Source: an uncultured Pelagibacteraceae bacterium
GTDB lineage: Bacteria > Pseudomonadota > Alphaproteobacteria > Pelagibacterales > Pelagibacteraceae
Assembly: GCA_902524345.1 (NCBI GenBank)
Contig: CABZCX010000003.1
Location: 39,504 to 103,503, forward strand
Direction: 5' to 3'
DNA length: 64,000 nucleotides
Shown here: positions 1 through 64,000 of the stretch, piece after piece
How positions within the stretch are numbered: position 1 is the stretch's first letter
Layout of the letters: every line of letters starts with the position of its first letter
The notes under the pieces: model-generated
What the model was told of the DNA's origin: nothing
The model's input: only the letters and a program-made list of their open reading frames with translations
Database searches by the model: none
Made by a program: the position numbers and the translations under genes

Positions 1-1035
1 CACACCTGCTTTTTCTCTAATCGCCATTTCTATTTCTGCAGCAACATTAGGGTTTTGTGCAAGATAAGTTTTTGCATTTTCTCTACCTTGACCTATCTTT
101 TCACCCTTATAAGCATACCATGCTCCTGATTTTTCAATAATGTCAGCTTTAGCACCTAGGTCAACTAACTCACCCATTTTGCTAATTCCTCTGCCATACA
201 TTAAGTCAAACTCAACAACTTTAAATGGTGGTGCAACTTTGTTCTTAACTACTTTTACTCTTGTAGTGTTACCAATAATTTCATCTTTATCTTTGATGGC
301 ACCAATTCTTCTAATATCCATTCTTACAGACGAGTAAAATTTAAGCGCATTTCCACCTGATGTTGTTTCTGGACTTCCAAACATAACTCCAATTTTCATT
401 CTAATTTGGTTAATGAAAATCATCATTGTGTTTGTGTTCGAAATTGAACCAGTTAATTTTCTTAAAGCCTGACTCATTAATCTTGATTGAAGACCAACAT
501 GATGATCTCCCATCTCTCCTTCAATTTCAGCTTTTGGAGTTAAAGCTGCAACAGAGTCAATTACGATAACTGAAATAGAGCCTGATTTTACTAGCGTATC
601 AGCGATTTCTAAAGCTTGCTCACCTGCATCTGGTTGAGAGATTAAAAGCTCTTCAGTATTTACACCTAATTTCTTTGCGTAAACTGGATCTAAAGCATGT
701 TCTGCATCAACGAATGCACAAATTCCACCTGCTTTTTGAGCTTCAGCAACAACTTGTAATGCTAATGTTGTTTTTCCAGAAGATTCTGGTCCGTAAACTT
801 CAATAATTCTGCCTTTAGGTAATCCTCCTATTCCTAAAGCTAAATCTAAACTTAAAGATCCAGTAGATACCGACTCGATATCCATAGCTCTTTTTTCACC
901 GAGCTTCATTACTGAACCTTTTCCAAAATTATCTGTGATTTGGCTGATTGCAGCTTCTAAAGCCTTATTTTTCTCTTTATTTTCCAATTCTTGATTTTTA
1001 GTAGATTTAACTACTTTTAAGTTATTTTTAGTCAT
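1..1035 (-). CDS. recA: Recombinase RecA (3' end runs off the window start)
   Basis: Not in ORF track. Manual translation from ATG at 1035: [10 protein letters not shown]...[23 protein letters not shown]...[34 protein letters not shown]...; open to position 1 (..[10 protein letters not shown]). Confidence 0.98.
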
Positions 1036-1084
1036 TTTTTGCCTTTTTTTTTACGTTTTTTAACACTCGAATCATAAAATAAAT

Positions 1085-1099
1085 GTACACATTTTGTTC
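1085..1099 (-). promoter_or_regulatory. Alphaproteobacterial-type LexA (SOS) box GAAC-N7-GTAC upstream of recA
   Basis: Minus strand reads GAACAAAATGTGTAC, 50-64 bp upstream of the recA ATG, inside a TTGCTA-N16-TACATT promoter-like element (1109-1082). Confidence 0.8.
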
Positions 1100-1141
1100 T
1101 CATTAGCAAGATTTATTTATTTTAGCCTAAAAAGCCTCTTT

Positions 1142-2440
1142 TTATCTTAATTTTAGATAATCACTATTCAGTAAACCTATAGATTTGAGCAAATTAAATT
1201 GTGAAAGAATAAAGTTTCTCTCAGAATCGGCTAAAGAAATTTGAGCATTCAATAAAAGGGAATTTGATTGAATAACTTCCAAAGTCGTTCTGCCAGAGGA
1301 ACCACTATTGTATTCTGCTGTGATACCCTCATTAGCAATTTCTGCTGCTCTTACTTGCAATTGAACAGAGTTAAGCAAACTTTTATTTGATTGAAAATTT
1401 GACCAGGCGCTTGCTACATTAGTTTGATTTTTTTTAATCTGGCTATCTAAAGTTAAACGTGATCTATTTTCTATATTCTTATTTTTATTTAAAGATGCGA
1501 GATTTTTTCCACCTGAATAAAATGGCCAAGTAACAGTTGCTTTTAAAGTTTCTTTATCTCTCTCATCGTAAGTAGCACTTAAGTCATCTGAGTAGGACTT
1601 TTCTAAAGATAATTTCGCAGTTGGCACTAATTCTGATCTCGCAATCGACGTATCCTCTTTCGATTGTTCATATTCCATTTCAGCAATAATTAAATCTGGA
1701 TTGCTTTTTTTAGATTGTTCTATGGCTGAATTTAAACTTCCTGGTATTTGGTAACTAATTATTGAACTTTTATCTAATGACTGAGCATTACCCAAAGGTC
1801 CAATAATATTTTCATAATTCAACTTACTGGTTAAAAGATCACTTTGAGCCTGAATGAAACTAGCTTCTGCACCGGCCAATGATGACTCTGATTGTGAGAC
1901 ATCTGACAAACTAATTTGACCTCTTTCAAGTCTAATTCTATCAGTTTCAACTTGTCTACTTAGAAGCTCAACGTTAGCTCTATTAATATCTAATTTTTCA
2001 TTCGCTGAAATTAATCCAGTATACGCTGCTACAGTTTTATATAAAATATCTTGCTCTTTTTTTAAAAGTTTTGCTTTGGCTAAATTGATACCAATTTTAC
2101 TTTTTGACAAATCAGCGCCTCTACCAAAATCAAATAATGTTTGAGTAACTGAAATAGATTTAGTTTCTGTATCTACATTAGTAATTGTGGCATTTGACCC
2201 ATTTCTATTTGTTAATTTGTCAGTCTCATCTTGGCTCTTTGATCCCTCTAGAGTAATTGTTGGAAAATAGGAACTCATTGAAATTTTAAGTTCTTGTTCC
2301 GAAATACTGATATTTTCTCTTTCAGCATTTAATTCAGAATTATTTTTATAAGCTTTTTTTAGAGCTGCAGTAAATGTTTCAGCACTTAAATTAGAAATTA
2401 TGAATAGATTGCTAAGAATGATAATTAAAAATTTTTTCAT
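1142..2440 (-). CDS. tolC: TolC family outer membrane efflux/type I secretion channel
   Basis: Signal peptide, two helical repeat halves, C-terminal 'TTLEVIQSNSLLLNAQ...FNLLKSIG' typical of TolC. Confidence 0.9.
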   Translation of the reverse strand: MKKFLIIILSNLFIISNLSAETFTAALKKAYKNNSELNAERENISISEQELKISMSSYFPTITLEGSKSQDETDKLTNRNGSNATITNVDTETKSISVTQTLFDFGRGADLSKSKIGINLAKAKLLKKEQDILYKTVAAYTGLISANEKLDINRANVELLSRQVETDRIRLERGQISLSDVSQSESSLAGAEASFIQAQSDLLTSKLNYENIIGPLGNAQSLDKSSIISYQIPGSLNSAIEQSKKSNPDLIIAEMEYEQSKEDTSIARSELVPTAKLSLEKSYSDDLSATYDERDKETLKATVTWPFYSGGKNLASLNKNKNIENRSRLTLDSQIKKNQTNVASAWSNFQSNKSLLNSVQLQVRAAEIANEGITAEYNSGSSGRTTLEVIQSNSLLLNAQISLADSERNFILSQFNLLKSIGLLNSDYLKLR

Positions 2441-3366
2441 TTGTTTCTATATAATGCAGATTTGATCTGATGGTTACTATTTAAATTGAATATAATTGAT
2501 GCATATTTAGGCATATTCTTGAACATATTTTGCGTAATTCTTTGATACGTTTGCATAAAATTAATTACATCACCTCTACTCATGATCTTTAAGTTGAATT
2601 TTGCTTTACTTTTTATCCAAAGTTTTCTTTCTTGTTTTAATCTCCATTTTTGTAGCAAGCTGAAATTTTTTGCTTTTAAATAAATTAAACAATTCAATTG
2701 GGAATATAATTTTTTATATTTCGATTTCAATTGGTCGTTTACATATTTTCTCCAGATCTGTTTTCGATCTTTGGCCTTCTCCATTGAATTGATTGTTTTT
2801 TTTAATGAGCTATTTTTTTCAGATTTCGCTCCTACACACCATCCTTCAAATATAATTACATCTGGTCTTTCTTTTAAATCGTACCAATATTTTTTATTAA
2901 ATCTATCATCTATAGCTTTATTAAATGTTGGTAGTTTTAGCCTTTTAAATTTATTGCTTTTTGCTTTTTTAAAGAAATTTAACATCATGTTAATGTCATG
3001 TGTTCCAGGTACACCTCTAGTTAAAAGCATAGGATGAACTCTTCTTGATAAATTTTTACGTTCTTTTCTTGTTTTATAAAAGTCATCTATTGAAATTCTA
3101 AAAACATTTAATTTAAAATATTTAGTTAAAATAATTCTGATTAGAGAACTAATTGTAGTTTTGCCGGTTCCTTGACCCCCTGCTAAACCCACAAAATAAG
3201 GTTTTTTCTTTTCGGCTTTTTTACTTATCCAAAAACATAATGGAATTAAGAATAATTTAATCATTCTTTCTTTATTCTTAAATTTGTCAGCTTTTGTCTC
3301 TTGAGATTTGATAAACTTTAAACAATCTTTTTTTACCTTACTAAAGCATAAGCTGAATTGTTGCAT
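2437..3366 (-). CDS. P-loop kinase, D-glycerate 3-kinase (GLYK)/uridine kinase-like
   Basis: GLAGGQGTGKTT Walker A, SIDDFY, RGVPGTHD, FEGWCVG and LQKWRLKQE motifs of the GLYK-like family. Confidence 0.75.
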   Translation of the reverse strand: MQQFSLCFSKVKKDCLKFIKSQETKADKFKNKERMIKLFLIPLCFWISKKAEKKKPYFVGLAGGQGTGKTTISSLIRIILTKYFKLNVFRISIDDFYKTRKERKNLSRRVHPMLLTRGVPGTHDINMMLNFFKKAKSNKFKRLKLPTFNKAIDDRFNKKYWYDLKERPDVIIFEGWCVGAKSEKNSSLKKTINSMEKAKDRKQIWRKYVNDQLKSKYKKLYSQLNCLIYLKAKNFSLLQKWRLKQERKLWIKSKAKFNLKIMSRGDVINFMQTYQRITQNMFKNMPKYASIIFNLNSNHQIKSALYRNK

Positions 3367-3371
3367 GAAAA

Positions 3372-3734
3372 TTATTTTTTATCCAATGGGTGATTTTGAC
3401 CATCATTTACTGGAACATCCTTCATTTCAAAAGTGTTTATTTCATCAACACACCCAACATTAAATCCTGTCATAGCTGGATTAATTCTTGGATTGTGATG
3501 AGTATAAATTCCACACTCAGAACAAAAATAATGTTTAGCAACTTTTGAATGAAATTGATAAAGTTTTAATTTATCTTGACCTTTAATAATTTTGAAATCT
3601 TCATTTTTTACCATCGACATAATTGCTCCTTTTCTTTTACAAATAGAACAATTACATTTTATTACTTTAGCTAAATCTCCATCTAAATTTATTTCTGCTT
3701 CAACAGCTCCACAATGACAAACAAGTTTTTTCAT
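3372..3734 (-). CDS. GFA/CENP-V family zinc protein
   Basis: CHCG, CNCSIC and HYFCSECG cysteine motifs. Confidence 0.9.
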   Translation of the reverse strand: MKKLVCHCGAVEAEINLDGDLAKVIKCNCSICKRKGAIMSMVKNEDFKIIKGQDKLKLYQFHSKVAKHYFCSECGIYTHHNPRINPAMTGFNVGCVDEINTFEMKDVPVNDGQNHPLDKK

Positions 3735-3851
3735 TTTAATATAAAATTAAACTATCCTTGGTTGAAGTTATCCACAAGCATACAAAATATAGTTTTGATG
3801 TTCACGTTTTGATTCACTTTTGATTCAATTACGGACTCAAAATACAACCTC

Positions 3852-3880
3852 TTGCGTGCATTGTATAAATGGGCTATAAA
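3852..3880 (+). promoter_or_regulatory. Sigma70-type promoter of umuDC
   Basis: TTGCGT (3852-3857), 17 bp spacer, TATAAA (3875-3880). Confidence 0.65.
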
Positions 3881-3883
3881 TTA

Positions 3884-3898
3884 GAACAAAACAAGAAC
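3884..3898 (+). promoter_or_regulatory. LexA (SOS) box GAAC-N7-GAAC immediately before umuD
   Basis: GAACAAAACAAGAAC abuts ATG at 3899; matches the alphaproteobacterial consensus. Confidence 0.85.
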
Positions 3899-4294
3899 AT
3901 GAAACTAACTATTCCCTATTATCTGCATAAAGCTGGTGCTGGTTTCCCATCACCTGCCACTGATTATATCGAAGAAGATATCGATCTAAACATGCATCTA
4001 ATCAAAAACGTTCCGGCTACTTTTATTATCAGAGTACAAGGAAAATCCATGGTGGATGTTGGGATCAATGATGGAGACTTATTAGTTGTCGATAAAAGTT
4101 TAAAACCAAAAAATTTTTCAACCGTTATTGCGAATGTTCATGATGAGCTTGTGGTTAAAACTTTAGTTCAAGAGAGAGACAAAAAATTTTTATCGTCTGG
4201 GTCTAAAAATTTTTCAGACAGAATTTTAATTAACGAAGAAGAAGATGTTTTTATTTGGGGGGTTGTGACGTATGTCATCCATTCAACGTACTAA
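3899..4294 (+). CDS. umuD: UmuD, S24 autoproteolytic subunit of DNA polymerase V
   Basis: AGAGFPSPATDY cleavage region, catalytic Ser (GKSM) and Lys (VVKT). Start moved from 3869 to 3899 because 3869 lies inside the promoter spacer. Confidence 0.92.
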   Translation: MKLTIPYYLHKAGAGFPSPATDYIEEDIDLNMHLIKNVPATFIIRVQGKSMVDVGINDGDLLVVDKSLKPKNFSTVIANVHDELVVKTLVQERDKKFLSSGSKNFSDRILINEEEDVFIWGVVTYVIHSTY

Positions 4295-5552
4295 AAAAAT
4301 AGGCTTAGTTGATTGTAATTCTTTCTATGTTTCATGTGAAAGATTATTTAATCCAAAAATAAGAAAAAAACCTGTGGTTGTTTTATCCAATAATGATGGT
4401 TGTATCATTTCTAGATCTAATGAAGCAAAAGCGTTGGGGATCAAGATGGGTGAACCTTATTTTAAAGCAAAAAATATTATTGTTAAAAATAAAGTTGAAG
4501 TTTTTTCATCAAATTATTCGTTATACGGAGATTTATCTAGAAGAGTAATGAGAACTCTTAAAAGGTTTAATACCGAAATAGAGGTTTATTCAATCGATGA
4601 GGCATTTATAGATTTATCTAATTTTCCAGACTCAGAAGTTGAAAAGGTTGGAAGGGAAATTAGACAAACAGTTCTGCAATGGACTGGAATTCCAACAAGT
4701 ATCGGTATCGCTAAAACCAAAACATTGAGTAAAGTTGCAAATCATATCGCAAAGAAAAAACAATCAGGAGTAACGAGTTTAATTGGTATAGAAAATTTGG
4801 ATCCAATTTTAGAAAAATTTGAAATTAATGATGTATGGGGTGTCGGTAGACAACTTACAAAATTTTATCAAAAGAATGGCATCTATAATGCCAAACAACT
4901 TAAAAATAAGTCTAATACTTGGATTAAAAAATGTTCTAATGTTTTGAGCTCAAGAACTGCAATGGAACTTAGAGGAGTTCCTTGTATTGACTTAGAGACT
5001 ACACAAACAAAAAGGAAAAGTTGTGTCGTTTCAAGATCATTTGGTAAAAGAATAGAAAGTTTTCAAGAATTAAAGGAAGCAGTTGCTAATTATTGTTTGA
5101 ACGCTTCTGAAAAAATTAGATCAGAGTCTTTAGTTGCAAAAGCGATTACAGTATTTGTTAGAACCAGTCCTTTTCAAAGAGATTATGGATATTATTCAAA
5201 TTCAAAAACTGTCGACTTTCCAATTGCAACTAACAATAGTCTTGAGACTGTTAAAACTGCAATCGCAATACTTGAGAGTATATTTAGGAACGGCTGTCGT
5301 TATCAAAAAGCAGGAGTTATGCTTACAGGATTACGAGATGATGATGGTAGGAAAAATTTATTCTCATCAGAAAAAGATGAAAAAATAAAAACTTTGATGC
5401 AATCAATTGATAATACTAATTATAGATATGGTAGATCAACCTTAAGTCTTGCAAGTGCTGGAGTTCATAAAAAATGGAATATGAGAAGACAATATTCTTC
5501 TAAAATAGATACCGCTGATTTTTATTGTTTGCCAACAATCAAAGCTATTTAA
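4272..5552 (+). CDS. umuC: UmuC, Y-family DNA polymerase V
   Basis: LVDCNSFYVSCER, VLSNNDGC, YSIDEAF motifs and C-terminal W-x-MRR tail; overlaps umuD. Confidence 0.95.
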   Translation: MSSIQRTKKIGLVDCNSFYVSCERLFNPKIRKKPVVVLSNNDGCIISRSNEAKALGIKMGEPYFKAKNIIVKNKVEVFSSNYSLYGDLSRRVMRTLKRFNTEIEVYSIDEAFIDLSNFPDSEVEKVGREIRQTVLQWTGIPTSIGIAKTKTLSKVANHIAKKKQSGVTSLIGIENLDPILEKFEINDVWGVGRQLTKFYQKNGIYNAKQLKNKSNTWIKKCSNVLSSRTAMELRGVPCIDLETTQTKRKSCVVSRSFGKRIESFQELKEAVANYCLNASEKIRSESLVAKAITVFVRTSPFQRDYGYYSNSKTVDFPIATNNSLETVKTAIAILESIFRNGCRYQKAGVMLTGLRDDDGRKNLFSSEKDEKIKTLMQSIDNTNYRYGRSTLSLASAGVHKKWNMRRQYSSKIDTADFYCLPTIKAI

Positions 5553-6735
5553 CAAAATGGCAATTTGGTTCAACAACTGTCCATGATGAAGTGCCAAATT
5601 TTCTTTTTGAAATATTTTCAAAATTCAAAACTATTTTAGCTTGGTAACTGTTAAGATTACTACTATCTGACGACCATTGCTGAAGTCTTTTGATATTTTC
5701 ATGATCTGGAAACCGAGTTGCATAAGCATAAAGCCAGCCCCAATTACTCCCTTGTCTTCCATCAAGATCTTGCATTTTATAATTTTTTGCAGGTCCAGGT
5801 GCTTTCATTTCTTTGGCGTATTTAAAAACTATTTCGTTATTTTCAGTAAAATCGATGAAAAACTTAACAATATTATGAAAGTTTTTGCCTTTATATTCAT
5901 AGTCCCAAATATTATAGCCCTGGTTTTCCACAATAATTGCAATGACTGTTAAAGCATTCATTGCTCTTGCTTGGTAAAACATTGCTCTACCACCTCTTCT
6001 AGTTTCAATAGGTAAACTACCATCTTTTCTTTGATACCGAATTGTGGCTTCATAATTTTTAAAAGCTTTTTTAAAAAGCTTATTATCATTTAGCAGGACA
6101 CCCAACTGCATATGACTTATTGCAGATGACAGTGCATGGTTATGAGCTCTTTTAGGAACGCCTCTTGCTTGAGTACCATCTTTGTAGGTCATGTCATACA
6201 TAAGATGTTTGTTTTTCTTTACTATCTTTTTAAACCAATCTTTAATTATCTTATCCTCATTAGTTGCGATATCTATCACTTGTTTTGCAAAAGAATAACC
6301 AGCCATCATGGGTGAAGCCACCCATAAATTTACGGTTAGAGTATCATTCCAATGTCTACCCTCATGATCTGATGGACCGGTTCTTTTTGCTGCATCTGCT
6401 TTAGCCCATTCCAAAATAATCTTTTTTACATTTTCACACGCTTCAACACTACCCCCACCACATGGACGTTTAAAATTTTCAAATCTTTGTAACGCTCTAT
6501 TAAACCTATTATCTAATCCATAACCTTTAGGAGCTTTAACTTCTGAAATAGGTGTAACTGGATTAGTCATGGGATTGGAATACATTTTCGTCATACATCT
6601 ATTTGGATTTTTTGAAACTGGAAAAATAATTTCAGGATTATTTATTTTTGCTTTTTTCTTAATTTCTTTAAAATTCGAAAAAGACGGTGTACAAAATAAC
6701 AAATAAACTAATGTTGCAGAAATTATCCTAAACAT
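5545..6735 (-). CDS. Secreted alginate-lyase-like protein (PL5/AlgL-like fold)
   Basis: Signal-peptide-like N-terminus; AHNHA (compare AlgL NNHSY) and QRKDGSLPIETRRGGRAMFYQ (compare AlgL G-x-LP-x-E-x-x-R-x-x-RA-x-x-YH). Confidence 0.7.
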   Translation of the reverse strand: MFRIISATLVYLLFCTPSFSNFKEIKKKAKINNPEIIFPVSKNPNRCMTKMYSNPMTNPVTPISEVKAPKGYGLDNRFNRALQRFENFKRPCGGGSVEACENVKKIILEWAKADAAKRTGPSDHEGRHWNDTLTVNLWVASPMMAGYSFAKQVIDIATNEDKIIKDWFKKIVKKNKHLMYDMTYKDGTQARGVPKRAHNHALSSAISHMQLGVLLNDNKLFKKAFKNYEATIRYQRKDGSLPIETRRGGRAMFYQARAMNALTVIAIIVENQGYNIWDYEYKGKNFHNIVKFFIDFTENNEIVFKYAKEMKAPGPAKNYKMQDLDGRQGSNWGWLYAYATRFPDHENIKRLQQWSSDSSNLNSYQAKIVLNFENISKRKFGTSSWTVVEPNCHFVK

Positions 6736-9422
6736 TATCCAGTATTTTTCATTGCTGCAGCAATTCCTGCTATTGAAGTCAACAAAGTATCATTCAAATA
6801 TTCTTTATCTTTTTTATTTTTAATAGTCTTAATTTTTTTTATCGCGATAGGCTGAACTATGTTCAAAACTTCAGAATAAATATTTCTTACACCTATTGAT
6901 GTTCTAAATTGTTTTCTTGCAGCAATTATTTCTTTAGGCGTAATTTTTTTATTTAATTTTTTTATAACATCAAATTGAAATCTAAGTTTTTTTCCAACTC
7001 TCTTTAAACTTTCATCTGCTAAATGTTCTTCGTAAATTTTTGATATTTCAGGATCTGCTTTAGTAATCACCATATCTAATATATCAAGCATTGAATTAAA
7101 AAACGGCCAGTTTCTCTCCATGTCAAATAAAGTTTTTCTAAATTGTTTTATATATGAATATCTTAAAGCTTCTGCACTTCCAAGCCATGCAGGCAGCATA
7201 AGTCTAACTTGTGTCCAAGCAAACACCCAAGGGATTGCTCTTAAACTTTTTATAGTATCAATGTTTTTTCTTTTTGAGGGCCTTGAACCTATTGAAAGTT
7301 TACCAAGAGCTTTATGGGGCGTAACAGTTTCAAAGTATTTTATAAAATCAGAACTTTGATTAATATTTTTTCTATAAGAATTTTTTGATATCTCTGACAT
7401 TTTTTCAATTAACGATCTCCAACTAGCTTTTGGAACAGGTGATGGTTTTAAGGTGGCTTCAGTCACTGCACCTATGTAACTACATAAATTATATTTTGCT
7501 AAAGGTTCATAACCATATTTTTGTTGAATTACTTCACCTTGGTCGGTTATTCTTATTTTTCCTCTAACAGAGTTTGGAGGTTGTGATCTCAAAGTTGATT
7601 GAATCGGGCCACCTCCTCGTCCAGGAGATCCACCTCTTCCATGAAAAAAAGTTACGTTAATATTATATTTTTTACTTAATTTAATTATTTCCTCTTGAGC
7701 TTTATACTGATGCCAACTTGCACAAATTTTGCCTGCGTCTTTACTTGAATCTGAATAACCAATCATGACCTCCTGCTCATTTTTGATAACTTTTCTGTAC
7801 CATGATTGAGAAAACAATTTCTCCATTATATCTTTAGCATTAATTAAATCATCTAAAGTCTCAAATAATGGGACTACTCTTAACTTGTTTTTAATATTGG
7901 CTTCTTTTTGTAAAAATATTACAGATAACAAATCTGAAGCTGAATTAGTCATTGATATTACATAAGCTCCGAGACATTCACTAGGTTCGTTGGCCAAAAT
8001 TTTAAAAGTTGACCAAACTTCTTTATTTTCTCTATTTGAAAATTGAAATTTGTTTAATTGATTTTTTTTAGAGAGTATTTGTTTCTTTAAAAATTCAATT
8101 TTTTCGATTTCACTAAATTTTAAATAATTTTTTTTATATTTCTTTTTAACATATTCACTAATTACCTGACTGTGTCTTGAGGACTCTTGTCTTATATCTA
8201 ATCTTGCAAGATTAATACCAAAACACTTTGCCCTTCGCATCAAGTCTAATAATTCGCCACTAGCAAGATTTTCATTTTGATTTTGTTCTAAAGATTCTCT
8301 TACAGCTCTTAAAGGCTTTAATATCTCCTCTCGAGAACTCAATAAATTATTGTGATCTAGAGCTTTTTTATTTACAAGGTGTTGTTCTATCGATCTATGT
8401 GTGATCCTCATTTTATCTCTTAGAGGCCTTAAAAAAACTCTATAAGGCTCAAAAGATGTCCCTACACTTTTAAGAATTTTTTTTGAACATTTTTCCATAG
8501 AATAAGATCTTATTATTTTGGTAAGTGCTTTCTCGTACAACTTTGCAGCTTCCCACCTTGATAGTAAAATTACTTTTCTGGTGACATCAGCTGTAACATT
8601 TGGGTTACCATCGCGATCCCCTCCCATCCAAGATCCAAATTCAATAGGATTAAAATTTTTTGGCAAACCTTTGTTCATGTTCTGCACAAAAATTGAATTT
8701 AATCTTCTATAAACTTTTGGAATTGTATCCCACAAACTATCTTCAATTATTGCAAGTCCCCATCTTGCTTCATCGAATGGAGATGGTTTAATTCTTTTTA
8801 AATCATCCGTATTCCAAATAATAGTTAGCTCATCAAAAAGTTTTTTTTCTAAAACTGCTAATTTTGATGGAAAATTTTTAAGCAAATCTCTTTGTTCAAG
8901 AATTTCAATAATATTATGATATTTTTGAATAAGGGTTCTTCTCTTTACCTCAGTTGGGTGTGCAGTTAACACAATTCCAATTTTTAGGTTTTTAGCGGTA
9001 TTGTATATTTTTGTTTCTGAAATTTTTTTATTTCTAAAGAGATCCTCAAATATTTCCTCTATAAATATGTTGTTGTTTGAAGTTTTCTTATTACTATTTT
9101 CATATTCATTAAGCTTTCTAGAAGCATCAATTAAATCAGCCAAATTTATAAAATTCATAAAATGTGTGAATGCTCTAGTTAATTTAAATGAATTTTTTGG
9201 GCTCAGTTTTTTAATTGCTTTAATTACTGTTTGATTAGTTTGATTATTTTTAGAATTTATTTTGTTAGCTTTTGATAATTTTCTAACTTTTTCAACTAAT
9301 TCAAAAAACTTTTGACCTTCTTGTTCTTTGATAACTCTACCTAAAATATTACCCAGATATTTAACATTTTCCCTGAAAAATCTAGTTGGTATACGCTCAT
9401 AATATAGATCTCTTTTTTTCAT
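6735..9422 (-). CDS. ppc: Phosphoenolpyruvate carboxylase
   Basis: LTAHPTE, SWMGGDRDGNP, MIGYSDSSKDAG, FHGRGGSPGRGGGP, SLRAIPWVF motifs. Confidence 0.98.
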   Translation of the reverse strand: MKKRDLYYERIPTRFFRENVKYLGNILGRVIKEQEGQKFFELVEKVRKLSKANKINSKNNQTNQTVIKAIKKLSPKNSFKLTRAFTHFMNFINLADLIDASRKLNEYENSNKKTSNNNIFIEEIFEDLFRNKKISETKIYNTAKNLKIGIVLTAHPTEVKRRTLIQKYHNIIEILEQRDLLKNFPSKLAVLEKKLFDELTIIWNTDDLKRIKPSPFDEARWGLAIIEDSLWDTIPKVYRRLNSIFVQNMNKGLPKNFNPIEFGSWMGGDRDGNPNVTADVTRKVILLSRWEAAKLYEKALTKIIRSYSMEKCSKKILKSVGTSFEPYRVFLRPLRDKMRITHRSIEQHLVNKKALDHNNLLSSREEILKPLRAVRESLEQNQNENLASGELLDLMRRAKCFGINLARLDIRQESSRHSQVISEYVKKKYKKNYLKFSEIEKIEFLKKQILSKKNQLNKFQFSNRENKEVWSTFKILANEPSECLGAYVISMTNSASDLLSVIFLQKEANIKNKLRVVPLFETLDDLINAKDIMEKLFSQSWYRKVIKNEQEVMIGYSDSSKDAGKICASWHQYKAQEEIIKLSKKYNINVTFFHGRGGSPGRGGGPIQSTLRSQPPNSVRGKIRITDQGEVIQQKYGYEPLAKYNLCSYIGAVTEATLKPSPVPKASWRSLIEKMSEISKNSYRKNINQSSDFIKYFETVTPHKALGKLSIGSRPSKRKNIDTIKSLRAIPWVFAWTQVRLMLPAWLGSAEALRYSYIKQFRKTLFDMERNWPFFNSMLDILDMVITKADPEISKIYEEHLADESLKRVGKKLRFQFDVIKKLNKKITPKEIIAARKQFRTSIGVRNIYSEVLNIVQPIAIKKIKTIKNKKDKEYLNDTLLTSIAGIAAAMKNTG

Positions 9423-10288
9423 TTAATATTATCTATGCTCTCTATTTGGCTTAAAGAATTTTTAAATTCATCCATATTTTCTCTCAATGCTAAATTTGAT
9501 ACAGCATAAACTGCTATTAATAAGAGTAGCAAAGGTAATGCCGTTATCACAGAGGCATTACTTTTAATAAGTAAAATATACAAAATTATAAACAATGCAG
9601 AACGTATTAAAAAAGTTTTTTTAAAAACACTGATGATAGATAAAGAATGTTTTACCAGATTCAAAAAACTCATTTTAGATGGTCCAAAATATCTAGTTCC
9701 TCTGATCGACGGTACTTTTATGAAATTTTTTTCTACTTTAGATAAAGAGCCAGAAAAACTATTCCAAGTGGCTTTTTCATTAATCATATTTTCGACTGTC
9801 TTTTTTGGTAAACAAGTAAAGTTTCCAAATTTTATTGATTTGCCAGTAAAAGTTAAAGTTACCAACTTATGTAACTGATAACAAATTTTAAATAATAAGC
9901 TCTCTGATCTTTTTACTCTCTCTCCGACAACCGTAACATTATCTGTATCTTTAATTTGATCTAAAAATTTTTTTATTTCCTCTGGTCTGTCTTCACCGTC
10001 TCCATCCATTGGTATTGCATAGTCAAATTCATCTTTATCCAAAATATATTTTAGTCCAGTCGCTATACATCTTGCATGTCCTTGGTTTTTTTTCATGTTT
10101 AAAATCTTTATAGATTGAATATTATCAAAATTGATTTCCTCATTTGATCGATCATGGTTTGAGGCATCGTTAACAACAATAATAGATATCTCAAAATTTT
10201 TATCTATTTTTAAATTATCAATTTCCTCAAAAAGTTTAAACACTGACTGCCAATCGTTATAAATAGGGATTATAATTTTTACTTTCAT
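9419..10288 (-). CDS. GT2 glycosyltransferase (GtrB/DPM-synthase-like) with C-terminal membrane helices
   Basis: IIIPIYND, VVNDAS, NQGHARCI, MDGDGEDRP motifs; hydrophobic C-terminus. Confidence 0.88.
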   Translation of the reverse strand: MKVKIIIPIYNDWQSVFKLFEEIDNLKIDKNFEISIIVVNDASNHDRSNEEINFDNIQSIKILNMKKNQGHARCIATGLKYILDKDEFDYAIPMDGDGEDRPEEIKKFLDQIKDTDNVTVVGERVKRSESLLFKICYQLHKLVTLTFTGKSIKFGNFTCLPKKTVENMINEKATWNSFSGSLSKVEKNFIKVPSIRGTRYFGPSKMSFLNLVKHSLSIISVFKKTFLIRSALFIILYILLIKSNASVITALPLLLLLIAVYAVSNLALRENMDEFKNSLSQIESIDNIK

Positions 10289-10294
10289 AGTTTT

Positions 10295-11614
10295 TTAATA
10301 TCTCCCTAAACAAATATCATCTAAACAAATAAATTGACTTGATTTATTTAAAATTTCTTTTTTAGTAAACCCTTCCCACCTTGGTCGTGATTTTAAGTGA
10401 TAAGATAAATTGCCTGCCTTCCACTCATCTCCTGTGACAAACTCAATTTCTTTTTCAAAATCCTGTTCCCAAGTAAATTGAACTTTAGCTGCTATCTCCT
10501 TGCCAGGATAATCAGTTCTTTTATCAGTTTTTGTTATAGAAATATATGCGTATAGGCTTGGGGATAAAAAAAACAAAAATAAAAACCCAACTAAAAAAGA
10601 ATTTATCTTTTTAAGATTAATTTGAGATCTAAATAAATAGACAGAAAATATTCCAAGAGGTAAATAAAAAGGTGTCATCCACATCGTTCTAATTTTAGAT
10701 CCTGTAACAACTGAAGTAATAAAAATTAAAAAAATAGGTAAAATACTTATAGATAATAAAAAAAGAAACTTCCTATCATTAAAATTAAATTTAATTTCAA
10801 TTTTTTTTATCAATAGCCACGTTAAAAAGAAAAATGGAATTAGTATTCCAAGTTGTTTAAATAAAAAGATAATTGGATATTTTACATGGTTGAGAATTTC
10901 TGTTTCCTCAAAGCCTGATCTTTTCAAGCCATATAAAACAGTTATAAAATCGTTATCAAGCAACCAAATTATATGTGGAACTAAGAGAACTAAAAAAATT
11001 TCAATTATTATCAAATATTTAAAATCAAAGTTTTTAAATTTTTTATAAATAACATAAATAAATAATAAACTAATTGACAATAATAAATAAACAAACAAAT
11101 ATTTAGAAAGAAAACCAATTGCAGCAAATAATCCAATTAGAAAACAATCATAAAACTGTATTTCTTTTGCATCATATATTTTCCAAGAGTAATAAATAAC
11201 CAATGACCAAAATGGTAACTGACAAACATTTACATTAAACTCTGGAGTTGTGAAATTGAAGAAATAAATAGCCTCTAACAATAAAACTGAAATTAAACTT
11301 AATTTAATATGTCCTAAAATTTCAGAAGCAAATTTGAATATAAAATAGAATGATATAACAACAAAAATTTGACTTAAAAGATAAAAAGCCCAATCTTGAG
11401 AACCAAATATATTATAAAATACCTCAGAAAAAAAAGCGCTCATTGGTGGGTGTTTGTTGAAACCCCAATCTAAATTGCTTCCCCAAGCTAGCGCCTCTAT
11501 TGTATCAAGAGGCAAATTTGAATTTGTCAATGAGGGAATCATTGTCCAAATTATTAAATGTGTAATAGCAAAAATAAAAAATATGTTATTAATATTCTTG
11601 TTTAAAACATTCAT
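10295..11614 (-). CDS. GT39/ArnT-PMT family membrane glycosyltransferase
   Basis: DTIEALAWG..LDWGFNKHPP, EFNVNV, FLSKY motifs, many TM segments; ATG at 11614 preferred over the track start 11680. Confidence 0.85.
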   Translation of the reverse strand: MNVLNKNINNIFFIFAITHLIIWTMIPSLTNSNLPLDTIEALAWGSNLDWGFNKHPPMSAFFSEVFYNIFGSQDWAFYLLSQIFVVISFYFIFKFASEILGHIKLSLISVLLLEAIYFFNFTTPEFNVNVCQLPFWSLVIYYSWKIYDAKEIQFYDCFLIGLFAAIGFLSKYLFVYLLLSISLLFIYVIYKKFKNFDFKYLIIIEIFLVLLVPHIIWLLDNDFITVLYGLKRSGFEETEILNHVKYPIIFLFKQLGILIPFFFLTWLLIKKIEIKFNFNDRKFLFLLSISILPIFLIFITSVVTGSKIRTMWMTPFYLPLGIFSVYLFRSQINLKKINSFLVGFLFLFFLSPSLYAYISITKTDKRTDYPGKEIAAKVQFTWEQDFEKEIEFVTGDEWKAGNLSYHLKSRPRWEGFTKKEILNKSSQFICLDDICLGRY

Positions 11615-11692
11615 AAGTAAATATTTACAATAATTAAGGTTACTTGACACCCATATTTTGCTGAATATACTCCCTCGCATTCAAATTTAGAC

Positions 11693-12217
11693 ATGCCAAA
11701 GATAGCTAAAGCAAAAAAAAAGGTTACTAAAACTAAAGCAAAGAATGTTTCTAAACCAAAAACAAAAGTAGTTATTAAAACAAAAGAAGTCAAAAAAGGA
11801 CCTATAAAAATATCAAAAACCTACATTCCTAAAGATACAGAAAAATACATGTGTGAAAAACACAAAGTTTTTTTCAGAATTAAATTGCAAGAATGGAAAA
11901 AAGAACTTGTAAAATCAAATAACGAAGCTCTCTATAACGGCTCTATGGATGATAATAGTATTTCTGCAGATATTGTCGATCAGGCAAGTTCATATACTGA
12001 TAAAAATGTAGAAATGAAAGCAATCAATAGACAAATAAAACTTATCTCAGAAATTGACAAAGCTTTAGCAAGAATAAGGGAAGATACTTATGGATATTGT
12101 CTTGATACTGCTGAACCGATTGGGCTAAAAAGACTAATGGCAAGACCAGTCGCAAAATATACAATTGCTGCACAAGAAAAACATGAGAAGGACGAAAAGG
12201 TTCACGCAGATGACTAA
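11693..12217 (+). CDS. dksA: RNA polymerase-binding protein DksA with Lys-rich N-terminal extension
   Basis: DIVDQA coiled-coil tip; YGYCLDTAEPIGLKRLMARP C-terminal domain. Confidence 0.95.
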   Translation: MPKIAKAKKKVTKTKAKNVSKPKTKVVIKTKEVKKGPIKISKTYIPKDTEKYMCEKHKVFFRIKLQEWKKELVKSNNEALYNGSMDDNSISADIVDQASSYTDKNVEMKAINRQIKLISEIDKALARIREDTYGYCLDTAEPIGLKRLMARPVAKYTIAAQEKHEKDEKVHADD

Positions 12218-12338
12218 AAGAAAGAAAAAAACAAAAAAAGTGCATAATCCAGTAACTTACAATTTTACTAAAAAATATATTTACTATTATTATGCTCTGT
12301 TCTGGATAATTTTAATATTTTTTGTCTTTAGTAGATGA
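12210..12338 (+). CDS. Small 42-aa membrane protein (below ORF-track cutoff)
   Basis: MTKRKKKTKKVHNPVTYNFTKKYIYYYYALFWIILIFFVFSR; ATG overlaps the dksA stop region; basic N-terminus plus C-terminal hydrophobic helix. Confidence 0.6.
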   Translation: MTKRKKKTKKVHNPVTYNFTKKYIYYYYALFWIILIFFVFSR

Positions 12339-12439
12339 ATCCAAAATTAATTTTAATTATATTAGTAATACTTGCAATAGAAGCATCAGGTCATGGCATT
12401 TTTGCTTCATTATTTAGATTTCTTAACTCGATAAATTAA
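12335..12439 (+). CDS. Small 34-aa membrane/secreted peptide (below ORF-track cutoff)
   Basis: MNPKLILIILVILAIEASGHGIFASLFRFLNSIN; ATGA overlap with the preceding small ORF; stop abuts the convergent GST stop. Confidence 0.6.
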   Translation: MNPKLILIILVILAIEASGHGIFASLFRFLNSIN

Positions 12440-13066
12440 TTATGGCTTGGGTGGTAATTCATTTTTATCCATAAAAGCAAAACCTTTTTTAACACCATCT
12501 CTTTCAGAGATATTCTCGTACCATCTAGTTAAATTTTTAAATTTTTTTAAACCAATGTCATGCCACTCATGTCTAGCAATCCAAGGAAATGTTCCAATAT
12601 CTGCGATTGTATAATTTTCTCCTGATAAATATTTTGATTTTGATAATCTTTCATCTAACTCTCTATATATTCTCTCAGAAATCTTAAAATATCTATCTTC
12701 ACCAAACTTACTTTTCCCCGGATTATAATGATGAAACTGATGATGTTGACCTAGCATTGGACCAACATTGCCCATTTGGGCCATAAGCCATTGATTAATT
12801 TCTAATCTTTCTTCAGAATTATAAAATTTTCCACTTAATTCAGCTAAGTAAATTAAAATTGCCCCAGATTCAAAAACTGTTTTTTTATTTTTATGATCAA
12901 TAATTACAGGAATTTTACTTAATGGACTAATCTTTTTAAAATCTTGTTTGAATTGTTCACCATTATCTAAATCAACTTTGGTTACTTTGTAGTCAAACTT
13001 GATCTCTTCGAGCATAATACTGATTTTTTTTCCATTAGGAGTATTAGCTGAAAAAAGCTCAATCAC
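12440..13066 (-). CDS. Glutathione S-transferase (YfcG/YghU-like)
   Basis: TPNGKK, SPLSKIP, FESGAILIYL, YTIADI motifs. Confidence 0.93.
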   Translation of the reverse strand: MIELFSANTPNGKKISIMLEEIKFDYKVTKVDLDNGEQFKQDFKKISPLSKIPVIIDHKNKKTVFESGAILIYLAELSGKFYNSEERLEINQWLMAQMGNVGPMLGQHHQFHHYNPGKSKFGEDRYFKISERIYRELDERLSKSKYLSGENYTIADIGTFPWIARHEWHDIGLKKFKNLTRWYENISERDGVKKGFAFMDKNELPPKP

Positions 13067-14079
13067 TCTTTTTTACCGAGTCTTTTTAACAAATTTGATG
13101 AAGTAGTCGTGAATTCAAATCGATATTTTTCATTGGGTCTTGCGAGTTTGAAACATGCTCTAGCAGCTAAAGCACCCTCATGGAAACCAGAGAGAATAAG
13201 TTTTAATTTACCAGGATAGTTACAAATGTCTCCAACAGCATAAATACCTTTTTGATTTGTCTCAAATTTCTCTGTATCAACCTCAATAGTTTTTTTATTC
13301 AAATTAAGACCCCAATCAGCAATTGGTCCTAATTGCATTATAAGGCCAAAAAAACCAAGCACATAATCAGACTTTAGGTTTTTAATTTCATTATTGTCGT
13401 GCTTTATATCTATACTTTCTAATTTTTGATCTCCGTGAGCATTTGCCATTTGATATTTAGTAAACAAGTTTATTTTTCCTGATTTTACAAGTTCCCGCAT
13501 TTTATCGACTGATGCTTGAGCTCCTCTAAATTCATCTCGTCTATGTATTAAATTAACTTTACAATCTTTTGATAACTCAATAGCCCAATCTAATGCGCTA
13601 TCTCCACCTCCAAAAATTGATACTGTTTTACCTTTAAATATATCTTTATCTTTTACCGAATAAAATAATGATTTATTTTCAAATTGTTCACATTCCTTTG
13701 GTGCAAATTTTCGAGGTTCAAATGAACCAACTCCCCCAGCAATAATAACATTTGGTGTTAAAAAAGTATTACCACTACTAGTTTTTACTAACCAGTTAGC
13801 ATCTTCTTTCTTAACCTCTTCAACTCTTTCACTTAAATGAAATTTAATGTCAAAAGGCTTTAATTGACTAATTAAATTATTTGTTAATTCCTCTCCTGTA
13901 CACTCAGGTACCGCAGGAATATCATAAATTGGTTTATCAGGATAAAGTTCTATACATTGTCCACCTATTTTATCTAAATTATCAACTATTTCACAATCGA
14001 GCCCAATTAGTTTTAATTGGTGTGCCGTAAATAATCCTGTGGGTCCTGCTCCAATAATTAGTGCATCGGTTTTATTCAT
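13063..14079 (-). CDS. Ferredoxin-NADP+ reductase, thioredoxin-reductase-like type
   Basis: IIGAGPTG, GGQCIELYPDKPIYDIP, GGGDSALDW, GIYAVGD; adjacent to ferredoxin. Confidence 0.9.
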   Translation of the reverse strand: MNKTDALIIGAGPTGLFTAHQLKLIGLDCEIVDNLDKIGGQCIELYPDKPIYDIPAVPECTGEELTNNLISQLKPFDIKFHLSERVEEVKKEDANWLVKTSSGNTFLTPNVIIAGGVGSFEPRKFAPKECEQFENKSLFYSVKDKDIFKGKTVSIFGGGDSALDWAIELSKDCKVNLIHRRDEFRGAQASVDKMRELVKSGKINLFTKYQMANAHGDQKLESIDIKHDNNEIKNLKSDYVLGFFGLIMQLGPIADWGLNLNKKTIEVDTEKFETNQKGIYAVGDICNYPGKLKLILSGFHEGALAARACFKLARPNEKYRFEFTTTSSNLLKRLGKKE

Positions 14080-14400
14080 TTAAGCCTGTTTAGACGGTAT
14101 GTTTACTTCGAGACCATTTATTTCATCTGAAACAATAATTTGGCAACTCAGTCTGCTATTTGTTTTTGGTTCAAATGCCATATCAAGCATATCGTCTTCT
14201 CCGTCTTCTTTTTTTGGTAACTTATTAAACCAGTCTTCTTTGACATAAACATGGCAAGTTGCACATGCCATTCCACCACCACAATCTGCATCTATTCCAG
14301 GTATGTCATTTTGAACTGCACCCTCCATAACTGTTAAGCCATTTTGAACTTCGATTGTATGCTTTTCATTCTCGTGAGTGATGTAAGTGATTTTAGCCAT
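14080..14400 (-). CDS. fdx: 2Fe-2S ferredoxin (adrenodoxin type)
   Basis: [11 protein letters not shown] and SRLSCQ. Confidence 0.95.
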
Positions 14401-14418
14401 TGATATGAATATAGGTGT

Positions 14419-14459
14419 AAAAAAAAATAGGGCAAGTATGTTAAAACATACTCGCCCTA
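14419..14459 (-). terminator. Rho-independent terminator after proteorhodopsin
   Basis: Minus strand TAGGGCGAGTATGTTTTAACATACTTGCCCTA hairpin followed by a T-run (A-run 14419-14427 on +). Confidence 0.85.
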
Positions 14460-14482
14460 TAAATTATAAGTTTAAAGCGTAA

Positions 14483-15259
14483 TTATCTTGCTCTTGCGCC
14501 AGCTCCAGAACTCATTGCTGCAGCCCAGATTACTAGACCAAATGCAATTTTGTTAATGAAGTCAGCTAAGTTGTAAACTACGTTTAATGTGTCAGCATCC
14601 ACTCCACCAGTTAGGTAACCAAATACATAACCTAATGGATAAATTGCCCAACCTACAGTTACAATCATTCTCATTGCACCGAACGCAGTTACAAGAGCTT
14701 TGTTTCCGCTCTTAGCAGCAGCTTTACCTGCTTCACCTGAGAATACTTCATAAAGAATGTATACCCAACCTGCCATACCGATAATGAAACCAAGCGTAGC
14801 GTTGATGTATCCAGCTTCTCCTAAGTATCCACCGATTAACATTACTAATGAACCGATTAACAATCTCCAGAACATTCCAGAGTTTGCTTTTCTTACAGCT
14901 ACTAGAATTAAATAAAATTCTACCATCTGTAATGGCACAGTAATTAACCAGTCAATATATCTATATACTGTTGGTGAGTCACCTGTAGCAACCCATACTT
15001 CTCTCATGTACATGTAGTGAATGAAAGCAATACCAGTTACTAGACCAGCAACAGTTACTGATGTTTTCCACGCAGGGTTAACAGTACCTCTCTCCATGAA
15101 GAAGAAAGCTGTAGCCGCTAACATACCCATTGAAATAATCCAAAAAGATATTCCAACGAAGTCATCCTGAGCTAACATCGTAGCGCTTGCTGCATTAGCA
15201 ATTCCTGTTAAACCTGTTAAGGCAACAGCTGCTAGAGCAAACAGTTTAAGTTTTTTCAT
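14483..15259 (-). CDS. Proteorhodopsin, blue-absorbing DTE proton pump
   Basis: YRYIDWLITVPLQMVE (D97, T101, Q105, E108), H75 in FIHY, Schiff-base Lys in DFINKIAFG. Confidence 0.98.
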   Translation of the reverse strand: MKKLKLFALAAVALTGLTGIANAASATMLAQDDFVGISFWIISMGMLAATAFFFMERGTVNPAWKTSVTVAGLVTGIAFIHYMYMREVWVATGDSPTVYRYIDWLITVPLQMVEFYLILVAVRKANSGMFWRLLIGSLVMLIGGYLGEAGYINATLGFIIGMAGWVYILYEVFSGEAGKAAAKSGNKALVTAFGAMRMIVTVGWAIYPLGYVFGYLTGGVDADTLNVVYNLADFINKIAFGLVIWAAAMSSGAGARAR

Positions 15260-15290
15260 AAAAAACTCCCTCTTTAGTTAGTTTTTACTT

Positions 15291-15326
15291 TTAGTTTATA
15301 TAAACTAAGCTTAGGCTTCCCTAAGC
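15291..15326 (-). promoter_or_regulatory. Two adjacent inverted repeats upstream of proteorhodopsin
   Basis: Perfect 18-bp palindrome TTAGTTTATATAAACTAA (15291-15308) directly followed by GCTTAGG-CTTC-CCTAAGC (15309-15326). Confidence 0.55.
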
Positions 15327-15472
15327 AAAGATTGGGGTTAAATAGCAAATAAAAACAGTTTATTGAAGACTAAAGTGTCATTTATTTACGTTGATTTTAC
15401 TGACTTTTTGAAATTAAATACAATTTATAATTTAATAATCTAAAAAAAAGGCACTATCGAATCAAAAATCAA

Positions 15473-17365
15473 ATGTCCAAGAAATTCAATGAAATATACC
15501 AAGAATCAATAAATAATCCTGAAAGCTTTTGGAGAGATGCATCAGAAAACATCTTCTGGTTTAAAAAACCAAGCAAAATTTTAAACAAATCTAATCCCCC
15601 TTTCTATAAGTGGTACGAAGATGGTGTCACTAACACGTGTTATAATGCTTTGGATTTTCACATTGATCAAGGAAAAGGAGGTAAAACCGCATTAATTTAC
15701 GATAGTCCTATCACCGGAGACAAAAACAAGTTCAGTTATGAAGAATTAAGATCAAAAGTATCTAAATTTGCAGGAGCACTTAAAAATCAAGGGGTCAATA
15801 AAGGTGATCGAGTGATAATTTATATGCCCATGATACCTGAGGCTGTTATAGCAATGCTTGCTTGTGCAAGAATTGGAGCTATTCACTCGGTTGTTTTTGG
15901 TGGATTTGCCTCAAACGAACTTGCAAGCAGAATTGACGACAGTAAAGCAAAACTTTTGGTAACCGCTTCGTGTGGTTTTGAGCCTGGAAGGACTGTTGAA
16001 TACAAGCCTCTAGTAGATGATGCAATAAAACTAGCTAATCACAAGATCAGTAAAATGATTTTGTTTCAAAGGAAAGGTCATGAGGTCAAATTAAATGCTC
16101 CTGTAGAGATCAGCTGGGATGAAGCCCATGCTAACGCTAAGGACACAGATTGTGTAGAAATGAATTCAAACGAATTTGCTTATATTCTTTACACATCAGG
16201 AACAACCGGAACTCCAAAGGGTATCGTTAGAGATATTGGAGGTCACATCGTTGCTTTAAAATGGACTATGAAAAATATTTATAACATTGATGAGAATGAT
16301 ATTTGGTGGTCAGCCAGTGATATTGGTTGGATAGTCGGTCACTCATATATTGTCTACGCTCCGTTATTTAAAGGATGCACAACTGTGCTTTTTGAGGGTA
16401 AGCCTGTCGGTACACCTGATGCCGGAGCTTTTTGGAAAATTATTTCAGACTATAAAGTTAAATCATTATTCACAGCGCCAACAGCTTTTAGAGCAATTAA
16501 AAAAGAAGATCCTGAGGGTAAATTCTTCTCTAAATATGACTTAAGCAAATTTGAGAGTCTTTTTTTAGCTGGTGAGCGTGCTGATCCTGATACAATTAAG
16601 TGGGCTGAAAATTTATTAAAAATTCCAGTAATAGATCATTGGTGGCAAACAGAAACGAGTTGGGCTATTAGTTCAAATTGTACTGGGATTGAAATGATGA
16701 AAACTAAGTACGGTTCAGCTTGTAAAGCAGTACCTGGCTATGATGTGAAAATTATTAAATCAGATCAAACTTTAGCTAAACCAAATGAAATGGGAGATAT
16801 AGTTGTAAAACTTCCATTGCCCCCAGGTACATTTCCAACTCTTTGGAATGCTGATCAAAGATATAAAGAAAACTATATGTCAAACTATGATGGTTATTAT
16901 CAAACTTATGATGCAGGTCATATTGATGAAGATGGATATATATGGATTATGTCTAGAACAGATGACATAATTAATGTTGCAGGTCACAGATTATCAACAG
17001 GTGCAATAGAGGAAGTTTTATCTGAACATCAATCAGTAGCTGAGTGTGCTGTTCTTGGAATTGCCGACAAACTTAAAGGACAATTGCCTATTGGCTTAGT
17101 TGTTTTAAAAGCAGGTGTTGATAAAAGTCACGAAGATATCTCAAAAGAGTGCATACAAATGGTCAGAGAAAAAATTGGTCCAGTTGCTGCATTTAAAATT
17201 GCTATAGTTATCAAAAGATTACCCAAAACTAGATCAGGTAAAATTTTAAGGGGAACAATTAGAAAGATTGCTGATAAAGAAGAATATAAAATGCCTCCAA
17301 CCATTGATGATCCAGCAATTTTAGATGAGATAAAAGCTGATCTGAAAAATAATAATATTCTTTAA
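15473..17365 (+). CDS. prpE: Propionyl-CoA synthetase / acetyl-CoA synthetase family
   Basis: YILYTSGTTGTPKG AMP-binding loop, DHWWQTE, GHRLSTG, LPKTRSGKILR. Confidence 0.85.
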   Translation: MSKKFNEIYQESINNPESFWRDASENIFWFKKPSKILNKSNPPFYKWYEDGVTNTCYNALDFHIDQGKGGKTALIYDSPITGDKNKFSYEELRSKVSKFAGALKNQGVNKGDRVIIYMPMIPEAVIAMLACARIGAIHSVVFGGFASNELASRIDDSKAKLLVTASCGFEPGRTVEYKPLVDDAIKLANHKISKMILFQRKGHEVKLNAPVEISWDEAHANAKDTDCVEMNSNEFAYILYTSGTTGTPKGIVRDIGGHIVALKWTMKNIYNIDENDIWWSASDIGWIVGHSYIVYAPLFKGCTTVLFEGKPVGTPDAGAFWKIISDYKVKSLFTAPTAFRAIKKEDPEGKFFSKYDLSKFESLFLAGERADPDTIKWAENLLKIPVIDHWWQTETSWAISSNCTGIEMMKTKYGSACKAVPGYDVKIIKSDQTLAKPNEMGDIVVKLPLPPGTFPTLWNADQRYKENYMSNYDGYYQTYDAGHIDEDGYIWIMSRTDDIINVAGHRLSTGAIEEVLSEHQSVAECAVLGIADKLKGQLPIGLVVLKAGVDKSHEDISKECIQMVREKIGPVAAFKIAIVIKRLPKTRSGKILRGTIRKIADKEEYKMPPTIDDPAILDEIKADLKNNNIL

Positions 17366-17367
17366 TA

Positions 17368-17700
17368 GTGTTAAAAACATATTTATTCCTAATTGGAGCA
17401 ATTTTTTGTGAGGTTGCTGGTACAATGTTATTGCCAGTATCACAAAATTTTACAAAGTTTTTACCCACTTTTGCCCTAGCTGCATTTTATTTAACTGCAT
17501 TTTATCTTCTAACTTTTGTTGTGAACAAATTACCAATTGCAATTGTTTATGCTACCTGGAGTGGCCTTGGCATATTTACTATTGCAATACTAGGCTACAT
17601 TTTTTTCAAACAAACCTTAGCTTGGCAGGCAATTGTAGGGTTATTCTTAATTGTGATTGGCGTTATATTAGTAAATAGTTTTACTGGAAAGATTAGCTAA
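17368..17700 (+). CDS. SMR family small multidrug transporter
   Basis: AIFCEVAGT (conserved Glu), YATWSGLG, four TM helices; GTG start. Confidence 0.9.
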   Translation: MLKTYLFLIGAIFCEVAGTMLLPVSQNFTKFLPTFALAAFYLTAFYLLTFVVNKLPIAIVYATWSGLGIFTIAILGYIFFKQTLAWQAIVGLFLIVIGVILVNSFTGKIS

Positions 17701-19000
17701 ACACTAAAGGATTTCCCTCGGGTTCACCTAAAATTTTACCATCTTTCATTTTTATTTTTCCGGCTATAATAGTTGCCATTGGAGTACCCTTAAACTCAAA
17801 TCCATTGAAAGGTGACCACCCACATTTACTCTCTATATTTTCGTTTTTAATTTGAATTGTTCTGTTCATATCCACCACAGTAAAATCAGCATCATAACCT
17901 TCTTTAATAAATCCTTTATTCTTTATTCCAAAAATTTTAACTGGATTTTCACAAACAAGATTAATTAATTGAGTAAGAGACAACTTGCCGTCATTTACAT
18001 GATTTAACATAACAGGCATCAAAGTTTGAACACCGGGCATTCCTGAGGGTGAATTGGGATATTCTTTATCTTTATTAACTTTTAGATGTGGGGCGTGATC
18101 TGATCCAATTGTGTCGTTTAAATTATTTTTAACTGCGTACCAAAATCTATCATAATGAGATTTATCTCTTATAGGGGGGTTCATTTGAGCATATGTCCCA
18201 AGCTTGTCATAACAGTCTGGAGCATAAATAGTTAAATGTTGGGGTGTAATTTCAAAAGTAATGTTTCCTTTATGTTGAGATAAAAAATCTATTTCTTGTT
18301 TTGTTGATATATGAAGTACGTGAGCTTTTTTGTTATATTTTTTTGCAATTCTTACAATTCTTCTTGTTGATGACATGGCACATTCTTCACTCCTCCAAAC
18401 TGGATGAGAATGAACATCTCCATTTTTAATTAATTTCTTATTTACCTCTAAAATTGCCTCATCTTCTGAATGAACTGCTACAACTTTTGAGCTATTTTGA
18501 AAAACTTTATCAATATCTTTTTCATCAGCTACTAAAAGATTTCCAGTCGATGAACCAGCAAATAGTTTTATGCCACAGCACCCTTCTAAATTTTTTAATT
18601 CTGCTAGTTGGCTGACATTGTCAGCGGTTGCTCCAAAATAAAAAGCGTAATTGCAGTACATTCTATTTTTTGCAAGATCTAACTTTCTTTGAAATTCTTT
18701 TATGTTTGATGTTGGAGGGTTGGTATTGGGCATTTCAAATACAGCTGTTATACCGCCTGCAACCGCAGCCCTACTTCCGGAATTAAGATCTTCAGTATCA
18801 GTCGAACCTGGTTCTCTAAAATGAGTTTGGGTATCTATGCAACCAGGTAAAACAGTTTGACCTTTTGCATCATATGTTTCTTTTGCGTCTTCAGAAATAT
18901 CACCAATCTTTAAAATTTTACCCTCTTTTACAGCAATATCCTTATTTTCTAATTGTCCATTGATATAACATTGCCCATTTTTGATTATTAGATCTAACAT
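17693..19000 (-). CDS. pyrC: Dihydroorotase
   Basis: PGCIDTQTHFREPG, FEMPNT, HSED, QMNPPIR, GSDHAPH. Confidence 0.93.
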   Translation of the reverse strand: MLDLIIKNGQCYINGQLENKDIAVKEGKILKIGDISEDAKETYDAKGQTVLPGCIDTQTHFREPGSTDTEDLNSGSRAAVAGGITAVFEMPNTNPPTSNIKEFQRKLDLAKNRMYCNYAFYFGATADNVSQLAELKNLEGCCGIKLFAGSSTGNLLVADEKDIDKVFQNSSKVVAVHSEDEAILEVNKKLIKNGDVHSHPVWRSEECAMSSTRRIVRIAKKYNKKAHVLHISTKQEIDFLSQHKGNITFEITPQHLTIYAPDCYDKLGTYAQMNPPIRDKSHYDRFWYAVKNNLNDTIGSDHAPHLKVNKDKEYPNSPSGMPGVQTLMPVMLNHVNDGKLSLTQLINLVCENPVKIFGIKNKGFIKEGYDADFTVVDMNRTIQIKNENIESKCGWSPFNGFEFKGTPMATIIAGKIKMKDGKILGEPEGNPLVFS

Positions 19001-19043
19001 TTATAAAAAAAGTTATTATATTAAAAATAGCTATCAATCAAAC

Positions 19044-19937
19044 ATGAATAACAGCGTTTATATATTAAAAGACAGATCCATACTCTACGTTAATGGACCA
19101 GATGCTAAAAATTTTCTTCAAAATTTAATTAGTAATGACATCAATAAAGTAAATGATAGTTCTAGTTGTTTTGCCTCTTTATTAACACCTCAGGGCAAAT
19201 TTCTTTATGAATTTATAATTGTAAAACATAAATTAGGTTTTTTTATTGATTGTGAAAAATTACAATCAGAAGCGATATTTAAACAGTTGAACATGTATAA
19301 ACTTAGATCAAAAGTTGAAATATTAGATTTGAGTAATGAATTTGTTGTAGCAAGTTTTAGTTACGAAAAATATTTGTCAATTGAAGGGTCAAAAGACATA
19401 TTGGGTTTTACTTTTAAATATAGGGAAGATCCTATCATTCTAGATCCTCGGAATAAAAATTTAGGTGCACGCTTAATAATCAACTTGGAAAAACTTTACT
19501 TATCATTAAAAAAACTTGATTTAAAAGATGATAACATCGAAAAATACTACGCTCAAAGTCACAAATTAGGAGTTGTTCCGAAATATTTGAATAAGCTACA
19601 AAATAAATTATTTGGTATTGAATGTAATTATGCTGAACTAAATGGAATTGATTTTAAAAAAGGATGTTTTGTAGGTCAGGAAAATACAGCAAGAATAAAT
19701 TTAAAAAACAAACTATCAAAAAGATTATTGCCTATTGAAATAATTGAGGGAAATTTATCAGAAGATGAAAAAGTTTTTAATAATGATGTAGAGATTGGTA
19801 AAGTATTAATTAATGACAATTACCCTTTTGCCCTAATAAAGTTTTTAGATAAAAATTTTGACAAAAATCAAGTATTTAAAAGTAAAAATGGAACTTTTAA
19901 AATTTTGGTGCCTGAGTGGCTAAATATTAATAATTAA
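19044..19937 (+). CDS. ygfZ: Folate-binding protein YgfZ
   Basis: KGCFVGQE signature, LLTPQGK; ATG at 19044 preferred over track start 18981. Confidence 0.92.
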   Translation: MNNSVYILKDRSILYVNGPDAKNFLQNLISNDINKVNDSSSCFASLLTPQGKFLYEFIIVKHKLGFFIDCEKLQSEAIFKQLNMYKLRSKVEILDLSNEFVVASFSYEKYLSIEGSKDILGFTFKYREDPIILDPRNKNLGARLIINLEKLYLSLKKLDLKDDNIEKYYAQSHKLGVVPKYLNKLQNKLFGIECNYAELNGIDFKKGCFVGQENTARINLKNKLSKRLLPIEIIEGNLSEDEKVFNNDVEIGKVLINDNYPFALIKFLDKNFDKNQVFKSKNGTFKILVPEWLNINN

Positions 19938-22054
19938 TTTTTATTTGATAGTTTAATAAATAATCCATAATCAGGATCTTTATTGAAGAGTTCATAGTGA
20001 CTATCTAAATTAATTTGAAAATTATCTAATTCTTTATTGTGAGATAGTTTCGCTAAAGAGTCTTGAAATGTCATTGAGTAAAGTGATCTTTGTGAATTTT
20101 TATAATCAAGCGCTATCACAAAATTATCATTTTTACTGTCTTTAGCCTGATCCCTAGTATATTTTGTCATTAAAGTTAAACCGTTATTAGAAATTAAATC
20201 AAATCCAATTCCACCAATTATATTATGTGTAGCATTATTTATATTTTTAAAAGTATAAGCACTACCATCTGACTCGTATGAAAATTTTTGCTGAGATGAC
20301 GGACTCATATCAGCATAATATTCAAAATCAAAATATGGTATCAAACTTCCAACTTTTAATTCATAAGTATTGTCCAAACTTGCACCTATTGAGGAAGTAA
20401 AATTTCCAATATATTGATCTTCAAATTTTAAATTCAATCCAGCTGCTCCTGTTTCTGTATATTCACCAAAATGTGTTATCCCATAATTTATTTTTATTTT
20501 TGGAGTAAAATTCAATTTATTTTTTGAAAAAGTATCTCTTAAACTTAAGGATCCATATAATTGCTCACCATATCTTTCGCCGTCAGTTGATGTTGAACCG
20601 CTATTATTTAATAAGTCAGAATTTATAAAACTCAAACCTAATAAGTGATCAGTAAATCGATCTCCTCCTTTTGGTTTACTTTCATAAAAAGTCAAACTAA
20701 ATGAACTCATATCAAGCGCACTTCCAAGATCTCCCACATCAACATCGTCACTACCAAATCTTATTGCAATCCCACGCATAATATTATCTTCACTTCTTTT
20801 ATCAGCTCCAAAAGTGATTGCTGAAGTATTAATATCTTTTGAGGAAGAATTAGAAGTATCTCCAATTTTACCAATACTAATTGTACCTTCGCTCCAAAAA
20901 GACCAGCTAGAATTTTGATTTAAATCGGAGGAATTATTATTAGAAAAATAAAGAGGAATTAATTCCTCTGTGAGAGAATTTAAAATTTCATTATTAAATT
21001 GGAACTTAATATTCTGGTTTGTTAAATTTAATCTATTGCTGTTACGTCTTAACCATTCCATACGATTTAATACTGGAAAGGTTGTATGTTGAATTAACTT
21101 TTTTGCTGCCTCTGATTGGGATTCTGCCGATGCAACATCATCTTTATTTGCTGTTGGATCAATACATTTAACTACCCCGAAACCACATGATAGATTATAT
21201 TCGTGTACATCAGATGATTTATCTGTGTCATAATCCATAATAAACATTTTGGATCCATCAGTGTTAAACGTTATACCCCATACCTGAGTAAGTTCTTCAG
21301 ACGTATTATATGAACCTACATAAGTAACGGTACCAGCTAAATTAAACGGAGTAGATAAAGAATACTCATTTATTGTATCTCCTTCACCAGTTGTTATATA
21401 CATTTTGGATCCATCAGAACTAAATTTTATACCCCGAACATCACCACCATTAGCAATTAAACCACCACCACTTGGTGAAAAATTTTTTACTAAAGTTTCG
21501 TTAGATAAATCATACGGGCTTGAAAGTGAATATTGAAAGACATGCCCATTACTTGCTCTATCAAGGAGATAGATATTTTTACCGTCATTACTAAAAGTTA
21601 TTGCTCTTAAATTTGGAGAGCTATCTAAAGTGAAACTTTTGTTACCTTGGCTTACACAAGTTGAAATATCATAAGCAGTTGTTAATGAGTATATTTCTAC
21701 ATCATCGTCTCCCATGTCAGTTAAAAAAAATTTTGTTCCATCAGAGTTAAATTCGATATTAGTGCCATCTAATGCCTCACCTCCGATATTACAAAAGGAG
21801 TTAGTTAAAAAAGTTGCTTCTGAAATATCAAAAGGAGTACTTAATGTATATTGGATCACTCTATTAGCAGAAAAACCGGCAATGAACATTCTGGTACCAT
21901 CCGGGTTAAAAGTTATACCTGAGGGTGAGTTCTGGCCTTTGTCACTATTTTTTGGAACATCGATATCGTCAACAAATGACGAAACTGCTCCAAAAGCTTT
22001 AAAGCTCGTGAGAAAAAAGATTAATAATAAACTTATAAATTTTAGCAATTTCAC
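19934..22054 (-). CDS. Autotransporter with repetitive beta-propeller-like passenger
   Basis: Signal peptide; five repeats of (G/A)I-x-F-x-x-DG-x-(K/R)-(M/I/F) ... Y-x-L-x-x-(P/A)(F/Y)D; C-terminal barrel (WSFWSEGTISIG...). Confidence 0.8.
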   Translation of the reverse strand: MKLLKFISLLLIFFLTSFKAFGAVSSFVDDIDVPKNSDKGQNSPSGITFNPDGTRMFIAGFSANRVIQYTLSTPFDISEATFLTNSFCNIGGEALDGTNIEFNSDGTKFFLTDMGDDDVEIYSLTTAYDISTCVSQGNKSFTLDSSPNLRAITFSNDGKNIYLLDRASNGHVFQYSLSSPYDLSNETLVKNFSPSGGGLIANGGDVRGIKFSSDGSKMYITTGEGDTINEYSLSTPFNLAGTVTYVGSYNTSEELTQVWGITFNTDGSKMFIMDYDTDKSSDVHEYNLSCGFGVVKCIDPTANKDDVASAESQSEAAKKLIQHTTFPVLNRMEWLRRNSNRLNLTNQNIKFQFNNEILNSLTEELIPLYFSNNNSSDLNQNSSWSFWSEGTISIGKIGDTSNSSSKDINTSAITFGADKRSEDNIMRGIAIRFGSDDVDVGDLGSALDMSSFSLTFYESKPKGGDRFTDHLLGLSFINSDLLNNSGSTSTDGERYGEQLYGSLSLRDTFSKNKLNFTPKIKINYGITHFGEYTETGAAGLNLKFEDQYIGNFTSSIGASLDNTYELKVGSLIPYFDFEYYADMSPSSQQKFSYESDGSAYTFKNINNATHNIIGGIGFDLISNNGLTLMTKYTRDQAKDSKNDNFVIALDYKNSQRSLYSMTFQDSLAKLSHNKELDNFQINLDSHYELFNKDPDYGLFIKLSNKN

Positions 22055-22127
22055 GAGCTATTTTTAAACCAAAAAAATATTTTATGCATCCGAGAATATA
22101 GATGATTGATGTTGAAAAAGTTACATT

Positions 22128-22213
22128 TGGTGCGGCCAGAGAGACTCGAACTCTCATGGACTAGGTCCACACGGCCCTCAACCGTGCCTGTCTACCAATT
22201 TCAGCATGGCCGC
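22128..22213 (-). tRNA. tRNA-Leu(GAG)
   Basis: GCGGCCATG...CACGG-TTGAGGG-CCGTG anticodon arm, long variable arm, GTTCGAGTC, encoded CCA. Confidence 0.97.
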
Positions 22214-22270
22214 AAATATGACCCACATTAAATCAATGACAAGCAGGTTTCAAATTGATAAATTTTTATT

Positions 22271-23260
22271 ATGGAATTTAACCAAGAAGTAAAGCAAGCA
22301 ACTGACCCTATTTACAAAAAAATATCTAAGGTAATGCCTGAAATTGAATGGTCTGTGCACGCGCCTTATATTCACAAAATTAATAAACTTAAAAAAGAAA
22401 AAAATGCAGTTATTCTTGCTCATAACTATCAAACTCCAGAAATTTACCACGGCATAGCAGATTTTTCAGCTGACTCTCTGGCGTTAGCTGTCGAGGCATC
22501 AAAAACTTCTGCAGATATAATTGTAATGGCGGGTGTTCACTTTATGGCTGAAACTGCAAAGTTAATGAGTCCAAATAAAAAAGTTTTGTTACCAGACATG
22601 AAAGCAGGATGCTCATTATCTTCTTCAATTACTGGTAAAGATGTAAGATTACTCAAAGAAAATTATCCAGGTGTACCTGTTGTTTCATACGTAAATACAT
22701 CTGCAGATGTTAAAGCTGAAACAGATGTATGTTGCACATCTGCCAATGCAGTTAAAATTGTAAAATCACTAGGTGTTAAAAAAGTTATTTTTCTTCCTGA
22801 TGATTATTTGGCAAAATATGTTGCTTCACAAACAGACGTTGAAATAATTTCTTGGAAAGGAATTTGTATTGTGCATGATCAGTTTAATGAGAAGGAAATT
22901 ATCAACATTCGAAAAAATAATCCAGGGATAAAAATTATTGCACACCCAGAATGTCCTCCTGAAGTAATTAAAGCAAGTGATTTTGCAGGATCAACATCTG
23001 GCATGATTAATTATGTGAAAGATAACCAGCCTAAAAAAGTAATGATGGTTACTGAATGTTCTATGAGTGATAATATTCAAGTCGAGAATCCAAATGTAGA
23101 GTTTATAAGACCATGCAACATGTGTCCTCATATGAAAAAAATAACTCTACCAAAAATACTTGACTGCTTAGAAAATGAAACTGGTGAAATTATTATGGAT
23201 CAAGAGACAATCGATAAGGCTAGATTGTCTGTAGAAAAAATGGTTGCTATCGGTAGATAA
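22271..23260 (+). CDS. nadA: Quinolinate synthase
   Basis: ILAHNYQ, GVHFMAE, AGCSLS, AHPEC, CNMCPHMK. Confidence 0.97.
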   Translation: MEFNQEVKQATDPIYKKISKVMPEIEWSVHAPYIHKINKLKKEKNAVILAHNYQTPEIYHGIADFSADSLALAVEASKTSADIIVMAGVHFMAETAKLMSPNKKVLLPDMKAGCSLSSSITGKDVRLLKENYPGVPVVSYVNTSADVKAETDVCCTSANAVKIVKSLGVKKVIFLPDDYLAKYVASQTDVEIISWKGICIVHDQFNEKEIINIRKNNPGIKIIAHPECPPEVIKASDFAGSTSGMINYVKDNQPKKVMMVTECSMSDNIQVENPNVEFIRPCNMCPHMKKITLPKILDCLENETGEIIMDQETIDKARLSVEKMVAIGR

Positions 23261-23266
23261 CTTTTT

Positions 23267-24100
23267 GTGTCTCAAATAAAACTAAGTGAAAATTTTATTA
23301 AAAACACTGTCAAGCTCGCACTAAACGAAGATTTATATCCCTCAGGAGATATTACTTCAAGTCTTGTTAAAAATAACAAAATAATCAGAGTAAAATTAAT
23401 AGCTAATGAAGATGCAATAATTGGGGGATTGTTATTTGCAAAAAGTGCATTTTCTCTTATTGATAAAAAAATAAAATTTATTGTAAAAAAAAAAGACGGA
23501 TCTTTTGTAAAAAAAAAGTCACTCGTTGCAATAATTCAAGGTAATGCTCAAAACATATTAATAGCAGAGAGAGTTGCTTTAAATTTTCTATCTCATATTT
23601 CGGGTATTGCAACAAAAACTAATAAGTTTGTGAAACTAGCTGGAAAAAAGTGTAAAATATGTTGTACAAGAAAAACTATTCCAAATTTAAGAGTTATTCA
23701 AAAATATGCTGTCAAATTAGGTGGTGGAACCAATCACAGATTTAATCTTAGTGATGAGTTTCTTATTAAAGATAATCATGTTGCAAGTTCAAATATAAGA
23801 GAATTAGTTTCTTCAGCTATTAAAGATAAAAAAGGAAGAAAAATTACTGTCGAAGTAGATAATCTCAATCAGCTTAAACAAATTATTGGTTTAAAATTTA
23901 ATAGGGTTTTATTTGACAATATGAGTAATAAAAACTTAAAACTTGGAGTGAAACTCACAAAAAAAAATTATGAAACTGAAGCCTCTGGAAACATTAGCCT
24001 TAAAACAATTAGATCTGTTGCGAAAACCGGGGTCAACAGGGTTTCTGTTGGTAGTATAACACACAGCGCTCCAGCTATAGATTTTAAACTTGAATTTTAA
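23267..24100 (+). CDS. nadC: Nicotinate-nucleotide diphosphorylase (carboxylating)
   Basis: GDITS, ERVALNF, TRKT, HRFNLSD..LIKDNH, EASG. Confidence 0.96.
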   Translation: MSQIKLSENFIKNTVKLALNEDLYPSGDITSSLVKNNKIIRVKLIANEDAIIGGLLFAKSAFSLIDKKIKFIVKKKDGSFVKKKSLVAIIQGNAQNILIAERVALNFLSHISGIATKTNKFVKLAGKKCKICCTRKTIPNLRVIQKYAVKLGGGTNHRFNLSDEFLIKDNHVASSNIRELVSSAIKDKKGRKITVEVDNLNQLKQIIGLKFNRVLFDNMSNKNLKLGVKLTKKNYETEASGNISLKTIRSVAKTGVNRVSVGSITHSAPAIDFKLEF

Positions 24101-24468
24101 TTGATAAATTTTTTCAGATTTGGCTTAAAATAATTTGGCCCTTTCATTACTTTGCCATGCTCATTATAAATTGGTTTTCCATTATTATCTAATTTACTCA
24201 TATTTGAGTTTTGAACCTCTTCAAAACACTTATCTAAATTAATACCAAATGCATGACCCGCGCCGTAAGTGACGTAAAGTATATCTGTTAGTGCATCTGC
24301 AACCTCTAATAAATCTTTATTATTCATTGCCTCCGTGAGTTCGTTCAATTCTTCTTTTATTAGGTCCATTCTTAATTTGTTGATTTTATCTGTGCTAAAT
24401 GAGGGTTTATCTTTAACTTCTTGTCCAAAAGTTTTCATGAAAACTCCAACCTTACTAAAATTTGACAT
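24097..24468 (-). CDS. MazG-like nucleoside triphosphate pyrophosphohydrolase (PRA-PH/DR2231 type)
   Basis: EELNEL...EVADALTDILYV, SNMSK, GKVMKGPNY. Confidence 0.85.
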   Translation of the reverse strand: MSNFSKVGVFMKTFGQEVKDKPSFSTDKINKLRMDLIKEELNELTEAMNNKDLLEVADALTDILYVTYGAGHAFGINLDKCFEEVQNSNMSKLDNNGKPIYNEHGKVMKGPNYFKPNLKKFIN

Positions 24469-24534
24469 AATGCTCCTGTAAGTTTTTTAAAAATAATGTA
24501 TATTCATAATAATTTATTAATTACTAATTAATCA

Positions 24535-25923
24535 ATGAAATTAAGAAAAGAATTTGACAGTATAGGATCTATTAATGTTCCTAATGATAAATATTGGGGC
24601 GCATCAACTCAGAGGTCAAAAAAATATTTTGATATTGGTGAATTTTTAGTAAGACCAACACTAATAAAATCGATAGCTATTATAAAGAAAGCAGCTGCAA
24701 TAGTACACGCAAAAGAAAAACAAATTTCACCAAATATTTCAAAAGCAATTATAAAGGCATCAAATGAAATAATTTCAGGAAAATTAGATGATCATTTTCC
24801 ACTAAAAGTTTGGCAAACAGGTTCTGGTACTCAAACAAACATGAATGTAAATGAAGTCATCGCAAACAGAGCTATTGAAATTTTAGGGGGAAAAAAAGGT
24901 TCAAAAAAACCTGTTCACCCTAATGATCATGTTAATAAATCTCAGTCAACTAATGACGTATTTCCAACAGCAATGCACATAGCTATAGCTGTTGAAACGA
25001 GAAAAAAATTATTACCAGCATTAGAACTATTGAATAAAGATTTAAAAAAAAAAGCCTCTAAATTTAGGAAAATAATTAAAGTAGGAAGAACTCACTTACA
25101 AGACGCAACTCCTTTATCATTAGGACAAGAATTTTCTGGCTATCAGTCACAACTACAAGACTGTATCTCAAGAATAAAAAATGCATTAAATGAAATTTAC
25201 TTTTTAGCGCAAGGTGGAACTGCTGTTGGAACAGGTATTAACAGTAAAAAAGGATTTGATAAAAAAATAATCAATCAAATAAAAAAAATTACAAAAATTC
25301 CTTTTAAACCAACGAAAAATAAGTTTGCGGCACTAGCTGCTCATGACGAAATAGTAAATTTTTCAGGAACACTAAACACTACTGCAGTATGTTTAATGAA
25401 GATTGCTAATGATATTAGATTTTTAGGTTCAGGACCAAGAGCAGGGTATGGCGAATTAATTTTACCAACAAATGAACCTGGTTCATCAATAATGCCAGGA
25501 AAAGTAAATCCTACTCAATCAGAAGCAGTAACCATGGTTTGTGTCAAAGTAATTGGCAATCACAATGGTATTACTATGGCTGGATCGCATGGTCACTTTG
25601 AATTAAATGTGTTTAAACCATTAATTGCCCACAATATTTTACAATCAATTGATTTGTTATCTGATAGTTCAAAAAATTTTGCGTTATATTGTGTTAAGGG
25701 CATTAAAGCCGATAAAGTTAAAATAAAAAATTATCTTGAGAATTCTCTAATGCTAGTAACTGCACTTGCCCCAAAAATTGGATATGATAGAGCTGCTAAA
25801 ATTGCTAAATCGGCACTAAAAAACGGAACTACATTAAAGTTCGAAACTTTAAAATCAGGTTTAATAAACGAAAAAGAATACGATAAAATTGTTGATCCAA
25901 AAAAAATGATTTATCCAGCATAA
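24535..25923 (+). CDS. fumC: Class II fumarate hydratase
   Basis: GSSIMPGKVNP signature, WQTGSGTQTNMN, GRTHLQDATP. Confidence 0.98.
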   Translation: MKLRKEFDSIGSINVPNDKYWGASTQRSKKYFDIGEFLVRPTLIKSIAIIKKAAAIVHAKEKQISPNISKAIIKASNEIISGKLDDHFPLKVWQTGSGTQTNMNVNEVIANRAIEILGGKKGSKKPVHPNDHVNKSQSTNDVFPTAMHIAIAVETRKKLLPALELLNKDLKKKASKFRKIIKVGRTHLQDATPLSLGQEFSGYQSQLQDCISRIKNALNEIYFLAQGGTAVGTGINSKKGFDKKIINQIKKITKIPFKPTKNKFAALAAHDEIVNFSGTLNTTAVCLMKIANDIRFLGSGPRAGYGELILPTNEPGSSIMPGKVNPTQSEAVTMVCVKVIGNHNGITMAGSHGHFELNVFKPLIAHNILQSIDLLSDSSKNFALYCVKGIKADKVKIKNYLENSLMLVTALAPKIGYDRAAKIAKSALKNGTTLKFETLKSGLINEKEYDKIVDPKKMIYPA

Positions 25924-27398
25924 CTGCTGAAGAAATTGTTTACGAAATTTTTAAAGGAAATCTTATTAATAAATTTTTTATCAGCTGAATTGAAATTATC
26001 AATAAATTGATTTAATTTTGCATCAGATGTACTATTTATCTTTACATTATCAAAACTAAATTTATTTTTGTAAAAATTATAAACAAAGTCAAATTCTAAT
26101 TTATCTATTTTTTTTCGGTGAATTTTTTTAATTTGAAATGATTTATAAAAATTTTCGATATTTTTTGCATTTATAACAAGTTTACCAATCAAAAGAATTT
26201 CATTTTGATCATAGTTTAATAACCCCTCTTTAAGATTGATCTCAAGGTCATCTTTCCACATTACTCTAGATTTTGAAAAAGTTATGTTTCCCTGATCTAA
26301 ATTTAGCTTTAATTTCAAATCCTTTAAATAATCTATATTGGTAATATTATTTACATTTAAATTAATATTCACATTTAAATTTTCGTTGTTTAAGATTTCT
26401 GATTTAAATATTTCTATAAGAATTGAGTCATTTTTCAAAATATCTTTCGCACTTATTCCATCATAATTGAAAGACGCCTCAAGATAAAAAGGTTTAAAAT
26501 CAAAATATCCATTAAATTTTTTTTTATCAATTGATGAAAAATTTAAGGAATTTTTGTTAATTTCATAAAAAAGAGACTCATCTCTATTAACGAATAACAA
26601 ATCTATTCTACCTTTTTTAATTAAATCCTCATAATTTGTATTACTTTCAATGTTCAATCTTATCTTTTTTGAGTTAAATTTTATGGTAAAATTTTTTTGA
26701 AATTTATTATTTTTAATATCAATTGTATAAGGGATATTAAAAATTTCATTTTTTGAATTTAAAACATTTTCTAAATTATAAGAATCAAAATAAAATTTAC
26801 TATTATTTATTTTGTTTAGGAATAATAACTCTTCATCTAAATTTTTAAAAAAGATATTGCTTTTTTTTAAAATTATCTTGTTATCATTGGGTTCCATTTG
26901 TAATAATCTTTTAAAAAAGAACAGATCATTTTTATTTAAATTAAAATCTGTTTTGTTTAAAACTAAATCGTTAATCTCCAATTTATCTATTAAAAAAAAG
27001 TTTCCGAAATCAATAAATGCCTTAAAATTTTGAACTATAGCTATTTCTCTTTCATTGTTTATAATTGACAAATTTTTACTTGTAAAATGAGGTTTTGGAA
27101 GAAGACCATACCTAATTTTTTCGTTAAATTTTATTTCAATATTGTATTTTTTTAAAATTTGATTCTTTATTTCAACTTGAGCTATATCTTTGTTATATAT
27201 AGTTGGTAGTAAAAAATAACTCAGTGTCAATATAAGCCCTGCTGACAAGATAAAAAAGACTTTATTATTAGTAAGTATATTGTTTTTTTTAGAATAGTTT
27301 TTTAAGAAATTTAACTTGTTAAAATAGTTTTCTAATAAATTGTTTATTGATACAAATCTTTGCTTAAGTTTTTTTGAAATTAAATTTATTTTATTCAT
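25911..27398 (-). CDS. AsmA-family-like envelope protein
   Basis: Single N-terminal TM helix then beta-rich periplasmic region (YGLLPKPHF); family call is loose. ATG at 27398 preferred over TTG at 27413. Confidence 0.55.
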   Translation of the reverse strand: MNKINLISKKLKQRFVSINNLLENYFNKLNFLKNYSKKNNILTNNKVFFILSAGLILTLSYFLLPTIYNKDIAQVEIKNQILKKYNIEIKFNEKIRYGLLPKPHFTSKNLSIINNEREIAIVQNFKAFIDFGNFFLIDKLEINDLVLNKTDFNLNKNDLFFFKRLLQMEPNDNKIILKKSNIFFKNLDEELLFLNKINNSKFYFDSYNLENVLNSKNEIFNIPYTIDIKNNKFQKNFTIKFNSKKIRLNIESNTNYEDLIKKGRIDLLFVNRDESLFYEINKNSLNFSSIDKKKFNGYFDFKPFYLEASFNYDGISAKDILKNDSILIEIFKSEILNNENLNVNINLNVNNITNIDYLKDLKLKLNLDQGNITFSKSRVMWKDDLEINLKEGLLNYDQNEILLIGKLVINAKNIENFYKSFQIKKIHRKKIDKLEFDFVYNFYKNKFSFDNVKINSTSDAKLNQFIDNFNSADKKFINKISFKNFVNNFFSSYAG

Positions 27399-27433
27399 TA
27401 TTTTTCTGATCAACTTATAATAAATTATATTAA

Positions 27434-29473
27434 ATGGTAAACTCTGATTATTTAAAAAATCTAAATAAAGCTCAAAAAGAAGCAGTTACACATCTTGATG
27501 GACCCTTGTTAATTGTTGCTGGCGCTGGATCAGGTAAAACTAAGGTGCTCACAACAAGAATTGCAAATATAATTAGAGAAAAAAAAGCTTTTGCAAATCA
27601 AATCTTAGCAGTTACTTTCACTAACAAAGCAGCCAAAGAAATGCAAATTAGAGTGAGTCAAATTTTAGGCTCCACTGCAGTTGGATTATCTTGGTTAGGT
27701 ACTTTCCATTCAATCTGTGCAAAATTATTAAGAAAACATGCTGCTGCAGCTAATCTAAACTCAAACTTCACAATTATTGATACGGATGACCAGGCCAGAT
27801 TAATCAAAAATATTTGTAAGGCCGAAAATGTGGATGTAAAAAAATTATCACCTAAATATATTTTAGCAATTATTGATAGATGGAAAAATAGAGGATTTTA
27901 TCCCAATGAAGTAATTATTAATAAAAAAGATATCTATGAGAAAACAATTTTACCAATCTATAAAATTTATCAAAAAAAACTTACTGATCTGAATTCTTGT
28001 GATTTTGGTGATTTGATTTTACATTCACTAAAAATTTTAGAAAAAAATCATGATATCAGAGAGTTATATAGAAAAAATTTTAAATATATTTTAGTAGATG
28101 AGTATCAAGATACAAATTTTGTTCAAAGTAAATGGCTTAACCTTCTGGTGGGAAATAATCAAAATATTTGTTGTGTCGGCGATGATGATCAGTCTATTTA
28201 TAGCTGGAGAGGTGCAGAAATCAAAAACTTTTTAGAATTTGATAAAATTTATAAAAACACAAAGGTTATTAGGCTTGAGCAAAATTATAGATCTACGCAA
28301 AATATTTTATCAGTAGCTTCAGATTTAATTTCAAATAATGAAAATCGTGTTGGAAAAACTCTTGAAACAACTATGGAAGATGGCGACCTGGTAAAGTTAA
28401 ATTGTTTTAAAAGTGGTAAGGATGAAGCCACAAATATTTCAGATGAAATAGAAAAAGTAAAAAAAAATTTTTCATTAAATAATATAGCCATACTGGTAAG
28501 AGCAATTTTTCAAACAAGAGAATTTGAGGAAAGATTTTTAAAAATAGGAATGCCCTATAGAATATTAGGTGGAATAAAATTTTATGAAAGAGCTGAAATA
28601 AAAGACTGCGTAGCGTATCTTCGTTTAATTTATCAGGAAAGAGATGATCTTGCTTTTGAGAGAATTGTTAATAATCCAAAAAGATCAGTTGGTGAAACTA
28701 CTCTTAAAGATATACACAGTTTTTCAAAAAAAAATTCTATTTGTTTGGAGATAGCCTCAAAAAAAATGATTGAACAAAATTTAATAAAACCTAAGGCAAA
28801 AATTGGTTTAACAATTTTTTTAGAATTAATAGACAAATGGAGAAATGATCTAAAATTAAAAAAGATTAATCATGTCAAATTACTTCAACTAGTACTAGAT
28901 GAATCAGGTTATTCTGGAATGCTTAAGAATAAAAAGGATTTAGAAAATGAAAATAGACTTGAAAATATCAAAGAACTTTTAAGTGCTATGAAAGAATTTG
29001 ATAATTTAGAAAGTTTTTTAGAACATGTTTCGTTAGCAACCTCAATCGACCAAAATTGGGATGGTGAAAAAGTAAATATGATGACAATGCATGCCGCTAA
29101 GGGTTTAGAGTTTGATGTTGTTTTTTTACCTGGATGGGAAGAGGGTCTTTTTCCCCATCAAAAATCTATTGAGGAAAAAGGACAAAATGGTTTAGAAGAG
29201 GAAAGAAGATTAGCTTATGTTGGTATAACTAGAGCGAAAAAAAAATTAATCATATCGTTTTCAACTAATAGATTTTATCAAGGTGACTGGATTGATAGTA
29301 TGGCATCAAGATTTGTTAATGAACTCCCTGAAAAATTTTTAGAAAAAAACTCTTTTTATGATCAAGATAAAAATGAAATAGAAGATTTTGAATTTAACCA
29401 AGATATAGATTTTGAGGACAATGATAATATAAGAAGTCCTGGTTGGATTAGATATCAAAAAAAACTTAAATGA
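27434..29473 (+). CDS. uvrD: UvrD/PcrA helicase
   Basis: AGAGSGKT, VDEYQDTN, VGDDDQSIY, MTMHAAKGLEF, EEERRLAYVGITRA. Confidence 0.96.
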   Translation: MVNSDYLKNLNKAQKEAVTHLDGPLLIVAGAGSGKTKVLTTRIANIIREKKAFANQILAVTFTNKAAKEMQIRVSQILGSTAVGLSWLGTFHSICAKLLRKHAAAANLNSNFTIIDTDDQARLIKNICKAENVDVKKLSPKYILAIIDRWKNRGFYPNEVIINKKDIYEKTILPIYKIYQKKLTDLNSCDFGDLILHSLKILEKNHDIRELYRKNFKYILVDEYQDTNFVQSKWLNLLVGNNQNICCVGDDDQSIYSWRGAEIKNFLEFDKIYKNTKVIRLEQNYRSTQNILSVASDLISNNENRVGKTLETTMEDGDLVKLNCFKSGKDEATNISDEIEKVKKNFSLNNIAILVRAIFQTREFEERFLKIGMPYRILGGIKFYERAEIKDCVAYLRLIYQERDDLAFERIVNNPKRSVGETTLKDIHSFSKKNSICLEIASKKMIEQNLIKPKAKIGLTIFLELIDKWRNDLKLKKINHVKLLQLVLDESGYSGMLKNKKDLENENRLENIKELLSAMKEFDNLESFLEHVSLATSIDQNWDGEKVNMMTMHAAKGLEFDVVFLPGWEEGLFPHQKSIEEKGQNGLEEERRLAYVGITRAKKKLIISFSTNRFYQGDWIDSMASRFVNELPEKFLEKNSFYDQDKNEIEDFEFNQDIDFEDNDNIRSPGWIRYQKKLK

Positions 29474-31167
29474 TAAAAAAAAGGTTAGGAATATTAAAAA
29501 AAAATTTTAATGCACTTGGCATAGATGGCTATGTAGTACCTAAAAATGACGAATTTTTCTCAGAATATTCAATAAAAGACAGGCTTAAAACAATTTCAAA
29601 TTTTAGTGGTTCAGCGGGATATGCTGTAATTTTGAAAAAAAAAAATTATCTATTTGTAGACGGTAGATATTCTTTACAAGCTAAAATCCAAGCAGGAAGC
29701 AACTTTACTATTAAATATATTAACGAAATTTTCAATTGTAATTTATTTAATAACATTACACTAGGTATAGATCCTAATATATTTACAAGTAACGAAGTGA
29801 ATAAATTTTTTTTAAAATATAATAAGATTAAAATTATTAAGGAAAATTTGGTTGATAAAATTTACAATATATATCCAAAAAAAATTAAACCATTTTATTC
29901 TTTGAAAGAAAATATAACTGGAGAAAGTCACAAAAAAAGGATTTATAAAATTTCAAATATATTAAAAAAAGAAAAAGTAGATTATTTATTTATTAGTTCA
30001 CCAGAAAATGTTGCATGGTTATTGAATATTAGAGGTCATGATAGTCCCAATAGTCCGATACCTAATTGTCGTCTACTTTTAGCAAAAAATAAAAAGTTTT
30101 TTATAATTTGTGAAAAAAATAAATTGATAAAATTAATTAATGAAAAAAAAATTACTAATAAACAAATAATAGACCCTAAAAAATTAAGCGATTTTTTTAA
30201 AAAGATAAAAAGTGGTAAATTCATAATTGATGACAAAACATGCTCATTACTTTACAGAAATTCTATAATTACCAACCATCAAATTATTAAAAAAAATGAT
30301 CCTATATACCTTTTAAAATCAATTAAAAATGAAAATGAAATTAAAAATACTATAAATACTCATATCTATGATGGGGTGGCTTTAACAAAATTTCTATATT
30401 GGATTAAAGTATTAAATAAAAAAGAAATTACTGAAGTCGATGCACAAAATAAACTTGAGAAATTTAGAAAGATAAATAAAAAATATTTATTTCCGAGTTT
30501 TGATACTATTGCAGGTTCAGGAAAAAATGGAGCGATAATTCACTTTAGAGCAACAAACAAAAACACGAAAAAGATACATAAAAGTGATTTATTTTTATGT
30601 GACTCTGGTGGACAATATAAATACGGTACTACTGATGTAACAAGAACTATATGTTTCTCTGACCCTCCCAAATCTATCAAAAATATATTCACTAAAGTTT
30701 TGAAAGGACACATTGCTGTCGTTACATCAAATCTTAAGACTCATTATAACGGTAAATTGATTGATAAAAGAGCTAGAGCATATCTGAAAAGAAGTGGTCT
30801 TGATTATGATCATGGTACGGGCCATGGTGTTGGTTTCTTTTCAAATGTTCACGAAGGACCTCAAGCTATTTCAAAGTATAATTCAATTAAATTACAAGAA
30901 GGTATGATTTTAAGTAATGAGCCGGGCTATTACAAAAAAGGAAAATTTGGTATAAGAATTGAAAATCTTATATATATAAAGAAAAGTAAAAAAAAATTAT
31001 CATTTGTTAATCTTACTCTAGCACCGATTGATAAAGATTTAATTAATTTTCGTCTTCTTAATAAAGATGAAAAAAATTACCTTTTTAATTATCACTTAAA
31101 TATATATTTAAATTTGTCTAAATATCTTAATAAACAAGAAAAAAAATGGTTAGCTAGTCTTATTTAA
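29470..31167 (+). CDS. Xaa-Pro aminopeptidase (M24B)
   Basis: DSGGQYKYGTTDVTRT, HGTGHGVG, HEGP, EPGYY, GIRIEN. Confidence 0.93.
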   Translation: MIKKRLGILKKNFNALGIDGYVVPKNDEFFSEYSIKDRLKTISNFSGSAGYAVILKKKNYLFVDGRYSLQAKIQAGSNFTIKYINEIFNCNLFNNITLGIDPNIFTSNEVNKFFLKYNKIKIIKENLVDKIYNIYPKKIKPFYSLKENITGESHKKRIYKISNILKKEKVDYLFISSPENVAWLLNIRGHDSPNSPIPNCRLLLAKNKKFFIICEKNKLIKLINEKKITNKQIIDPKKLSDFFKKIKSGKFIIDDKTCSLLYRNSIITNHQIIKKNDPIYLLKSIKNENEIKNTINTHIYDGVALTKFLYWIKVLNKKEITEVDAQNKLEKFRKINKKYLFPSFDTIAGSGKNGAIIHFRATNKNTKKIHKSDLFLCDSGGQYKYGTTDVTRTICFSDPPKSIKNIFTKVLKGHIAVVTSNLKTHYNGKLIDKRARAYLKRSGLDYDHGTGHGVGFFSNVHEGPQAISKYNSIKLQEGMILSNEPGYYKKGKFGIRIENLIYIKKSKKKLSFVNLTLAPIDKDLINFRLLNKDEKNYLFNYHLNIYLNLSKYLNKQEKKWLASLI

Positions 31168-33189
31168 CATATTTAACCATTCTGTTTGTGACAATATTTT
31201 TATATTTAAATCTTTAGCTGCATCTATTTTTCTTTTTGTTGGCTTTTCACCTATTATTAAATAATCTAATTTTTTTGAAACATTGCTTATTATTGATCCA
31301 GAATTTTCCTCAATTAAAGATTTCGCCTCCGCTCTACTAATACCATCAAGTTTGCCTGTTAACATAAAAGTTTTGTTAATAAATATACCGTTACTCTTTG
31401 CTAAAATAGCATTTTTTACTTTTATCAACCCACATAGATCCTTTAACACTCTTAAATTCGTGCTATTGGAAAAAAAACTTTTTATTGAATTAATTTGCGT
31501 TTCTCCAATTCCATCTATATTTATTAAATCATTAAATCTTTTTGTTTCAGATAATAAAAGAAAATTTTTTATTGATGACAGATTTTTTGAAATTAATTTT
31601 GCATTCTCTAAACCTATATGCCTTATTCCCAAAGCAAAAATAAATCTCTCAAAAGAAATTGTTTTTTTTGTATCTATTGAATATTTTAAATTATTAACAG
31701 ATTGTTTCCCCCACCCATCTAAATTTTCTATTGCAGAATAATCTAATCTAAAAATATCTTGAGGAAGTCGGATCAGATTTAATTTCCAAAAGTTTTCAAC
31801 AATCTTTTTACCAAACCCCTCTATATTAAATGCTTCTTTAGACACGAAATGCTTAATTTTTTCTATGGCAATTTTCTCACATTCAAAACCTTCACTGGTG
31901 CATCGTCTTACTGCGTCCTCTTTTTTTGTCATGATATTGTATTCTTTAACTGTTTTTGATCCACAAGAGGGGCAATTCAATGGAAACATAAATTTTTTTG
32001 ATTCATTGTCTCTAAGCTTTAAGTCTACTGAAATCACATGTGGTATTACATCTCCTGCTCGTTCAATCAAAACAGTATCACCAACTCTTATATCTTTTCG
32101 AATTATTTCTTCTTCATTATGCAATGTTGCATTAGAAACAACCACTCCTCCAATATTAATTGGTTTAATCTTAGCAACTGGAGTTAACGCTCCTGTTCTG
32201 CCAATTTGAATTTCGATGTTTTCAATTTTTGAAATACCGTTATTAGCAGAAAATTTATGTGCAACAGCCCATCTAGGTGCATTTGCAATATTGCCAAGTC
32301 TTCTCTGCAGGTTTAAATCGTTAATTTTATAAACTATGCCATCAATATCAAAATCTAAACTTCCTCTTTTATTTTCTATATCTTTATAATTTTTCATTAA
32401 ATTTTTTATACCTTTAATAGTTTTGTTTAAAGGATTTGTTTTAAAACCCCATTCTTTAAGTTTTTTTAAAAATTCGCTTTGCTTTTTAATATTAAGCCCT
32501 TTTTCATAACCAAAAGTATAAGCAATAAATTTTAATGGAATTTTTTTTGTTTCAAGAGGATTTTTGTGTCTAAGAGAACCAGAGGCAGCATTTCTAGGAT
32601 TTGCAAACTTACCAGCTAATTTTTTAAAATCATAATTCTGAATAAATATTTCTCCTCTTATATCTATTTCACTAGGGAAATCTTTTGATAAAATCGTTTG
32701 TGGTATATCATTTATAGTTTTTAGATTTTCTGTTATATCCTCTCCTTCCTTTCCATCTCCTCTAGATAAACCATTGATAAACTTTCCGTTTTTAAATGAT
32801 AATGAGGCCGAAATTCCATCAATTTTAGGTTCGGCACTATACTCAATTTCTGAATAATCTTTTTGATTTAGATAATTCATAATTTTTTTTTCGAAGTTGT
32901 TCAAATCATCTTGATCAAAAGCGTTAGCAAGTGAAAGCATAGGAACCCTGTGAGAGATTTTTTTAAAATTTTTAGAAGGTTTAAATCCTACGATTTTAGA
33001 GGGTGAGTTTTTGCTTTTAAGATAAGAATGTTTGCTCTCTAGTTTTAAAATATCATTTTTGAGAGTATCATATTCTCTATCATCAACTATTGGACTGTTT
33101 TTTTCATAATAAAATTTGTTTAACTTAATTAATTTTTGAATCTTTTTTTTATACTCTTTTTCAATTTCTTTTTTTTTCATCTTACTCAA
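31150..33189 (-). CDS. ligA: NAD-dependent DNA ligase
   Basis: EPKIDG, RGDG, zinc finger CPSCG, C-terminal BRCT. Confidence 0.98.
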   Translation of the reverse strand: MSKMKKKEIEKEYKKKIQKLIKLNKFYYEKNSPIVDDREYDTLKNDILKLESKHSYLKSKNSPSKIVGFKPSKNFKKISHRVPMLSLANAFDQDDLNNFEKKIMNYLNQKDYSEIEYSAEPKIDGISASLSFKNGKFINGLSRGDGKEGEDITENLKTINDIPQTILSKDFPSEIDIRGEIFIQNYDFKKLAGKFANPRNAASGSLRHKNPLETKKIPLKFIAYTFGYEKGLNIKKQSEFLKKLKEWGFKTNPLNKTIKGIKNLMKNYKDIENKRGSLDFDIDGIVYKINDLNLQRRLGNIANAPRWAVAHKFSANNGISKIENIEIQIGRTGALTPVAKIKPINIGGVVVSNATLHNEEEIIRKDIRVGDTVLIERAGDVIPHVISVDLKLRDNESKKFMFPLNCPSCGSKTVKEYNIMTKKEDAVRRCTSEGFECEKIAIEKIKHFVSKEAFNIEGFGKKIVENFWKLNLIRLPQDIFRLDYSAIENLDGWGKQSVNNLKYSIDTKKTISFERFIFALGIRHIGLENAKLISKNLSSIKNFLLLSETKRFNDLINIDGIGETQINSIKSFFSNSTNLRVLKDLCGLIKVKNAILAKSNGIFINKTFMLTGKLDGISRAEAKSLIEENSGSIISNVSKKLDYLIIGEKPTKRKIDAAKDLNIKILSQTEWLNMLNKTS

Positions 33190-34030
33190 AAAGAGCTTTA
33201 AACTTCTCTATCATTTTTTTGTTCTTTTTTTTTATATCTTTAAATCTATTTTTTTTTCTAATTTTATAATTTTTATCAAATAAACTATATGTATTTTGAT
33301 ACCATTCAGATGAGCCATAATTATATCCAAGAAGCTGCGCATATTTTTCTGCCTCATCAATTAGACCAATCGTGTAATGAACTTCCACCAGCCTGTGAAG
33401 GGCCTCAGCAGTATAGATTGTCGTATCATAATCATCTATTATAGTTCTAAAACGATTGATTGCTGATATCCATTTTTTTTTTTCAAAGTAATATCTGCCA
33501 ATATACATTTCTTTAGAGGCTAAAATATCATCAATCAAAGTTATTTTGAATTCTGCATCTAATGCATACTCTGTATTAGGAAATTCTCTTAAAACAAAAT
33601 CAAATTTTACCTTAGCATTTTTAATTGATTGTAAATCTTTTTTTTCATCTACTATTTGCTCAAAATAACATATCCCTATTAAATAATGGGCATATGAAAT
33701 ATCTTTATAGTAAGGGTAAACTTTTATAAATCTTTCTAATTCAGCGATAGAGTCACTGTAATAATCTTGGATATAATATGAATAAGCTGCCATTAATGCG
33801 GATCTTGGAGCTAAATCAGATTGTGGGAATAGTGTTTCAACTTCATTAAATTTTTTAGCTGCATACAAAACATCACCACTTTCTAGTGCATCTTTCCCAA
33901 TATCATAAGCCTCTAAAACTTGAAGTTCTAAACTTTTTTCTTTAATTACAGAATCTTTAAGATCTTTTTTAGAACAAGAAACAAGAATCAAAAGAAAAAA
34001 TAGTAAGTATAAAGCTCTAAAAAATAACAT
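33182..34030 (-). CDS. bamD: Outer membrane assembly lipoprotein BamD
   Basis: Lipobox LVSC, TPR helices, AINRF, ALHRLVE. Confidence 0.93.
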   Translation of the reverse strand: MLFFRALYLLFFLLILVSCSKKDLKDSVIKEKSLELQVLEAYDIGKDALESGDVLYAAKKFNEVETLFPQSDLAPRSALMAAYSYYIQDYYSDSIAELERFIKVYPYYKDISYAHYLIGICYFEQIVDEKKDLQSIKNAKVKFDFVLREFPNTEYALDAEFKITLIDDILASKEMYIGRYYFEKKKWISAINRFRTIIDDYDTTIYTAEALHRLVEVHYTIGLIDEAEKYAQLLGYNYGSSEWYQNTYSLFDKNYKIRKKNRFKDIKKKNKKMIEKFKALFE

Positions 34031-34076
34031 TCAATTTTTATATAATTTAAAGTAAAAATTTAAAAGAACAATATAT

Positions 34077-34997
34077 TTAAGCTATAGATCTTAATAGTCT
34101 TTTGTTTATTAATGAATGTGGAAGGCTTCTCTCTTGAATCTCAATTATTGAAAAATTATCTTTATTTTCAAACACTTTTCTTAAAAGTTGATTAGTCATA
34201 AAATGTCCACCCTGAGAACACTTTATGCTAGCTATCATTCTATAACCTGAAGTATATAAATCTCCTACACAATCAAGAATTTTATGGTTAACAAATTCCA
34301 AAGAATTTCTTAGGCCTTCTTTATTTAAAACTTTATCATTGTCAACAACAATAGCATTATCTAAGCTACCTCCTTTTGCGAGGCCGTTTTCCCTAATTTT
34401 TCTTATATCCTCATATAAACAAAAAGTTCTTGAATTGAAAATATTAGTTAAGTCATCTTCATAGATATTAATTCTATTTCTTTGATTACCTATAATAGAA
34501 TTTTTATATTTTAACTCAAAATCAATATCTAAACTTAATTTTGATGGCTCAATCGATACGAACTTTTCATTGTTTCGATGGACTACTTTTTTATTTATTT
34601 TGATGATCTTAATAGGTGCTTCACTTTTTGTTAAACCTGTGCTCGATATTTTTTCTATAAATTCTTTTGCTGAACCATCCAAAATTGGTACTTCTTCACT
34701 GTCAATCTCAATTAAAACATTATCTACACCCAGTCCAAATAAGGCTCCCATTAAATGTTCTATAGTACAAACTTTAACACCATATTCATTAGAAACTGTT
34801 GTATTAAGAGTGGTATTGTTAACATTAGAAAAATTTGGAAAAACTATATTGTTTGTTTTTAAGTCAATTCTTTTGAAGATTATTCCTGAATTTGGTTCAG
34901 ACGGTTTCAAACACATATTTGATACTTTTCCACTGTGTAAACCTATGCCGCTAAAAATTACAGGGTTTTTTACTGTTTTTTGATTTAATAATGACAT
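34077..34997 (-). CDS. lpxC: UDP-3-O-acyl-GlcNAc deacetylase
   Basis: GIGLHSG, TIEHLMGAL, HKILDCVGD, GGH. Confidence 0.97.
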   Translation of the reverse strand: MSLLNQKTVKNPVIFSGIGLHSGKVSNMCLKPSEPNSGIIFKRIDLKTNNIVFPNFSNVNNTTLNTTVSNEYGVKVCTIEHLMGALFGLGVDNVLIEIDSEEVPILDGSAKEFIEKISSTGLTKSEAPIKIIKINKKVVHRNNEKFVSIEPSKLSLDIDFELKYKNSIIGNQRNRINIYEDDLTNIFNSRTFCLYEDIRKIRENGLAKGGSLDNAIVVDNDKVLNKEGLRNSLEFVNHKILDCVGDLYTSGYRMIASIKCSQGGHFMTNQLLRKVFENKDNFSIIEIQERSLPHSLINKRLLRSIA

Positions 34998-35059
34998 GAG
35001 AAACTCTTATTACTGTAATTGATCCAATTAAATACAATAAATGTTACTGTAAAATACAA

Positions 35060-35764
35060 TTAATTGAATAAATCAAAAAATTTTTCAAAAAAACCTTTAT
35101 TTTTCGATATTTTATTAATTATCTTCACCTCATTTTTATTGTGTCCATCGATAATTTCACTGGTCATCTTAAAAAAATTAATATCTCCATCTTTCGTAAA
35201 TTTATAAATATAGCTCGCGCTCAATATTCGGTTTACTGAGATTTGAAATTTTTTTAGACTTTTTTCAATTTTGTTTATTAATTCATCAGGTAGACAGATA
35301 AAGCTTATATCTAAAGAAAAATTCTTACATTTTTGATTAAGTGGTAACTCTTTAAAATGAACATCATCAATAAGATAGCTGTCAATTAAAATGTGAATAA
35401 TCCTCATATTTTGAATTGTTTTTTCACACTGACTCTTTGCACTTTTTATTAAGTATAAAATTATACTGGAGTTAATAATTTCATTATAATCATGTTTTTT
35501 CATAGAAATTTGTAAATCTAAAAAATCTCTTGTTTCTAATATTATGTTTATTTTTTCTATAAAATTTCCTAAGATTTTTTCAACCTTAAATACGTTTTCA
35601 TTGAGAAAAAAATTCAATTTATCAAAGTTTAAATGAGTAACATTATCATCAAAAACAATTTCATCCCTAAATATTAATTTGAAGTCAGTTTTACGATTAA
35701 CAGATAATGTTATTTTTTTTTGACTGAAAAATAAAAAAACTTCAAAGTTTATATCATTTTCCAT
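35060..35764 (-). CDS. ftsA: Truncated FtsA-like protein (234 aa)
   Basis: Position after ftsQ; 1C-like segment (IIHILIDSYLID..FSLDISFICLP), C-terminal amphipathic GFFEKFFDLF; no recognisable actin ATPase motifs. Confidence 0.65.
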   Translation of the reverse strand: MENDINFEVFLFFSQKKITLSVNRKTDFKLIFRDEIVFDDNVTHLNFDKLNFFLNENVFKVEKILGNFIEKINIILETRDFLDLQISMKKHDYNEIINSSIILYLIKSAKSQCEKTIQNMRIIHILIDSYLIDDVHFKELPLNQKCKNFSLDISFICLPDELINKIEKSLKKFQISVNRILSASYIYKFTKDGDINFFKMTSEIIDGHNKNEVKIINKISKNKGFFEKFFDLFN

Positions 35765-36428
35765 TTATTATAACCTGGTTATCTTGGCGAAGATCTAAAA
35801 TTTCGATATTCTTGAATTCTTTATTATGTAATACGCTCAGAGATAGATTTAATGAGTCTTCTAAATTTTCTTTCGGAAGTTTAATAATAATATTTTGGTC
35901 AGTTTCAATATCCCACCTACCTGATTTAAAAAAATACAAATTTCTTACTCTAGATAATTCAAACTTTGATTTTTTTATAGATTTTAAGAGATTAAAAAAA
36001 GAAACATTATCATAATCTCCAAAGATATTAGGTAGATTATTATCTTTATTAACTGACTGAATTAATTTACCATTTGAACCCAAAACAAAAGTTTTTCCGT
36101 CTTTAAAAATGTTAGCTAAAAATTTTGTTTTAGTTACTCTAATTTCTATTGATGAAGGATACTTTTTAAATACAGAGTAATTTTCAATTAATTTGTTAGC
36201 CTCTAATTTTTTTACTAACTGAAATTTATTTAAAAAGAAAATATTTTTTAAATTAAGTAATTCAAGATTAGTTAATAAATCTTGCGTTTCTCTATCATTT
36301 AATCCTACTATCGTAATTTGATCTATAGTTTTTAACTCAATATTTGAGAAATACTTATTATTAAAAGTACTTAAAGAAATAATTAATAGAATATAAAATA
36401 AAATTTTTCTATTTAATCTTAATTGCAT
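35754..36428 (-). CDS. ftsQ: Cell division protein FtsQ/DivIB
   Basis: N-terminal TM, POTRA-like region (KKYPSSIEI), RWDI and C-terminal ILDLR motifs; synteny. Confidence 0.88.
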   Translation of the reverse strand: MQLRLNRKILFYILLIISLSTFNNKYFSNIELKTIDQITIVGLNDRETQDLLTNLELLNLKNIFFLNKFQLVKKLEANKLIENYSVFKKYPSSIEIRVTKTKFLANIFKDGKTFVLGSNGKLIQSVNKDNNLPNIFGDYDNVSFFNLLKSIKKSKFELSRVRNLYFFKSGRWDIETDQNIIIKLPKENLEDSLNLSLSVLHNKEFKNIEILDLRQDNQVIINGK

Positions 36429-37323
36429 CTTTTAAAAGTAATTCAATTAATCTAATAAAACTAATCTTTTTAAATGCGGCTATTTCAGGTACTAAAGAAA
36501 GTTTTGTCATACCAGGCTGGGTATTAATTTCCAAAAGGTAAAATCTATTTCTATAAAATTTAAAATCTGACCGAGTAACGCCTCTGCATTTTAAAATTTT
36601 GTGAGCTTTTAAGGCTATGTCCATTAATTTATTATATTCTTTCTTGGTCAAATCTACAGGAATTAAGTGTTTAGTTTTCGCTTTTGGATTATACTTAGCT
36701 TGATAATCATAAAATTTTCTTTTTGGTTTTAATTCAATAGCTCCAAGTTTGTTCGATCCAATTATTGCTGCTTGAATTTCACGTCCTGATATAAACTCCT
36801 CAATAATAATTTTTCTATATTCTTTTAATAACTTTAATTTTCTAAAAATATTTGATTTGTTACATATAAAAACATTGACACTTGATCCCTCATTTATTGG
36901 TTTGATAACAACTGGAAATTTAGTTTCTTTCTCGATTTTCTTAATCAAATTATTTTTTGATAAATTGAAAGAATAACAAAAATATTTTGGAGTCAATATA
37001 TTATTTTTTATAAAAATTTTTTTTGATATCTCTTTATCCATAGCTAAAGCGGACGCAATAACACCTGAGTGGGTATAGGGAATTCTGGTACTTTCTAAAA
37101 TTGTCTGTATGTAGCCATCCTCACCAAACTGACCATGCAATGCATTAAAAATAACTTTTGGTTTGAAGGATTTTATTTTGCGAAAGAATTTGTAATTAGG
37201 TTCGGTAATCTTTACTTCATAACCATTTTTTTTCAACTCTTTTGCTACTTGTCTTCCAGTATCAAGACTGATTGATCTTTCTTTTGAAATTCCACCTGAA
37301 ATTATTAATATTTTTTTTTTCAA
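36409..37323 (-). CDS. ddl: D-Ala-D-Ala ligase
   Basis: GGISKERSIS, ALHGQFGEDG, EGSS, LEINTQPGMT. Confidence 0.97.
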   Translation of the reverse strand: MKKKILIISGGISKERSISLDTGRQVAKELKKNGYEVKITEPNYKFFRKIKSFKPKVIFNALHGQFGEDGYIQTILESTRIPYTHSGVIASALAMDKEISKKIFIKNNILTPKYFCYSFNLSKNNLIKKIEKETKFPVVIKPINEGSSVNVFICNKSNIFRKLKLLKEYRKIIIEEFISGREIQAAIIGSNKLGAIELKPKRKFYDYQAKYNPKAKTKHLIPVDLTKKEYNKLMDIALKAHKILKCRGVTRSDFKFYRNRFYLLEINTQPGMTKLSLVPEIAAFKKISFIRLIELLLKDAIKIK

Positions 37324-37324
37324 A

Positions 37325-38233
37325 TTATTCCAATATCTTAATTTCTTTTTCTAAACTAATTCCAGTTTTTTTTAAAACTTTTTTAGAAACGTAATCTATC
37401 AATTTTTTCATATCCTGAAACTTCGCATTACCTTTATTTACAAAAAAATTGAAATGTTTTTCTGAAATACAAGCATCTCCAAATGATTGATCAGGAGGAA
37501 CGGAGTCTCTTATAAGCTCCCAAACTTTTTTATTACTTTGAGCTATTGGGTTTTTAAATGTACTACCACTTGTTTTAATTCTTGTGGGTTGATTTTTCTC
37601 CTTTTTAGATTTTAATTTACTCATGGTAGTCTCTATTTCTTTTTTATTTGACTTCAAACCTTTAAAAGAAGCACTTAGAAAAATATAATCTTCAGGTATA
37701 TTACTTTTTCTATACTCAAATTTAATCTCTTTTGATGGTATTGTTATTACTCTTCCGAATTTGTCAACAGCCTGTACAGAGACTAATATATCTTTAAATT
37801 CTTTATCAAAACAACCAGCATTCATTGTAATACCACCTCCAACTGTACCTGGTATACATGATAGAAACTCAAATCCACTTAAACTATTTTTAAGAGCAAA
37901 ATTAGATAAACTTTTATCCAATACAGCACTACCAGCGATTATGATATCTTCGCCATGTAATGTAATATTATTAAAATTTTTTCCTAGTTTGATAACCACT
38001 CCGTCAAATAAATCATCAGTTATTAGAACATTTGAACCGGCACCAAGTACAAATATTCTTTCTTGATTATTAAGAATTTTAAGAAAACTAATCAATTGGT
38101 CTAGATGGTCTGCTTTAAAAAATACTTTCGATTTACCACCTATATTAAACCAATTTTTTCTTTTCAAATCATATTGGAAGTGTAAATTTTCACCAAAATT
38201 ATGAAGTAATTTTTTAATTTCATTTATTTTCAT
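37325..38233 (-). CDS. murB: UDP-N-acetylmuramate dehydrogenase
   Basis: GAGSN, IPGTVGGGITMNAG, GSTFKNP; ATG at 38233 preferred. Confidence 0.96.
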   Translation of the reverse strand: MKINEIKKLLHNFGENLHFQYDLKRKNWFNIGGKSKVFFKADHLDQLISFLKILNNQERIFVLGAGSNVLITDDLFDGVVIKLGKNFNNITLHGEDIIIAGSAVLDKSLSNFALKNSLSGFEFLSCIPGTVGGGITMNAGCFDKEFKDILVSVQAVDKFGRVITIPSKEIKFEYRKSNIPEDYIFLSASFKGLKSNKKEIETTMSKLKSKKEKNQPTRIKTSGSTFKNPIAQSNKKVWELIRDSVPPDQSFGDACISEKHFNFFVNKGNAKFQDMKKLIDYVSKKVLKKTGISLEKEIKILE

Positions 38234-39627
38234 CTCATCAGCTCTGGGAGTTTTCTCATCCAATTTGAAATAGTACCGGCACCCATACCTATTACTATTT
38301 TTTTTCCATAAATATTCTTTTTTATAAATTTCGCTAATTGGAAATTATCTTTTACTAAAAAAAGTTTAACTTTAGAATTTTTAATAATTTCTTTTGCAAA
38401 TTTTAAATAGCTGAAGTCTAATTTCATTTTTTCTCCTGCTGCATAAACTGGACATAATATAACTATATCTGCATTATGGAATGAAAATGAAAATTCTTTA
38501 CGAAGATCTATCAACCTTGAAATTCGGTGAGGTTGAAATATACAAACTTTTTCATAACCTTTAAAAACTTTTTTAACACCGTCTAAAACCATCTTAATTT
38601 CAGTTGGATGGTGAGCATAATCATCGTAAAAAGTCACATTATTAAATTTAAAAATCTTATTAAACCTTCTTTGAACACCCTTAAACTTTAATAAACCATC
38701 TTTGATATCTTTTATAGTAATACCAATTGTTAGAGCTACAGCGGCAGCTGCTACAGAGTTTCTTATATTATGTATACCAATAAGTGGAATTTTAATCTTT
38801 TTAATTATTTGTTTTTTTTGATTAGGAAGATTTACCACTAAATCAAATTGTGTTAATTCTTCTTTATGACATATATTTTTTATTAAAAAATTTGATTTTA
38901 AATTCTTACCATAAGTATAAAAATTTTTATTTTTGATATCTTTAATGAGCTCTCTATTAATTCTATCATCAATACAGATGAAAGATTTTCCAAATGAAGG
39001 GACTTTCTTAATAAATTCATTAAAAGATTTTTTTAAATCATCTATATTTTTGTAAAAGTCCATGTGTTCTCTGTCAATATTAGTGATAATTGAATAGGTG
39101 GAAGGAATATTAACAAAACTGCCATCCGACTCATCTGCTTCTAAAATTGACCAATCACTTTTTCCTAATTTTGCAGAACTTTTTAAAGAGTTGATGACAC
39201 CACCATTAATTATTGTTGGATCTAAATTAGTTTTTTGAAAAATCGAGGCTACCAGTGAAGTAGTAGTAGTTTTACCATGAGATCCAGCCACAACTATATT
39301 TTTTGTTAAAGAAACAATGTGTGCCAACATTTTTCCTCTTTTTATTACAGGTAAATTTTTTCTTTTTGCCTCTATCAATTCTGGATTATTTTTTTTAATA
39401 GCTGATGAAACTACTATGATTGTTGCATTTTTTATATGTTGCTTTTTATGACCTATAAATATTTTTATTTTTTCTTTTTTTAATCTCTCTATATTTTTAT
39501 TGAAAATTATGTCACTTCCTTGAACTTTAAATTCTTTTCTTCTCATTATGAGAGATAGGCCACTCATTCCTATTCCACCTATTCCAATAAAGTGAATAAC
39601 TTCGTTTTTTGCAAGTTCAATTTTCAT
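38230..39627 (-). CDS. murC: UDP-N-acetylmuramate-L-alanine ligase
   Basis: IGIGGIGMSG, GSHGKTTT, EADESD, DDYAHHPTE. Confidence 0.98.
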   Translation of the reverse strand: MKIELAKNEVIHFIGIGGIGMSGLSLIMRRKEFKVQGSDIIFNKNIERLKKEKIKIFIGHKKQHIKNATIIVVSSAIKKNNPELIEAKRKNLPVIKRGKMLAHIVSLTKNIVVAGSHGKTTTTSLVASIFQKTNLDPTIINGGVINSLKSSAKLGKSDWSILEADESDGSFVNIPSTYSIITNIDREHMDFYKNIDDLKKSFNEFIKKVPSFGKSFICIDDRINRELIKDIKNKNFYTYGKNLKSNFLIKNICHKEELTQFDLVVNLPNQKKQIIKKIKIPLIGIHNIRNSVAAAAVALTIGITIKDIKDGLLKFKGVQRRFNKIFKFNNVTFYDDYAHHPTEIKMVLDGVKKVFKGYEKVCIFQPHRISRLIDLRKEFSFSFHNADIVILCPVYAAGEKMKLDFSYLKFAKEIIKNSKVKLFLVKDNFQLAKFIKKNIYGKKIVIGMGAGTISNWMRKLPELMR

Positions 39628-40678
39628 CTAAATTTTTTAATATTTTTTGATTAACATTTATCCATGTGTTTTGATAATTTAAATTAAGTAAATTTTCCTT
39701 TTTTTTATCAAAATCTGATTTATTTTGTATAATTCTAATTATTAATTGCTCAATTCTTTCATCAAAAAAATTTTGCTCTAAGATCCAGCAACAATCATTT
39801 TTCAAATAAAAATTTGCATTTTCAAATTGATGATTATCTTTAGAATTCGGTAATGGTACTGCTATAAAAGGGATATTAAGAATTGACAATTCTGCTAATG
39901 TTGATGCTCCTGCTCTTGTTATACAAAGATCAGCATTAGCAATTTTTTTAATAAAATTTTCTTCATAATTAAATATTTCATTCTCAATATTGTTTGAAGT
40001 ATAAAATTCTTTTAATGAAAAAATATTTTTTGGATGTGTTTGCTGAATAATCTTTATAGAAAATTTTTTTGAAATATTCAGGATTGAATTCTTTAGATTT
40101 TTATCAAAGATACTTGCCCCTTGGCTACCTCCAACAATCAATAAACAAAATTTACCATTATTAATTTTAGATTTTTTTATCTTATAAAATTCATCCCTAA
40201 CCAGTGGGTGTATTATTACTCTTTTATATTTAAATTTAAAAGGAAAATTTTTTATTTGATCTGTGTAGCAAAAAATTTTTTCACATGAACTTAAAAAAAA
40301 TTTGTTAGCTCTTCCTAAAACAAGATTTGGTTCAAATAGGTAAATTTTTAAATTCAAAAATTTTCCTGCTAAAATTAAAGGCAGTGACATGTACCCCCCA
40401 GTTGAAATTAATTGATTTATTTTCTCTTTCTTAAGAAAAAAAAAAGTCTTTATGGACAAAAATAAAATTTTAAAAAAATTTAGCGGTAATGATAATAACT
40501 TCAATTTGGGAGTATCAATAATTAAAATTTTATGAATATCTTTATTCAAATACCTATATCCTCTATTATCTGTTGAAATAAAAACATCTTTTTTTTTTAA
40601 AAGATGACTATATAAAATAGTTGCTGGTATTACATGACCTCCCGAACCTCCTGTAGAAATTAAAATCTTCTTTTTCAT
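39617..40678 (-). CDS. murG: Undecaprenyl-PP-MurNAc-pentapeptide GlcNAc transferase
   Basis: TGGSGGHV, GGSQGA, RAGAST, HQ..NA. Confidence 0.96.
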   Translation of the reverse strand: MKKKILISTGGSGGHVIPATILYSHLLKKKDVFISTDNRGYRYLNKDIHKILIIDTPKLKLLSLPLNFFKILFLSIKTFFFLKKEKINQLISTGGYMSLPLILAGKFLNLKIYLFEPNLVLGRANKFFLSSCEKIFCYTDQIKNFPFKFKYKRVIIHPLVRDEFYKIKKSKINNGKFCLLIVGGSQGASIFDKNLKNSILNISKKFSIKIIQQTHPKNIFSLKEFYTSNNIENEIFNYEENFIKKIANADLCITRAGASTLAELSILNIPFIAVPLPNSKDNHQFENANFYLKNDCCWILEQNFFDERIEQLIIRIIQNKSDFDKKKENLLNLNYQNTWINVNQKILKNLDEN

Positions 40679-40679
40679 T

Positions 40680-41804
40680 TTAACCTATTTTTCTTTTTGT
40701 CAAATTTAGAATTATTCCTGAAATGATTGACATACCTACAATAGATGAACCTCCATAACTTATGAAGGGAAGAGTCATTCCCGTTGTGGGAAATAATCTT
40801 ATGTTTACCCCAACATGTATCATTACTTGCATTAAAATCAAACTTATACAACCTACCAAAATTAGTTTTGACTTATTGTCATTTTCTAAATTCACTTTTC
40901 TAAAAACTGTATGAATAAAAACCAAAAACAAAAATAAAATCAAAATTATAGCAATAATCCCAAATTCTTCTGATATGACAGAAATTATATAGTCTGTATG
41001 TGCTTCAGGGACCCTATTCTTTAGTGTTCCCTCTCCAATACCTTTACCAAAAAAACCTCCACTGATAATTGATTCAATTGCCTTATCAGATTGAAAATTG
41101 TGTGACCCAGTCTCAGTATCAAAAAATGAAAGTATTCTACTTTTAATATAACTGAATTTAGGGATAAATAAAATTAAGTAAGTGAATGATAAAAATAAAA
41201 CAAAGAAAAGACTGATTAAAAAGATAAAACTTATTCCAGAAATAAAAATTAACACTGACCATGAAAAGAAAATTAATAGAGTTTGACCAATATCGGGTTG
41301 TAAAGCTAGTAAGAATACAACACCCAACGTTACTAAAAAAGAAACTAAATATTTTAAGTGAACATTGACATATTTTTCACTGCTCAAAATAATGCTTAAG
41401 AATACTATCAAAAAAGGTTTGACTAGCTCTATTGGCTGGAACCTTGGCAGTAAATAAAGATCAATCCATCTCCTAGACCCTTTAACTTCAATACCAATCA
41501 AAGGGACAAGTATTAAAAGAACTATCGATAAAATAAAAAAGAAAATAGAAGTCTTAAAAAGATTTTCTTGACCCATTGATGAAAAAATAAAAATAAAGAA
41601 TGCCCCAATACACAAAAAAATTAAATGCTTAAAAAAAAAGAGATAATCATTAGTGTTTAACTTATCAGATGCAATCAATGATGTAGATACAAGTGAAAAA
41701 AATAAACCTATTAAGAATAATAAAATTATTAATGTAAGTATAAATTTATCAATATTTTTCCACCATTCATAATATATTTTTTGGAAAGATACTAATTTAT
41801 CCAT
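40680..41804 (-). CDS. ftsW: SEDS protein FtsW
   Basis: GSRRWI, FQPIE, QPDIG, PEAHTD, GMTLPFISYGGSS. Confidence 0.96.
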   Translation of the reverse strand: MDKLVSFQKIYYEWWKNIDKFILTLIILLFLIGLFFSLVSTSLIASDKLNTNDYLFFFKHLIFLCIGAFFIFIFSSMGQENLFKTSIFFFILSIVLLILVPLIGIEVKGSRRWIDLYLLPRFQPIELVKPFLIVFLSIILSSEKYVNVHLKYLVSFLVTLGVVFLLALQPDIGQTLLIFFSWSVLIFISGISFIFLISLFFVLFLSFTYLILFIPKFSYIKSRILSFFDTETGSHNFQSDKAIESIISGGFFGKGIGEGTLKNRVPEAHTDYIISVISEEFGIIAIILILFLFLVFIHTVFRKVNLENDNKSKLILVGCISLILMQVMIHVGVNIRLFPTTGMTLPFISYGGSSIVGMSIISGIILNLTKRKIG

Positions 41805-43077
41805 TTAAATGTTTTTTTACAAGTTTATTAAAATACTGTCCTCTATGCTCAAAATTTCTAAAACTATCAAATGAAGCTGCAGATGGACTAAAAATTATTG
41901 TGTTTTTTAAAAGATCTTTTTTATTAACGATTGTAAATACTCTTTTTAAAGCATCGCCTAAGTTATTAAAATTACTATATTGAATTTTGCCTTTTAATTG
42001 ACTGATAAAAAACTTTTTATTCTTTCCATATATGAAAGCTCTGATATTGGAATGATATTTTTTATGTAGATCAAACCTATCGCCTTTTTTAGGCATTCCA
42101 CCTAATAACCAATAGATATTTAATTTTTTTTTTAAAATAGAAACTGATGATGAAAAAGTAGTAGATTTTGAATCATTAATTATAGTAAGGAACTTATTTT
42201 TATATATCGTTTGTTGACGATATTTTAATCCTTTAAATCTTTTTAAAGTTTCAAAAACTATTTTTTTTTTTAATTTTAATTTATTTGAAATAGCTATTAT
42301 AAATGATAAATTTTCTTTATTTGCTTCGTCCAAAAAATATTCGTTATCAATTTTTTTTTGAACATGACCCAATGACCTAGAGTTGACCTTTAATATTTTT
42401 TTTTTTATTTTTCTCTTTGATAATTCTTTAATGGTTAGTAAATCTTTTTCATTTATAAAACCTAAAGAATTTTTTAAATCATTATTTAGAATTTTAAACT
42501 TAGCTCTTACATAATTATTAATTGTTTTATGCCTTTCAAGATGATCTGGTGATATATTTAATATAGCAGCGTACTTTGATCTAAAAATTTTACTATATTC
42601 CAACTGGTAAGATGAAGCTTCAACAACAAAGATAGTTTTAGATTTAACATCTTTTACTGATAATATTGGTCTTCCAATATTTCCAACTAATTTCACATCG
42701 TAATTATGTTTCAGTAATATTTCATATAAAAGCTGACAAGTTGTGGATTTTCCGTTTGTTCCAGTAATCGAAATACAATCATTTCTATAAAATGAATAAA
42801 AAACATCTAAATCTGTATAAATTTTATGTAAATTTTTTTTTAGAAACCAAGATAATTTACATTTATTTATATCTATACCAGGACTAATTATAATAAAATC
42901 AAATTGATTTTTAATTATAAATCTACGAGTGGTCAATTTTGTTGAATTTCTTTTAAAGTCATCATGCAAAAAAACTTCACTTTTATTTTTCAAAAAATTT
43001 AAAGTTGATAACCCACTTTTGCCTGAACCATAAATTAATATTTTTTTATTTAGAAAAATACTCAATAAACTCTCCAC
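41797..43077 (-). CDS. murD: UDP-MurNAc-Ala-D-Glu ligase
   Basis: SPGI, ITGTNGKSTT, EASSYQLE, NDSKST, SPSAASFD; GTG at 43077 overlapping the mraY TAG is the likely start. Confidence 0.95.
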   Translation of the reverse strand: MESLLSIFLNKKILIYGSGKSGLSTLNFLKNKSEVFLHDDFKRNSTKLTTRRFIIKNQFDFIIISPGIDINKCKLSWFLKKNLHKIYTDLDVFYSFYRNDCISITGTNGKSTTCQLLYEILLKHNYDVKLVGNIGRPILSVKDVKSKTIFVVEASSYQLEYSKIFRSKYAAILNISPDHLERHKTINNYVRAKFKILNNDLKNSLGFINEKDLLTIKELSKRKIKKKILKVNSRSLGHVQKKIDNEYFLDEANKENLSFIIAISNKLKLKKKIVFETLKRFKGLKYRQQTIYKNKFLTIINDSKSTTFSSSVSILKKKLNIYWLLGGMPKKGDRFDLHKKYHSNIRAFIYGKNKKFFISQLKGKIQYSNFNNLGDALKRVFTIVNKKDLLKNTIIFSPSAASFDSFRNFEHRGQYFNKLVKKHLNG

Positions 43078-44165
43078 TATCTTAATTTGAGTGTTGCCAA
43101 ACCGATCATTGCGAGAATGATTGAAATAATCCAAAATCTAATTACAACCGTTGATTCCGGCCATCCCTTTTTCTCAAAATGATGGTGAATAGGTGCCATC
43201 TTGAAAATTCTTTTACCTGTCAGTTTGAAGGAAATCACCTGAACCATTACTGATACAGCCTCCAAAACAAAAAGGCCTCCTGTTATTGCCAATACAATCT
43301 CGTGTTTAGTAATTATTCCTATGGCACCTAATGATCCTCCTAAAGATAATGATCCAGTATCTCCCATAAAAATTTTTGCTGGAGGAGCGTTAAACCATAA
43401 AAACCCAAGACACGAGCCAATAATTGCTCCACAAAAAATTGAAATTTCTCCTGTACCTTCTATGTAAGGTATTTGTAAATAATCTGAGAAAACTATATTA
43501 CCAGTTACATAACTAATAAAAGCAAAACACGCTGCCACTAATATTACAGGCACTGTAGCCAAACCATCTAGGCCATCAGTGAGATTTACCGCGTTAGATG
43601 ATCCTATAATCACAAAAACAGAAAAAGGAATAAAAAACCATCCAAGATCTATTATAAGATTTTTAAAAAATGGAAAATATAAATTTGTTATATCTTGGTA
43701 ATCAACATAATAAACAAATAAGCTAACTCCAATAGCAGCTAGTAAAATTTGTAAAATTATTTTAAATTTTGAAGAAATTCCAGAAGAGTTGCTATATTTA
43801 ATTTTTTTGAAATCGTCAAATGCTCCAAGTAAACCAAAAGAAATGGCAATATATATACAAAATAAAATGTTTAGGTTGGATAAATCTGCCCAAAGTAACA
43901 CCGAAACCAATAAACCTAGTAAGATAATTACTCCACCCATTGTTGGAGTCCCAATTTTTTTTACAATATGATCTTCCGGACCATCATCTCTAATAGGGTT
44001 TAAAATTTTTTGATTAGAGAAAAATCTTATGAAAGGACCCCCAATAATTAAAACAATAACTAATGATGTGAATACAGATAGACCAGTTCTAAATGTGAGA
44101 TACTTAAAAACATTTAAGAAGCCGAACGTATCGACAAAATTTAACAAAAATTGATAAAGCATCAA
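43077..44165 (-). CDS. mraY: Phospho-MurNAc-pentapeptide transferase
   Basis: GTPTMGG, NAVNLTDGLDG, FMGDTG, MAPIHHHFE. Confidence 0.98.
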   Translation of the reverse strand: MMLYQFLLNFVDTFGFLNVFKYLTFRTGLSVFTSLVIVLIIGGPFIRFFSNQKILNPIRDDGPEDHIVKKIGTPTMGGVIILLGLLVSVLLWADLSNLNILFCIYIAISFGLLGAFDDFKKIKYSNSSGISSKFKIILQILLAAIGVSLFVYYVDYQDITNLYFPFFKNLIIDLGWFFIPFSVFVIIGSSNAVNLTDGLDGLATVPVILVAACFAFISYVTGNIVFSDYLQIPYIEGTGEISIFCGAIIGSCLGFLWFNAPPAKIFMGDTGSLSLGGSLGAIGIITKHEIVLAITGGLFVLEAVSVMVQVISFKLTGKRIFKMAPIHHHFEKKGWPESTVVIRFWIISIILAMIGLATLKLR

Positions 44166-46999
44166 ACCATTCCTTTTATTTTTTTTATTATTTTATTGAA
44201 ACCCGTTGCATTTGAGGCCTTAACCATAAGACTATCATTATTATTTAAATCGTTTTTAATCAAATCAATAATTTGAGATTTGTTAGATAAAACTTGGCCC
44301 TTTTTAGAGTTTGAGAGTTTTATAAACATATATTTCATGTAATGACCTTTTACAAAAACTTTGTCAATCTTTGTTCTGTTTATTATGGCTGCTATTGACT
44401 GATGAAGTTTTTTTGAATGTTTACCTAACTCCAACATGTCTCCAAGCAAAAGATAATTTTTATATTTTTTTGAGATAATTTTGTCATAATTCAAGATAGC
44501 AGATTTTAATGATAAGGGATTCGAATTATAACTTTCATCAATTAAATTAACATTCTTTTTAAAAACTCTAATTTTTGATATGTCTCCTCTACCTTGAGGT
44601 ATCTTAAATTTAAGAAAGATATCTTTATCTAAACGAAAAATATCAATATAAATACTCATAATTGCTAAAGCAGCTAAAATATTATAAATATTATTTTGAA
44701 AATTGTTTGAAATTAAAAAATATTTTTTCAATCTATTAAATTGAATACAAAGTTGAAAATGGTTGCCCCTTTTTTTAATATTTAAAAATTTTACATTTGA
44801 GTTTTTATTTTTTATTCCAAAAGAAACTAAATTAAGTTTATTTTGAATAGCTATTTTTTTATGCAGACTAAAAAAATCATCATCAGCATTTAACACTACG
44901 AAACCACCCGATCTAGTATTTTGAAGGATTTCAGATTTTGCAATAGCAATTTGCTTAATATTTTTAAAATTTTTAGCATGTGCAAAATTAATATTTGTTA
45001 TTACACTTACATCTGGTCGAATTATTTTGGATAAATAATCTATTTCGCCTTTTTTATCCATACCAACCTCTAAAATACCAAAATCATCATTTTCTTTTAA
45101 ATTTAATATGCTTATAGGAACACCATATTTATTATTATAAGATTTTGGTGAAATACTTACTTTGGAGACTTTTCTTAATGTATTTCCAAGTAATTCCTTA
45201 AGAGTTGTTTTTCCACAACTTCCAGTTATGGCTACTATATTTGTGTTTATATTTTCTCTAAAAATTTTTGAGACATTTGTTAAAAATTTTAATGTATTTT
45301 TAACTTTGATTTGCCTATTAGTTTGAGATTTTTTTTGAACATGGTTTACTACAGCAATAGAGGCTTTATTTTTAAATGCTTGATTTACAAATTTATTACC
45401 ATCATTTTTCCTTCCTTTAATTGCAAAAAAAGCGTCATTTTTTTTTACATCGCGAGAATTAATTCTTGCAAGGTTTAAAGATAATTTTGAGGGTAATTTT
45501 TTATAACCTGACAATTCTTTCAAAATGTTTAGCTTTATATTATTAGATAAATTTAAATTTTTTTTTTTGATTGAATTTAAAATTATCTGTTTATCTGAAA
45601 AATAAATTTTTCTTTTTCCTAGATCTTGTATTTTTTCATGACCCTTTCCAGCAATAAGTAAGATTTCGCCTGAATTTAGATTTTCGATTGCTACAGATAT
45701 CGCTTTAGCTCTATTGGATATTTCAATAACTTTTTTATTATTTATACCTTTTTTTATATCTCTTCGAATTTTTTTTGGATTTTCAAATCTTGGGTTATCG
45801 TCAGTAAGATAAATTCTGTCAGAATAATCAGAGGCAATTTTACCCATTTTAGATCTTTTATTATGGTCTCTATTACCACCACATCCAAACACTAAAGAAA
45901 TTTTTCTATCTTTAAATTGTTCTCTTAAATTCAATATACAACTCTTTAAAGCATCAGGCGTGTGCGCATAATCAAGTATTACTTTTGAATTATTTTTTAT
46001 TTTACCAATTTTCTCAAATCTTCCCTCTACCGGTAAAATTTTTGGTAAAACTTTGATAATTTTGTCTAGATTTAAATTACTTTTTTTTGCTGCAATAATT
46101 GCCATTAATATATTTTTTAGTTGAATTTTTCCGATTAGATTAAGTTTAATAATTCTAATAGATTTTTTATACTCTATTTTTATTAATTGAGATTCTCCTT
46201 GATAGGAATGTGATAGAATTTTAAATAAACCATTATTATTAATTGTATGAAGTTTAAGATTTTTATTTATTGAAATTTTTTTGATCTTTTTAAATTCTGC
46301 TAATTTTTCATCTGTTATTATACCACCGCTACTTTTAATGAGATTTTTAAATAAATAGAGTTTTGCTTTTAAATAATTATCTAAATTTTTATGGTAATCT
46401 AGATGGTCCTGTGAAAAATTAGTGAATATTCCTAAAGTGAATAAAAGACCATCAAGTCTGTTTTGTTCAAGACCATGGCTTGAGGCTTCCATAATTACAT
46501 TTTGAACACCTTTTTTCTTAAGTTTATTTAATATCTTTCCTAAATTAATTGGATCAATTGTAGTGTGAGATAGATCAAGATTAACACTATCTGATTTAAC
46601 TCCTAATGTTCCAATAGAGGCAACTTTTATGTTATTTAATTTTAATATCTGACGATAAAAATCGCAAACAGATGATTTTCCATTTGTTCCTGTAACCGCA
46701 ATTAAATTTTTTGGACGATTTTTATAAATTTTGGATGAAACTTCTGCTAATAATTTTCTGACATTTTTTGTATGAATTTGTATTCCATTAATTTTTTTTT
46801 TTATTTTTTGCTCTGAAACAATAATTCTACAACCTTTTTTTTCTACAATTGGTATAAACTTATTGCCATCGAAATTATTTCCTTTAATAGCAAAAAAAAT
46901 ATCATTTTTCTTTACTTTTGTGCTATCAAAAGTGATGCCAGAAAAAAAAAATTGAGAGGTTTTTTTTTTTATACCGTGAATATAATCTTTAAGCAGCAT
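44162..46999 (-). CDS. murE/murF: Bifunctional MurE-MurF fusion ligase (945 aa)
   Basis: First half VTGTNGKSS, MEASSH, DYAHTPDAL, GKGHE (MurE); second half ITGSCGKTT, SYNNKYG, DESYNSNP, GDMLELG, KASNA (MurF); no internal stop. Confidence 0.95.
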   Translation of the reverse strand: MLLKDYIHGIKKKTSQFFFSGITFDSTKVKKNDIFFAIKGNNFDGNKFIPIVEKKGCRIIVSEQKIKKKINGIQIHTKNVRKLLAEVSSKIYKNRPKNLIAVTGTNGKSSVCDFYRQILKLNNIKVASIGTLGVKSDSVNLDLSHTTIDPINLGKILNKLKKKGVQNVIMEASSHGLEQNRLDGLLFTLGIFTNFSQDHLDYHKNLDNYLKAKLYLFKNLIKSSGGIITDEKLAEFKKIKKISINKNLKLHTINNNGLFKILSHSYQGESQLIKIEYKKSIRIIKLNLIGKIQLKNILMAIIAAKKSNLNLDKIIKVLPKILPVEGRFEKIGKIKNNSKVILDYAHTPDALKSCILNLREQFKDRKISLVFGCGGNRDHNKRSKMGKIASDYSDRIYLTDDNPRFENPKKIRRDIKKGINNKKVIEISNRAKAISVAIENLNSGEILLIAGKGHEKIQDLGKRKIYFSDKQIILNSIKKKNLNLSNNIKLNILKELSGYKKLPSKLSLNLARINSRDVKKNDAFFAIKGRKNDGNKFVNQAFKNKASIAVVNHVQKKSQTNRQIKVKNTLKFLTNVSKIFRENINTNIVAITGSCGKTTLKELLGNTLRKVSKVSISPKSYNNKYGVPISILNLKENDDFGILEVGMDKKGEIDYLSKIIRPDVSVITNINFAHAKNFKNIKQIAIAKSEILQNTRSGGFVVLNADDDFFSLHKKIAIQNKLNLVSFGIKNKNSNVKFLNIKKRGNHFQLCIQFNRLKKYFLISNNFQNNIYNILAALAIMSIYIDIFRLDKDIFLKFKIPQGRGDISKIRVFKKNVNLIDESYNSNPLSLKSAILNYDKIISKKYKNYLLLGDMLELGKHSKKLHQSIAAIINRTKIDKVFVKGHYMKYMFIKLSNSKKGQVLSNKSQIIDLIKNDLNNNDSLMVKASNATGFNKIIKKIKGMV

Positions 47000-47002
47000 A
47001 AG

Positions 47003-48694
47003 CTAATTAACCTCACTATATTTTGTGGCTAAAATAGGCCCAATTTTTTCTACAATGTGACCTGCCACTTCTACACTATTCCAGCCAGCGGTATTTCTTG
47101 GGCTTCCTTTCAATTTAAAATTTGATCCATCTCTATAATTATAAATGTAATTTTTGTTTATTTTAGGTGCATCTAACATAATTGCTAAAATAAACTTTGG
47201 TTTTGTGGTTGGAAAAACAGAGACAAAAGTATTGATTTTTTCTTTCGAATAAACACCTTTAGAACTTTTATTTGCAGTTCCTGTTTTGCCACCAATTTCG
47301 TATCCATCAATATCTGCTAGCTTAGCAGTACCCTCTTTAGTAGATACGATCTTTCTTAAAATCGGTAAAATTTTTATAGAAATATTTTCATTTAAAACTC
47401 TTTCTGCTTTTATTTTTTTACTACTTTTTAAAAGTGTTGGTTTTACATAGTAACCACCATTAACAATAATTGAGTATGCTTTAACAACTTGAAGTAAAGT
47501 GGTTGTAATACCATGGCCAAAAGAAGCTGTAGCTAATGGACATTTTCCCCAAGTAAAATTAATTGGCCTACCTACTTCTTCAATATCAAAATCAATTTTT
47601 TCTAATATGCCGAGTTTTGATAAAAATAATTTAAATTTTTCTTGTCCAACTTTTTGACCAATCCTTACTGATCCTATATTTCCTGACCTTATTAAAATTT
47701 GTTCAGCTGTGAGATCTGTCGGAATTTCGTTATCGTACTCTCTAATTGGAAATCCAGAGCAAGTTAAAGATTTTGGTAAATTAATAAATCTGGTTTCTGG
47801 CTCAATAACTTTTTCATCTAAAGCTGCTGCTAAAGTAAATGTTTTAAATACCGAACCAAATTCATAAATCCCTTTTGTTGCTCTATTAATATAATTTACA
47901 TCAGAAATTTTTTCTCTTTTATTCGGATTAAAATCTGGCAAAGAAACTAAGGATAAAATTTCACCATTATTAACGTCCATCAAAATTACTGCGCTCCCTT
48001 TAGTATTAAAAATTTTATTAAATTTAATTAGTTCATTTCTTATTAAATATTGAATATCTGTATCTAAACTTAATTTTATTGGTTCATTTGAAATTTTTAG
48101 TTTTTCATCAAAAGATTTTTCTAAACCCGATATACCTTTATTGTTGTCATCTATTTGACCTATAATATGACTAAACAGATTTTTTTCAGGATACACTCTT
48201 ATTAATCTATCTTCAGATTGAATTGATTTATCACCAAGCTTCATTACCTTGTCATATTTTTCTTGAGATATTTTCTTCTCAAAATAAAAAAAATTTTTTT
48301 TTTCTAAGTTTCTTTTAACTTGAACATAGTCTTTATTTGGAAAAATATATCTTAAATTTAAAATTAACCTCTCTTTATTGATAACTTTTTTTGAGCTTAT
48401 TCCAATATCTATTGAATTTACAGTTTTAACCAAATATTTGCCATTTCTATCAACTATATCTGCTCGATAGAGTCTATGGTTAGAACTTTTCAAATTTGGT
48501 TTAATTATTCTATCGTCTTTCCTTGAGCCTAGATGAGTTAAATGAATAGAATATATGATTGAAATTATAAAAAAAATAAAGAATATAAAACTTATTCTAT
48601 TAAACGAGATATTTATATCTGATTTACTTTTTTTATAAAAAAATTCATTTTTTTTTTGATCCTCTAAAGTAATATTTGAATAATTCTTACTCAT
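47003..48694 (-). CDS. ftsI: Penicillin-binding protein 3 (septal transpeptidase)
   Basis: SVFK (SxxK), RSGN, KTGT motifs; N-terminal TM. Confidence 0.94.
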   Translation of the reverse strand: MSKNYSNITLEDQKKNEFFYKKSKSDINISFNRISFIFFIFFIISIIYSIHLTHLGSRKDDRIIKPNLKSSNHRLYRADIVDRNGKYLVKTVNSIDIGISSKKVINKERLILNLRYIFPNKDYVQVKRNLEKKNFFYFEKKISQEKYDKVMKLGDKSIQSEDRLIRVYPEKNLFSHIIGQIDDNNKGISGLEKSFDEKLKISNEPIKLSLDTDIQYLIRNELIKFNKIFNTKGSAVILMDVNNGEILSLVSLPDFNPNKREKISDVNYINRATKGIYEFGSVFKTFTLAAALDEKVIEPETRFINLPKSLTCSGFPIREYDNEIPTDLTAEQILIRSGNIGSVRIGQKVGQEKFKLFLSKLGILEKIDFDIEEVGRPINFTWGKCPLATASFGHGITTTLLQVVKAYSIIVNGGYYVKPTLLKSSKKIKAERVLNENISIKILPILRKIVSTKEGTAKLADIDGYEIGGKTGTANKSSKGVYSKEKINTFVSVFPTTKPKFILAIMLDAPKINKNYIYNYRDGSNFKLKGSPRNTAGWNSVEVAGHIVEKIGPILATKYSEVN

Positions 48695-48998
48695 TTATTT
48701 CAAAAATATTAAAGTTACCAATTAATAAAATATTAGATTTTTTAGTTAAAGTTTTTATAGTTTTTATGTCTTTTTGAATAAGTTCTTTTTCAAAAAAACG
48801 GTTTTGATATTCTAGTAATTTTTCAGTTGAACTTAAGTAATCATATTCCAATCTGGTATCACCTAATTCTTTTTCAAAATCTTTAAGTCTCTCTTTTGTT
48901 ACAAAGATTTCATCTTCAATTTTTTTTGTAGAGTTTTTAATAATCGCAGTAGAAAATATTAGTAAAAATATAAAAATAATCACTGCTAGTTTTTTCAT
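48687..48998 (-). CDS. ftsL: Cell division protein FtsL
   Basis: TM helix plus coiled coil ending LEYDYLSS; position between rsmH and ftsI. Confidence 0.8.
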
Positions 48999-50005
48999 AA
49001 TTTATAACTGATATTTTCAACTTCAATTAAAGATTTAAATTTTTCAAAAACATCAGTTTCAAAATCATAAAAATCTTTTTTTTTTATAACAAATCTTAAT
49101 TTTGCAGATCTAGATGATATATTTTGACTTAACTCCTGTTTGCTTGGAATAATAGATTTTTTCTGCTTCATATAGAATAAAGGTTCTGATTGAATAATAA
49201 TTGGCTGATACCGAGAGATACTCTTATTTTCAGACAAACTTCTAAAAAAATATTTTACAATCTTATCCTCTAGTGAGTGAAAACTTACTACTGCTAATAT
49301 TCCACCCTTTTTCAAAACTCTGGTTGCATTTATCAATCCATAAATTAATTCACTGATTTCCTTGTTTACAAATATTCTAATTGCCTGAAAAACTTTTGTA
49401 GAATTATGTATTTTATAATTTTTCCTTCTTTTTACTGTGTCAATGATATTTACCAAATCTTGAGTATCAATTTCATGATTAATCCTCTCATAAACTATTT
49501 TATTTGCAATCTTTTTTGCATCTTTTTCTTCTCCAAAATATCTGAAAATTTTTTGTAGGTCATTAGAATCAAGTTTATTGATCATCTCTTTTGCTGAAAA
49601 ATCATTTAAACCTAATTTCATATTTAGTTTGCCTTTAGAGCTAAATGATAATCCTTTTTTGTTATCTTTTATTTGATTTAAAGAATATCCTAAATCAAAA
49701 ACCACCCCTTTAACATTTTCATTTTTCAATTTTAAATTTTTTAGTTGACTAAATTTTATGTTTTTAAATAAAAACCTATCTTCAAAAGTTTTTTCAATTT
49801 CATTTGCAATTTTTTTGGTCTCAATATCTCTATCAATTGCGATTACTTTAGTGTTTGAAAATTTTAAAATTTCTTTTGTATATCCGCCTTGACCAAAAGT
49901 GCAGTCAATAAATGTGCCACCATTTTGAGGGGAAATAATGCTAATAATTTCTTTTAGCAATACCGGATAGTGTTCTGATCTGTCCGATACTATGGTGGCT
50001 TTCAT
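48995..50005 (-). CDS. rsmH: 16S rRNA m4C1402 methyltransferase
   Basis: [37 protein letters not shown]. Confidence 0.97.
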
Positions 50006-50023
50006 TTATTTTCTTGAAGACCA

Positions 50024-51499
50024 TTAATTTTTTTGTCTTCTTAAAAATGCAGGTATTTCGAGATCATCTTCCTCTTTCTCATCCTCTGTTGAATTCAAAA
50101 ATTCATTTGTATCTAAATTAGCATTTTCAGAGCTAAATAAATCTGGCTCATCAGTGTCAACTCCAAATTCTCTTAGATCATTTTGACTATGCTGTTCTAT
50201 TTCTGAAGTCTCTAAATTTTTTTCATTAAAAGATGTTTCATTACTCTCAGAAATAATTTCTTTCGTTTCCCCAATTTCTTGGTTTTTCAAAAGTTCCTCA
50301 TGATATTGATTATTCACATCATTGACTGATTGATTTTTTGATTGACTTTGTAAATTATCAGAATCTATTTCATTCTCAAGTTTGAGAGCATTTGCACCAT
50401 GTGAAACTGGATTTGAGTTTACTCCACCAAATGAAAAAGGTTGGGTTAAACCGTTGGCTGCAAAGTCAGAATAACCTGGATTTCTATTTTGTATTCTATG
50501 AACCATATTAATTACTGATTTGGTCTCAGGCTGTTGTCCGTCCAAAGATGTTGCAACAATTGAAACTCTCATTTTTCCATCAAGTTCCGGGTCAGTAATA
50601 GCGCCAATGATTAATTCTGCTTCAGGATCTACTTCAGCTCTCACTTTGTTAACTGCTTCATCAACTTCAAAGAGTTTAAGATCTTTTCCTCCAGTTATGT
50701 TAACTAATAAACCCTTTGCACCTTTTAAAGTATAATCATCAATAAGTGGATTACTGATTGCCATTTCGGCCGCTTTCATTGCTCTACCTTCGCCTTCAGC
50801 TTCGCCAGTTCCCATCATGGCTTTACCCATTGAAGCCATTACAGACTCAACATCAGCAAAATCAAGATTTATTAATCCAGGTCTGACCATTAAATCAGTT
50901 ATACTCTGAACTCCATGCATAAGAACATTATTAGATAAATTGAAAGACTCCTCAAAAGTAGTTTGCTCATTTGCAATTTTAAATAAATTTTGATTTGGAA
51001 TGACTATAATAGTATCAACATGTCTTCTTAATTCTTCAAGACCCTGTTGTGCTCGTCTCATCCGTGAAGGTCCTTCATATAAAAAAGGAAGTGTTACTAC
51101 TCCAACTGTAAGAATATTTAATTCTTTAGCAGCTCTAGCAATTACATGCGCTGCACCCGTACCGGTTCCACCACCCATTCCTGCAGCAATAAATACCATG
51201 TTAGCACCTTGAAGAATATTGACAATATCATTTAACGACTCGTCTGCAGCTGCTTGACCTATATCAAGTTTTGCTCCAGCTCCTAAACCCTTTGTTAAAT
51301 TCAAACCAATTTGAATTTTTGACTTTGCTTTACTGTGTTTTAAATCTTGTGCATCTGTATTTACTGCGATGAATTCAACTCCTTGCATTCCATTATCAAT
51401 CATCTCATTGATAGCATTTCCACCTGCGCCTCCTATTCCCATTACCAAAAGTCTTGGTTGTAACTCTTTTATTTCTGGTACTTTAAAATTGATTGTCAT
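50024..51499 (-). CDS. ftsZ: Cell division protein FtsZ
   Basis: GMGGGTGTG tubulin motif, NLDFAD, long acidic linker, C-terminal [10 protein letters not shown]. Confidence 0.99.
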
Positions 51500-51513
51500 T
51501 ATATCATCCCCCG

Positions 51514-51969
51514 TTATTTGTTAAGTTGGTTCTCCCATTTAAGACTAGCTCTATATAAATTAGCTTTTTTCTTAGCGTTAGTTTTAAATTTTTCAAAAAA
51601 TGTTGGTTCCCAAATTTGGAATGTCTTACCTTGACCAACAAAAATCATATTTTTTTTTATTTTTGCATGTTTTAATAACTTGGACGTTAAAGTAATTCTA
51701 CCTTCACTATCAAATTGTAAATTAACGCTTTCTGATAAAATGGAGGTTGCGAAAAAATCTCTTTTTTCTTCAAACGGATTTAATGAATCAATTGAACTGG
51801 AAATTTTTTCCATTCTATCTTGTGACCAAGCCTCGATTGATTGATTATTGAAAGACGGATAACAAATTACACCATTATATCCTAAATTAGATAAATATGA
51901 TCTAAAACTCGCAGGCACGGACACCCTTCCTTTTTTGTCTAGTTTGTTTTCGTAGGTTGATAAAAACAT
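51514..51969 (-). CDS. mraZ: Transcriptional regulator MraZ
   Basis: DKKGRVSVP and DSEGRITL repeats, FVGQG...IW. Confidence 0.96.
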
Positions 51970-51985
51970 AAAACATAAATCTCTT

Positions 51986-52021
51986 AATTCCCAATAATGG
52001 GAATTTATGGGATATTATGGG
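51986..52021. promoter_or_regulatory. Probable MraZ operator
   Basis: Three ATGGG direct repeats with 10-bp period (51997, 52007, 52017) plus inverted repeat AATTCCCA-ATAA-TGGGAATT, 17-52 bp upstream of mraZ. Confidence 0.75.
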
Positions 52022-52126
52022 TTTTTAAATAAAGTGTCAATAGTAGGTTTTTAATGAAAAATAGGAAATTTCAGCTAACTAAAAAGAAAATTAATACAGG
52101 ATGTTTATTGATAACTGTCTTGAAAA

Positions 52127-52481
52127 AGCCAGATGAACTGTAAGCCGGGTTCTGTCATTTAAATTTACCATTTATCTAGGCTCAAAATCACTCTTGAGCT
52201 CAAGCGACTAACCCTGATGACTAGCCAAGAATTGCTTTTTGTTTTTTAACGTTGTCATCTCTACTTAGTCTTGCTCTCAGTGGGGTTTTCCAGCGTTCAT
52301 TGTTACCAATAGAACCGGTGTGCTCTTACCACACCTTTTCACCCTTGCCATGTTATGGCGGTTTATTTTCTGTGGCACTATCCCTAGGGTTGCCCCCGCC
52401 AGGAATTACCTGGCACTGTATTCTTGTAGAGTCCGGACTTTCCTCTTTAAAAAATTAAAGCGATAAATCGTTCATCTGGCT
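52127..52481 (-). ncRNA. rnpB: RNase P RNA (type A)
   Basis: GAGGAAAGTCCGG and ACAGAACCCGGCTTA conserved elements; terminal AGCCAGATGAAC/GTTCATCTGGCT pairing (P1). Confidence 0.97.
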
Positions 52482-52523
52482 GGTATAATCTATAATTTAA
52501 TCGCAAAATTTCAAGTTTAATTT

Positions 52524-53255
52524 CTAATGAGAGATGAGATTTTTACTTATAGTTAAACATTCCTTATCTATTTTACCATCCACCAAATCCCTCCTAAATC
52601 TCCTTTGAAAAGCCTTAGTAAGATACTCCATATTTTTATTAAATTTATAACCTTTTATCTTTTTGTATCCAATTTTATAAAGATTTGAAATAAATATGTT
52701 TTCTTCAAATTTGGAAGAGAGTTTAGTTTTTCTAAACTTTTTAATTTTTTTTGAGTCAAGATTATGAAACCAAACTAAACCTTTTTTAGCTAGTTTTTCC
52801 CAAGGAAATTTTTCGCCTGGATCTTTTTTTCGATCTGGAGATATATCTGAATGACCAAGAATATTTTTTTTTTTGATTTTGAATTTTTTAATTAAATGCT
52901 TTAATAATCTTTCTAGAGAATAAACTTGTTTCTTAGAAAAATCCTTATATCCATATTGATGTCCTGGATTAGCAATTTCAATACCAATTGAATTTCTATT
53001 CAAATACTTATAATTTTTCCAATTTGATATGCCGGCATGCCAAGCTTCATAAAATTCAGGTACTAAAATTAAAATATCTCCATTTTGTTTTACTAAATAA
53101 TGTGAACTAACTTTAAAGTCAGGGTCCTGCAATCTTTTTATTGCATCTGATTCTTTTTTCATACCCGTATAATGGATTATTATAAACTTTATTATTTTCT
53201 TTGCTCTTTTTCGTAAGCTAAAATTTGGTGAATAATCGTTAATTATATTCATCAT
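52524..53255 (-). CDS. N-acetylmuramoyl-L-alanine amidase (AmpD/AmiD family)
   Basis: IIIHYTG, VSSHY, AWHAG, SIGIEI, GHSDI..RKKDPG, FQRRF. Confidence 0.93.
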   Translation of the reverse strand: MMNIINDYSPNFSLRKRAKKIIKFIIIHYTGMKKESDAIKRLQDPDFKVSSHYLVKQNGDILILVPEFYEAWHAGISNWKNYKYLNRNSIGIEIANPGHQYGYKDFSKKQVYSLERLLKHLIKKFKIKKKNILGHSDISPDRKKDPGEKFPWEKLAKKGLVWFHNLDSKKIKKFRKTKLSSKFEENIFISNLYKIGYKKIKGYKFNKNMEYLTKAFQRRFRRDLVDGKIDKECLTISKNLISH

Positions 53256-53358
53256 TAATATTAGTATAATTTTTGGCTATTTATAAACATTTTATGGACA
53301 TTTTTTATTATTAAATGTTAATTTACAACATCAATAATAATATATAAAATGTTTAAAT

Positions 53359-54153
53359 ATGTTGAAGAAATTATCAATAATTTTAATTTCAGTTTTTTTA
53401 TTAACATTCAATGCTAATGCTGGATCTGATGGAGAATTAAAGTTAGAAAAACAATCAAAAAAAGTTAAGGATTGCTTCGAAAATTTAAACAGGGCAACTT
53501 TTGCTTTTAATCAAAGCCTAGATAAGGCTATAATTAAACCACTTGCTGAAAATTATAGAAAATTACCTGATCCTGTTCAAAAAGGTACTCACAACTTTGT
53601 TACAAATTTATCAAATTTAGTCACAATACCAAATAATGTCTTACAGGGTGATATTAAATTAGCCATCATTAATACGGCTAGGCTTGCAGTAAATTCAACT
53701 GTTGGAATATTGGGAACTATTGATGTTGCAAATAAAATTGGTTTTCCAAAATATGAGAAAGAAGACTACGGTCAAACTTTAGCTACTTGGGGAGTCGGTC
53801 CAGGTTGTTATGTGGTTTTGCCAGTGTTAGGACCCTCAACTTTAAGAGACACAACTGGTTCTTTCATGAATGTATTGGGTGGTGATCCTTATTATAACGC
53901 CTCTATGCATGGTAATAATGAATTTTTAAATGAGAGTTTTTATATGGCAACAAAAGCTGTGGAAGGTATTGATTTCAGATCAAATAATATTGAGTCATTT
54001 GATAATTTAGAAATTAATTCTATTGACTTTTACGCTTCGGTAAAAAGTTTATATTTGCAAGACAGAGAAAATAAAATTAGCAATATAAGAAAAGGCAATA
54101 TTGAGATTTTTTATAAAAATGAAGAAGATTGGGAAGAAATAGATAATAATTAA
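53359..54153 (+). CDS. mlaA: MlaA/VacJ outer membrane lipid asymmetry protein
   Basis: FENLNRATFAFN, EDYGQTLATWGVGPG.YVVLPVLGPST.RD. Confidence 0.93.
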   Translation: MLKKLSIILISVFLLTFNANAGSDGELKLEKQSKKVKDCFENLNRATFAFNQSLDKAIIKPLAENYRKLPDPVQKGTHNFVTNLSNLVTIPNNVLQGDIKLAIINTARLAVNSTVGILGTIDVANKIGFPKYEKEDYGQTLATWGVGPGCYVVLPVLGPSTLRDTTGSFMNVLGGDPYYNASMHGNNEFLNESFYMATKAVEGIDFRSNNIESFDNLEINSIDFYASVKSLYLQDRENKISNIRKGNIEIFYKNEEDWEEIDNN

Positions 54154-54174
54154 AATTAAGTAAATATCTTGAAA

Positions 54175-54759
54175 ATGAAAAAAATTTTTTTTGTTTTATT
54201 GGTTTTAAATCTAAGTTTACTAAAAGCTTTTGCGGTTGAGCCTGATGTCTTTGTGCAATCTACAGTTAACAGAGCATCAGAAATATTGGCTAAAAATATT
54301 TCACAAGAGGAAAAAATCAATAATTTGAAATTAATAGCTAAAGAGACAGTTGATATTAAAGGTGTTGGTTTTTATTCACTAGGCTCAGCAAGAAAAAACT
54401 TAAACGACCAACAAAAAATTCAGTATTTTAAACTATTTGAAGATTATTTTTTAAAAAGCTTTTCTAGTAGATTATCAGAGTATACTAACCCAGAAATTGA
54501 TGTTTTATCAAAAAAAGTTTTGAGTGAAAATTATACTATTGTAAATAGTATATTAAGAGGCACAACTGAAAGACCTGAGATAAAAATCGACTGGAGAATT
54601 TACACAAAAAATAAAGACAACCCATTAATTAGAGATCTAATCATAGAAGGTTTGAGTTTAGCGAGGACCCAAAAGGAGGAGTTTGCCTCAATATTAAACT
54701 CTAATGACGGTGATATAAACGCCTTATTTAAAACTTTAGAGGAATTTACAAAAGAGTAA
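54175..54759 (+). CDS. mlaC: MlaC/Ttg2D periplasmic phospholipid shuttle
   Basis: Signal peptide, KIDWR, IRDLIIEGLSL...EF; follows mlaA. Confidence 0.9.
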   Translation: MKKIFFVLLVLNLSLLKAFAVEPDVFVQSTVNRASEILAKNISQEEKINNLKLIAKETVDIKGVGFYSLGSARKNLNDQQKIQYFKLFEDYFLKSFSSRLSEYTNPEIDVLSKKVLSENYTIVNSILRGTTERPEIKIDWRIYTKNKDNPLIRDLIIEGLSLARTQKEEFASILNSNDGDINALFKTLEEFTKE

Positions 54760-54789
54760 AATTTTATAATTTTTTTGATTTAAAATTAA

Positions 54790-55896
54790 ATGTCATCAGG
54801 CAAAAATGGTAAATTTTATACTGACCATTTGTATGGTCTTAGGGCAATTTGTGCTCTTACAGTAGCTTTGTATCACTTCAAAACTGTATCTACATCACCA
54901 ATTACAAACAATTTATTTATCGAGAATGGCTACAGATTTGTCGATATTTTTTTTTGTCTAAGTGGATCTATATTATATTTAAAGTACTCTGAAATAAAAA
55001 AAGAATTTAGAAGTATATATATTTTTTTAAAAAAAAGATTTTTTAGATTATTTCCGCTTCATCTATTACTCTTATTTTTATTTTTTTTGATTGAAATTGC
55101 TAAATTTTTAGTTGAAAAAAAATTTAATTTGTACGGTAATACTCACGCGTTTGAAATTCTAAATATTGAGAGTTTTTTTTTAAAGTTATTGATGCTGGAG
55201 GGTTTTTGGGGTGACGTTAATGCAACATTAGCTCTAAATCCAGTATCCTGGTCAATTTCTGTAGAATTTTTTTGCTATATTCTTTTTATCTCCATATTAG
55301 TTTTAAGTAGTAGGTCATTTAGCATTTTCATATTTATTTTTTTAGTTTTATCAAGCTTGTCTATTCTTGCTTATAATAGAAGTTTTTTTGAAATTGGAAA
55401 TTTAATGTGTTTAATGAGAACTATTTATAGTTTTTTTCTTCCAATAATAATTTTTATTTTATTAAAAAAAGTAGATTTTAAAACTAATAATTTTTTTATA
55501 TATATAGTTTTTTCTCTTCTAATATATTTAATTACTTTAAATACAATTTTATCTTATATTTTATGTCCAATACTAGTAAGTCTGTTCATAAATTTAACTC
55601 TAAATAAAAAAAAAAATAATTATTTGATATCTATATTAAGTTCTAATTTTCTTAAATTTTTAGGTAAGATTAGTTATGGTATTTATATGTTTCATGTCTT
55701 GGTTTGGTGGGTTACATCACAATTTTTGAGATTTATACTAAAATACCAAACTAAATTTATTCCCTCTAAAGAAATAACAATTTTAGATTTAAGTGTGCTG
55801 GAGAGTAATTTAGTTTTAATATTGGGAATTACTGTAACAATAATTATTTCAAGTTTAAGTTACCATTTTTTTGAAAACAGATTTTATAAAAAATGA
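54790..55896 (+). CDS. Acyltransferase family 3 (OafA-like membrane O-acyltransferase)
   Basis: LYGLRAI..L.V.LYH, VDIFFCLSG, RFFRLFPLH, WSISVEF, LGKISYGIYMFH, SYHFFE. Confidence 0.9.
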   Translation: MSSGKNGKFYTDHLYGLRAICALTVALYHFKTVSTSPITNNLFIENGYRFVDIFFCLSGSILYLKYSEIKKEFRSIYIFLKKRFFRLFPLHLLLLFLFFLIEIAKFLVEKKFNLYGNTHAFEILNIESFFLKLLMLEGFWGDVNATLALNPVSWSISVEFFCYILFISILVLSSRSFSIFIFIFLVLSSLSILAYNRSFFEIGNLMCLMRTIYSFFLPIIIFILLKKVDFKTNNFFIYIVFSLLIYLITLNTILSYILCPILVSLFINLTLNKKKNNYLISILSSNFLKFLGKISYGIYMFHVLVWWVTSQFLRFILKYQTKFIPSKEITILDLSVLESNLVLILGITVTIIISSLSYHFFENRFYKK

Positions 55897-55925
55897 CGAT
55901 TTGAAGTATTCTAATTAATATAATT

Positions 55926-56002
55926 TGGTGGGCCCGCCAGGACTCGAACCTGGGACCAATACATTATGAGTGTACTGCTCTAACCAACTGAGCTACAGGC
56001 CC
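55926..56002 (-). tRNA. tRNA-Ile2(CAU), lysidine type
   Basis: GGGCCTGTAGCTCAGTTGG..., anticodon loop CTCATAA, C4/C5 acceptor-stem bases typical of TilS substrates, encoded CCA. Confidence 0.93.
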
Positions 56003-56105
56003 TTGAAATTAATTAGGTATTACACCAATTTTAAAATTCATACAAGTTAACTTTACAAACAATAGATTGTATTTTTCTAAAATTTTAGACACAAACTTTG
56101 CATTC

Positions 56106-56126
56106 GTTGGTAAATCCGTTGGTAAA
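56106..56126 (+). repeat. Tandem GTTGGTAAA repeat pair (left end of cassette)
   Basis: Copies at 56106-56114 and 56118-56126. Confidence 0.9.
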
Positions 56127-56132
56127 AATTTT

Positions 56133-58220
56133 TTATAAATTTTTAAAGGTTTTTTCAGAAATTCCATTTATTCTTAATTTCTTATATTTTAAAATTTCTT
56201 TAGCAACCTTTAAGAAAGATGTATTTTTTAATTCTTCAGCTTTTTTGAAGTCATAACCATAAATCCAGATATCTTTTAATTTATTTAATTTTTTGAATAT
56301 ATTAAAATCAGTATAACCATTCGCTAAACGAGTTATAACACCACCTTCTTGATTATTCTTAGTAAAGTAATTGTAATATCTTAATTTTTCAAAAGTTTTG
56401 ATTTTTTCGAAATTTGGAAAATCATCTACCTGTAAAATTCTATGCATAAAATATAAATCATCATAACTTCCTGCATATCCTTTATGATTAATAAATTCGT
56501 CTGTAGGTTTGTCATCCTTTACTTCTTTAGGAATAACAATTTCAAAGTCCTTTAATTTTTTGGGATAAAGATTTTTTGGAAAACCAACACTTGGTGGAGA
56601 TCTTAAGTAACTATCAGCATTTAAAGTAAATCTTTCTAGATTCGGCAACTTATATAAGTTTTTGAAAAAAGACGTAGCTGTTTTCCAATCAATGATACAG
56701 GTATCCAAATGTAAATGTTTTAGTTTCTTTAGTTTTGATAGTGGTGTCCAATCTTTAATATACTTAATATTGGCTAACACTAATTGTTCAATATCTTTAA
56801 GTTTTTCGATTTCTTTCAAACTTTTTGTGTCTCTTAGATCTATTTTATCAATCTGAGCGTATTTAAGCTTTTTATCAACCGCATTTCTTAAATATGGACT
56901 TTCCTTATTTATTTTGTTTGCTATTAATTTTCCTTTTTCATTTTTGTTTAAATAGCAACCTTTAATACCTTCAACCACGATTTTGACATATGCATTTTCA
57001 TAACCATCTGAATCTTTAGTATCATAACAATGTAAATATACCGGGTAAGAACCCTTTTTCATTGGCAAAATGATTTTGGTTAAAGAAAAATCAATATCAT
57101 TTTTAAATTTATAACCATCGAACAGCTCTGATACTCCTGCTGATATTAAATCAGTTGATATTTCCAACTTCTTGTCACTTATTTCTCTCTTTTTTGATTT
57201 TTTTCCAAATGTTGGTAGATCTAATTCTTGGGGCTCAATATCTTTAATTATGCCAATAATGAAATCTTCGAATTGCTTTTTTCTAATTTCAAAACCTTCT
57301 TTAAAATTTTCTTTGAATAAAATTTTTGACTGTTTTTTTAGTATTTGAATAGCTTTTGGTAGTCGACTAGATATATATTTTCCGGAAAGTTTTACATTCT
57401 CTTTTATTTTTAAATTAGTCTCCCATCTTTTATAATGTTCACTTTCATCTTTATTTGCTAGATAATCCTCAAAAATATATTTAGTTGGATAACAATTTTC
57501 ATCTAATTGATTGTTAAATAATTCAGTATAAGAATAATTAATTGGCTCCTGATGAGGTTTTAACTCTTTATGTATAACCGATGAACTAAAACTAGATGAT
57601 TCAGGTTTATTTATAAGACCATATGAAAATTTAACACTAAATATTGGTGAAGAGTTTTGAAAAATTCCGTCTTTTTTAAAATGATCTAATTTAATAATTT
57701 CATTTAAATCCCCATCTTCATCTAACGTATCATTGTTAACACCTAATAAAGATCGTAATGGTCCACCAAAATCACCGACAGCTATTAAACCTGATTTAGT
57801 ATTTAGATCAAATAACTTAATTCTATTTTCTTTTAATTTACCAAAAAATTGATCATTAAAATCTTCTTTATCCCACCACCAGGATAAATAACTTTGCCTA
57901 TCTTTAGGATGTTGAACATATTCGGCAACTTGTGCATCAGCAAATATTTTTCTTATTCTATTTTTAGCATCTACACCAATGTAAACAGAATAGCCGCCAT
58001 CTGCTGAAGTTCCAAAAGATATAGAGTTATATTTTGATGCATCTTTTTTTTTGAACTCATCAACCAGCTCTTTTACAGGACCACCTGTTCCCCATCCAGT
58101 TTCAAAATCATTTGTTAATCGCTCACATAAATCTCCAACTGTAACCGTTGCAGCATCAACAGCATTCATTTCCAACAAATAAACATCTGTTATTGGAAAT
58201 GGATCTCTGAGTTTTTTCAT
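56133..58220 (-). CDS. 695-aa hypothetical protein: DUF4241-like motifs at the N-terminus, LRR-like C-terminus
   Basis: AVDAATVTVGD, FGTSADGGYSVYIGVD, LFDLNTKSGLIAVGD, KKGSYPVYL; LxxLxLxx repeats (LKDIEQLVLAN, LKKLKHLHLDT, LPNLERFTLN). ORF is solid, domain calls are by eye. Confidence 0.6.
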   Translation of the reverse strand: MKKLRDPFPITDVYLLEMNAVDAATVTVGDLCERLTNDFETGWGTGGPVKELVDEFKKKDASKYNSISFGTSADGGYSVYIGVDAKNRIRKIFADAQVAEYVQHPKDRQSYLSWWWDKEDFNDQFFGKLKENRIKLFDLNTKSGLIAVGDFGGPLRSLLGVNNDTLDEDGDLNEIIKLDHFKKDGIFQNSSPIFSVKFSYGLINKPESSSFSSSVIHKELKPHQEPINYSYTELFNNQLDENCYPTKYIFEDYLANKDESEHYKRWETNLKIKENVKLSGKYISSRLPKAIQILKKQSKILFKENFKEGFEIRKKQFEDFIIGIIKDIEPQELDLPTFGKKSKKREISDKKLEISTDLISAGVSELFDGYKFKNDIDFSLTKIILPMKKGSYPVYLHCYDTKDSDGYENAYVKIVVEGIKGCYLNKNEKGKLIANKINKESPYLRNAVDKKLKYAQIDKIDLRDTKSLKEIEKLKDIEQLVLANIKYIKDWTPLSKLKKLKHLHLDTCIIDWKTATSFFKNLYKLPNLERFTLNADSYLRSPPSVGFPKNLYPKKLKDFEIVIPKEVKDDKPTDEFINHKGYAGSYDDLYFMHRILQVDDFPNFEKIKTFEKLRYYNYFTKNNQEGGVITRLANGYTDFNIFKKLNKLKDIWIYGYDFKKAEELKNTSFLKVAKEILKYKKLRINGISEKTFKNL

Positions 58221-58267
58221 ATTTTATATTAAAATAAAATTTAATCTTTGTCTGAAGGATATCATTT

Positions 58268-58288
58268 GTTGGTAAATAGTTGGTAAAT
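58268..58288 (+). repeat. Tandem GTTGGTAAAT repeat pair (right end of cassette)
   Basis: Copies at 58268-58277 and 58279-58288. Confidence 0.9.
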
Positions 58289-58361
58289 TTTTATTGAAAA
58301 AAAAGGCCTCTAATGGAGGTTAGTTTTAAACACTTATTTAAGATTTTTTTTTGAGTCGTAA

Positions 58362-58401
58362 ATTATGAGTGTACTGCTCTAACCAACTGAGCTACAGGCC
58401 C
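58362..58401 (-). pseudogene. 5' half of tRNA-Ile(CAU) (nt 1-40), att-site remnant
   Basis: Exact copy of the tRNA 5' end through the anticodon loop; diverges immediately after CTCATAAT. Confidence 0.92.
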
Positions 58402-58552
58402 AAAGAAAGTAATATTGTTCTACATCTTTTTAAAATTTTTGCTATTTAAAAATAAATAAAAACGTAATTTGTCCTTTTATAACGTCATGTTCAATAAATA
58501 TTTAATGATAAATTGAAGTGCGGTATTTCAATACTAATATGCTTATATTACT

Positions 58553-59257
58553 TTAGCAAATTTTTTTAAATCTTTTTACATTCATCGTTGAGTTTAGTGG
58601 GAGACTGTTTTTTTTAATCTTTAAAACCTTTTTTTTAATTTTTTTATTATCTTTTTTAGCAAAATTATAAACGGACTGCACTGGGCCTCCTATATTAATG
58701 ATACCTTTCTTGTTTAGTAATTTGAAGAAAACTTTTACAAGATCCTCATGAAACATAAAATTTGTTTTTAAGTTTGTATATGCATAATTGTATGCAAAAG
58801 GTTTCTCAATCATACAAATTCTTAATATAAGAGAATTTTTCAACATTTGAACTGCACATTCACCTCCTAGTTTAGACCAGGCATAATTATTAATTGGGAG
58901 CAATGGGTGATATTCTTTGTAATTCCCTTTTTTAGAGGGGTAAACGTAATTTGTTGAAAAATAGATGAGCTTAATCTTATATTTTTGACAAAGGGTTACT
59001 ATATTTGCTGTACCAATAATATTTGTATTAATGCTTACATCAATTTTTTTTTCATGAAAAACCATTGGTCTTGAAATTGCTGCAGTGTGAATAATAATTT
59101 TTGGTTTTATTTTTTTAATATATTTCTCCATTTTGTTAAAATTCGTAACATCGAACACTTTAGATGATGGATAGCTAATATTTTTTTTATTTAAATAAAA
59201 TTTTTTAAACACTTTACCAAACCTTCCACTACCACCAGTAAAGATTATTTTTTTCAT
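58553..59257 (-). CDS. rmlD: RmlD-like dTDP-sugar reductase (short, 234 aa)
   Basis: TGGSGRFG, IHTAA, FSTNYVY, YAWSK (YxxxK); last gene of the rml cluster. Confidence 0.75.
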   Translation of the reverse strand: MKKIIFTGGSGRFGKVFKKFYLNKKNISYPSSKVFDVTNFNKMEKYIKKIKPKIIIHTAAISRPMVFHEKKIDVSINTNIIGTANIVTLCQKYKIKLIYFSTNYVYPSKKGNYKEYHPLLPINNYAWSKLGGECAVQMLKNSLILRICMIEKPFAYNYAYTNLKTNFMFHEDLVKVFFKLLNKKGIINIGGPVQSVYNFAKKDNKKIKKKVLKIKKNSLPLNSTMNVKRFKKIC

Positions 59258-59784
59258 CTTTTATTTTTTTTGAAATCTTTAAAAGAGATAGCAGATTTAT
59301 CTCTTTTGGAGATGATTGGTTTTTTTAAACCCCAATTAATTTTTAAATCAACATCATTCCATTTTATAGATACCTCACTTTTTGGATCTCTATAATCCGA
59401 ACAAGTGTAGTGAACAATATTTTCTCTATCTAATGCAAGAAATCCATGGGCAAAGCCTTTAGGAATAAAAAAAGATTTAGAGTTTTTCTCACTTATTATT
59501 GTTTTGTAATGTTTTCCGTAAGTTTTAGAATTTTTTCTTAAATCAACAGCTACGTCTAAAATTTTACCTTTTAAACATGTAATTATTTTATCTTGAGATC
59601 TTTTTGTTTGTAAATGTAAACCTCTCAAGACATTTTTTTTTGATTTTGAAGTTATTGAAAGAGTCATATTTTTATTTAAATTACTTTTTTTAAAAGTTTC
59701 TTTTAACCATCCTCTTTGATCAGTAAATTTTCTACCTTGTAAAATAAAAAGGTCTTTTATATTAGTTTTTTTTTTTTTCATCAC
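59254..59784 (-). CDS. rmlC: dTDP-4-dehydrorhamnose 3,5-epimerase
   Basis: DQRGWLKE, LRGLHLQ, DVAVDLR, GFAHGF, SKRD. Confidence 0.96.
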   Translation of the reverse strand: MMKKKKTNIKDLFILQGRKFTDQRGWLKETFKKSNLNKNMTLSITSKSKKNVLRGLHLQTKRSQDKIITCLKGKILDVAVDLRKNSKTYGKHYKTIISEKNSKSFFIPKGFAHGFLALDRENIVHYTCSDYRDPKSEVSIKWNDVDLKINWGLKKPIISKRDKSAISFKDFKKNKR

Positions 59785-60651
59785 TCAAATTAACTTTTTT
59801 AAGTAATTCGCGTAGTTACAATTTCCATAAAATTGAATTGCATTTAAAATCTCTTTTTTTCCAATCCATTTATTGTTAAAAGCAATTTCTTCTGGACAAC
59901 CAATTTTAAAACCTTGTCTATTTTCTATTGCTGATACGAAAGCGCTTGTTTTATAAAAATCTTCTATAGAACCACTATCTAACCATGCGCTTCCACGACC
60001 AAGAATTTCTGATGTCAATTTTTTTTTTCTTAAATAAATTTTTAATAAATCTACGATCTCCAACTCTTTTCTTGATGAAGGTTTTAGTTGTTTTGAATAT
60101 TTAACGACTTTTTTATCAAAAAAATAAAGTCCTGTTACTGCTAAATTAGAAATATATTTTTTAGGTTTTTCAATAATATTCAAAATTTTATTATTTTTAT
60201 TTACTTTGGCGACACCAAATAATTCTGGATTTAAAACTCTATGTAAAATAATTCTAGCTCCAGATTTTAATTTTTTATATTTATTTAAATTTTCAGATAA
60301 ACCTTGACCATAAAAAAAATTATCTCCTAAAATCATTGCAACACTTTTATTATCAATAAATTTTTCTCCTAAAATAAATGCATCTGGTAAGCCTCTTGGT
60401 TTGCTTTGCTCTTGATAACTGACTTTAATTCCAAGATTTTTTCCATTTTGTATTAATTTTCTATATTGATTAATTTGACCCTTGTTAACAATAATCAGGA
60501 TATCTCTAATCTTTGATAACATTAAAATTGAAAGAGGATAAAAAATAAGCGGTTTATCGTAAATGGGTAACAGCTGTTTATTTACAGCTTTTGTAAGCGG
60601 ACTCATTCTTGTTCCAGTTCCGCCCGCAAGTATAATTCCTTTATTAATCAT
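59785..60651 (-). CDS. rmlA: Glucose-1-phosphate thymidylyltransferase
   Basis: GIILAGGTGTRM, KQLLPIYDKP, LGDN, EKP, WLDSG. Confidence 0.97.
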   Translation of the reverse strand: MINKGIILAGGTGTRMSPLTKAVNKQLLPIYDKPLIFYPLSILMLSKIRDILIIVNKGQINQYRKLIQNGKNLGIKVSYQEQSKPRGLPDAFILGEKFIDNKSVAMILGDNFFYGQGLSENLNKYKKLKSGARIILHRVLNPELFGVAKVNKNNKILNIIEKPKKYISNLAVTGLYFFDKKVVKYSKQLKPSSRKELEIVDLLKIYLRKKKLTSEILGRGSAWLDSGSIEDFYKTSAFVSAIENRQGFKIGCPEEIAFNNKWIGKKEILNAIQFYGNCNYANYLKKLI

Positions 60652-61663
60652 TTTTACCCAATCTCCGAAGAATATCTTTTTTTGTTAAGAATTTATAGTA
60701 TGATTTATTTTTATTATACCAGTTGAAAGTATTCTTTAACCCAATTGTAAAATTTGTTTTTGGACGGAACTTTAACTCCCGTTTTATCTTTTTGCTATCT
60801 AAAGCATAGCGAAAATCATGACCCGGTCTATCTTTAACAAAATTTATTTTTACTTTATTGCCAATCTTTATCAATTTTTTTGAAATATTTAAAAGACTTT
60901 TACATACCTCAAGATTTGAAAGATTTTTATTTGAACCTATATTATAAAATTCTCCAATCTTCCCATTTTTGAAAATTTTTAATAAAGCTTCGCAATGATC
61001 TTTGACATAAATCCACTCTCTCGAATTAATACCTTTACCGTAGATTGGTAAATTTCTATTATTCAAAATATTATAAATCAACTTCGGTATTAATTTTTCA
61101 GGGTGTTGTTTTGGTCCATAATTATTTGAACAATTGGTAACAATTGCGGGAATCTTGTATGTTCTAATGTAAGAAAAAACTAAGTGGTCTGAAGCAGCTT
61201 TACTAGCGGCATATGGAGAACTTGGTCTATATGAGTTTTTTTCTGATGCTCTTCCTTTTAAAATATCACCAAAAACTTCATCAGTCGATATGTGAATTAA
61301 TCTTGATTTGTATTTTTTTGAAAATGATTTGAAATATTCTAAAAGATTATAGACACTTATTATATTGCTATTAATAAAATTTTTTGGATTATCTATGGAT
61401 CTATCCACATGAGTTTCGGCAGCTAAATTAAAAATACATACTGGTTTGTATCTAAAAAGAATATTTCTCATTTTAGTATTCCCAATATCACATCTTATAA
61501 ACTTATAGTTTTTTGAAGCTTTAAAATTTTTTACATTATAGAAATTTGAAGAGTAAGTTACTTTGTCTATATTCAATACTTTATATTTTTTTTCCAATAA
61601 TAACTCTATCAGATTGCTGCCAATAAAGCCTAATCCACCAGTAACAATTATATTTTTTGACAT
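60644..61663 (-). CDS. rmlB: dTDP-glucose 4,6-dehydratase
   Basis: TGGLGFIG, AAETHVDRS, ISTDEV, YAASK, DRPGHD. Confidence 0.97.
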   Translation of the reverse strand: MSKNIIVTGGLGFIGSNLIELLLEKKYKVLNIDKVTYSSNFYNVKNFKASKNYKFIRCDIGNTKMRNILFRYKPVCIFNLAAETHVDRSIDNPKNFINSNIISVYNLLEYFKSFSKKYKSRLIHISTDEVFGDILKGRASEKNSYRPSSPYAASKAASDHLVFSYIRTYKIPAIVTNCSNNYGPKQHPEKLIPKLIYNILNNRNLPIYGKGINSREWIYVKDHCEALLKIFKNGKIGEFYNIGSNKNLSNLEVCKSLLNISKKLIKIGNKVKINFVKDRPGHDFRYALDSKKIKRELKFRPKTNFTIGLKNTFNWYNKNKSYYKFLTKKDILRRLGKND

Positions 61664-61721
61664 TAATATTTTTATTTCATTGCAAAGAATTTATAAGATT
61701 AATGTTTAATTTACAAATTAA

Positions 61722-61796
61722 TGGTGGGCCGTGTTGGTTACGCTCCAACTACCCCTGCAATGTCAATGCAGTACTCTACTATTGAGCTAACGGCCC
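61722..61796 (-). tRNA. tRNA-Val(GAC) with non-canonical T-loop
   Basis: Complete cloverleaf: GGGCCGT/ACGGCCC acceptor stem, CTGCA-TTGACAT-TGCAG, GTTGG-AGCGTAA-CCAAC, A73 and CCA. Confidence 0.9.
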
Positions 61797-61801
61797 GGAA
61801 A

Positions 61802-63625
61802 TTAACTTTCTAAGAAACTTTTAAGCTGTTTTGATCTGCTTGGGTGTTTTAACTTTCTTAAAGCTTTAGCCTCAATTTGTCTAATACGTTCTCTTGTTAC
61901 GGAAAATTGCAAACCTACTTCTTCTAATGTATGGTCAGTGTTCATTCCAACCCCAAATCGCATTCTTAAAACTCTCTCTTCTCTAGGAGTAAGGGTGGAT
62001 AATATCTTTGTGGTTGCTTCTCCTAAGTTTGATTTTATTGCTTGCTCTAAAGGTGCAAGAGCTTTTGTATCTTCTATAAAATCTCCAAGGCTACTATCTT
62101 CCTCATCGCCAACTGGTTTTTCAAGGGATACAGGTTCTTTTGAAATTTTTAAAACCTTTCTTACTTTATCTAGTGGCATTCTCAGTTTTTTTGCTAATTC
62201 TTCAGGGGTTGCCTCTCTTCCAAATTCACTAAGTATTAGCCTTTGAGTTCTGACAATTTTATTTATAGTTTCAATCATATGGACAGGAATTCTAATTGTT
62301 CTTGCTTGATCTGCTATTGATCTTGTAATTGCTTGTCGAATCCACCAAGTAGCGTATGTAGAGAATTTATACCCTCTTCTATATTCAAATTTATCAACAG
62401 CTTTCATTAGTCCAATATTACCCTCTTGAATTAGATCTAAAAACTGTAAACCTCGATTTGTATATTTTTTTGCGATAGAAATAACTAATCTCAAATTTGC
62501 TTCAACCATTTCTTTTTTAGCAATTCTAGACTCTTTCTCTCCTTTTTGAATTCTGCTGACTAATTTTTTATAGTCGGTCACAGATATACCTAATTTATGG
62601 CTAATCTCTACTAATCTATCTCTAATATTTTTGAATTCACTTTTGTTTTTTGAAAAAAATTGTTTCCATAAAGTATTTGTGTCTAAAAATTTTTTTAAAT
62701 TTGGATTAATCTCATTACCTATATAAAATTTAATAAATTCATTTCTAGAAATTTTGTGATCCAAAGCTAATCTTAACAGATTACCTTCTAATGAGACTAT
62801 TTTTTTATTTTCTACATAATGTTTTTGTACTAACTCCTCCAGAACAGAAGGAGATAATTGAAGGGACTTAATATTTTCTAATATATCATTTACAATTTTG
62901 TCATGACCTTTTTCTTTAGCAGGCGAGAATGTTTTGGAGTTTAATACGCAATCTAATTTTTCTTTTTGATACTTGATCAATTTATTATATTCTTTGGTTA
63001 ATATGCTAACAGTTTTAAGAACTTTTGGTTTAATTTCACTTTCCATTGCTGCAAGAGTAGGATTAAAGTCATCGTCCTCCTCGCTAGACCCCTCCTCTTT
63101 TTCCATTTCACCAGAATTTTTTTGCTTTGCACTTGGCCCTGTTGTTTCATCTTCCATATAATTGGTATCAATATCAATAATTTCTCTCACTAAAATTTCA
63201 TCTTTTTGAAGTTTTTCGTTCCATTCAAAAAATTGTTGAGCTGTTATTGGGCTTTGGGATAACGCGATCAACATTACATCTTTTCCTGCTTCAATTCTTT
63301 TTGCTATAGCTATCTCCCCTTCTCTGGATAATAATTCCACACCACCCATTTCCCTGAGATACATTCTGATTGGATCATCGCTCTTCTCGATTGTTTTGCC
63401 CTCTTCTTTTGATGAACTATCTTTTTTTCTTAAAACTTTAAAATCTGATTTTTTTTCTACTAGAGTTACTTTTTCATCGAGAATATGTATAAAAGCTTGA
63501 GCAAGATTCTCGTCTGATAAATTTCGTTTTCCAAGTGATTTACTTAGTTCCTCGTAAGTTATGAAACCTCTATGGGTTCCACGACCCATTAATCTAGCAA
63601 ATGATTTTGTTATAATTCTTTCCAC
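61802..63625 (-). CDS. rpoD: Primary sigma factor RpoD
   Basis: [50 protein letters not shown]; GTG start. Confidence 0.99.
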
Positions 63626-63691
63626 AGCTTTAAGTTTGAAGAGTCTTATATAATCTTAAATTTATAAAAATCCATTAATAAATAACCTAAA

Positions 63692-64000
63692 TTAATTGAT
63701 ATTTTGCTTTTTTTTAAGCTCTTTTAGCTCGTTGAATGTCGTCTCGCTCAAATCTTTTGAAAACTTAGATTCTAATTCTTGGATTCTGAGTTCTAAATTA
63801 TAACTATTCAAATCTCTATTAATGTCATCTAATAATCCAATTATCTCATGATCGTTTTTATTTTTTTTATTTAAGATATATTTAATTGGAGCAAACTTAT
63901 CAATTTTTTCAATTAATTGTTTATCAATTTCTAAATCTTTAAGAGCAAGTTTTTTATCAAGTTTGAGATTTGAAATAATTTTTGAAAAAATTTGTTTATT
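63692..64000 (-). CDS. dnaG: DNA primase, C-terminal part (5' end outside window)
   Basis: Open frame ending ...LRIQELESKFSKDLSETTFNELKELKKKQNIN* directly upstream of rpoD; the call rests mainly on dnaG-rpoD synteny. Confidence 0.8.
   Translation of the reverse strand, partial: NKQIFSKIISNLKLDKKLALKDLEIDKQLIEKIDKFAPIKYILNKKNKNDHEIIGLLDDINRDLNSYNLELRIQELESKFSKDLSETTFNELKELKKKQNIN

What the first reader, a model, noticed from the sequence alone, without database searches (positions are those of the whole stretch)
5545..6735. Secreted PL5/AlgL-like polysaccharide lyase in a lineage thought to use small molecules
Seen: signal-peptide-like N-terminus; His and Tyr positions matching the AlgL catalytic motifs, but with variants (HNHA for NNHS; FYQ for xYH). 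No polysaccharide uptake or alg synthesis genes nearby. Inference: it either acts on a uronic-acid polymer other than alginate (own capsule/EPS turnover, shedding from particles or TEP) or is an overlooked exoenzyme.
Basis: partly seen in the sequence, partly recalled or inferred. Interest (0 to 1): 0.65.

Follow-up and report, generated by a model that had tools for sequence, protein, structure and literature searches.

The report
Exported PL5-type uronate lyase in SAR11
This SAR11 gene encodes an exported enzyme of the alginate-lyase (PL5) fold with an intact catalytic site; such SAR11 genes were already published in 2025, their substrate is still unknown, and here the gene turns out to sit in a swappable "lyase slot" of the genome.

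Summary
Window 5545-6735 (-) is a 396-aa ORF with a Sec signal peptide. It matches Pfam Alginate_lyase (E 5e-35). Its confident AlphaFold model matches only PL5 structures best (A1-III, Smlt1473, PanPL, AlgL). The catalytic Asn199/His200/Arg247/Tyr254 are invariant in 152 SAR11 orthologs, and dN/dS is about 0.14.

It is not overlooked. PMC11890756 (Sci Rep 2025) describes these 'Ca. Pelagibacter' PL5 homologs, their roughly 10% genome prevalence, their transcripts and a negative correlation with phosphate. It left the substrate and role open.

New here:
- In 32 of 32 loci the gene occupies one fixed slot, abutting umuC at the end of a flexible island that follows a core GT-C/GT2 glycosyltransferase pair.
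- In this genome it is translationally coupled to ppc.
- In a near-identical genome the ORF is replaced exactly by a PF14099 lyase plus a phosphatase.
- Other genomes have an empty slot, or multi-lyase, sulfatase and TRAP-transporter clusters.
- About half of 251 species genomes in the genus carry some lyase of these two families.

Most likely it depolymerises exogenous acidic glycans or their oligomers. Turnover of the cell's own envelope glycan is the main rival. No TonB receptor or KDPG aldolase was found, so the downstream route is unexplained.

The parts
5545..6735 (-). CDS of the PL5-family (alginate-lyase fold) polyuronide lyase. 396 aa; the mature protein is about 376 aa, 43 kDa, pI 9.7.
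6676..6735 (-). Codons 1-20: Sec signal peptide with predicted SPase I cleavage after SFS.
   Evidence: Sequence. The same design is conserved in the orthologs. Four invariant Cys (47, 92, 100, 392) fit an oxidising compartment.
6136..6141 (-). Codons Asn199-His200 (motif AHNHAL), equivalent to A1-III Asn191-His192.
   Evidence: invariant in 152 orthologs
5974..5997 (-). Codons Arg247 to Tyr254 (RGGRAMFY). Arg247 corresponds to A1-III Arg239 and Tyr254 to the catalytic Tyr246.
6735..9422 (-). ppc (PEP carboxylase, 895 aa). Its TAA stop overlaps the lyase ATG (TAATG), which indicates translational coupling.
   Evidence: ppc lies between GT2 and the lyase in 17 of 32 ortholog loci.
9419..10288 (-). 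GT2 glycosyltransferase with C-terminal TM helices, of the polyprenyl-phosphate sugar synthase type (closest to ArnC/PpgS). A core gene.
10295..11680 (-). PMT_2 / ArnT-like GT-C glycosyltransferase. A core gene and the first of the array.
4272..5552 (+). umuC (Y-family polymerase), convergent. Its 3' end overlaps the lyase 3' end by 8 bp. This is the fixed right-hand border of the slot.
3869..4294 (+). umuD (Peptidase_S24).
5547..6727 (.). The swappable segment. Homology to the near-identical genome G135 (94-96% nt identity in the flanks) stops at 6728 and resumes at 5546. In between, G135 carries a PF14099 lyase plus a histidine-phosphatase gene.

Best explanation
The ORF encodes a Sec-exported, probably disulfide-bonded lyase of the PL5 (alpha/alpha)-barrel family. 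It most likely cleaves 4-linked uronate residues in acidic glycans by beta-elimination. In that mechanism Tyr254 acts as base/acid, and Asn199, His200 and Arg247 neutralise the carboxylate.

It is an accessory, niche-defining gene. It occupies one fixed slot at the umuC end of a SAR11 flexible island, and here it is co-expressed with ppc through a TAATG overlap.

The most likely role is depolymerisation of exogenous uronate-containing poly- or oligosaccharides (algal or bacterial exopolymers, TEP) at the cell surface or in the periplasm. Other lyase families can fill the same slot.

Shown: the ORF, its export signal, fold, catalytic residues, purifying selection, the slot and the swap.

Inferred: enzymatic activity, substrate class, cellular location and physiological role.
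For: Family and fold:
- Pfam PF05426, E 5e-35.
- A family profile against PDB A1-III gives E 7e-21 with the catalytic residues aligned.
- AF2 model pLDDT 88.6, pTM 0.89.
- The top 24 Foldseek hits are all PL5 structures; the best is 4e1y, E 3.9e-11, TM 0.76.

Constraint:
- N199, H200, E244, R247 and Y254 are invariant in 152 orthologs.
- Median dN/dS is 0.14.
- 36 of 37 genomic orthologs are intact.

Export:
- Signal peptides occur throughout the family.
- Four Cys are invariant across the 56-sequence family alignment and nearly so among 152 SAR11 orthologs (C92 and C100: 151 of 152).

Context favouring exogenous substrates:
- The slot holds other exported lyases instead. G135 has a PF14099 lyase plus a phosphatase as an exact ORF-for-ORF replacement.
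- G155 and G177 have a PF14099 lyase next to the PL5 gene.
- G026 and G069 have distant PL5 paralogs in clusters with PF14099 lyases (five in the G026 island, at least two in G069), an SGSH-like sulfatase and a TRAP DctM gene; G026 also has a ROK kinase and the DctQ and DctP genes.
- In G021 an MFS transporter follows the lyase.
- The rest of the island carries nutrient-acquisition genes such as Amt and TauD, and SBP genes just beyond the G021 lyase.
- The ortholog and PF14099 tend to exclude each other (6 of 37 against 87 of 214, odds ratio 0.28), as alternatives would.

Published: high gene and transcript abundance in the surface ocean (PMC11890756).
Against: - No TonB-dependent receptor was found in G000. 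A polymer therefore could not reach a periplasmic enzyme.
- No KDPG aldolase (PF01081) was found in five genomes, including carriers and a complete genome. The canonical route from unsaturated uronate to central metabolism is missing.
- No transporter or second lyase lies next to the gene in this genome.
- A freely released exoenzyme is a poor investment for a dilute planktonic oligotroph (established reasoning, not tested here).
- No enzyme of this subgroup has been assayed.
- The association statistics ignore phylogenetic relatedness.
Confidence: 0.5

Rival explanations
1. AlgL-like housekeeping. The periplasmic lyase trims or clears the cell's own uronic-acid-containing envelope polymer (capsule, EPS or LPS-linked glycan). 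It would work with the upstream polyprenyl-P-sugar synthase (GT2) and GT-C transferase (PMT_2).
For: - The gene is always downstream of PMT_2 and GT2 on the same strand, with gaps of 0-4 bp or overlaps. It follows GT2 directly in 10 of 32 loci.
- PL5, GT2 and PMT_2 show similar divergence and dN/dS of 0.14-0.16.
- G000 has a UDP-glucose/GDP-mannose dehydrogenase, so it can make uronate sugar nucleotides.
- There is no TBDT to import polymers and no uronate catabolic aldolase.
- AlgL is a solved periplasmic PL5 precedent (4ozv, 7sa8).
Against: - PMT_2 and GT2 are core genes, present in genomes with an empty slot or with unrelated cassettes. The lyase is found in about 15% of species genomes.
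- Unrelated genes (ppc, Amt-SpoIIE, TauD, a serA-like gene) are inserted between GT2 and the lyase.
- No alginate or other polyuronide synthase/export genes lie at the locus. PMC11890756 also found none.
- SAR11 genes are tightly packed everywhere, so adjacency is weak evidence.
- In a near-identical genome the gene is swapped for a different lyase family without any change in the GT genes (97-98% identical).
Confidence: 0.27
2. Phosphate-stress module. The lyase is part of a low-P adaptation, co-expressed with ppc. It would serve either envelope remodelling towards P-free anionic polymers or access to P-bearing acidic glycans.
For: - PMC11890756 reports negative correlations of gene and transcript abundance with Pi. 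It also cites a three-fold induction of the HTCC7211 homolog under P limitation (second-hand, original paper not held).
- There is a TAATG overlap with ppc.
- The alternative cassette in G135 pairs a lyase with an exported histidine-phosphatase-family protein.
Against: - The same paper concludes that the pattern reflects population-level selection rather than regulation.
- None of 37 ortholog carriers has PhnJ (C-P lyase), against 10 of 214 others (p = 0.37, no association).
- ppc occurs in 151 of 251 genomes, mostly without the lyase and at other loci.
- No mechanism links beta-elimination to P gain.
Confidence: 0.13
3. Not a lyase in vivo: a PL5-fold protein that only binds glycans, or that has another chemistry.
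For: - No member of this subgroup has been assayed.
- Identity to characterised PL5 enzymes is only about 15-18% in structural alignment.
- The NNHSYW motif reads HNHALS.
- The NCBIfam AlgL equivalog scores are far below their cut-offs (55 bits against 366-743).
Against: - All four catalytic positions plus Glu244 are invariant across 152 orthologs, and N199, E244, R247 and Y254 are invariant (His200 90% or more conserved) in relatives at 25-38% identity. That is hard to explain without catalysis.
Confidence: 0.08

Closest known systems
'Ca. Pelagibacter' PL5 homologs, SSN subcluster 2b of PMC11890756 (Sci Rep 2025)
   Same: By description this is the same group: SAR11-assigned PF05426 proteins with the archetypal His, found in a minority of genomes including HTCC7211, with no alginate genes around. 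The prevalence seen here (37 orthologs in 251 species genomes) is similar to their 266 of 2656.
   Different: I could not map this sequence onto their network, because their supplement is not held. Their main text does not mention signal peptides of these proteins, genomic slot, ppc coupling, lyase swapping or PF14099 partners.
Alginate lyase A1-III, Sphingomonas sp. A1 (PL5; PDB 1qaz, 1hv6, 4e1y, 4f13)
   Same: Best sequence and fold match. It has the (alpha/alpha) barrel, and Asn191/His192/Arg239/Tyr246 are all matched.
   Different: - Structural identity is about 15-17%.
- A1-III works in the cytoplasm of an alginate assimilator with a dedicated uptake system (established knowledge). The SAR11 protein has a signal peptide, four conserved Cys, and N- and C-terminal extensions of about 60 and 80 residues.
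AlgL, Pseudomonas aeruginosa (periplasmic PL5; PDB 4ozv, 7sa8)
   Same: Sec-exported PL5 enzyme, with a possible periplasmic location.
   Different: - AlgL sits in the alginate biosynthesis operon; no such operon is present here.
- The NCBIfam AlgL equivalogs are not met.
- The Foldseek match is weaker (E about 1e-6 to 1e-7).
Smlt1473 (Stenotrophomonas maltophilia) and PanPL (Pandoraea apista), PL5 lyases
   Same: PL5 fold and catalytic set. They are stand-alone genes outside alginate operons. The PDB entry describes Smlt1473 as multi-functional, which shows that the fold is not restricted to alginate.
   Different: Only distant similarity (E 4e-4 by sequence, about 1e-7 by fold). Substrate range cannot be transferred.

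Membership tests
CAZy PL5 / Pfam PF05426 Alginate_lyase | Significant match to the family profile | tested here: met
   PF05426 scores 121.7 bits against a gathering score of 22.2, covering profile positions 30-273 of 275. The dbCAN PL5 HMM was not available here. PMC11890756 found SAR11 homologs with it at E 1e-10 to 1e-15.
CAZy PL5 / Pfam PF05426 Alginate_lyase | (alpha/alpha)n barrel (toroid) fold | tested here: met
   The AF2 model is all-alpha, pLDDT 88.6, pTM 0.89. Foldseek ranks 24 PL5 chains first (TM up to 0.76 normalised to the target), followed by PL38 and PL17.
CAZy PL5 / Pfam PF05426 Alginate_lyase | Catalytic Asn-His, Arg and Tyr (A1-III 191/192/239/246) | tested here: met
   N199/H200/R247/Y254 align to these residues in single-sequence and profile alignments. 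They are invariant in 152 orthologs.
CAZy PL5 / Pfam PF05426 Alginate_lyase | Literal NNHSYW motif of classical AlgL-type enzymes | tested here: inconclusive
   The motif reads HNHALS. The two catalytic residues are kept and the flanking residues differ. A distant SAR11 paralog (G026) keeps NNHS.
CAZy PL5 / Pfam PF05426 Alginate_lyase | Beta-elimination activity on poly-mannuronate or another uronan | not testable with these tools
   This needs an enzyme assay (A235).
AlgL equivalog (NCBIfam NF001466-NF001470) / alginate biosynthesis lyase | Score above the equivalog cut-off | tested here: not met
   The best score is 55.1 bits against a cut-off of 366. The others score 15-37 bits against 429-743.
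AlgL equivalog (NCBIfam NF001466-NF001470) / alginate biosynthesis lyase | Location within an alginate biosynthesis operon | tested here: not met
   The neighbours are ppc, GT2, PMT_2 and umuDC. This holds in all 32 ortholog loci. PMC11890756 also found no alginate genes.
Polysaccharide utilisation locus (lyase + transporter + catabolic genes) | Co-located uptake and downstream catabolic genes | tested here: not met
   None are present in this window. Neither a TBDT nor Eda was found in G000. The feature is met only for distant paralogs in G026 and G069, which have a sulfatase, TRAP genes and other lyases (ROK kinase in G026).

The most novel reading that the evidence does not exclude
SAR11 genomes keep a dedicated, recombination-prone slot next to umuDC. 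Exported lyases of unrelated folds for acidic polysaccharides are exchanged there between near-identical genomes: PL5-type, PF14099 jelly-roll type, and in some genomes whole lyase/sulfatase/TRAP clusters.

About half of the species in the genus carry at least one such lyase. That would mean a large part of the most abundant 'small-molecule' oligotroph attacks polyanionic exopolymers (TEP, algal mucilage, sulfated glycans) directly, or scavenges their oligomers. Lyase choice would be a fine-scale niche axis.
Probability: 0.3. Interest if true: 0.7.

Novelty: already known. Interest (0 to 1): 0.4.

Why it matters
SAR11 is the most abundant heterotroph in the ocean and is modelled as a consumer of low-molecular-weight compounds.

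If these exported lyases are active on marine acidic polysaccharides, part of the polysaccharide/TEP pool would be processed by SAR11. Lyase content would then be an ecotype marker.

The existence of the gene family in SAR11 is published. What remains open, and testable in culturable carriers, is the substrate and the cellular location.

The fixed slot, and the exact swap between lyase families found here, give a concrete handle. Isogenic-like natural pairs exist for comparison: G000 against G135, and the empty-slot genomes.

Tried and rejected
- **Link to C-P lyase / phosphonate use:** PhnJ is in 10 of 251 genomes and in none of the 37 ortholog carriers, so there is no association.
- **Canonical uronate catabolism:** PF01081 (Eda) was not found in five genomes.
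- **Polymer import:** no TonB-dependent receptor was found in G000.
- **Phage depolymerase origin:** tblastn against 50,697 phage records gave no match.
- **Contexts of the nearest non-SAR11 relatives** (30-38% identity, uncultured; one named Chromatiales): three long contigs show no conserved polysaccharide locus. Only one has a DUF1501 neighbour.
- **Promoter/terminator scan:** no more promoter-like sites than in shuffled sequence, and no terminators. It is uninformative.
- **Lipoprotein reading of 'LLFC':** rejected, because the Cys is not conserved in the orthologs.
- **Carini 2014 original data:** the paper is not held. No supplement of PMC11890756 is held either.
- **The core Hepar_II_III_C protein (G000:C1) as a partner exolyase:** it is present in genomes with and without the PL5 gene (4 of the 5 searched) and, in G000, sits next to purH and rpe, so no link is supported.
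Full report
**1. The observation**

Window 5545-6735 (-) is an uninterrupted 396-codon ORF.
- It scores 121.7 bits (E 5e-35) on Pfam PF05426 Alginate_lyase, against a gathering score of 22.2.
- Its best solved relative by sequence is alginate lyase A1-III, E 1e-10 alone and 7e-21 with a 56-sequence family profile.
'FYQ' is F253-Y254-Q255 on Tyr246. Arg247 lies on Arg239 and Glu244 on Glu236.
- The N-terminus is a Sec/SPase I signal. SAR11 orthologs all end the signal with S-[FY]-[AS] followed by [DN]FK. Cys15 is not conserved, so the protein is not a lipoprotein here, whereas several distant relatives have lipoboxes.
- Four cysteines (47, 92, 100, 392) are invariant across the family alignment. 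This fits an exported, disulfide-bonded protein.

The organism is SAR11. An Rfam SAR11_0636 sRNA lies at 3760-3849, orthologs are named Pelagibacterales in a source database, and the genome is 1.08 Mb with about 30% GC.

**2. Fold and constraint**

An AlphaFold2 model built on the 56-sequence alignment is all-alpha, with mean pLDDT 88.6 and pTM 0.89.
- Foldseek against the PDB ranks 24 PL5 chains first: A1-III (E 3.9e-11, TM 0.76 on the target), Smlt1473, PanPL and AlgL. PL38 and PL17 follow.
- In 152 SAR11 orthologs (32 genomic, 120 metagenomic), N199, H200, E244, R247 and Y254 are invariant.
- Median pairwise dN/dS is 0.14, similar to the neighbouring GT2 and PMT_2 genes. umuC is at 0.045.
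- One of 37 genomic orthologs is a pseudogene (G177, two TAA stops).
- The mature protein is about 43 kDa with pI 9.7.
- The NCBIfam AlgL equivalog models are far from met (55 bits against at least 366). It is a PL5-fold enzyme but not an AlgL ortholog.

**3. Prior knowledge**

PMC11890756 (Sci Rep 2025) already covers this gene family.
- It describes PL5 homologs assigned to 'Ca. Pelagibacter': subcluster 2b with the archetypal His, and a separate Lys-variant cluster.
- It models them and reports PF05426 proteins in 266 of 2656 Pelagibacter genomes, including HTCC7211.
- It shows high gene and transcript abundance in the epipelagic ocean and a negative correlation with phosphate.
- It cites a three-fold induction in P-limited HTCC7211.
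- It states that no alginate synthesis or degradation genes were found, so no role could be inferred.

The finding is therefore not 'overlooked'. Substrate and function remain open.

**4. Distribution found here**

In 251 species-representative genomes of the genus, 54 have a PF05426 match. Of these, 37 are orthologs of this gene (E at most 1e-30), about 13 are distant paralogs and 4 are sub-threshold. In a smaller earlier sample, none of 24 genomes of a second family of the order had a match.

**5. The locus**

The gene order here is PMT_2 (ArnT-like GT-C), GT2, ppc, lyase on the minus strand, with overlaps of 4 and 1 bp. It meets convergent umuC-umuD, and the two 3' ends overlap by 8 bp. The GT2 has C-terminal TM helices and is closest to ArnC/PpgS-type polyprenyl-phosphate sugar synthases. 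The ppc stop and the lyase start form TAATG.

Across all 32 ortholog loci examined, the lyase lies downstream of PMT_2 and GT2 at the distal end of the cassette. It abuts umuC in 29 of them; in G021, G244 and G177 other genes follow it. What lies between GT2 and the lyase varies:
- nothing (10 loci);
- ppc (17 loci);
- TauD with an Amt-SpoIIE fusion, or TauD with a PF14099 lyase;
- a DUF1015 / aminotransferase / 2-hydroxyacid-dehydrogenase trio.

Genomes without the lyase have other contents in the same interval:
- DUF1800 + DUF1501 (G013, G024);
- nothing, with ppc directly abutting umuC (G087, G031, G082);
- a roughly 26-kb insert (G026).

PMT_2 and GT2 are present in all of these, so they are core genes and the interval is a flexible island.

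**6. The swap**

G135 is nearly identical to this genome around the locus (94-96% nucleotide identity; ppc 99% and GT2 97% at the protein level).
- Homology stops at window 6728, just inside the lyase start, and resumes at 5546, at its stop.
- In between, G135 has a 276-aa PF14099 'Polysacc_lyase' protein and a 197-aa histidine-phosphatase-family protein. Both have signal peptides.
- So one exported lyase family is replaced ORF-for-ORF by another.

PF14099 lyases also sit next to the PL5 gene in G155 and G177. In G026 and G069, distant PL5 paralogs (24-32% identity; the G026 one has a canonical NNHS) lie in clusters with PF14099 lyases (five in the G026 island, at least two in G069), an SGSH-like sulfatase and a TRAP DctM gene; G026 also has a ROK kinase and the DctQ and DctP genes.

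PF14099 occurs in 93 of 251 genomes, with up to six copies. In total, 126 of 251 genomes have a lyase of one or the other family.
- The ortholog of this gene co-occurs with PF14099 less often than expected (6 of 37 against 87 of 214; Fisher p = 0.005).
- The distant paralogs co-occur with it more often (11 of 13).
- These tests ignore relatedness and are only indicative.

**7. What speaks against simple polysaccharide feeding in this genome**

- No TonB-dependent receptor was found in G000.
- No KDPG aldolase was found in five genomes, including two carriers, the lyase-rich G026 and a complete genome.
- G000 has no PF14099 lyase.
- No transporter lies at the locus.
- G000 does have a UDP-glucose/GDP-mannose dehydrogenase, so it can make uronate sugar nucleotides. 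That keeps an own-polymer role possible.
- A core Hepar_II_III_C protein next to purH is found in four of five genomes searched, with or without the PL5 gene, and gives no link.
- There is no association with C-P lyase.
- There is no phage homolog.
- Contexts of the nearest non-SAR11 relatives are uninformative.

**8. Reading**

- About 0.9: this is a real, exported, catalytically competent PL5-fold enzyme.
- About 0.5: it acts on exogenous acidic glycans or their oligomers. The grounds are its interchangeability with other exported lyases, the catabolic look of the richer clusters, and the nutrient-acquisition character of the island.
- About 0.27: AlgL-like processing of the cell's own uronate-bearing envelope glycan, tied to the upstream GT pair.
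- About 0.13: a phosphate-stress role.
- About 0.08: not a lyase in vivo.

None of these can be settled without an assay.

**9. Verdict**

The gene family in SAR11 is already published. The slot, the swap and the breadth of lyase carriage are additions worth following up.

The look-up of earlier scan notes returned nothing that bears on this gene.

Noticed in passing
L054 (G135:C2) 9967-11422; window 5546/6728 breakpoints: In a near-identical SAR11 genome the PL5 ORF is replaced exactly by a PF14099 Polysacc_lyase gene (276 aa) plus an exported histidine-phosphatase-family gene (197 aa).
   Followed up: yes
L015 (G026:C10) 6875-16769 and L021; L022 (G069:C20) 3470-12247: Some SAR11 genomes carry clusters with PF14099 lyases (five in the G026 island, at least two in G069), a distant PL5 paralog (two in G069), an SGSH-like sulfatase and a TRAP DctM gene; G026 also has a ROK kinase and DctQ/DctP. 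G026 also has FAA-hydrolase and BKACE genes. These look like loci for a sulfated, uronate-containing glycan.
   Followed up: partly
genus-wide: PF14099 'Polysacc_lyase' proteins occur in 93 of 251 species genomes of this SAR11 genus, with up to six copies. In total 126 of 251 genomes have PF14099 and/or PF05426. I did not find this reported in the papers searched.
   Followed up: partly
window 6735-9422 (-): ppc is itself mobile within the genus. It lies inside the GT2-umuC island in 17 of 32 lyase loci and in the empty-slot genomes, and elsewhere in others. It was found in 151 of 251 genomes.
   Followed up: partly
window 3760-3849 (-): Rfam SAR11_0636 sRNA motif (117 bits), between a GFA-family gene and umuD.
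   Followed up: no
window 3869-5552 (+): umuDC is highly conserved (dN/dS 0.045, 87-99% aa identity) and forms the fixed border of the flexible island. Its dS (0.77) is lower than that of the adjacent island genes (about 1.25).
   Followed up: partly
L011 (G019:C3) 10149-12275: A 708-aa fusion of an ammonium transporter with a SpoIIE/PP2C phosphatase domain, followed by a TauD-family dioxygenase. Both sit in the same island, upstream of the lyase.
   Followed up: no
L017 (G013:C1) 6818-9405; L015 3144-5751; L053 6679-7974: A DUF1800 + DUF1501 pair is an alternative cassette at the same slot. In an unrelated metagenomic contig, a DUF1501 gene sits directly upstream of a PF05426 homolog.
   Followed up: no
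G000:C1:207523-208218 (L020 4509-6092, -): A core 527-aa Hepar_II_III_C (PF07940) protein between purH and rpe, found in four of five SAR11 genomes searched whether or not the PL5 gene is present. Its function is unknown.
   Followed up: partly
L050 (G177:C20) about 5435-5962: The PL5 ortholog is interrupted by two TAA stops (pseudogene), with a PF14099 lyase gene immediately downstream.
   Followed up: no
window 52125-52479 (-), 55929-56002 (-), 61725-61796 (-): RNase P RNA and two tRNA genes (Rfam gathering-level hits).
   Followed up: no

What the first reader, a model, noticed from the sequence alone, without database searches (positions are those of the whole stretch)
55926..58401. Integrase-less cassette that integrates at the anticodon loop and replaces the 5' half of tRNA-Ile(CAU)
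Seen: in transcription order the locus reads tRNA nt 1-40 (58401-58362), 2.36 kb cargo, then a complete tRNA (56002-55926). Identity stops one base past the anticodon loop. Known: tyrosine integrases often cross over in the 7-nt anticodon loop, but most elements duplicate the 3' part and leave the native promoter on the intact gene. Inference: this element does the reverse, so the intact, probably essential lysidine tRNA now depends on element-supplied 5' sequence and promoter. No integrase lies within or near it, so it would be a minimal single-gene cassette moved in trans (by a pelagiphage, satellite or distant host integrase), potentially building integron-like arrays at the tRNA. This is the best candidate for an undescribed system in the window.
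Basis: partly seen in the sequence, partly recalled or inferred. Interest (0 to 1): 0.85.

Follow-up and report, generated by a model that had tools for sequence, protein, structure and literature searches.

The report
Integrase-less islet at SAR11 tRNA(CAU)
A 2.4-kb one-gene insert in a SAR11 (Pelagibacter) genome sits between a leftover 5' half and a rebuilt full copy of a tRNA gene, carries the attachment-site arms of a family of small marine phage satellites but no integrase of its own, and is one of many such integrase-less islets (mostly restriction-modification cargo) that pile up at this tRNA.

Summary
An exact 40-nt copy of tRNA(CAU) nt 1-40 (58362-58401, -) lies 2,399 nt upstream of the intact gene (55926-56002, -). 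Between them is one 695-aa ORF. The contig has no integrase.

The insert is not a one-off. About 60 related Pelagibacteraceae loci show the same order: 5' half, 0.2-20 kb of cargo, full tRNA. Most relatives carry only one copy of the 40-mer.

Cargo is always bracketed by paired TTACCAAC repeats at fixed distances from the core. The repeats are about 95% conserved, the spacers about 53%, and sequence beyond them about 36%.

The same module (repeats, exact 40-nt core, repeats) is the attP of roughly 9.1-kb elements from marine viromes and metagenomes. These encode a 470-aa tyrosine integrase, a DNA polymerase and TerS, and resemble VEIME-type satellites. One is integrated in tandem with an integrase-less islet in a single-cell genome.

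Tandem arrays, cargo-less modules and recent transfer all occur (97.7% identity in the cargo against 79.5% in the flank).

The "reverse", 5'-half architecture is already published for pelagiphages, so that part is not new. Movement in trans is plausible but unproven: I found no free circular form of this arm family.

The parts
58362..58401 (-). attL core. This is the displaced native 5' half of tRNA(CAU), nt 1-40, still attached to the host-side upstream sequence.
   Evidence: It is 40/40 identical to the intact gene. The same partial copy sits upstream of the cargo in every related locus.
58263..58361 (-). P' arm of the att module. It contains the paired TTACCAAC repeats at 58279-58286 and 58268-58275, which are probable integrase arm-type sites.
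   Evidence: The repeats lie at +115 and +126 from the core start in 38 of 42 attL sites. Pairwise identity is 0.954 in the repeats, 0.528 in the spacer and 0.365 beyond them. The same layout occurs in the satellite attP.
56133..58220 (-). Cargo gene P0001, 695 aa. The N-terminal ~440 aa have no match to a known fold and the C-terminal part is a leucine-rich-repeat domain. It is co-directional with the tRNA.
   Evidence: Translation. Weak LRR hits in Pfam. AlphaFold2 mean pLDDT is 82.9, and Foldseek matches only LRR proteins. There are 117 homologue clusters, all unnamed marine proteins. No PADLOC or NCBIfam hit.
56003..56128 (-). P arm of the att module. It contains the paired TTACCAAC repeats at 56118-56125 and 56106-56113, and it forms the element-supplied leader of the intact tRNA.
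   Evidence: Repeats. In attR sites (n=10) identity is 0.941 in the repeats and 0.348 before them. This arm is 96% identical to the P arm of the G387 islet, which carries unrelated cargo.
56017..56045 (-). Promoter-like TTGTAT-N17-TAATAC inside the P arm, ending 14 nt before the mature tRNA 5' end.
   Evidence: Read directly from the sequence. Equivalent TTGATT-N16-TAAAAC occurs in other P arms. Native leaders of other genera have TTGAAA-N17-TAAAAC. The consensus scanner did not call it, so this is an inference only.
55926..56002 (-). Intact tRNA with anticodon CAU (attR core plus the native 3' half). It is probably tRNA-Ile2, although ARAGORN labels it Met.
   Evidence: ARAGORN. Rfam tRNA model, 72.7 bits.

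Best explanation
The 2.4-kb segment is a non-autonomous integrative islet. It consists of the roughly 265-bp attachment module of a family of SAR11 phage satellites or temperate pelagiphages, plus one cargo gene.

The module reads: paired TTACCAAC repeats, about 100 nt, tRNA(CAU) nt 1-40, about 75 nt, paired TTACCAAC repeats. It entered the tRNA(CAU) gene that natively follows rpoD and tRNA-Val. Entry was by tyrosine-integrase recombination inside the 40-nt core, most likely at the anticodon loop.

Recombination left the host's own 5' half behind as attL. It rebuilt the tRNA from the element's 5' half and leader as attR. The integrase is not in the islet. It is encoded by roughly 9.1-kb integrase/DNA polymerase/TerS satellites that carry the same attP. 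Any later excision, transfer or stacking therefore needs that enzyme in trans.

Shown here: the repeat structure, the islet family, single-copy and empty sites in relatives, arrays, conserved arms, satellites with the same attP, and recent horizontal spread.

Inferred: that the TTACCAAC repeats bind the integrase, that the P arm supplies the tRNA promoter, that the native promoter or the P' arm drives the first cargo gene, and that the islet can still move. The one-gene state is probably a deletion derivative of larger defence-type islets.
For: 1. Same architecture elsewhere.
- 13 of about 300 family genomes that carry the 40-mer have two same-strand copies, and all of these have the partial copy upstream.
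- A scan of species-representative genomes gives 41 partial-copy sites, and metagenome contigs give 19 more.

2. Most genomes have a single copy of the 40-mer. Native sites read rpoD stop, about 40 nt, tRNA, or rpoD, tRNA-Val, about 60 nt, tRNA.

3. Arm conservation. For attL (n=42) identity is 0.994 in the core, 0.528 in the spacer, 0.954 in the paired repeats and 0.365 beyond them. For attR (n=10) it is 0.348 before the repeats, 0.941 in them and 0.653 in the spacer.

4. True attP with an integrase.
- IMG/VR contig L052 has paired TTACCAAC, about 100 nt, the exact 40-nt core, and a P' arm with 2-3 repeats. A 470-aa integrase (phrog_216) starts about 90 nt from the P arm, followed by DNA polymerase and TerS.
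- The 64%-identical P0126 element is a roughly 9.1-kb unit assembled as dimers, with the same core and (A/C)TACCAAC repeats.
- The integrase family has 116 clusters in marine data.

5. A satellite (68-aa gene, TerS, DNA polymerase) is integrated directly behind an attP-like junction, downstream of an integrase-less unit, in single-cell genome AG-899-N21. Further arrays occur in AG-895-B08 and G158.

6. Same arms, different cargo. G387 shares 94-96% identical arms with the window but carries 12 kb of unrelated genes. Cargo across islets is dominated by restriction-modification and other defence-like genes.

7. Recent transfer. Against AG-909-I04, the window is 97.7% identical over 2,306 nt of P0001, P arm and tRNA, but only 79.5% in the adjacent mlaC/mlaA flank.

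8. No integrase and no satellite-gene remnants in about 70 islet loci, apart from the G197 islet, which has a different att type.

9. Published precedent for 5'-end tRNA cores in pelagiphages (10.1101/410191; PMC8477408) and for Pelagibacter satellites with DNA polymerase and TerS (10.1101/2022.07.26.501625).
Against: - No free attP or circular form with this islet's own P' arm type (TTACGACTC...) turned up. The viral-contig scan was negative. An attP-junction pattern found nothing in metagenome contigs. All 19 metagenome contigs with this arm are host-flanked attL sites.
- The window and AG-909-I04 share the cargo gene and P arm at 97.7% but the P' arm at only 85%. The homology breakpoint lies at the gene start, not at an att site. 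That points to homologous or illegitimate recombination rather than cassette-wise site-specific exchange.
- Cargo-less modules of 229-257 nt show that deletion between the two repeat pairs occurs, so the repeats may also act as plain homology.
- Integrase binding to TTACCAAC is untested.
- The promoter and terminator scans called nothing here.
- No integrase of the satellite type was detected in this 90%-complete assembly.
Confidence: 0.62

Rival explanations
1. Dead relic. A satellite or temperate pelagiphage once integrated here and its own genes were lost. The remaining att arms are kept only because the P arm now carries the promoter of an essential tRNA. Cargo differences between genomes arise by homologous recombination that uses the tRNA, the arms and flanking core genes as anchors, with no further integrase activity.
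For: - The homology breakpoint with AG-909-I04 is at the gene start, not at an att site, and the P' arm is only 85% identical against 97.7% for the cargo and P arm.
- No free attP form of this arm family was found.
- Cargo-less modules show internal deletion.
- Published models for SAR11 islands assume that phages deposit cargo and then decay (10.64898/2026.04.03.716430).
Against: - None of about 70 islets keeps any fragment of integrase, polymerase or TerS, so decay intermediates are missing.
- The distal repeat pairs are 94-95% conserved although the spacers between them and the core have diverged to 53-65%. The P' arm pair has no obvious role in tRNA expression.
- Tandem arrays with complete attP-like junctions need repeated site-specific insertion.
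Confidence: 0.28
2. A host-run, integron-like system. A chromosomal recombinase, for example the single Xer-like tyrosine recombinase on another contig, captures cassettes at the tRNA.
For: - The assembly has one divergent 325-aa tyrosine recombinase, scoring 70 bits against XerD where the cut-off is 330.
- Arrays exist, and the first cargo gene is co-directional with the tRNA in 35 of 46 loci.
Against: - No recombinase is linked to the site in any genome examined.
- The repeat unit is a 265-bp lambda-type att module, not an attC hairpin.
- An integrase with exactly this attP exists on mobile satellites.
- The Xer-like protein has no arm-binding N-terminal extension; it is 325 aa against 470 aa.
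Confidence: 0.05
3. Assembly artefact or chance local duplication of half a tRNA gene.
For: The assembly is fragmented (16 contigs).
Against: The same structure, with homologous arms, occurs in complete genomes, single-cell genomes and metagenome contigs from many samples.
Confidence: 0.01

Closest known systems
Integration modules of temperate pelagiphages (HTVC019P-type; HTVC010P-type such as HTVC028P; prophage PNP1)
   Same: - A tyrosine integrase with attB inside a SAR11 tRNA gene.
[quoted passage not shown]
- The element supplies the 5' part, so the tRNA is rebuilt at attR (10.1101/410191; PMC8477408).
- PNP1 is reported to use a tRNA-Met site.
   Different: Those are complete 30-40-kb phages that carry their own integrase. 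The window element has no integrase and no phage genes. I did not compare integrase sequences with those phages, and INPHARED held no phage with this attP.
VEIMEs, the marine virion-encapsidated integrative mobile elements, especially the Pelagibacter-associated module with TerS and DNA polymerase (Eppley et al. 2022, 10.1101/2022.07.26.501625)
   Same: - The roughly 9.1-kb integrase/DNA polymerase/TerS elements found here (L052, L213-L218) match that description.
- They assemble as concatemer-like dimers.
- They carry the same 40-nt core and arm repeats as the window islet.
- That paper also notes that about 20% of VEIMEs lack integrases.
   Different: The window islet has none of the satellite's genes and is only 2.4 kb. 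It was not found in viral-fraction contigs. I did not test whether the 9.1-kb elements belong to the published VEIME set.
CIMEs (cis-mobilizable elements) and other 'hitcher' islands flanked by the att sites of an autonomous element (Streptococcus thermophilus ICESt3/CIME, recalled from memory; concept reviewed in PMC11389934)
   Same: Flanked by attL and attR of an integrase-bearing element, with no recombination or transfer genes. Found in tandem accretion with the autonomous element (AG-899-N21).
   Different: The helper here is a phage satellite or phage, not a conjugative element. The site is the 5' half of a tRNA. No mobilisation experiment exists.
Tycheposon-built genomic islands of Prochlorococcus (10.1101/2020.12.28.424599)
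   Same: A streamlined marine bacterium with tRNA-anchored islands. Successive integrations are separated by partial tRNAs, and remnants and cargo include defence genes.
   Different: Tycheposons carry their own recombinases and replication modules. Conserved integrase-less att-only units are not their defining feature.
Integron gene cassettes
   Same: Promoter-less or single-gene units stacked in one orientation at a fixed site. The first unit sits behind a resident promoter and the recombinase acts in trans on each unit.
   Different: There is no IntI next to the site and no attC hairpin. The unit is a lambda-type attP with arm repeats, and the site lies inside a tRNA gene.

Membership tests
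Lambda-type (heterobivalent tyrosine integrase) attP/attB integration in a tRNA gene | Direct repeats at both ends that match a segment of the target tRNA | tested here: met
   40/40 nt repeat.
Lambda-type (heterobivalent tyrosine integrase) attP/attB integration in a tRNA gene | Repeated arm-type sites on both sides of the core at fixed distances | tested here: met
   Paired TTACCAAC repeats lie about 75 nt after the core and about 100 nt before it. They are 94-95% conserved across 42 attL and 10 attR sites. Protein binding itself cannot be tested with these tools.
Lambda-type (heterobivalent tyrosine integrase) attP/attB integration in a tRNA gene | Integrase gene inside the element | tested here: not met
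   Nothing in the window element and no PF00589 hit on the contig. None in about 70 related islets apart from G197.
Lambda-type (heterobivalent tyrosine integrase) attP/attB integration in a tRNA gene | Unoccupied attB in relatives, and a free attP on an integrase-bearing element | tested here: met
   Most relatives carry a single copy of the 40-mer, and native empty sites were read directly. attP sits next to a 470-aa integrase on L052 and on L213-L218.
Phage satellite (VEIME / PICI-like) | Own integrase, replication gene and packaging gene (TerS) in a 5-15-kb unit | tested here: not met
   The window element holds only a 695-aa LRR protein in 2.4 kb. tblastn with the satellite proteins gives no hit.
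Phage satellite (VEIME / PICI-like) | Packaged as concatemers in virions | tested here: inconclusive
   No viral contig carries this islet. A 2,431-bp Tara scaffold equals one unit with the core at both ends, but a short-k assembly break at the repeat explains that equally well.
CIME-like / hitcher element | Flanked by att sites of an autonomous element and lacking mobility genes | tested here: met
CIME-like / hitcher element | Occurs in tandem with the autonomous element | tested here: met
   AG-899-N21 has an integrase-less unit followed by an integrated satellite. This is seen in a relative, not in the window genome.
CIME-like / hitcher element | Excised or transferred when the helper's integrase is present | not testable with these tools
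Integron cassette array | IntI integrase and attI next to the array, with attC hairpins on the cassettes | tested here: not met
   There is no recombinase near the site. The repeat unit is the att module, not a hairpin, and the RNA/DNA fold of the attL region is not significant (z = -1.4).
Decayed prophage | Remnants of phage structural, replication or integrase genes | tested here: not met
   Pfam, PHROG-based and tblastn comparisons find none in the window islet or its relatives.
tRNA-Ile2 (lysidine, CAU) | TilS determinants (C4-G69, C5-G68, G27-U43; recalled from E. coli work) and absence of initiator features | tested here: inconclusive
   The sequence shows C4-G69, C5-G68 and G27-U43 and lacks the three G-C pairs of an initiator anticodon stem. 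No isotype-specific model was available, and ARAGORN labels it Met.

The most novel reading that the evidence does not exclude
SAR11 genomes hold a population of att-only cassettes. These are mostly restriction-modification and other defence genes, here a single LRR protein. They have no mobility genes of their own and parasitise the integrase of phage satellites, making them hitchers on a satellite of a phage. They stack into integron-like arrays at tRNA(CAU). The displaced native tRNA promoter drives the first cassette, and each cassette brings a replacement promoter and 5' half for the essential tRNA.
Probability: 0.33. Interest if true: 0.75.

Novelty: new variant of a known kind. Interest (0 to 1): 0.55.

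Why it matters
SAR11 is the most abundant bacterial group in the ocean. It lacks conjugative elements, and how it acquires and shuffles defence genes is an open question.

These data show one concrete, sequence-defined route. A single tRNA(CAU) site next to rpoD collects small islets bounded by the attachment arms of abundant roughly 9-kb phage satellites. If the islets are still substrates of the satellite integrase, they form a third tier of parasitism and act as a cassette system for restriction-modification genes in streamlined genomes.

The defined attP, consisting of a 40-nt core plus TTACCAAC repeats, together with its 470-aa integrase is directly testable. It could also serve as a genetic tool for SAR11, which has few.

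If the islets are only relics, the finding still documents how satellite integration rewires the promoter and 5' half of a probably essential tRNA.

Tried and rejected
- INPHARED phage search with a reconstructed attP gave only generic tRNA-Met matches in unrelated phages and no pelagiphage with this attP.
- A scan of viral contigs for the paired-repeat pattern alone returned mostly unrelated contigs and was not informative.
- The search for related loci with the single integrase sequence found only the query itself.
- The attP-junction pattern for this arm family gave 0 hits in metagenome contigs.
- The consensus promoter and terminator scan called nothing at the tRNA leader or after the half-tRNA.
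- An RNA fold of the half-tRNA plus P' arm is no better than shuffled sequence (z = -1.4). I therefore dropped the idea of a terminator in the P' arm.
- Function of P0001: there is no PADLOC or NCBIfam hit, and Foldseek matches only the LRR part. The DUF4241 hit noted earlier has E = 0.33 and is not significant.
- A 112-aa ORF that often sits where the integrase would be has no similarity to the integrase and no family hit.
- A search for an older degenerate half-tRNA upstream of the rml operon found none.
As a result I could not do three things: fetch same-genus empty sites, test island genomes for satellite integrases elsewhere, or look for excision joints in reads.
Full report
**Observation**

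The window holds one intact tRNA with anticodon CAT at 55926-56002 on the minus strand (ARAGORN; Rfam tRNA model, 72.7 bits). An exact copy of its first 40 nt lies at 58362-58401 on the same strand. Identity ends one base after the anticodon loop. The whole assembly (16 contigs, 1.08 Mb, 90% complete) contains only these two copies, and no degenerate third copy lies nearby.

Between the copies is one ORF of 695 aa (56133-58220, minus). Paired TTACCAAC repeats lie at 58268-58286 and 56106-56125, so one pair flanks each end of the ORF. The only tyrosine recombinase found in the assembly is a 325-aa Xer-like protein on another contig.

**Context**

Upstream in the direction of tRNA transcription lie rpoD, tRNA-Val(GAC) and an rmlBACD operon. 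Downstream lie a convergent acyltransferase gene, then mlaC and mlaA.

In relatives the native arrangement takes one of two forms. One is rpoD stop, about 40 nt, tRNA(CAU). The other is rpoD, tRNA-Val, about 60 nt, tRNA(CAU), followed by mlaC and mlaA on the opposite strand.

**The structure recurs**

In 401 genomes of the family, 304 carry the 40-mer. Most carry it once, and 13 carry two copies on the same strand, 1.8 to 19.6 kb apart. I fetched all 13. In every case the upstream copy is the partial one (nt 1-39 or 1-40) and the downstream copy is the full gene.

A scan of species-representative genomes for the partial-copy junction gave 41 sites, all in Pelagibacteraceae. Metagenome contigs gave 19 more for the window's own arm type.

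Cargo differs widely between loci. It includes one or two C5 cytosine methylases with HNH, SinI, NgoFVII, AspBHI or Alw26I-type endonucleases. It also includes type III and N6 methylase systems, Z1/DUF4420/HATPase_c_3 sets, CHAT and caspase-like proteases, PrsW and trypsin-like proteases, and a RecB-nuclease/helicase resembling MkoA. The site is thus a hot spot for small, mostly defence-type islets.

**The ends are an attachment module**

In six of the first 13 loci, the window among them, the sequence after the partial copy is homologous (TTTACGACTCAAAAAAATATCTTAAAT...). Paired TTACCAAC repeats follow at +115 and +126. Upstream of the full tRNA another pair lies about 100-125 nt away.

Across 42 attL sites, mean pairwise identity is 0.994 in the core and 0.528 in the spacer. 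It is 0.954 in the paired repeats and 0.365 in the 40 columns beyond them. Across 10 attR sites it is 0.348 before the repeats, 0.941 in them and 0.653 in the spacer. Conservation therefore starts and stops exactly at the repeat pairs.

This is the layout of a lambda-type attP split by integration: P arm, core, P' arm, with arm-type sites on both arms. Other genera show the same layout with different paired repeats, such as GGAAACTG, GTGTACATG, TTGGGACTG and GTCTAAAC. That variation is what integrases with different arm specificities would produce.

**The matching integrase is on small satellites**

One IMG/VR contig (L052, 8.9 kb) carries the unsplit module. It reads paired TTTACCAAC, about 100 nt, the exact 40-nt half-tRNA, then a P' arm with two to three repeats. 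A 470-aa tyrosine integrase (phrog_216) starts about 90 nt from the P arm, and a family-A DNA polymerase and a small terminase follow.

The integrase family has 116 clusters in marine data. The 64%-identical P0126 occurs on contigs of 9.2 kb and 18.3-18.4 kb, and the longer ones repeat one gene order twice. The order is integrase, eight small ORFs, DNA polymerase, a 137-aa ORF, TerS, then small ORFs. The unit is about 9,104 bp. Its attP has the same exact core, with (A/C)TACCAAC repeats twice on one arm and three times on the other.

These elements have no capsid or tail genes. They match the published Pelagibacter-associated VEIME satellites with TerS and DNA polymerase, which are packaged as concatemers (10.1101/2022.07.26.501625). 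I did not test formal membership in that published set.

**Link between satellites and integrase-less islets**

In single-cell genome AG-899-N21, one partial copy is followed by an integrase-less unit. Next comes an attP-like junction (P arm, core, P' arm). After that come the satellite's 68-aa gene, TerS and DNA polymerase.

AG-895-B08 has a two-unit array: partial copy, 1.2 kb, partial copy, 2.8 kb with a methylase, then the full tRNA. G158 has two partial copies before its contig ends. Modules with no cargo at all, 229-257 nt between cores, also exist.

None of about 70 islet loci contains an integrase or any satellite gene remnant. The one exception is G197, which has a different att type and a 317-aa integrase of its own.

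**Recent spread**

Against AG-909-I04 (L181), the window is 97.7% identical over 2,306 nt covering P0001, the P arm and the tRNA. It is only 79.5% identical in the adjacent mlaC/mlaA flank, and 85% in the P' arm.

The AG-909-I04 islet is 6.3 kb and has methylase genes ahead of the P0001 homologue. The homology with the window begins 7 nt before the ATG. The G387 islet shares 94-96% identical arms with the window but carries 12 kb of unrelated cargo.

So the cargo moves horizontally, but at least some of the mosaicism has breakpoints away from the att sites.

**The cargo gene**

P0001 has 117 homologue clusters, all unnamed and all from marine samples. Where context is available the homologue is usually the last gene before the P arm and tRNA. 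In Pelagibacter sp. RS40 (G179) and in a single-cell genome (L243) it is linked to a RecB/helicase protein and a roughly 195-aa protein.

AlphaFold2 gives mean pLDDT 82.9. Only the C-terminal ~240 residues, a leucine-rich-repeat solenoid, match solved structures. No defence-system model matches.

I read it as the remaining member of a larger defence-type gene set. Its function is unknown, with an LRR domain that could act as a sensor or binding part. A 94% homologue also occurs outside any att context.

**Mechanism**

Recombination between a circular attP (P arm, core, P' arm, plus the rest of the circle) and the tRNA gives two junctions. One is host upstream, core, P' arm. The other is P arm, core, tRNA 3' half. 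That is exactly the order seen here.

The rebuilt tRNA therefore takes its first 40 nt and its leader from the element. Both copies are identical, so the tRNA itself is unchanged. The P arm contains TTGTAT-N17-TAATAC, ending 14 nt before the tRNA. Other P arms and native leaders have TTGATT/TTGAAA-N16/17-TAAAAC. The consensus scanner does not call it, so an element-supplied promoter remains an inference.

The first cargo ORF is co-directional with the tRNA in 35 of 46 loci and starts 30-100 nt after the repeats. This fits expression from upstream but does not prove it.

**What is known and what is new**

Cores at the 5' end of SAR11 tRNA genes, with the element supplying the 5' part, are published and PCR-verified for HTVC019P-type and HTVC010P-type pelagiphages (10.1101/410191; PMC8477408). 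Prophage PNP1 is reported at a tRNA-Met. VEIME satellites in Pelagibacter, a fifth of them without integrases, are published (10.1101/2022.07.26.501625). Arrays of elements separated by partial tRNAs are known from Prochlorococcus (10.1101/2020.12.28.424599). Att-flanked elements without integrases (CIMEs, 'hitchers') are known from other bacteria (PMC11389934). A general model of phages depositing cargo at tRNAs has been proposed for Pelagibacter (10.64898/2026.04.03.716430).

I did not find the specific picture described anywhere. That picture is a conserved 265-bp att module of a satellite integrase that bounds dozens of integrase-less, mostly restriction-modification islets at tRNA(CAU). 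Selection-like conservation is confined to the core and arm repeats, and the units stack in tandem, sometimes with the satellite itself.

**Limits**

I found no circular or attP form of the window's own arm family. Whether the islet can still move is open.

I put 0.62 on origin by satellite-type or phage-type site-specific integration with dependence on an integrase in trans, and 0.28 on a fixed relic reshuffled only by homologous recombination. The remaining weight goes to the other explanations.

The tRNA is probably Ile2 (C4-G69, C5-G68, G27-U43), but this was not tested.

The scan's earlier notes on the same stretch agree on the arm repeats and the promoter copy.

Noticed in passing
window 58553-59257 (-): The rmlD ORF is short (234 aa). 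Only its first ~150 residues match RmlD_sub_bind (profile positions 2-151 of 287), so the C-terminal part is replaced or frameshifted just upstream of the half-tRNA.
   Followed up: no
window 58402-61721 and 54790-55896: The rmlBACD operon sits between tRNA-Val and the half-tRNA, where other genomes have only about 60 nt. An Acyl_transf_3 gene sits between the tRNA and mlaC and is absent in AG-909-I04 (L181). Both sides of the tRNA are therefore additional variable slots, and neither has a recognisable att remnant.
   Followed up: partly
L213/L214 (metagenome contigs, 18.3-18.4 kb); L215, L218 (9.2 kb): A roughly 9,104-bp integrase/DNA polymerase/TerS element is assembled as head-to-tail dimers, as expected for a circular or concatemeric satellite. 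Its integrase cluster was indexed in 266 blocks of the collection.
   Followed up: partly
L047 and L048 (G182 = AG-426-E17, contig positions 141146 and 398285): The full tRNA keeps its native tRNA-Val upstream flank. A lone partial copy with a satellite-type P' arm start but no TTACCAAC repeats lies 257 kb away on the opposite strand. This is an orphan att relic or the trace of a rearrangement.
   Followed up: no
L208 (AG-461-M06) and L238 (Tara scaffold): These are cargo-less att modules. The partial copy and the next core are only 257 and 229 nt apart, which is what recombination between the two TTACCAAC pairs would leave behind.
   Followed up: partly
L003, L005, L006, L008, L021, L022 (other genera of the family): These have the same layout upstream of tRNA(CAU) but with different paired repeats (GGAAACTG, GTGTACATG, TTGGGACTG, GTCTAAAC, GTAGAAACTG), and their partial copies end in ...CATAAA. 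They are probably sister integrase families with other arm specificities.
   Followed up: no
L033:5335-5673 (-) and homologues in G275, G373, G387, L175, L177, L184, L204, L209, L233: A conserved acidic 112-aa ORF (83-95% identical) sits on the opposite strand next to the P arm in many methylase-bearing islets, in the position the integrase occupies in satellites. It has no Pfam or PADLOC hit and no similarity to the integrase.
   Followed up: partly
L181:4643-6728 (AG-909-I04): The 98%-identical homologue of the window's cargo gene is split by a frameshift near residue 295. This is either a pseudogene or a single-cell assembly error.
   Followed up: no
L219/L220 (metagenome contigs): A 94%-identical homologue of P0001 lies in a tight gene cluster with no att arms or tRNA nearby, so the gene also circulates outside this site, possibly on a phage.
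   Followed up: no
L036:3771-4724 (-) (G197): A 2.8-kb islet at the same tRNA carries its own 317-aa tyrosine integrase directly after the partial copy. It has no TTACCAAC repeats, and its partial copy continues as a degenerate tRNA 3' half. This is a second, autonomous element type using the same 5'-half strategy.
   Followed up: partly

What the first reader, a model, noticed from the sequence alone, without database searches (positions are those of the whole stretch)
56106..58288. Paired tandem GTTGGTAAA repeats bracket the cargo gene like integrase arm sites
Seen: CGTTGGTAAATCCGTTGGTAAAAATTTT (period 12, ~105 bp inside the left att, ending 6 bp from the cargo stop) and TGTTGGTAAATAGTTGGTAAATTTT (period 11, ~75 bp inside the right att, ~48 bp above the cargo start). 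All four are in the same orientation and I noticed no other copies in the window. Known: lambda-type integrases bind tandem 9-12 bp arm sites flanking the core on the element side. Inference: these are the retained cis-sites that keep the cassette mobilisable; alternatively they are cassette-specific recombination or regulator sites.
Basis: partly seen in the sequence, partly recalled or inferred. Interest (0 to 1): 0.75.

Follow-up and report, generated by a model that had tools for sequence, protein, structure and literature searches.

The report
Integrase arm sites flank SAR11 cassette
The paired GTTGGTAAA repeats are very probably the arm-type binding sites of a tyrosine integrase carried by small (~9 kb) phage-satellite-like elements that insert into the tRNA-Met gene of Pelagibacter; here they survive at both ends of a 2.4 kb gene cassette that has no integrase, which suggests how this streamlined ocean bacterium gains, and perhaps re-mobilises, accessory genes.

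Summary
Two tandem GTTGGTAAA pairs (period 12 at 56106-56126, period 11 at 58268-58287, same strand) lie just inside a 2.4 kb island. The island is bounded by tRNA-Met(CAT) and a 43-nt copy of its 5' half. These are the only tandem pairs in the 1.08 Mb genome.

- The same layout recurs in about 45 Pelagibacteraceae loci with different cargo.
- It is absent from the empty site (tRNA-Val, 58 nt, tRNA-Met; 20 of 29 loci chosen without regard to the motif).
- It forms the attP of integrase-bearing ~8-9 kb elements: 2-3 sites, ~80 nt, tRNA-Met 5'-half core, ~95 nt, 2 sites, ~90-200 nt, int.
- In 21 of 21 metagenome contigs with this attP form, a family integrase follows the proximal pair where the contig reaches.
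- One SAG carries such an element in tandem with an integrase-less cargo island that has its own arms.
- More distant family integrases keep the architecture but use another motif (ATTGGTAAAG, CTTGGTAAGT, AATGGCAA). Where both arms are visible, the motif is the same on both.
- The integrase model aligns over full-length lambda Int, and some members hit Arm-DNA-bind_3.

No cognate integrase is found in this genome. Binding and present-day mobility are untested. This is a new member of a known kind.

The parts
55926..56002 (-). Intact tRNA-Met(CAT) gene. Its 5' half (55960-56002) is the core copy on the attL side.
   Evidence: ARAGORN; 43-nt direct repeat D1. Isoacceptor identity (Met versus Ile2) was not determined.
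56003..56105 (-). Int-proximal ('L') arm spacer supplied by the element. It holds a sigma-70-like TTGTAT-N17-TAATAC (56045-56017 on the - strand) that could drive the rebuilt tRNA.
   Evidence: Read from the sequence. Comparable -35/-10-like hexamers are seen in relatives' L arms. This is an inference; the strict promoter scan did not list it.
56106..56126 (+). L-arm tandem pair: two GTTGGTAAA sites, period 12. Proposed arm-type integrase sites.
   Evidence: The same pair sits 93-105 nt from the tRNA-Met 5' end in relatives and 94-95 nt from the core in integrase-bearing attPs.
56133..58220 (-). Cargo ORF, 695 aa (P0001), with only weak LRR hits. It is not a recombinase.
   Evidence: The block 55922-58227 is 97.7% identical to one in SAG AG-909-I04, while the flanking genes are 79.5% identical.
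58268..58287 (+). Distal ('R') arm tandem pair: two GTTGGTAAA sites, period 11. Proposed arm-type integrase sites.
   Evidence: All 38 unique R flanks of core fragments in fetched loci carry at least 2 sites at this offset, though those loci were chosen by the motif. Integrase-bearing attPs carry 2-3 sites here.
58288..58358 (-). R-arm spacer with a short hairpin (58307-58319) followed on the - strand by a T-run. Weakly terminator-like and conserved in many island-type R arms.
   Evidence: Sequence and alignment of R ends. Not called by the strict terminator scan.
58359..58401 (-). Orphan copy of tRNA-Met positions 1-43, the core on the attR side. It has one mismatch, and its inner flank is AAATT, as in element attPs.

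Best explanation
The four GTTGGTAAA repeats are arm-type binding sites for the N-terminal domain of a lambda/P4-like tyrosine integrase. That integrase is encoded by small (~8-9 kb) integrative elements of Pelagibacter: int, DNA polymerase A, a small-terminase-like gene and no recognised capsid genes, so they are phage-satellite/VEIME-like.

These elements recombine their attP with the 5' half of the host tRNA-Met gene, probably at the anticodon loop. The attP is 2-3 tandem sites, ~80 nt, a 40-43 nt tRNA-Met 5'-half core, ~95 nt, 2 tandem sites, then int. Integration rebuilds the tRNA with an element-supplied 5' half and upstream region, and leaves the displaced 5' half at the far end.

The window island is the product of such an integration. 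Both arms and both core copies are intact, but the integrase and replication genes are gone and a single 695-aa cargo gene sits between the arms. It is therefore an att-flanked, integrase-less cassette, comparable to a cis-mobilisable element.

Shown here: the anatomy, its recurrence, its link to the integrase, the motif covariation and the integrase domain architecture.

Inferred: that the integrase N-domain is the protein that binds the repeats, and that an incoming element's integrase could still excise or capture this cassette.
For: (1) The tandem pairs occur only at the island borders in this genome.

(2) About 45 Pelagibacteraceae loci show the pairs at fixed offsets from the tRNA-Met or its 5'-half fragment. 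Cargo differs and island length runs from 2.4 to about 27 kb. Motif columns are at least 90% conserved, against 30-70% for flanking columns.

(3) Empty sites have no motif: tRNA-Val, 58 nt, tRNA-Met in 20 of 29 loci chosen only by the core.

(4) Viral contig L064 carries R sites, core, L sites and then a 470-aa integrase (phrog_216, E 1e-12) plus DNA polymerase A. Integrase homologues at 61-81% identity have the same attP.

(5) In 21 of 21 metagenome contigs with the contiguous attP form, a family integrase starts about 140-200 nt after the L pair wherever the contig is long enough. One contig has a 47-nt terminal overlap, consistent with a circle.

(6) In SAG AG-899-N21 the order is tRNA-Met, L pair, int ... 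polA ..., triple R sites, core fragment, L pair, 7-gene cargo without int, R pair, core fragment, tRNA-Val.

(7) Covariation: integrases at 40-52% identity keep the architecture but use ATTGGTAAAG, CTTGGTAAGT or AATGGCAA. Both arms are visible for the first two (3 distal plus 2 proximal sites), and there the motif is identical on both arms of one element.

(8) The integrase AF2 model (pLDDT 85.8) has an N-terminal beta-sheet-plus-helix domain. Its best PDB matches are full-length lambda Int, with 424-432 aligned columns. PF13356 Arm-DNA-bind_3 hits 5 of 50 members and PF22022 hits 16 of 50.

(9) Published pelagiphages and satellites integrate at the 5' ends of SAR11 tRNAs, and prophage PNP1 uses tRNA-Met (PMC8477408; 10.1101/410191; PMC9618062).
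Against: - There is no binding data.
- This genome (90% complete) has no homologue of the integrase and only one Xer-like recombinase elsewhere. Any activity here would need an incoming element.
- Island-type R arms have two sites and a different spacer from element-type R arms, which usually have three.
- None of the 21 attP-form contigs was a cargo-only circle.
- Near-identity with AG-909-I04 stops at 58227, before the R arm. Cassette exchange may therefore run by homologous recombination anchored on the tRNA and L arm rather than by site-specific excision.
- Most island loci were fetched by searching for the motif, so the conservation figures for islands are biased by ascertainment. The integrase-selected and core-selected sets are not.
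Confidence: 0.82

Rival explanations
1. The repeats began as arm sites but are now inert relics. The island is a fixed scar of an old integration. Its cargo turns over by homologous recombination that uses the conserved tRNA and arms as anchors, and the sites do nothing in this genome.
For: No cognate integrase in the genome. No cargo-only attP circle among 21 attP-form contigs. Homology with AG-909-I04 ends inside the island, before the R arm. An orphan triple site without a core lies inside the G373 island.
Against: All four sites are perfect 9/9 matches, although neighbouring arm sequence has diverged to about 79-87% between genomes. Tandem arrays show repeated integrations next to resident islands. 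This rival concerns present activity, not the identity of the sites.
Confidence: 0.35
2. The repeats are operators or activator sites of a transcription factor (for example a response regulator that binds direct repeats with an 11-bp period) controlling the cargo gene and the tRNA.
For: On the - strand the R pair lies 47 nt upstream of the cargo ATG and the L pair about 100 nt upstream of the tRNA. In 5 of 8 relatives the gene next to the R pair reads away from it.
Against: The offset is fixed relative to the tRNA core, not to genes. In G373 and G336 the adjacent gene ends at the pair. Native tRNA-Met upstream regions lack the motif. No promoter-like match overlaps the pairs. The same sites flank the core in element attPs next to int, and the motif covaries with the integrase.
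Confidence: 0.05
3. The repeats bind another element-encoded protein, such as an excisionase (RDF), a replication initiator (iterons) or a packaging protein (pac), rather than the integrase.
For: Tandem direct repeats with a period of about one helical turn are also typical of Xis sites and iterons. The elements encode several small proteins of unknown function, a DNA polymerase and a TerS-like protein.
Against: The same motif occurs on both sides of the core at lambda-like distances. Xis sites and iterons usually form a single cluster (established knowledge of lambda attP and plasmid origins). The sites are retained in islands that have lost every element gene. The integrase has a domain of the arm-binding type.
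Confidence: 0.08
4. Chance similarity in AT-rich intergenic DNA.
For: Single 9-mers occur at background frequency: 35 copies against 30 for the control.
Against: Tandem pairs gave 0 control matches in 401 genomes, against 14 real matches. Their positions are fixed relative to the core in dozens of genomes and elements.
Confidence: 0.01

Closest known systems
Arm-type sites of phage lambda attP (P1, P2, P'1-P'3) bound by the Int N-terminal domain
   Same: A short motif repeated in tandem at about one helical turn, on both arms and roughly 70-160 nt from the crossover region. An attP of about 260 nt lies next to int. The integrase is three-domain, and its model aligns over full-length lambda Int.
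   Different: The motif differs. All sites point the same way on both arms, as 3 + 2 tandem sites. The target is the 5' half of a tRNA gene. The integrase is 470-535 aa and shares about 12% sequence identity with lambda Int. No binding data exist.
P4-family integrases with the Arm-DNA-bind_3 (PF13356) N-terminal domain, which target tRNA genes
   Same: The domain order Arm-DNA-bind_3 / Phage_int_M / Phage_integrase is detected in part of the family, and the target is a tRNA gene.
   Different: Only 5 of 50 members reach E<=1 for PF13356. The identity block covers the 5' half of the tRNA rather than the usual 3' part.
CIMEs (cis-mobilisable elements) and site-specific accretion with ICEs, as described for ICESt1/ICESt3 of Streptococcus thermophilus (from my own knowledge)
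   Same: An island flanked by att sites of a related integrative element but lacking recombination genes. It is found in tandem with an integrase-bearing element at the same attB.
   Different: The partner here is a satellite-like element, not a conjugative one. Trans-mobilisation has not been demonstrated.
VEIMEs, marine phage satellites (Eppley et al. 2022, PMC9618062), in particular the Pelagibacter-associated module 6 with small terminase and DNA polymerase genes
   Same: Elements of about 9 kb with a tyrosine integrase, DNA polymerase A and a TerS-like gene. Contigs are concatemeric or circular, and one copy is integrated in a Pelagibacter SAG.
   Different: Assignment rests on the paper's description only; I did not compare with its sequences. 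The window holds no such element, only its att arms.
HTVC010P-type and HTVC019P-type temperate pelagiphages and prophage PNP1 (PMC8477408; 10.1101/410191)
   Same: attP lies next to int, with a 14-46 bp core identical to the 5' end of a SAR11 tRNA. PNP1 is reported to use tRNA-Met.
   Different: No isolate phage in the INPHARED collection matched the integrase or the arms. Arm sites are not discussed in those papers.
Tycheposons of Prochlorococcus (10.1101/2020.12.28.424599)
   Same: tRNA-anchored islands built by repeated integrations, with partial tRNA copies, PICI-like and cargo-carrying forms, and degenerate remnants.
   Different: A different host and, presumably, a different recombinase clade (not tested). 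Here the cargo-only units keep both arms intact.

Membership tests
Arm-type sites of a heterobivalent (lambda/P4-type) tyrosine integrase | Several copies of one short motif in both attP arms, distinct from the crossover core | tested here: met
   2-3 sites on the distal arm and 2 on the int-proximal arm flank the tRNA-Met core in L064, L261-L266, L268 and 21 metagenome contigs. The same sites lie at the window's island ends.
Arm-type sites of a heterobivalent (lambda/P4-type) tyrosine integrase | Physical linkage of the attP to an integrase gene on a mobile element | tested here: met
   Met in relatives: int starts 90-200 nt after the L pair. Not met in the window itself, which has no integrase.
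Arm-type sites of a heterobivalent (lambda/P4-type) tyrosine integrase | The integrase has a separate N-terminal arm-binding domain | tested here: met
   The AF2 model shows an N-terminal beta-sheet plus helix (residues ~15-111). Foldseek aligns it over full-length lambda Int 1z1b/1z1g/5j0n. PF13356 hits 5 of 50 members, best E 2.7e-4.
Arm-type sites of a heterobivalent (lambda/P4-type) tyrosine integrase | Site sequence co-varies with integrase lineage and is shared by both arms of one element | tested here: met
   GTTGGTAA, GTTGGTAT and GTTGGCA occur with integrases at 61-100% identity; ATTGGTAAAG, CTTGGTAAGT and AATGGCAA at 40-52% identity. The motif is the same on both arms where both are visible.
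Arm-type sites of a heterobivalent (lambda/P4-type) tyrosine integrase | Direct, sequence-specific binding by the integrase, and a requirement for the sites in recombination | not testable with these tools
   Needs EMSA or footprinting and recombination assays.
CIME-like integrase-less att-flanked cassette | Flanked by attL- and attR-type sites derived from a related integrative element | tested here: met
   Core copies at 55960-56002 and 58359-58401 plus both arms.
CIME-like integrase-less att-flanked cassette | Encodes no recombinase of its own | tested here: met
   The single 695-aa ORF has only weak LRR hits. No PF00589 hit or family-integrase hit lies in the island or the window.
CIME-like integrase-less att-flanked cassette | Mobilised in trans by the related element's integrase | not testable with these tools
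   Indirect evidence only: tandem accretion in AG-899-N21 and AG-895-B08, and 97.7% cassette identity against 79.5% flank identity.
VEIME/PICI-like phage satellite (the integrase-bearing relatives, not the window island) | Small integrative element with int, replication and packaging-redirection genes but no capsid, tail or large-terminase genes | tested here: inconclusive
   An 8.9-9.7 kb unit with int, DNA polymerase A and a Terminase_2-like gene. The other ORFs have no PHROG or Pfam match. The absence of structural genes rests on these non-matches.
VEIME/PICI-like phage satellite (the integrase-bearing relatives, not the window island) | Packaged in virions as concatemers with the help of a phage | not testable with these tools
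   Only concatemeric or circular contigs and one IMG/VR record.
Integron gene cassette (attC/attI with IntI) | An attC site with imperfect inverted repeats that folds as a hairpin, and an adjacent IntI integrase | tested here: not met
   The sites are direct repeats in a single orientation, bounded by tRNA-derived cores. There is no IntI or other recombinase nearby.

The most novel reading that the evidence does not exclude
The integrase-less, arm-flanked cassettes at tRNA-Met are actively excised, captured and re-inserted in trans by the integrases of incoming satellite-like elements. On this reading, phage satellites run an integron-like cassette exchange in Pelagibacter, a genus otherwise almost devoid of mobile elements. 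This could account for part of its open pangenome, including the defence genes seen in some of these islands.
Probability: 0.3. Interest if true: 0.75.

Novelty: new member of a known kind. Interest (0 to 1): 0.5.

Why it matters
How SAR11, with tiny genomes and almost no classical mobile elements, acquires its very large flexible gene pool is an open question.

This locus gives a concrete, testable module:
- a defined attB, the 5' half of tRNA-Met next to tRNA-Val;
- a defined attP architecture with a recognisable arm motif;
- an abundant integrase family carried by ~9 kb satellite-like elements;
- dozens of cargo-only cassettes that still carry both arms.

The arm motif plus the core is a simple sequence signature for finding these elements and their cargo in marine genomes and viromes. 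It also provides the substrates needed to test the integrase in vitro or in a laboratory E. coli strain.

Tried and rejected
- IMG/VR scan for the tandem motif. It gave 87 loci, almost all period-12 coding repeats in unrelated viruses. Only L064 was relevant, and it was recognised later through the core scan.
- INPHARED phages. DNA searches with both island ends matched only phage tRNA-Met genes. A protein search with the integrase found nothing.
- The search for related loci with the integrase in viral contigs found only the query itself.
- PF00589 in five genomes found only one Xer-like gene per genome, elsewhere. The family integrase is weakly seen by Pfam, so I repeated the search with the protein itself.
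- BLAST of the R arm over 141 genus genomes at E 0.01 was mostly noise.
- The promoter and terminator scan found nothing at the pairs, which gives the regulatory rival no support.
- I considered an integron-like reading, prompted by the triple site inside the G373 island. I rejected it because element R arms natively carry three sites, and the cassette boundaries are tRNA-derived cores.
- The metagenome scan for contiguous attP forms returned only integrase-bearing elements and no cargo-only circles.
Full report
**Observation.** The window has 5 exact copies against 0.74 expected. Single 9-mers are at background level genome-wide, 35 against 30 for the reversed control. The tandem arrangement occurs only twice in the 1.08 Mb genome, both times here. 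In 401 family genomes the reversed control never matched, against 14 real matches.

**Setting.** ARAGORN finds tRNA-Met(CAT) at 55926-56002 on the - strand. Its first 43 nt (55960-56002) are repeated, with one mismatch, at 58359-58401. Read on the - strand, the order is:
- orphan tRNA 5' half;
- 71 nt;
- R pair;
- 47 nt;
- a 695-aa ORF (56133-58220) with only weak LRR hits;
- 6 nt;
- L pair;
- 103 nt;
- intact tRNA-Met.

The neighbourhood is mlaC, an acyltransferase, tRNA-Met, the island, the tRNA fragment, four rml genes, tRNA-Val and rpoD.

**Recurrence in relatives.** In same-genus genomes the R pair always lies about 75-100 nt inside the island from a tRNA-Met 5'-half fragment. That fragment has the same AAATT inner flank. 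The L pair lies 93-105 nt from the 5' end of the intact tRNA-Met. Island length runs from 2.4 kb to about 27 kb, and the cargo differs between genomes. One island holds a PrsW protease and a defence-type cluster with Z1, HATPase_c_3, DUF4420 and Dcm.

These include tandem arrays of the form tRNA, L pair, cargo, R pair, fragment, L pair, cargo, R pair, fragment. All 38 unique fragment-side flanks carry at least 2 sites at the R offset, and 24 of 26 unique tRNA-side flanks carry at least 2 at the L offset. Motif columns are at least 90% conserved, against 30-70% for neighbouring columns. These loci were fetched by the motif, so the figures are biased by ascertainment.

**Unbiased controls.** I chose loci only by the 40-nt core in 50 genus genomes that are at least 97% complete. 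Of these, 48 have the core and only 3, plus the window's genome, have two copies. Of 29 tRNA-Met loci read, 20 are the empty site (tRNA-Val, 58 nt, tRNA-Met) with no motif. Nine have something else upstream: one has a decayed L arm, and two have a different arm family. The repeats are therefore not part of the native tRNA region. They arrive with an inserted element.

**The link to an integrase.** Only one IMG/VR contig, L064, holds the exact 35-nt core. It has no complete tRNA. Its layout is:
- three R-type sites with period 11;
- about 85 nt;
- the core;
- 94 nt;
- two L-type sites with period 12;
- 90 nt;
- a 470-aa ORF that matches the integrase PHROG phrog_216 (E 1e-12), followed by a family A DNA polymerase.

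The integrase has 116 homologue clusters in marine metagenomes, many of them carrying PF00589. Contigs encoding homologues at 64-81% identity have the same attP upstream of int, with site variants GTTGGTAT, GTTGGCA or GTTGGTAA.

A metagenome scan for the contiguous form (site, core, site) returned 21 contigs. In every one that is long enough, a family integrase starts about 140-200 nt after the L pair. Eleven of the contigs are 7.9-9.4 kb long, and one has a 47-nt terminal overlap. Two contigs carry identical copies 9.1 and 9.7 kb apart.

The gene set is int, DNA polymerase A, a Terminase_2-like protein and several unknowns, with no recognised structural genes. This fits the published description of Pelagibacter-associated VEIME satellites with small terminase and DNA polymerase genes (PMC9618062). 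I did not compare sequences with that study.

**In situ proof of the arrangement.** SAG AG-899-N21 encodes a 474-aa integrase 61% identical to that of L064. Its contig reads as follows:
- mlaC;
- tRNA-Met;
- L pair;
- int ... polA ... TerS-like gene;
- triple R sites;
- core fragment;
- a second L pair;
- seven cargo ORFs without an integrase;
- R pair;
- second core fragment;
- tRNA-Val.

An integrase-bearing element thus sits in tandem with an integrase-less island that has its own arms. This is the accretion pattern known for ICE/CIME pairs and for tycheposon islands (10.1101/2020.12.28.424599).

**Covariation.** More distant family integrases keep the architecture but change the motif.
- P0081 (41% identity): ATTGGTAAAG, three sites on the distal arm and two on the proximal arm.
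- P0089 (40%): CTTGGTAAGT, three plus two.
- P0046 (52%, integrated at mlaC/tRNA-Met in another lineage): AATGGCAA twice on the visible arm.
- P0057 (49%): GTTGGTAC twice on the visible arm.

Where both arms are visible, the two arms of one element carry the same motif, while the motif differs between elements. This is what is expected if one element-encoded protein reads both arms.

**The integrase can do it.** The AlphaFold model (50-sequence alignment, pLDDT 85.8) has an N-terminal four-stranded sheet plus helix at residues ~15-111, ahead of the core-binding and catalytic domains. The best Foldseek matches in the PDB are full-length lambda integrase chains 1z1b, 1z1g and 5j0n, with 424-432 aligned columns. 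Pfam finds Phage_integrase in 40 of 50 members, Phage_int_M in 16 and Arm-DNA-bind_3 in 5, with a best E-value of 2.7e-4.

**Mechanism proposed.** The element's attP spans about 260 nt. Integrase N-domains bind the tandem arm sites, while the C-terminal domains act on the core, probably at the anticodon loop. The identity block ends one or two bases 3' of that loop. Integration rebuilds tRNA-Met from an element-supplied 5' half and upstream region. It leaves the displaced 5' half, still attached to the native tRNA-Val side, at the far end. This mirrors the 5'-end cores reported for pelagiphages (10.1101/410191; PMC8477408, which also notes that prophage PNP1 uses tRNA-Met).

The window island keeps both arms and both cores but has only a cargo gene. 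It is an att-flanked, integrase-less cassette.

Shown: anatomy, recurrence, linkage, covariation and domain architecture. Inferred: binding by the integrase, and any present-day mobilisation.

**Is the cassette still mobile?** Evidence for:
- all four sites are perfect;
- tandem arrays exist;
- the block 55922-58227 is 97.7% identical to one in SAG AG-909-I04, while the flanking core genes are 79.5% identical. The figures are 92.3 against 75.3% for SAG-MED19 and 84.9 against 67.0% for AG-337-E19. This indicates recent horizontal spread of the cassette.

Evidence against:
- this genome (90% complete) has no family integrase and only one Xer-like recombinase;
- the near-identity ends before the R arm;
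- no cargo-only attP form was found among 21 contigs;
- island-type R arms have two sites and their own spacer.

I put trans-mobilisation at roughly 0.3-0.4.

**Rivals.**
- A transcription-factor reading fails. The offset is fixed to the core rather than to genes, adjacent genes lie in either orientation, native tRNA upstream regions lack the motif, and no promoter-like match overlaps the pairs.
- Binding by an excisionase, replication initiator or packaging protein cannot be excluded without biochemistry. It fits the two-arm symmetry less well.
- Chance is excluded by the counts.

**Novelty.** Arm-type sites, integration at SAR11 tRNAs and marine satellites are all known. In the papers I could search I did not find this integrase family's arm motif and attP architecture, or the widespread cargo-only cassettes that keep both arms at tRNA-Met in Pelagibacter. 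I file it as a new member of a known kind.

Noticed in passing
window 54790-55896 (+): A 368-aa Acyl_transf_3 gene lies between mlaC and the 3' end of tRNA-Met. In the relatives examined (G373, G126, G194, G275, AG-899-N21, AG-909-I04), mlaC ends a few bases from the tRNA. This is a separate insertion on the other side of the tRNA.
   Followed up: partly
window 58553-61663 (-): Four dTDP-rhamnose pathway genes (RmlD-, RmlC-, RmlA- and RmlB-like) lie between the orphan tRNA-Met fragment and tRNA-Val. In the empty site the two tRNAs are 58 nt apart. G275 and G387 also carry other genes at this spot. This is a second variable slot with no obvious att repeats.
   Followed up: partly
window 55981-55988 and 58380-58387: The D-loop part of the core reads GTTGGTTA on the - strand, one mismatch from the arm motif GTTGGTAA and in inverted orientation. 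The chance of such a near-match in a 43-nt core is roughly 0.03, so it may be a coincidence.
   Followed up: no
L289 (G197), L279 (G173), L218: Some Pelagibacter genomes have a duplicated tRNA-Met core or an insertion at the same tRNA, but with quite different arm sequences that lack the GTTGGTAA repeats. At least one other element family appears to use the same attB.
   Followed up: no
L102:8060-8091 (G373 = AG-916-N14): An orphan triple arm site (periods 11 and 12) sits inside a ~27 kb island with no core copy nearby. It separates a PrsW/MORN gene block from a block holding a Z1, HATPase_c_3, DUF4420 and Dcm-methylase defence-type cluster. It looks like the scar of an older element whose core was deleted.
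   Followed up: partly
L261/L262 (unit 9104 nt), L303/L304 (copies 9.7 kb apart), L308 (attPs 8882 nt apart), L321 (47-nt terminal overlap): Contigs of the integrase-bearing elements are concatemeric or circular, with units of about 8.9-9.7 kb. This is consistent with satellite DNA packaged as concatemers.
   Followed up: partly
window 55922-58227 versus L208 (AG-909-I04): The block of tRNA, L arm and cargo gene is 97.7% identical between two genomes whose flanking mlaC region is 79.5% identical. In AG-909-I04 the same gene is followed by about 3.9 kb of further cargo before the R arm.
   Followed up: partly
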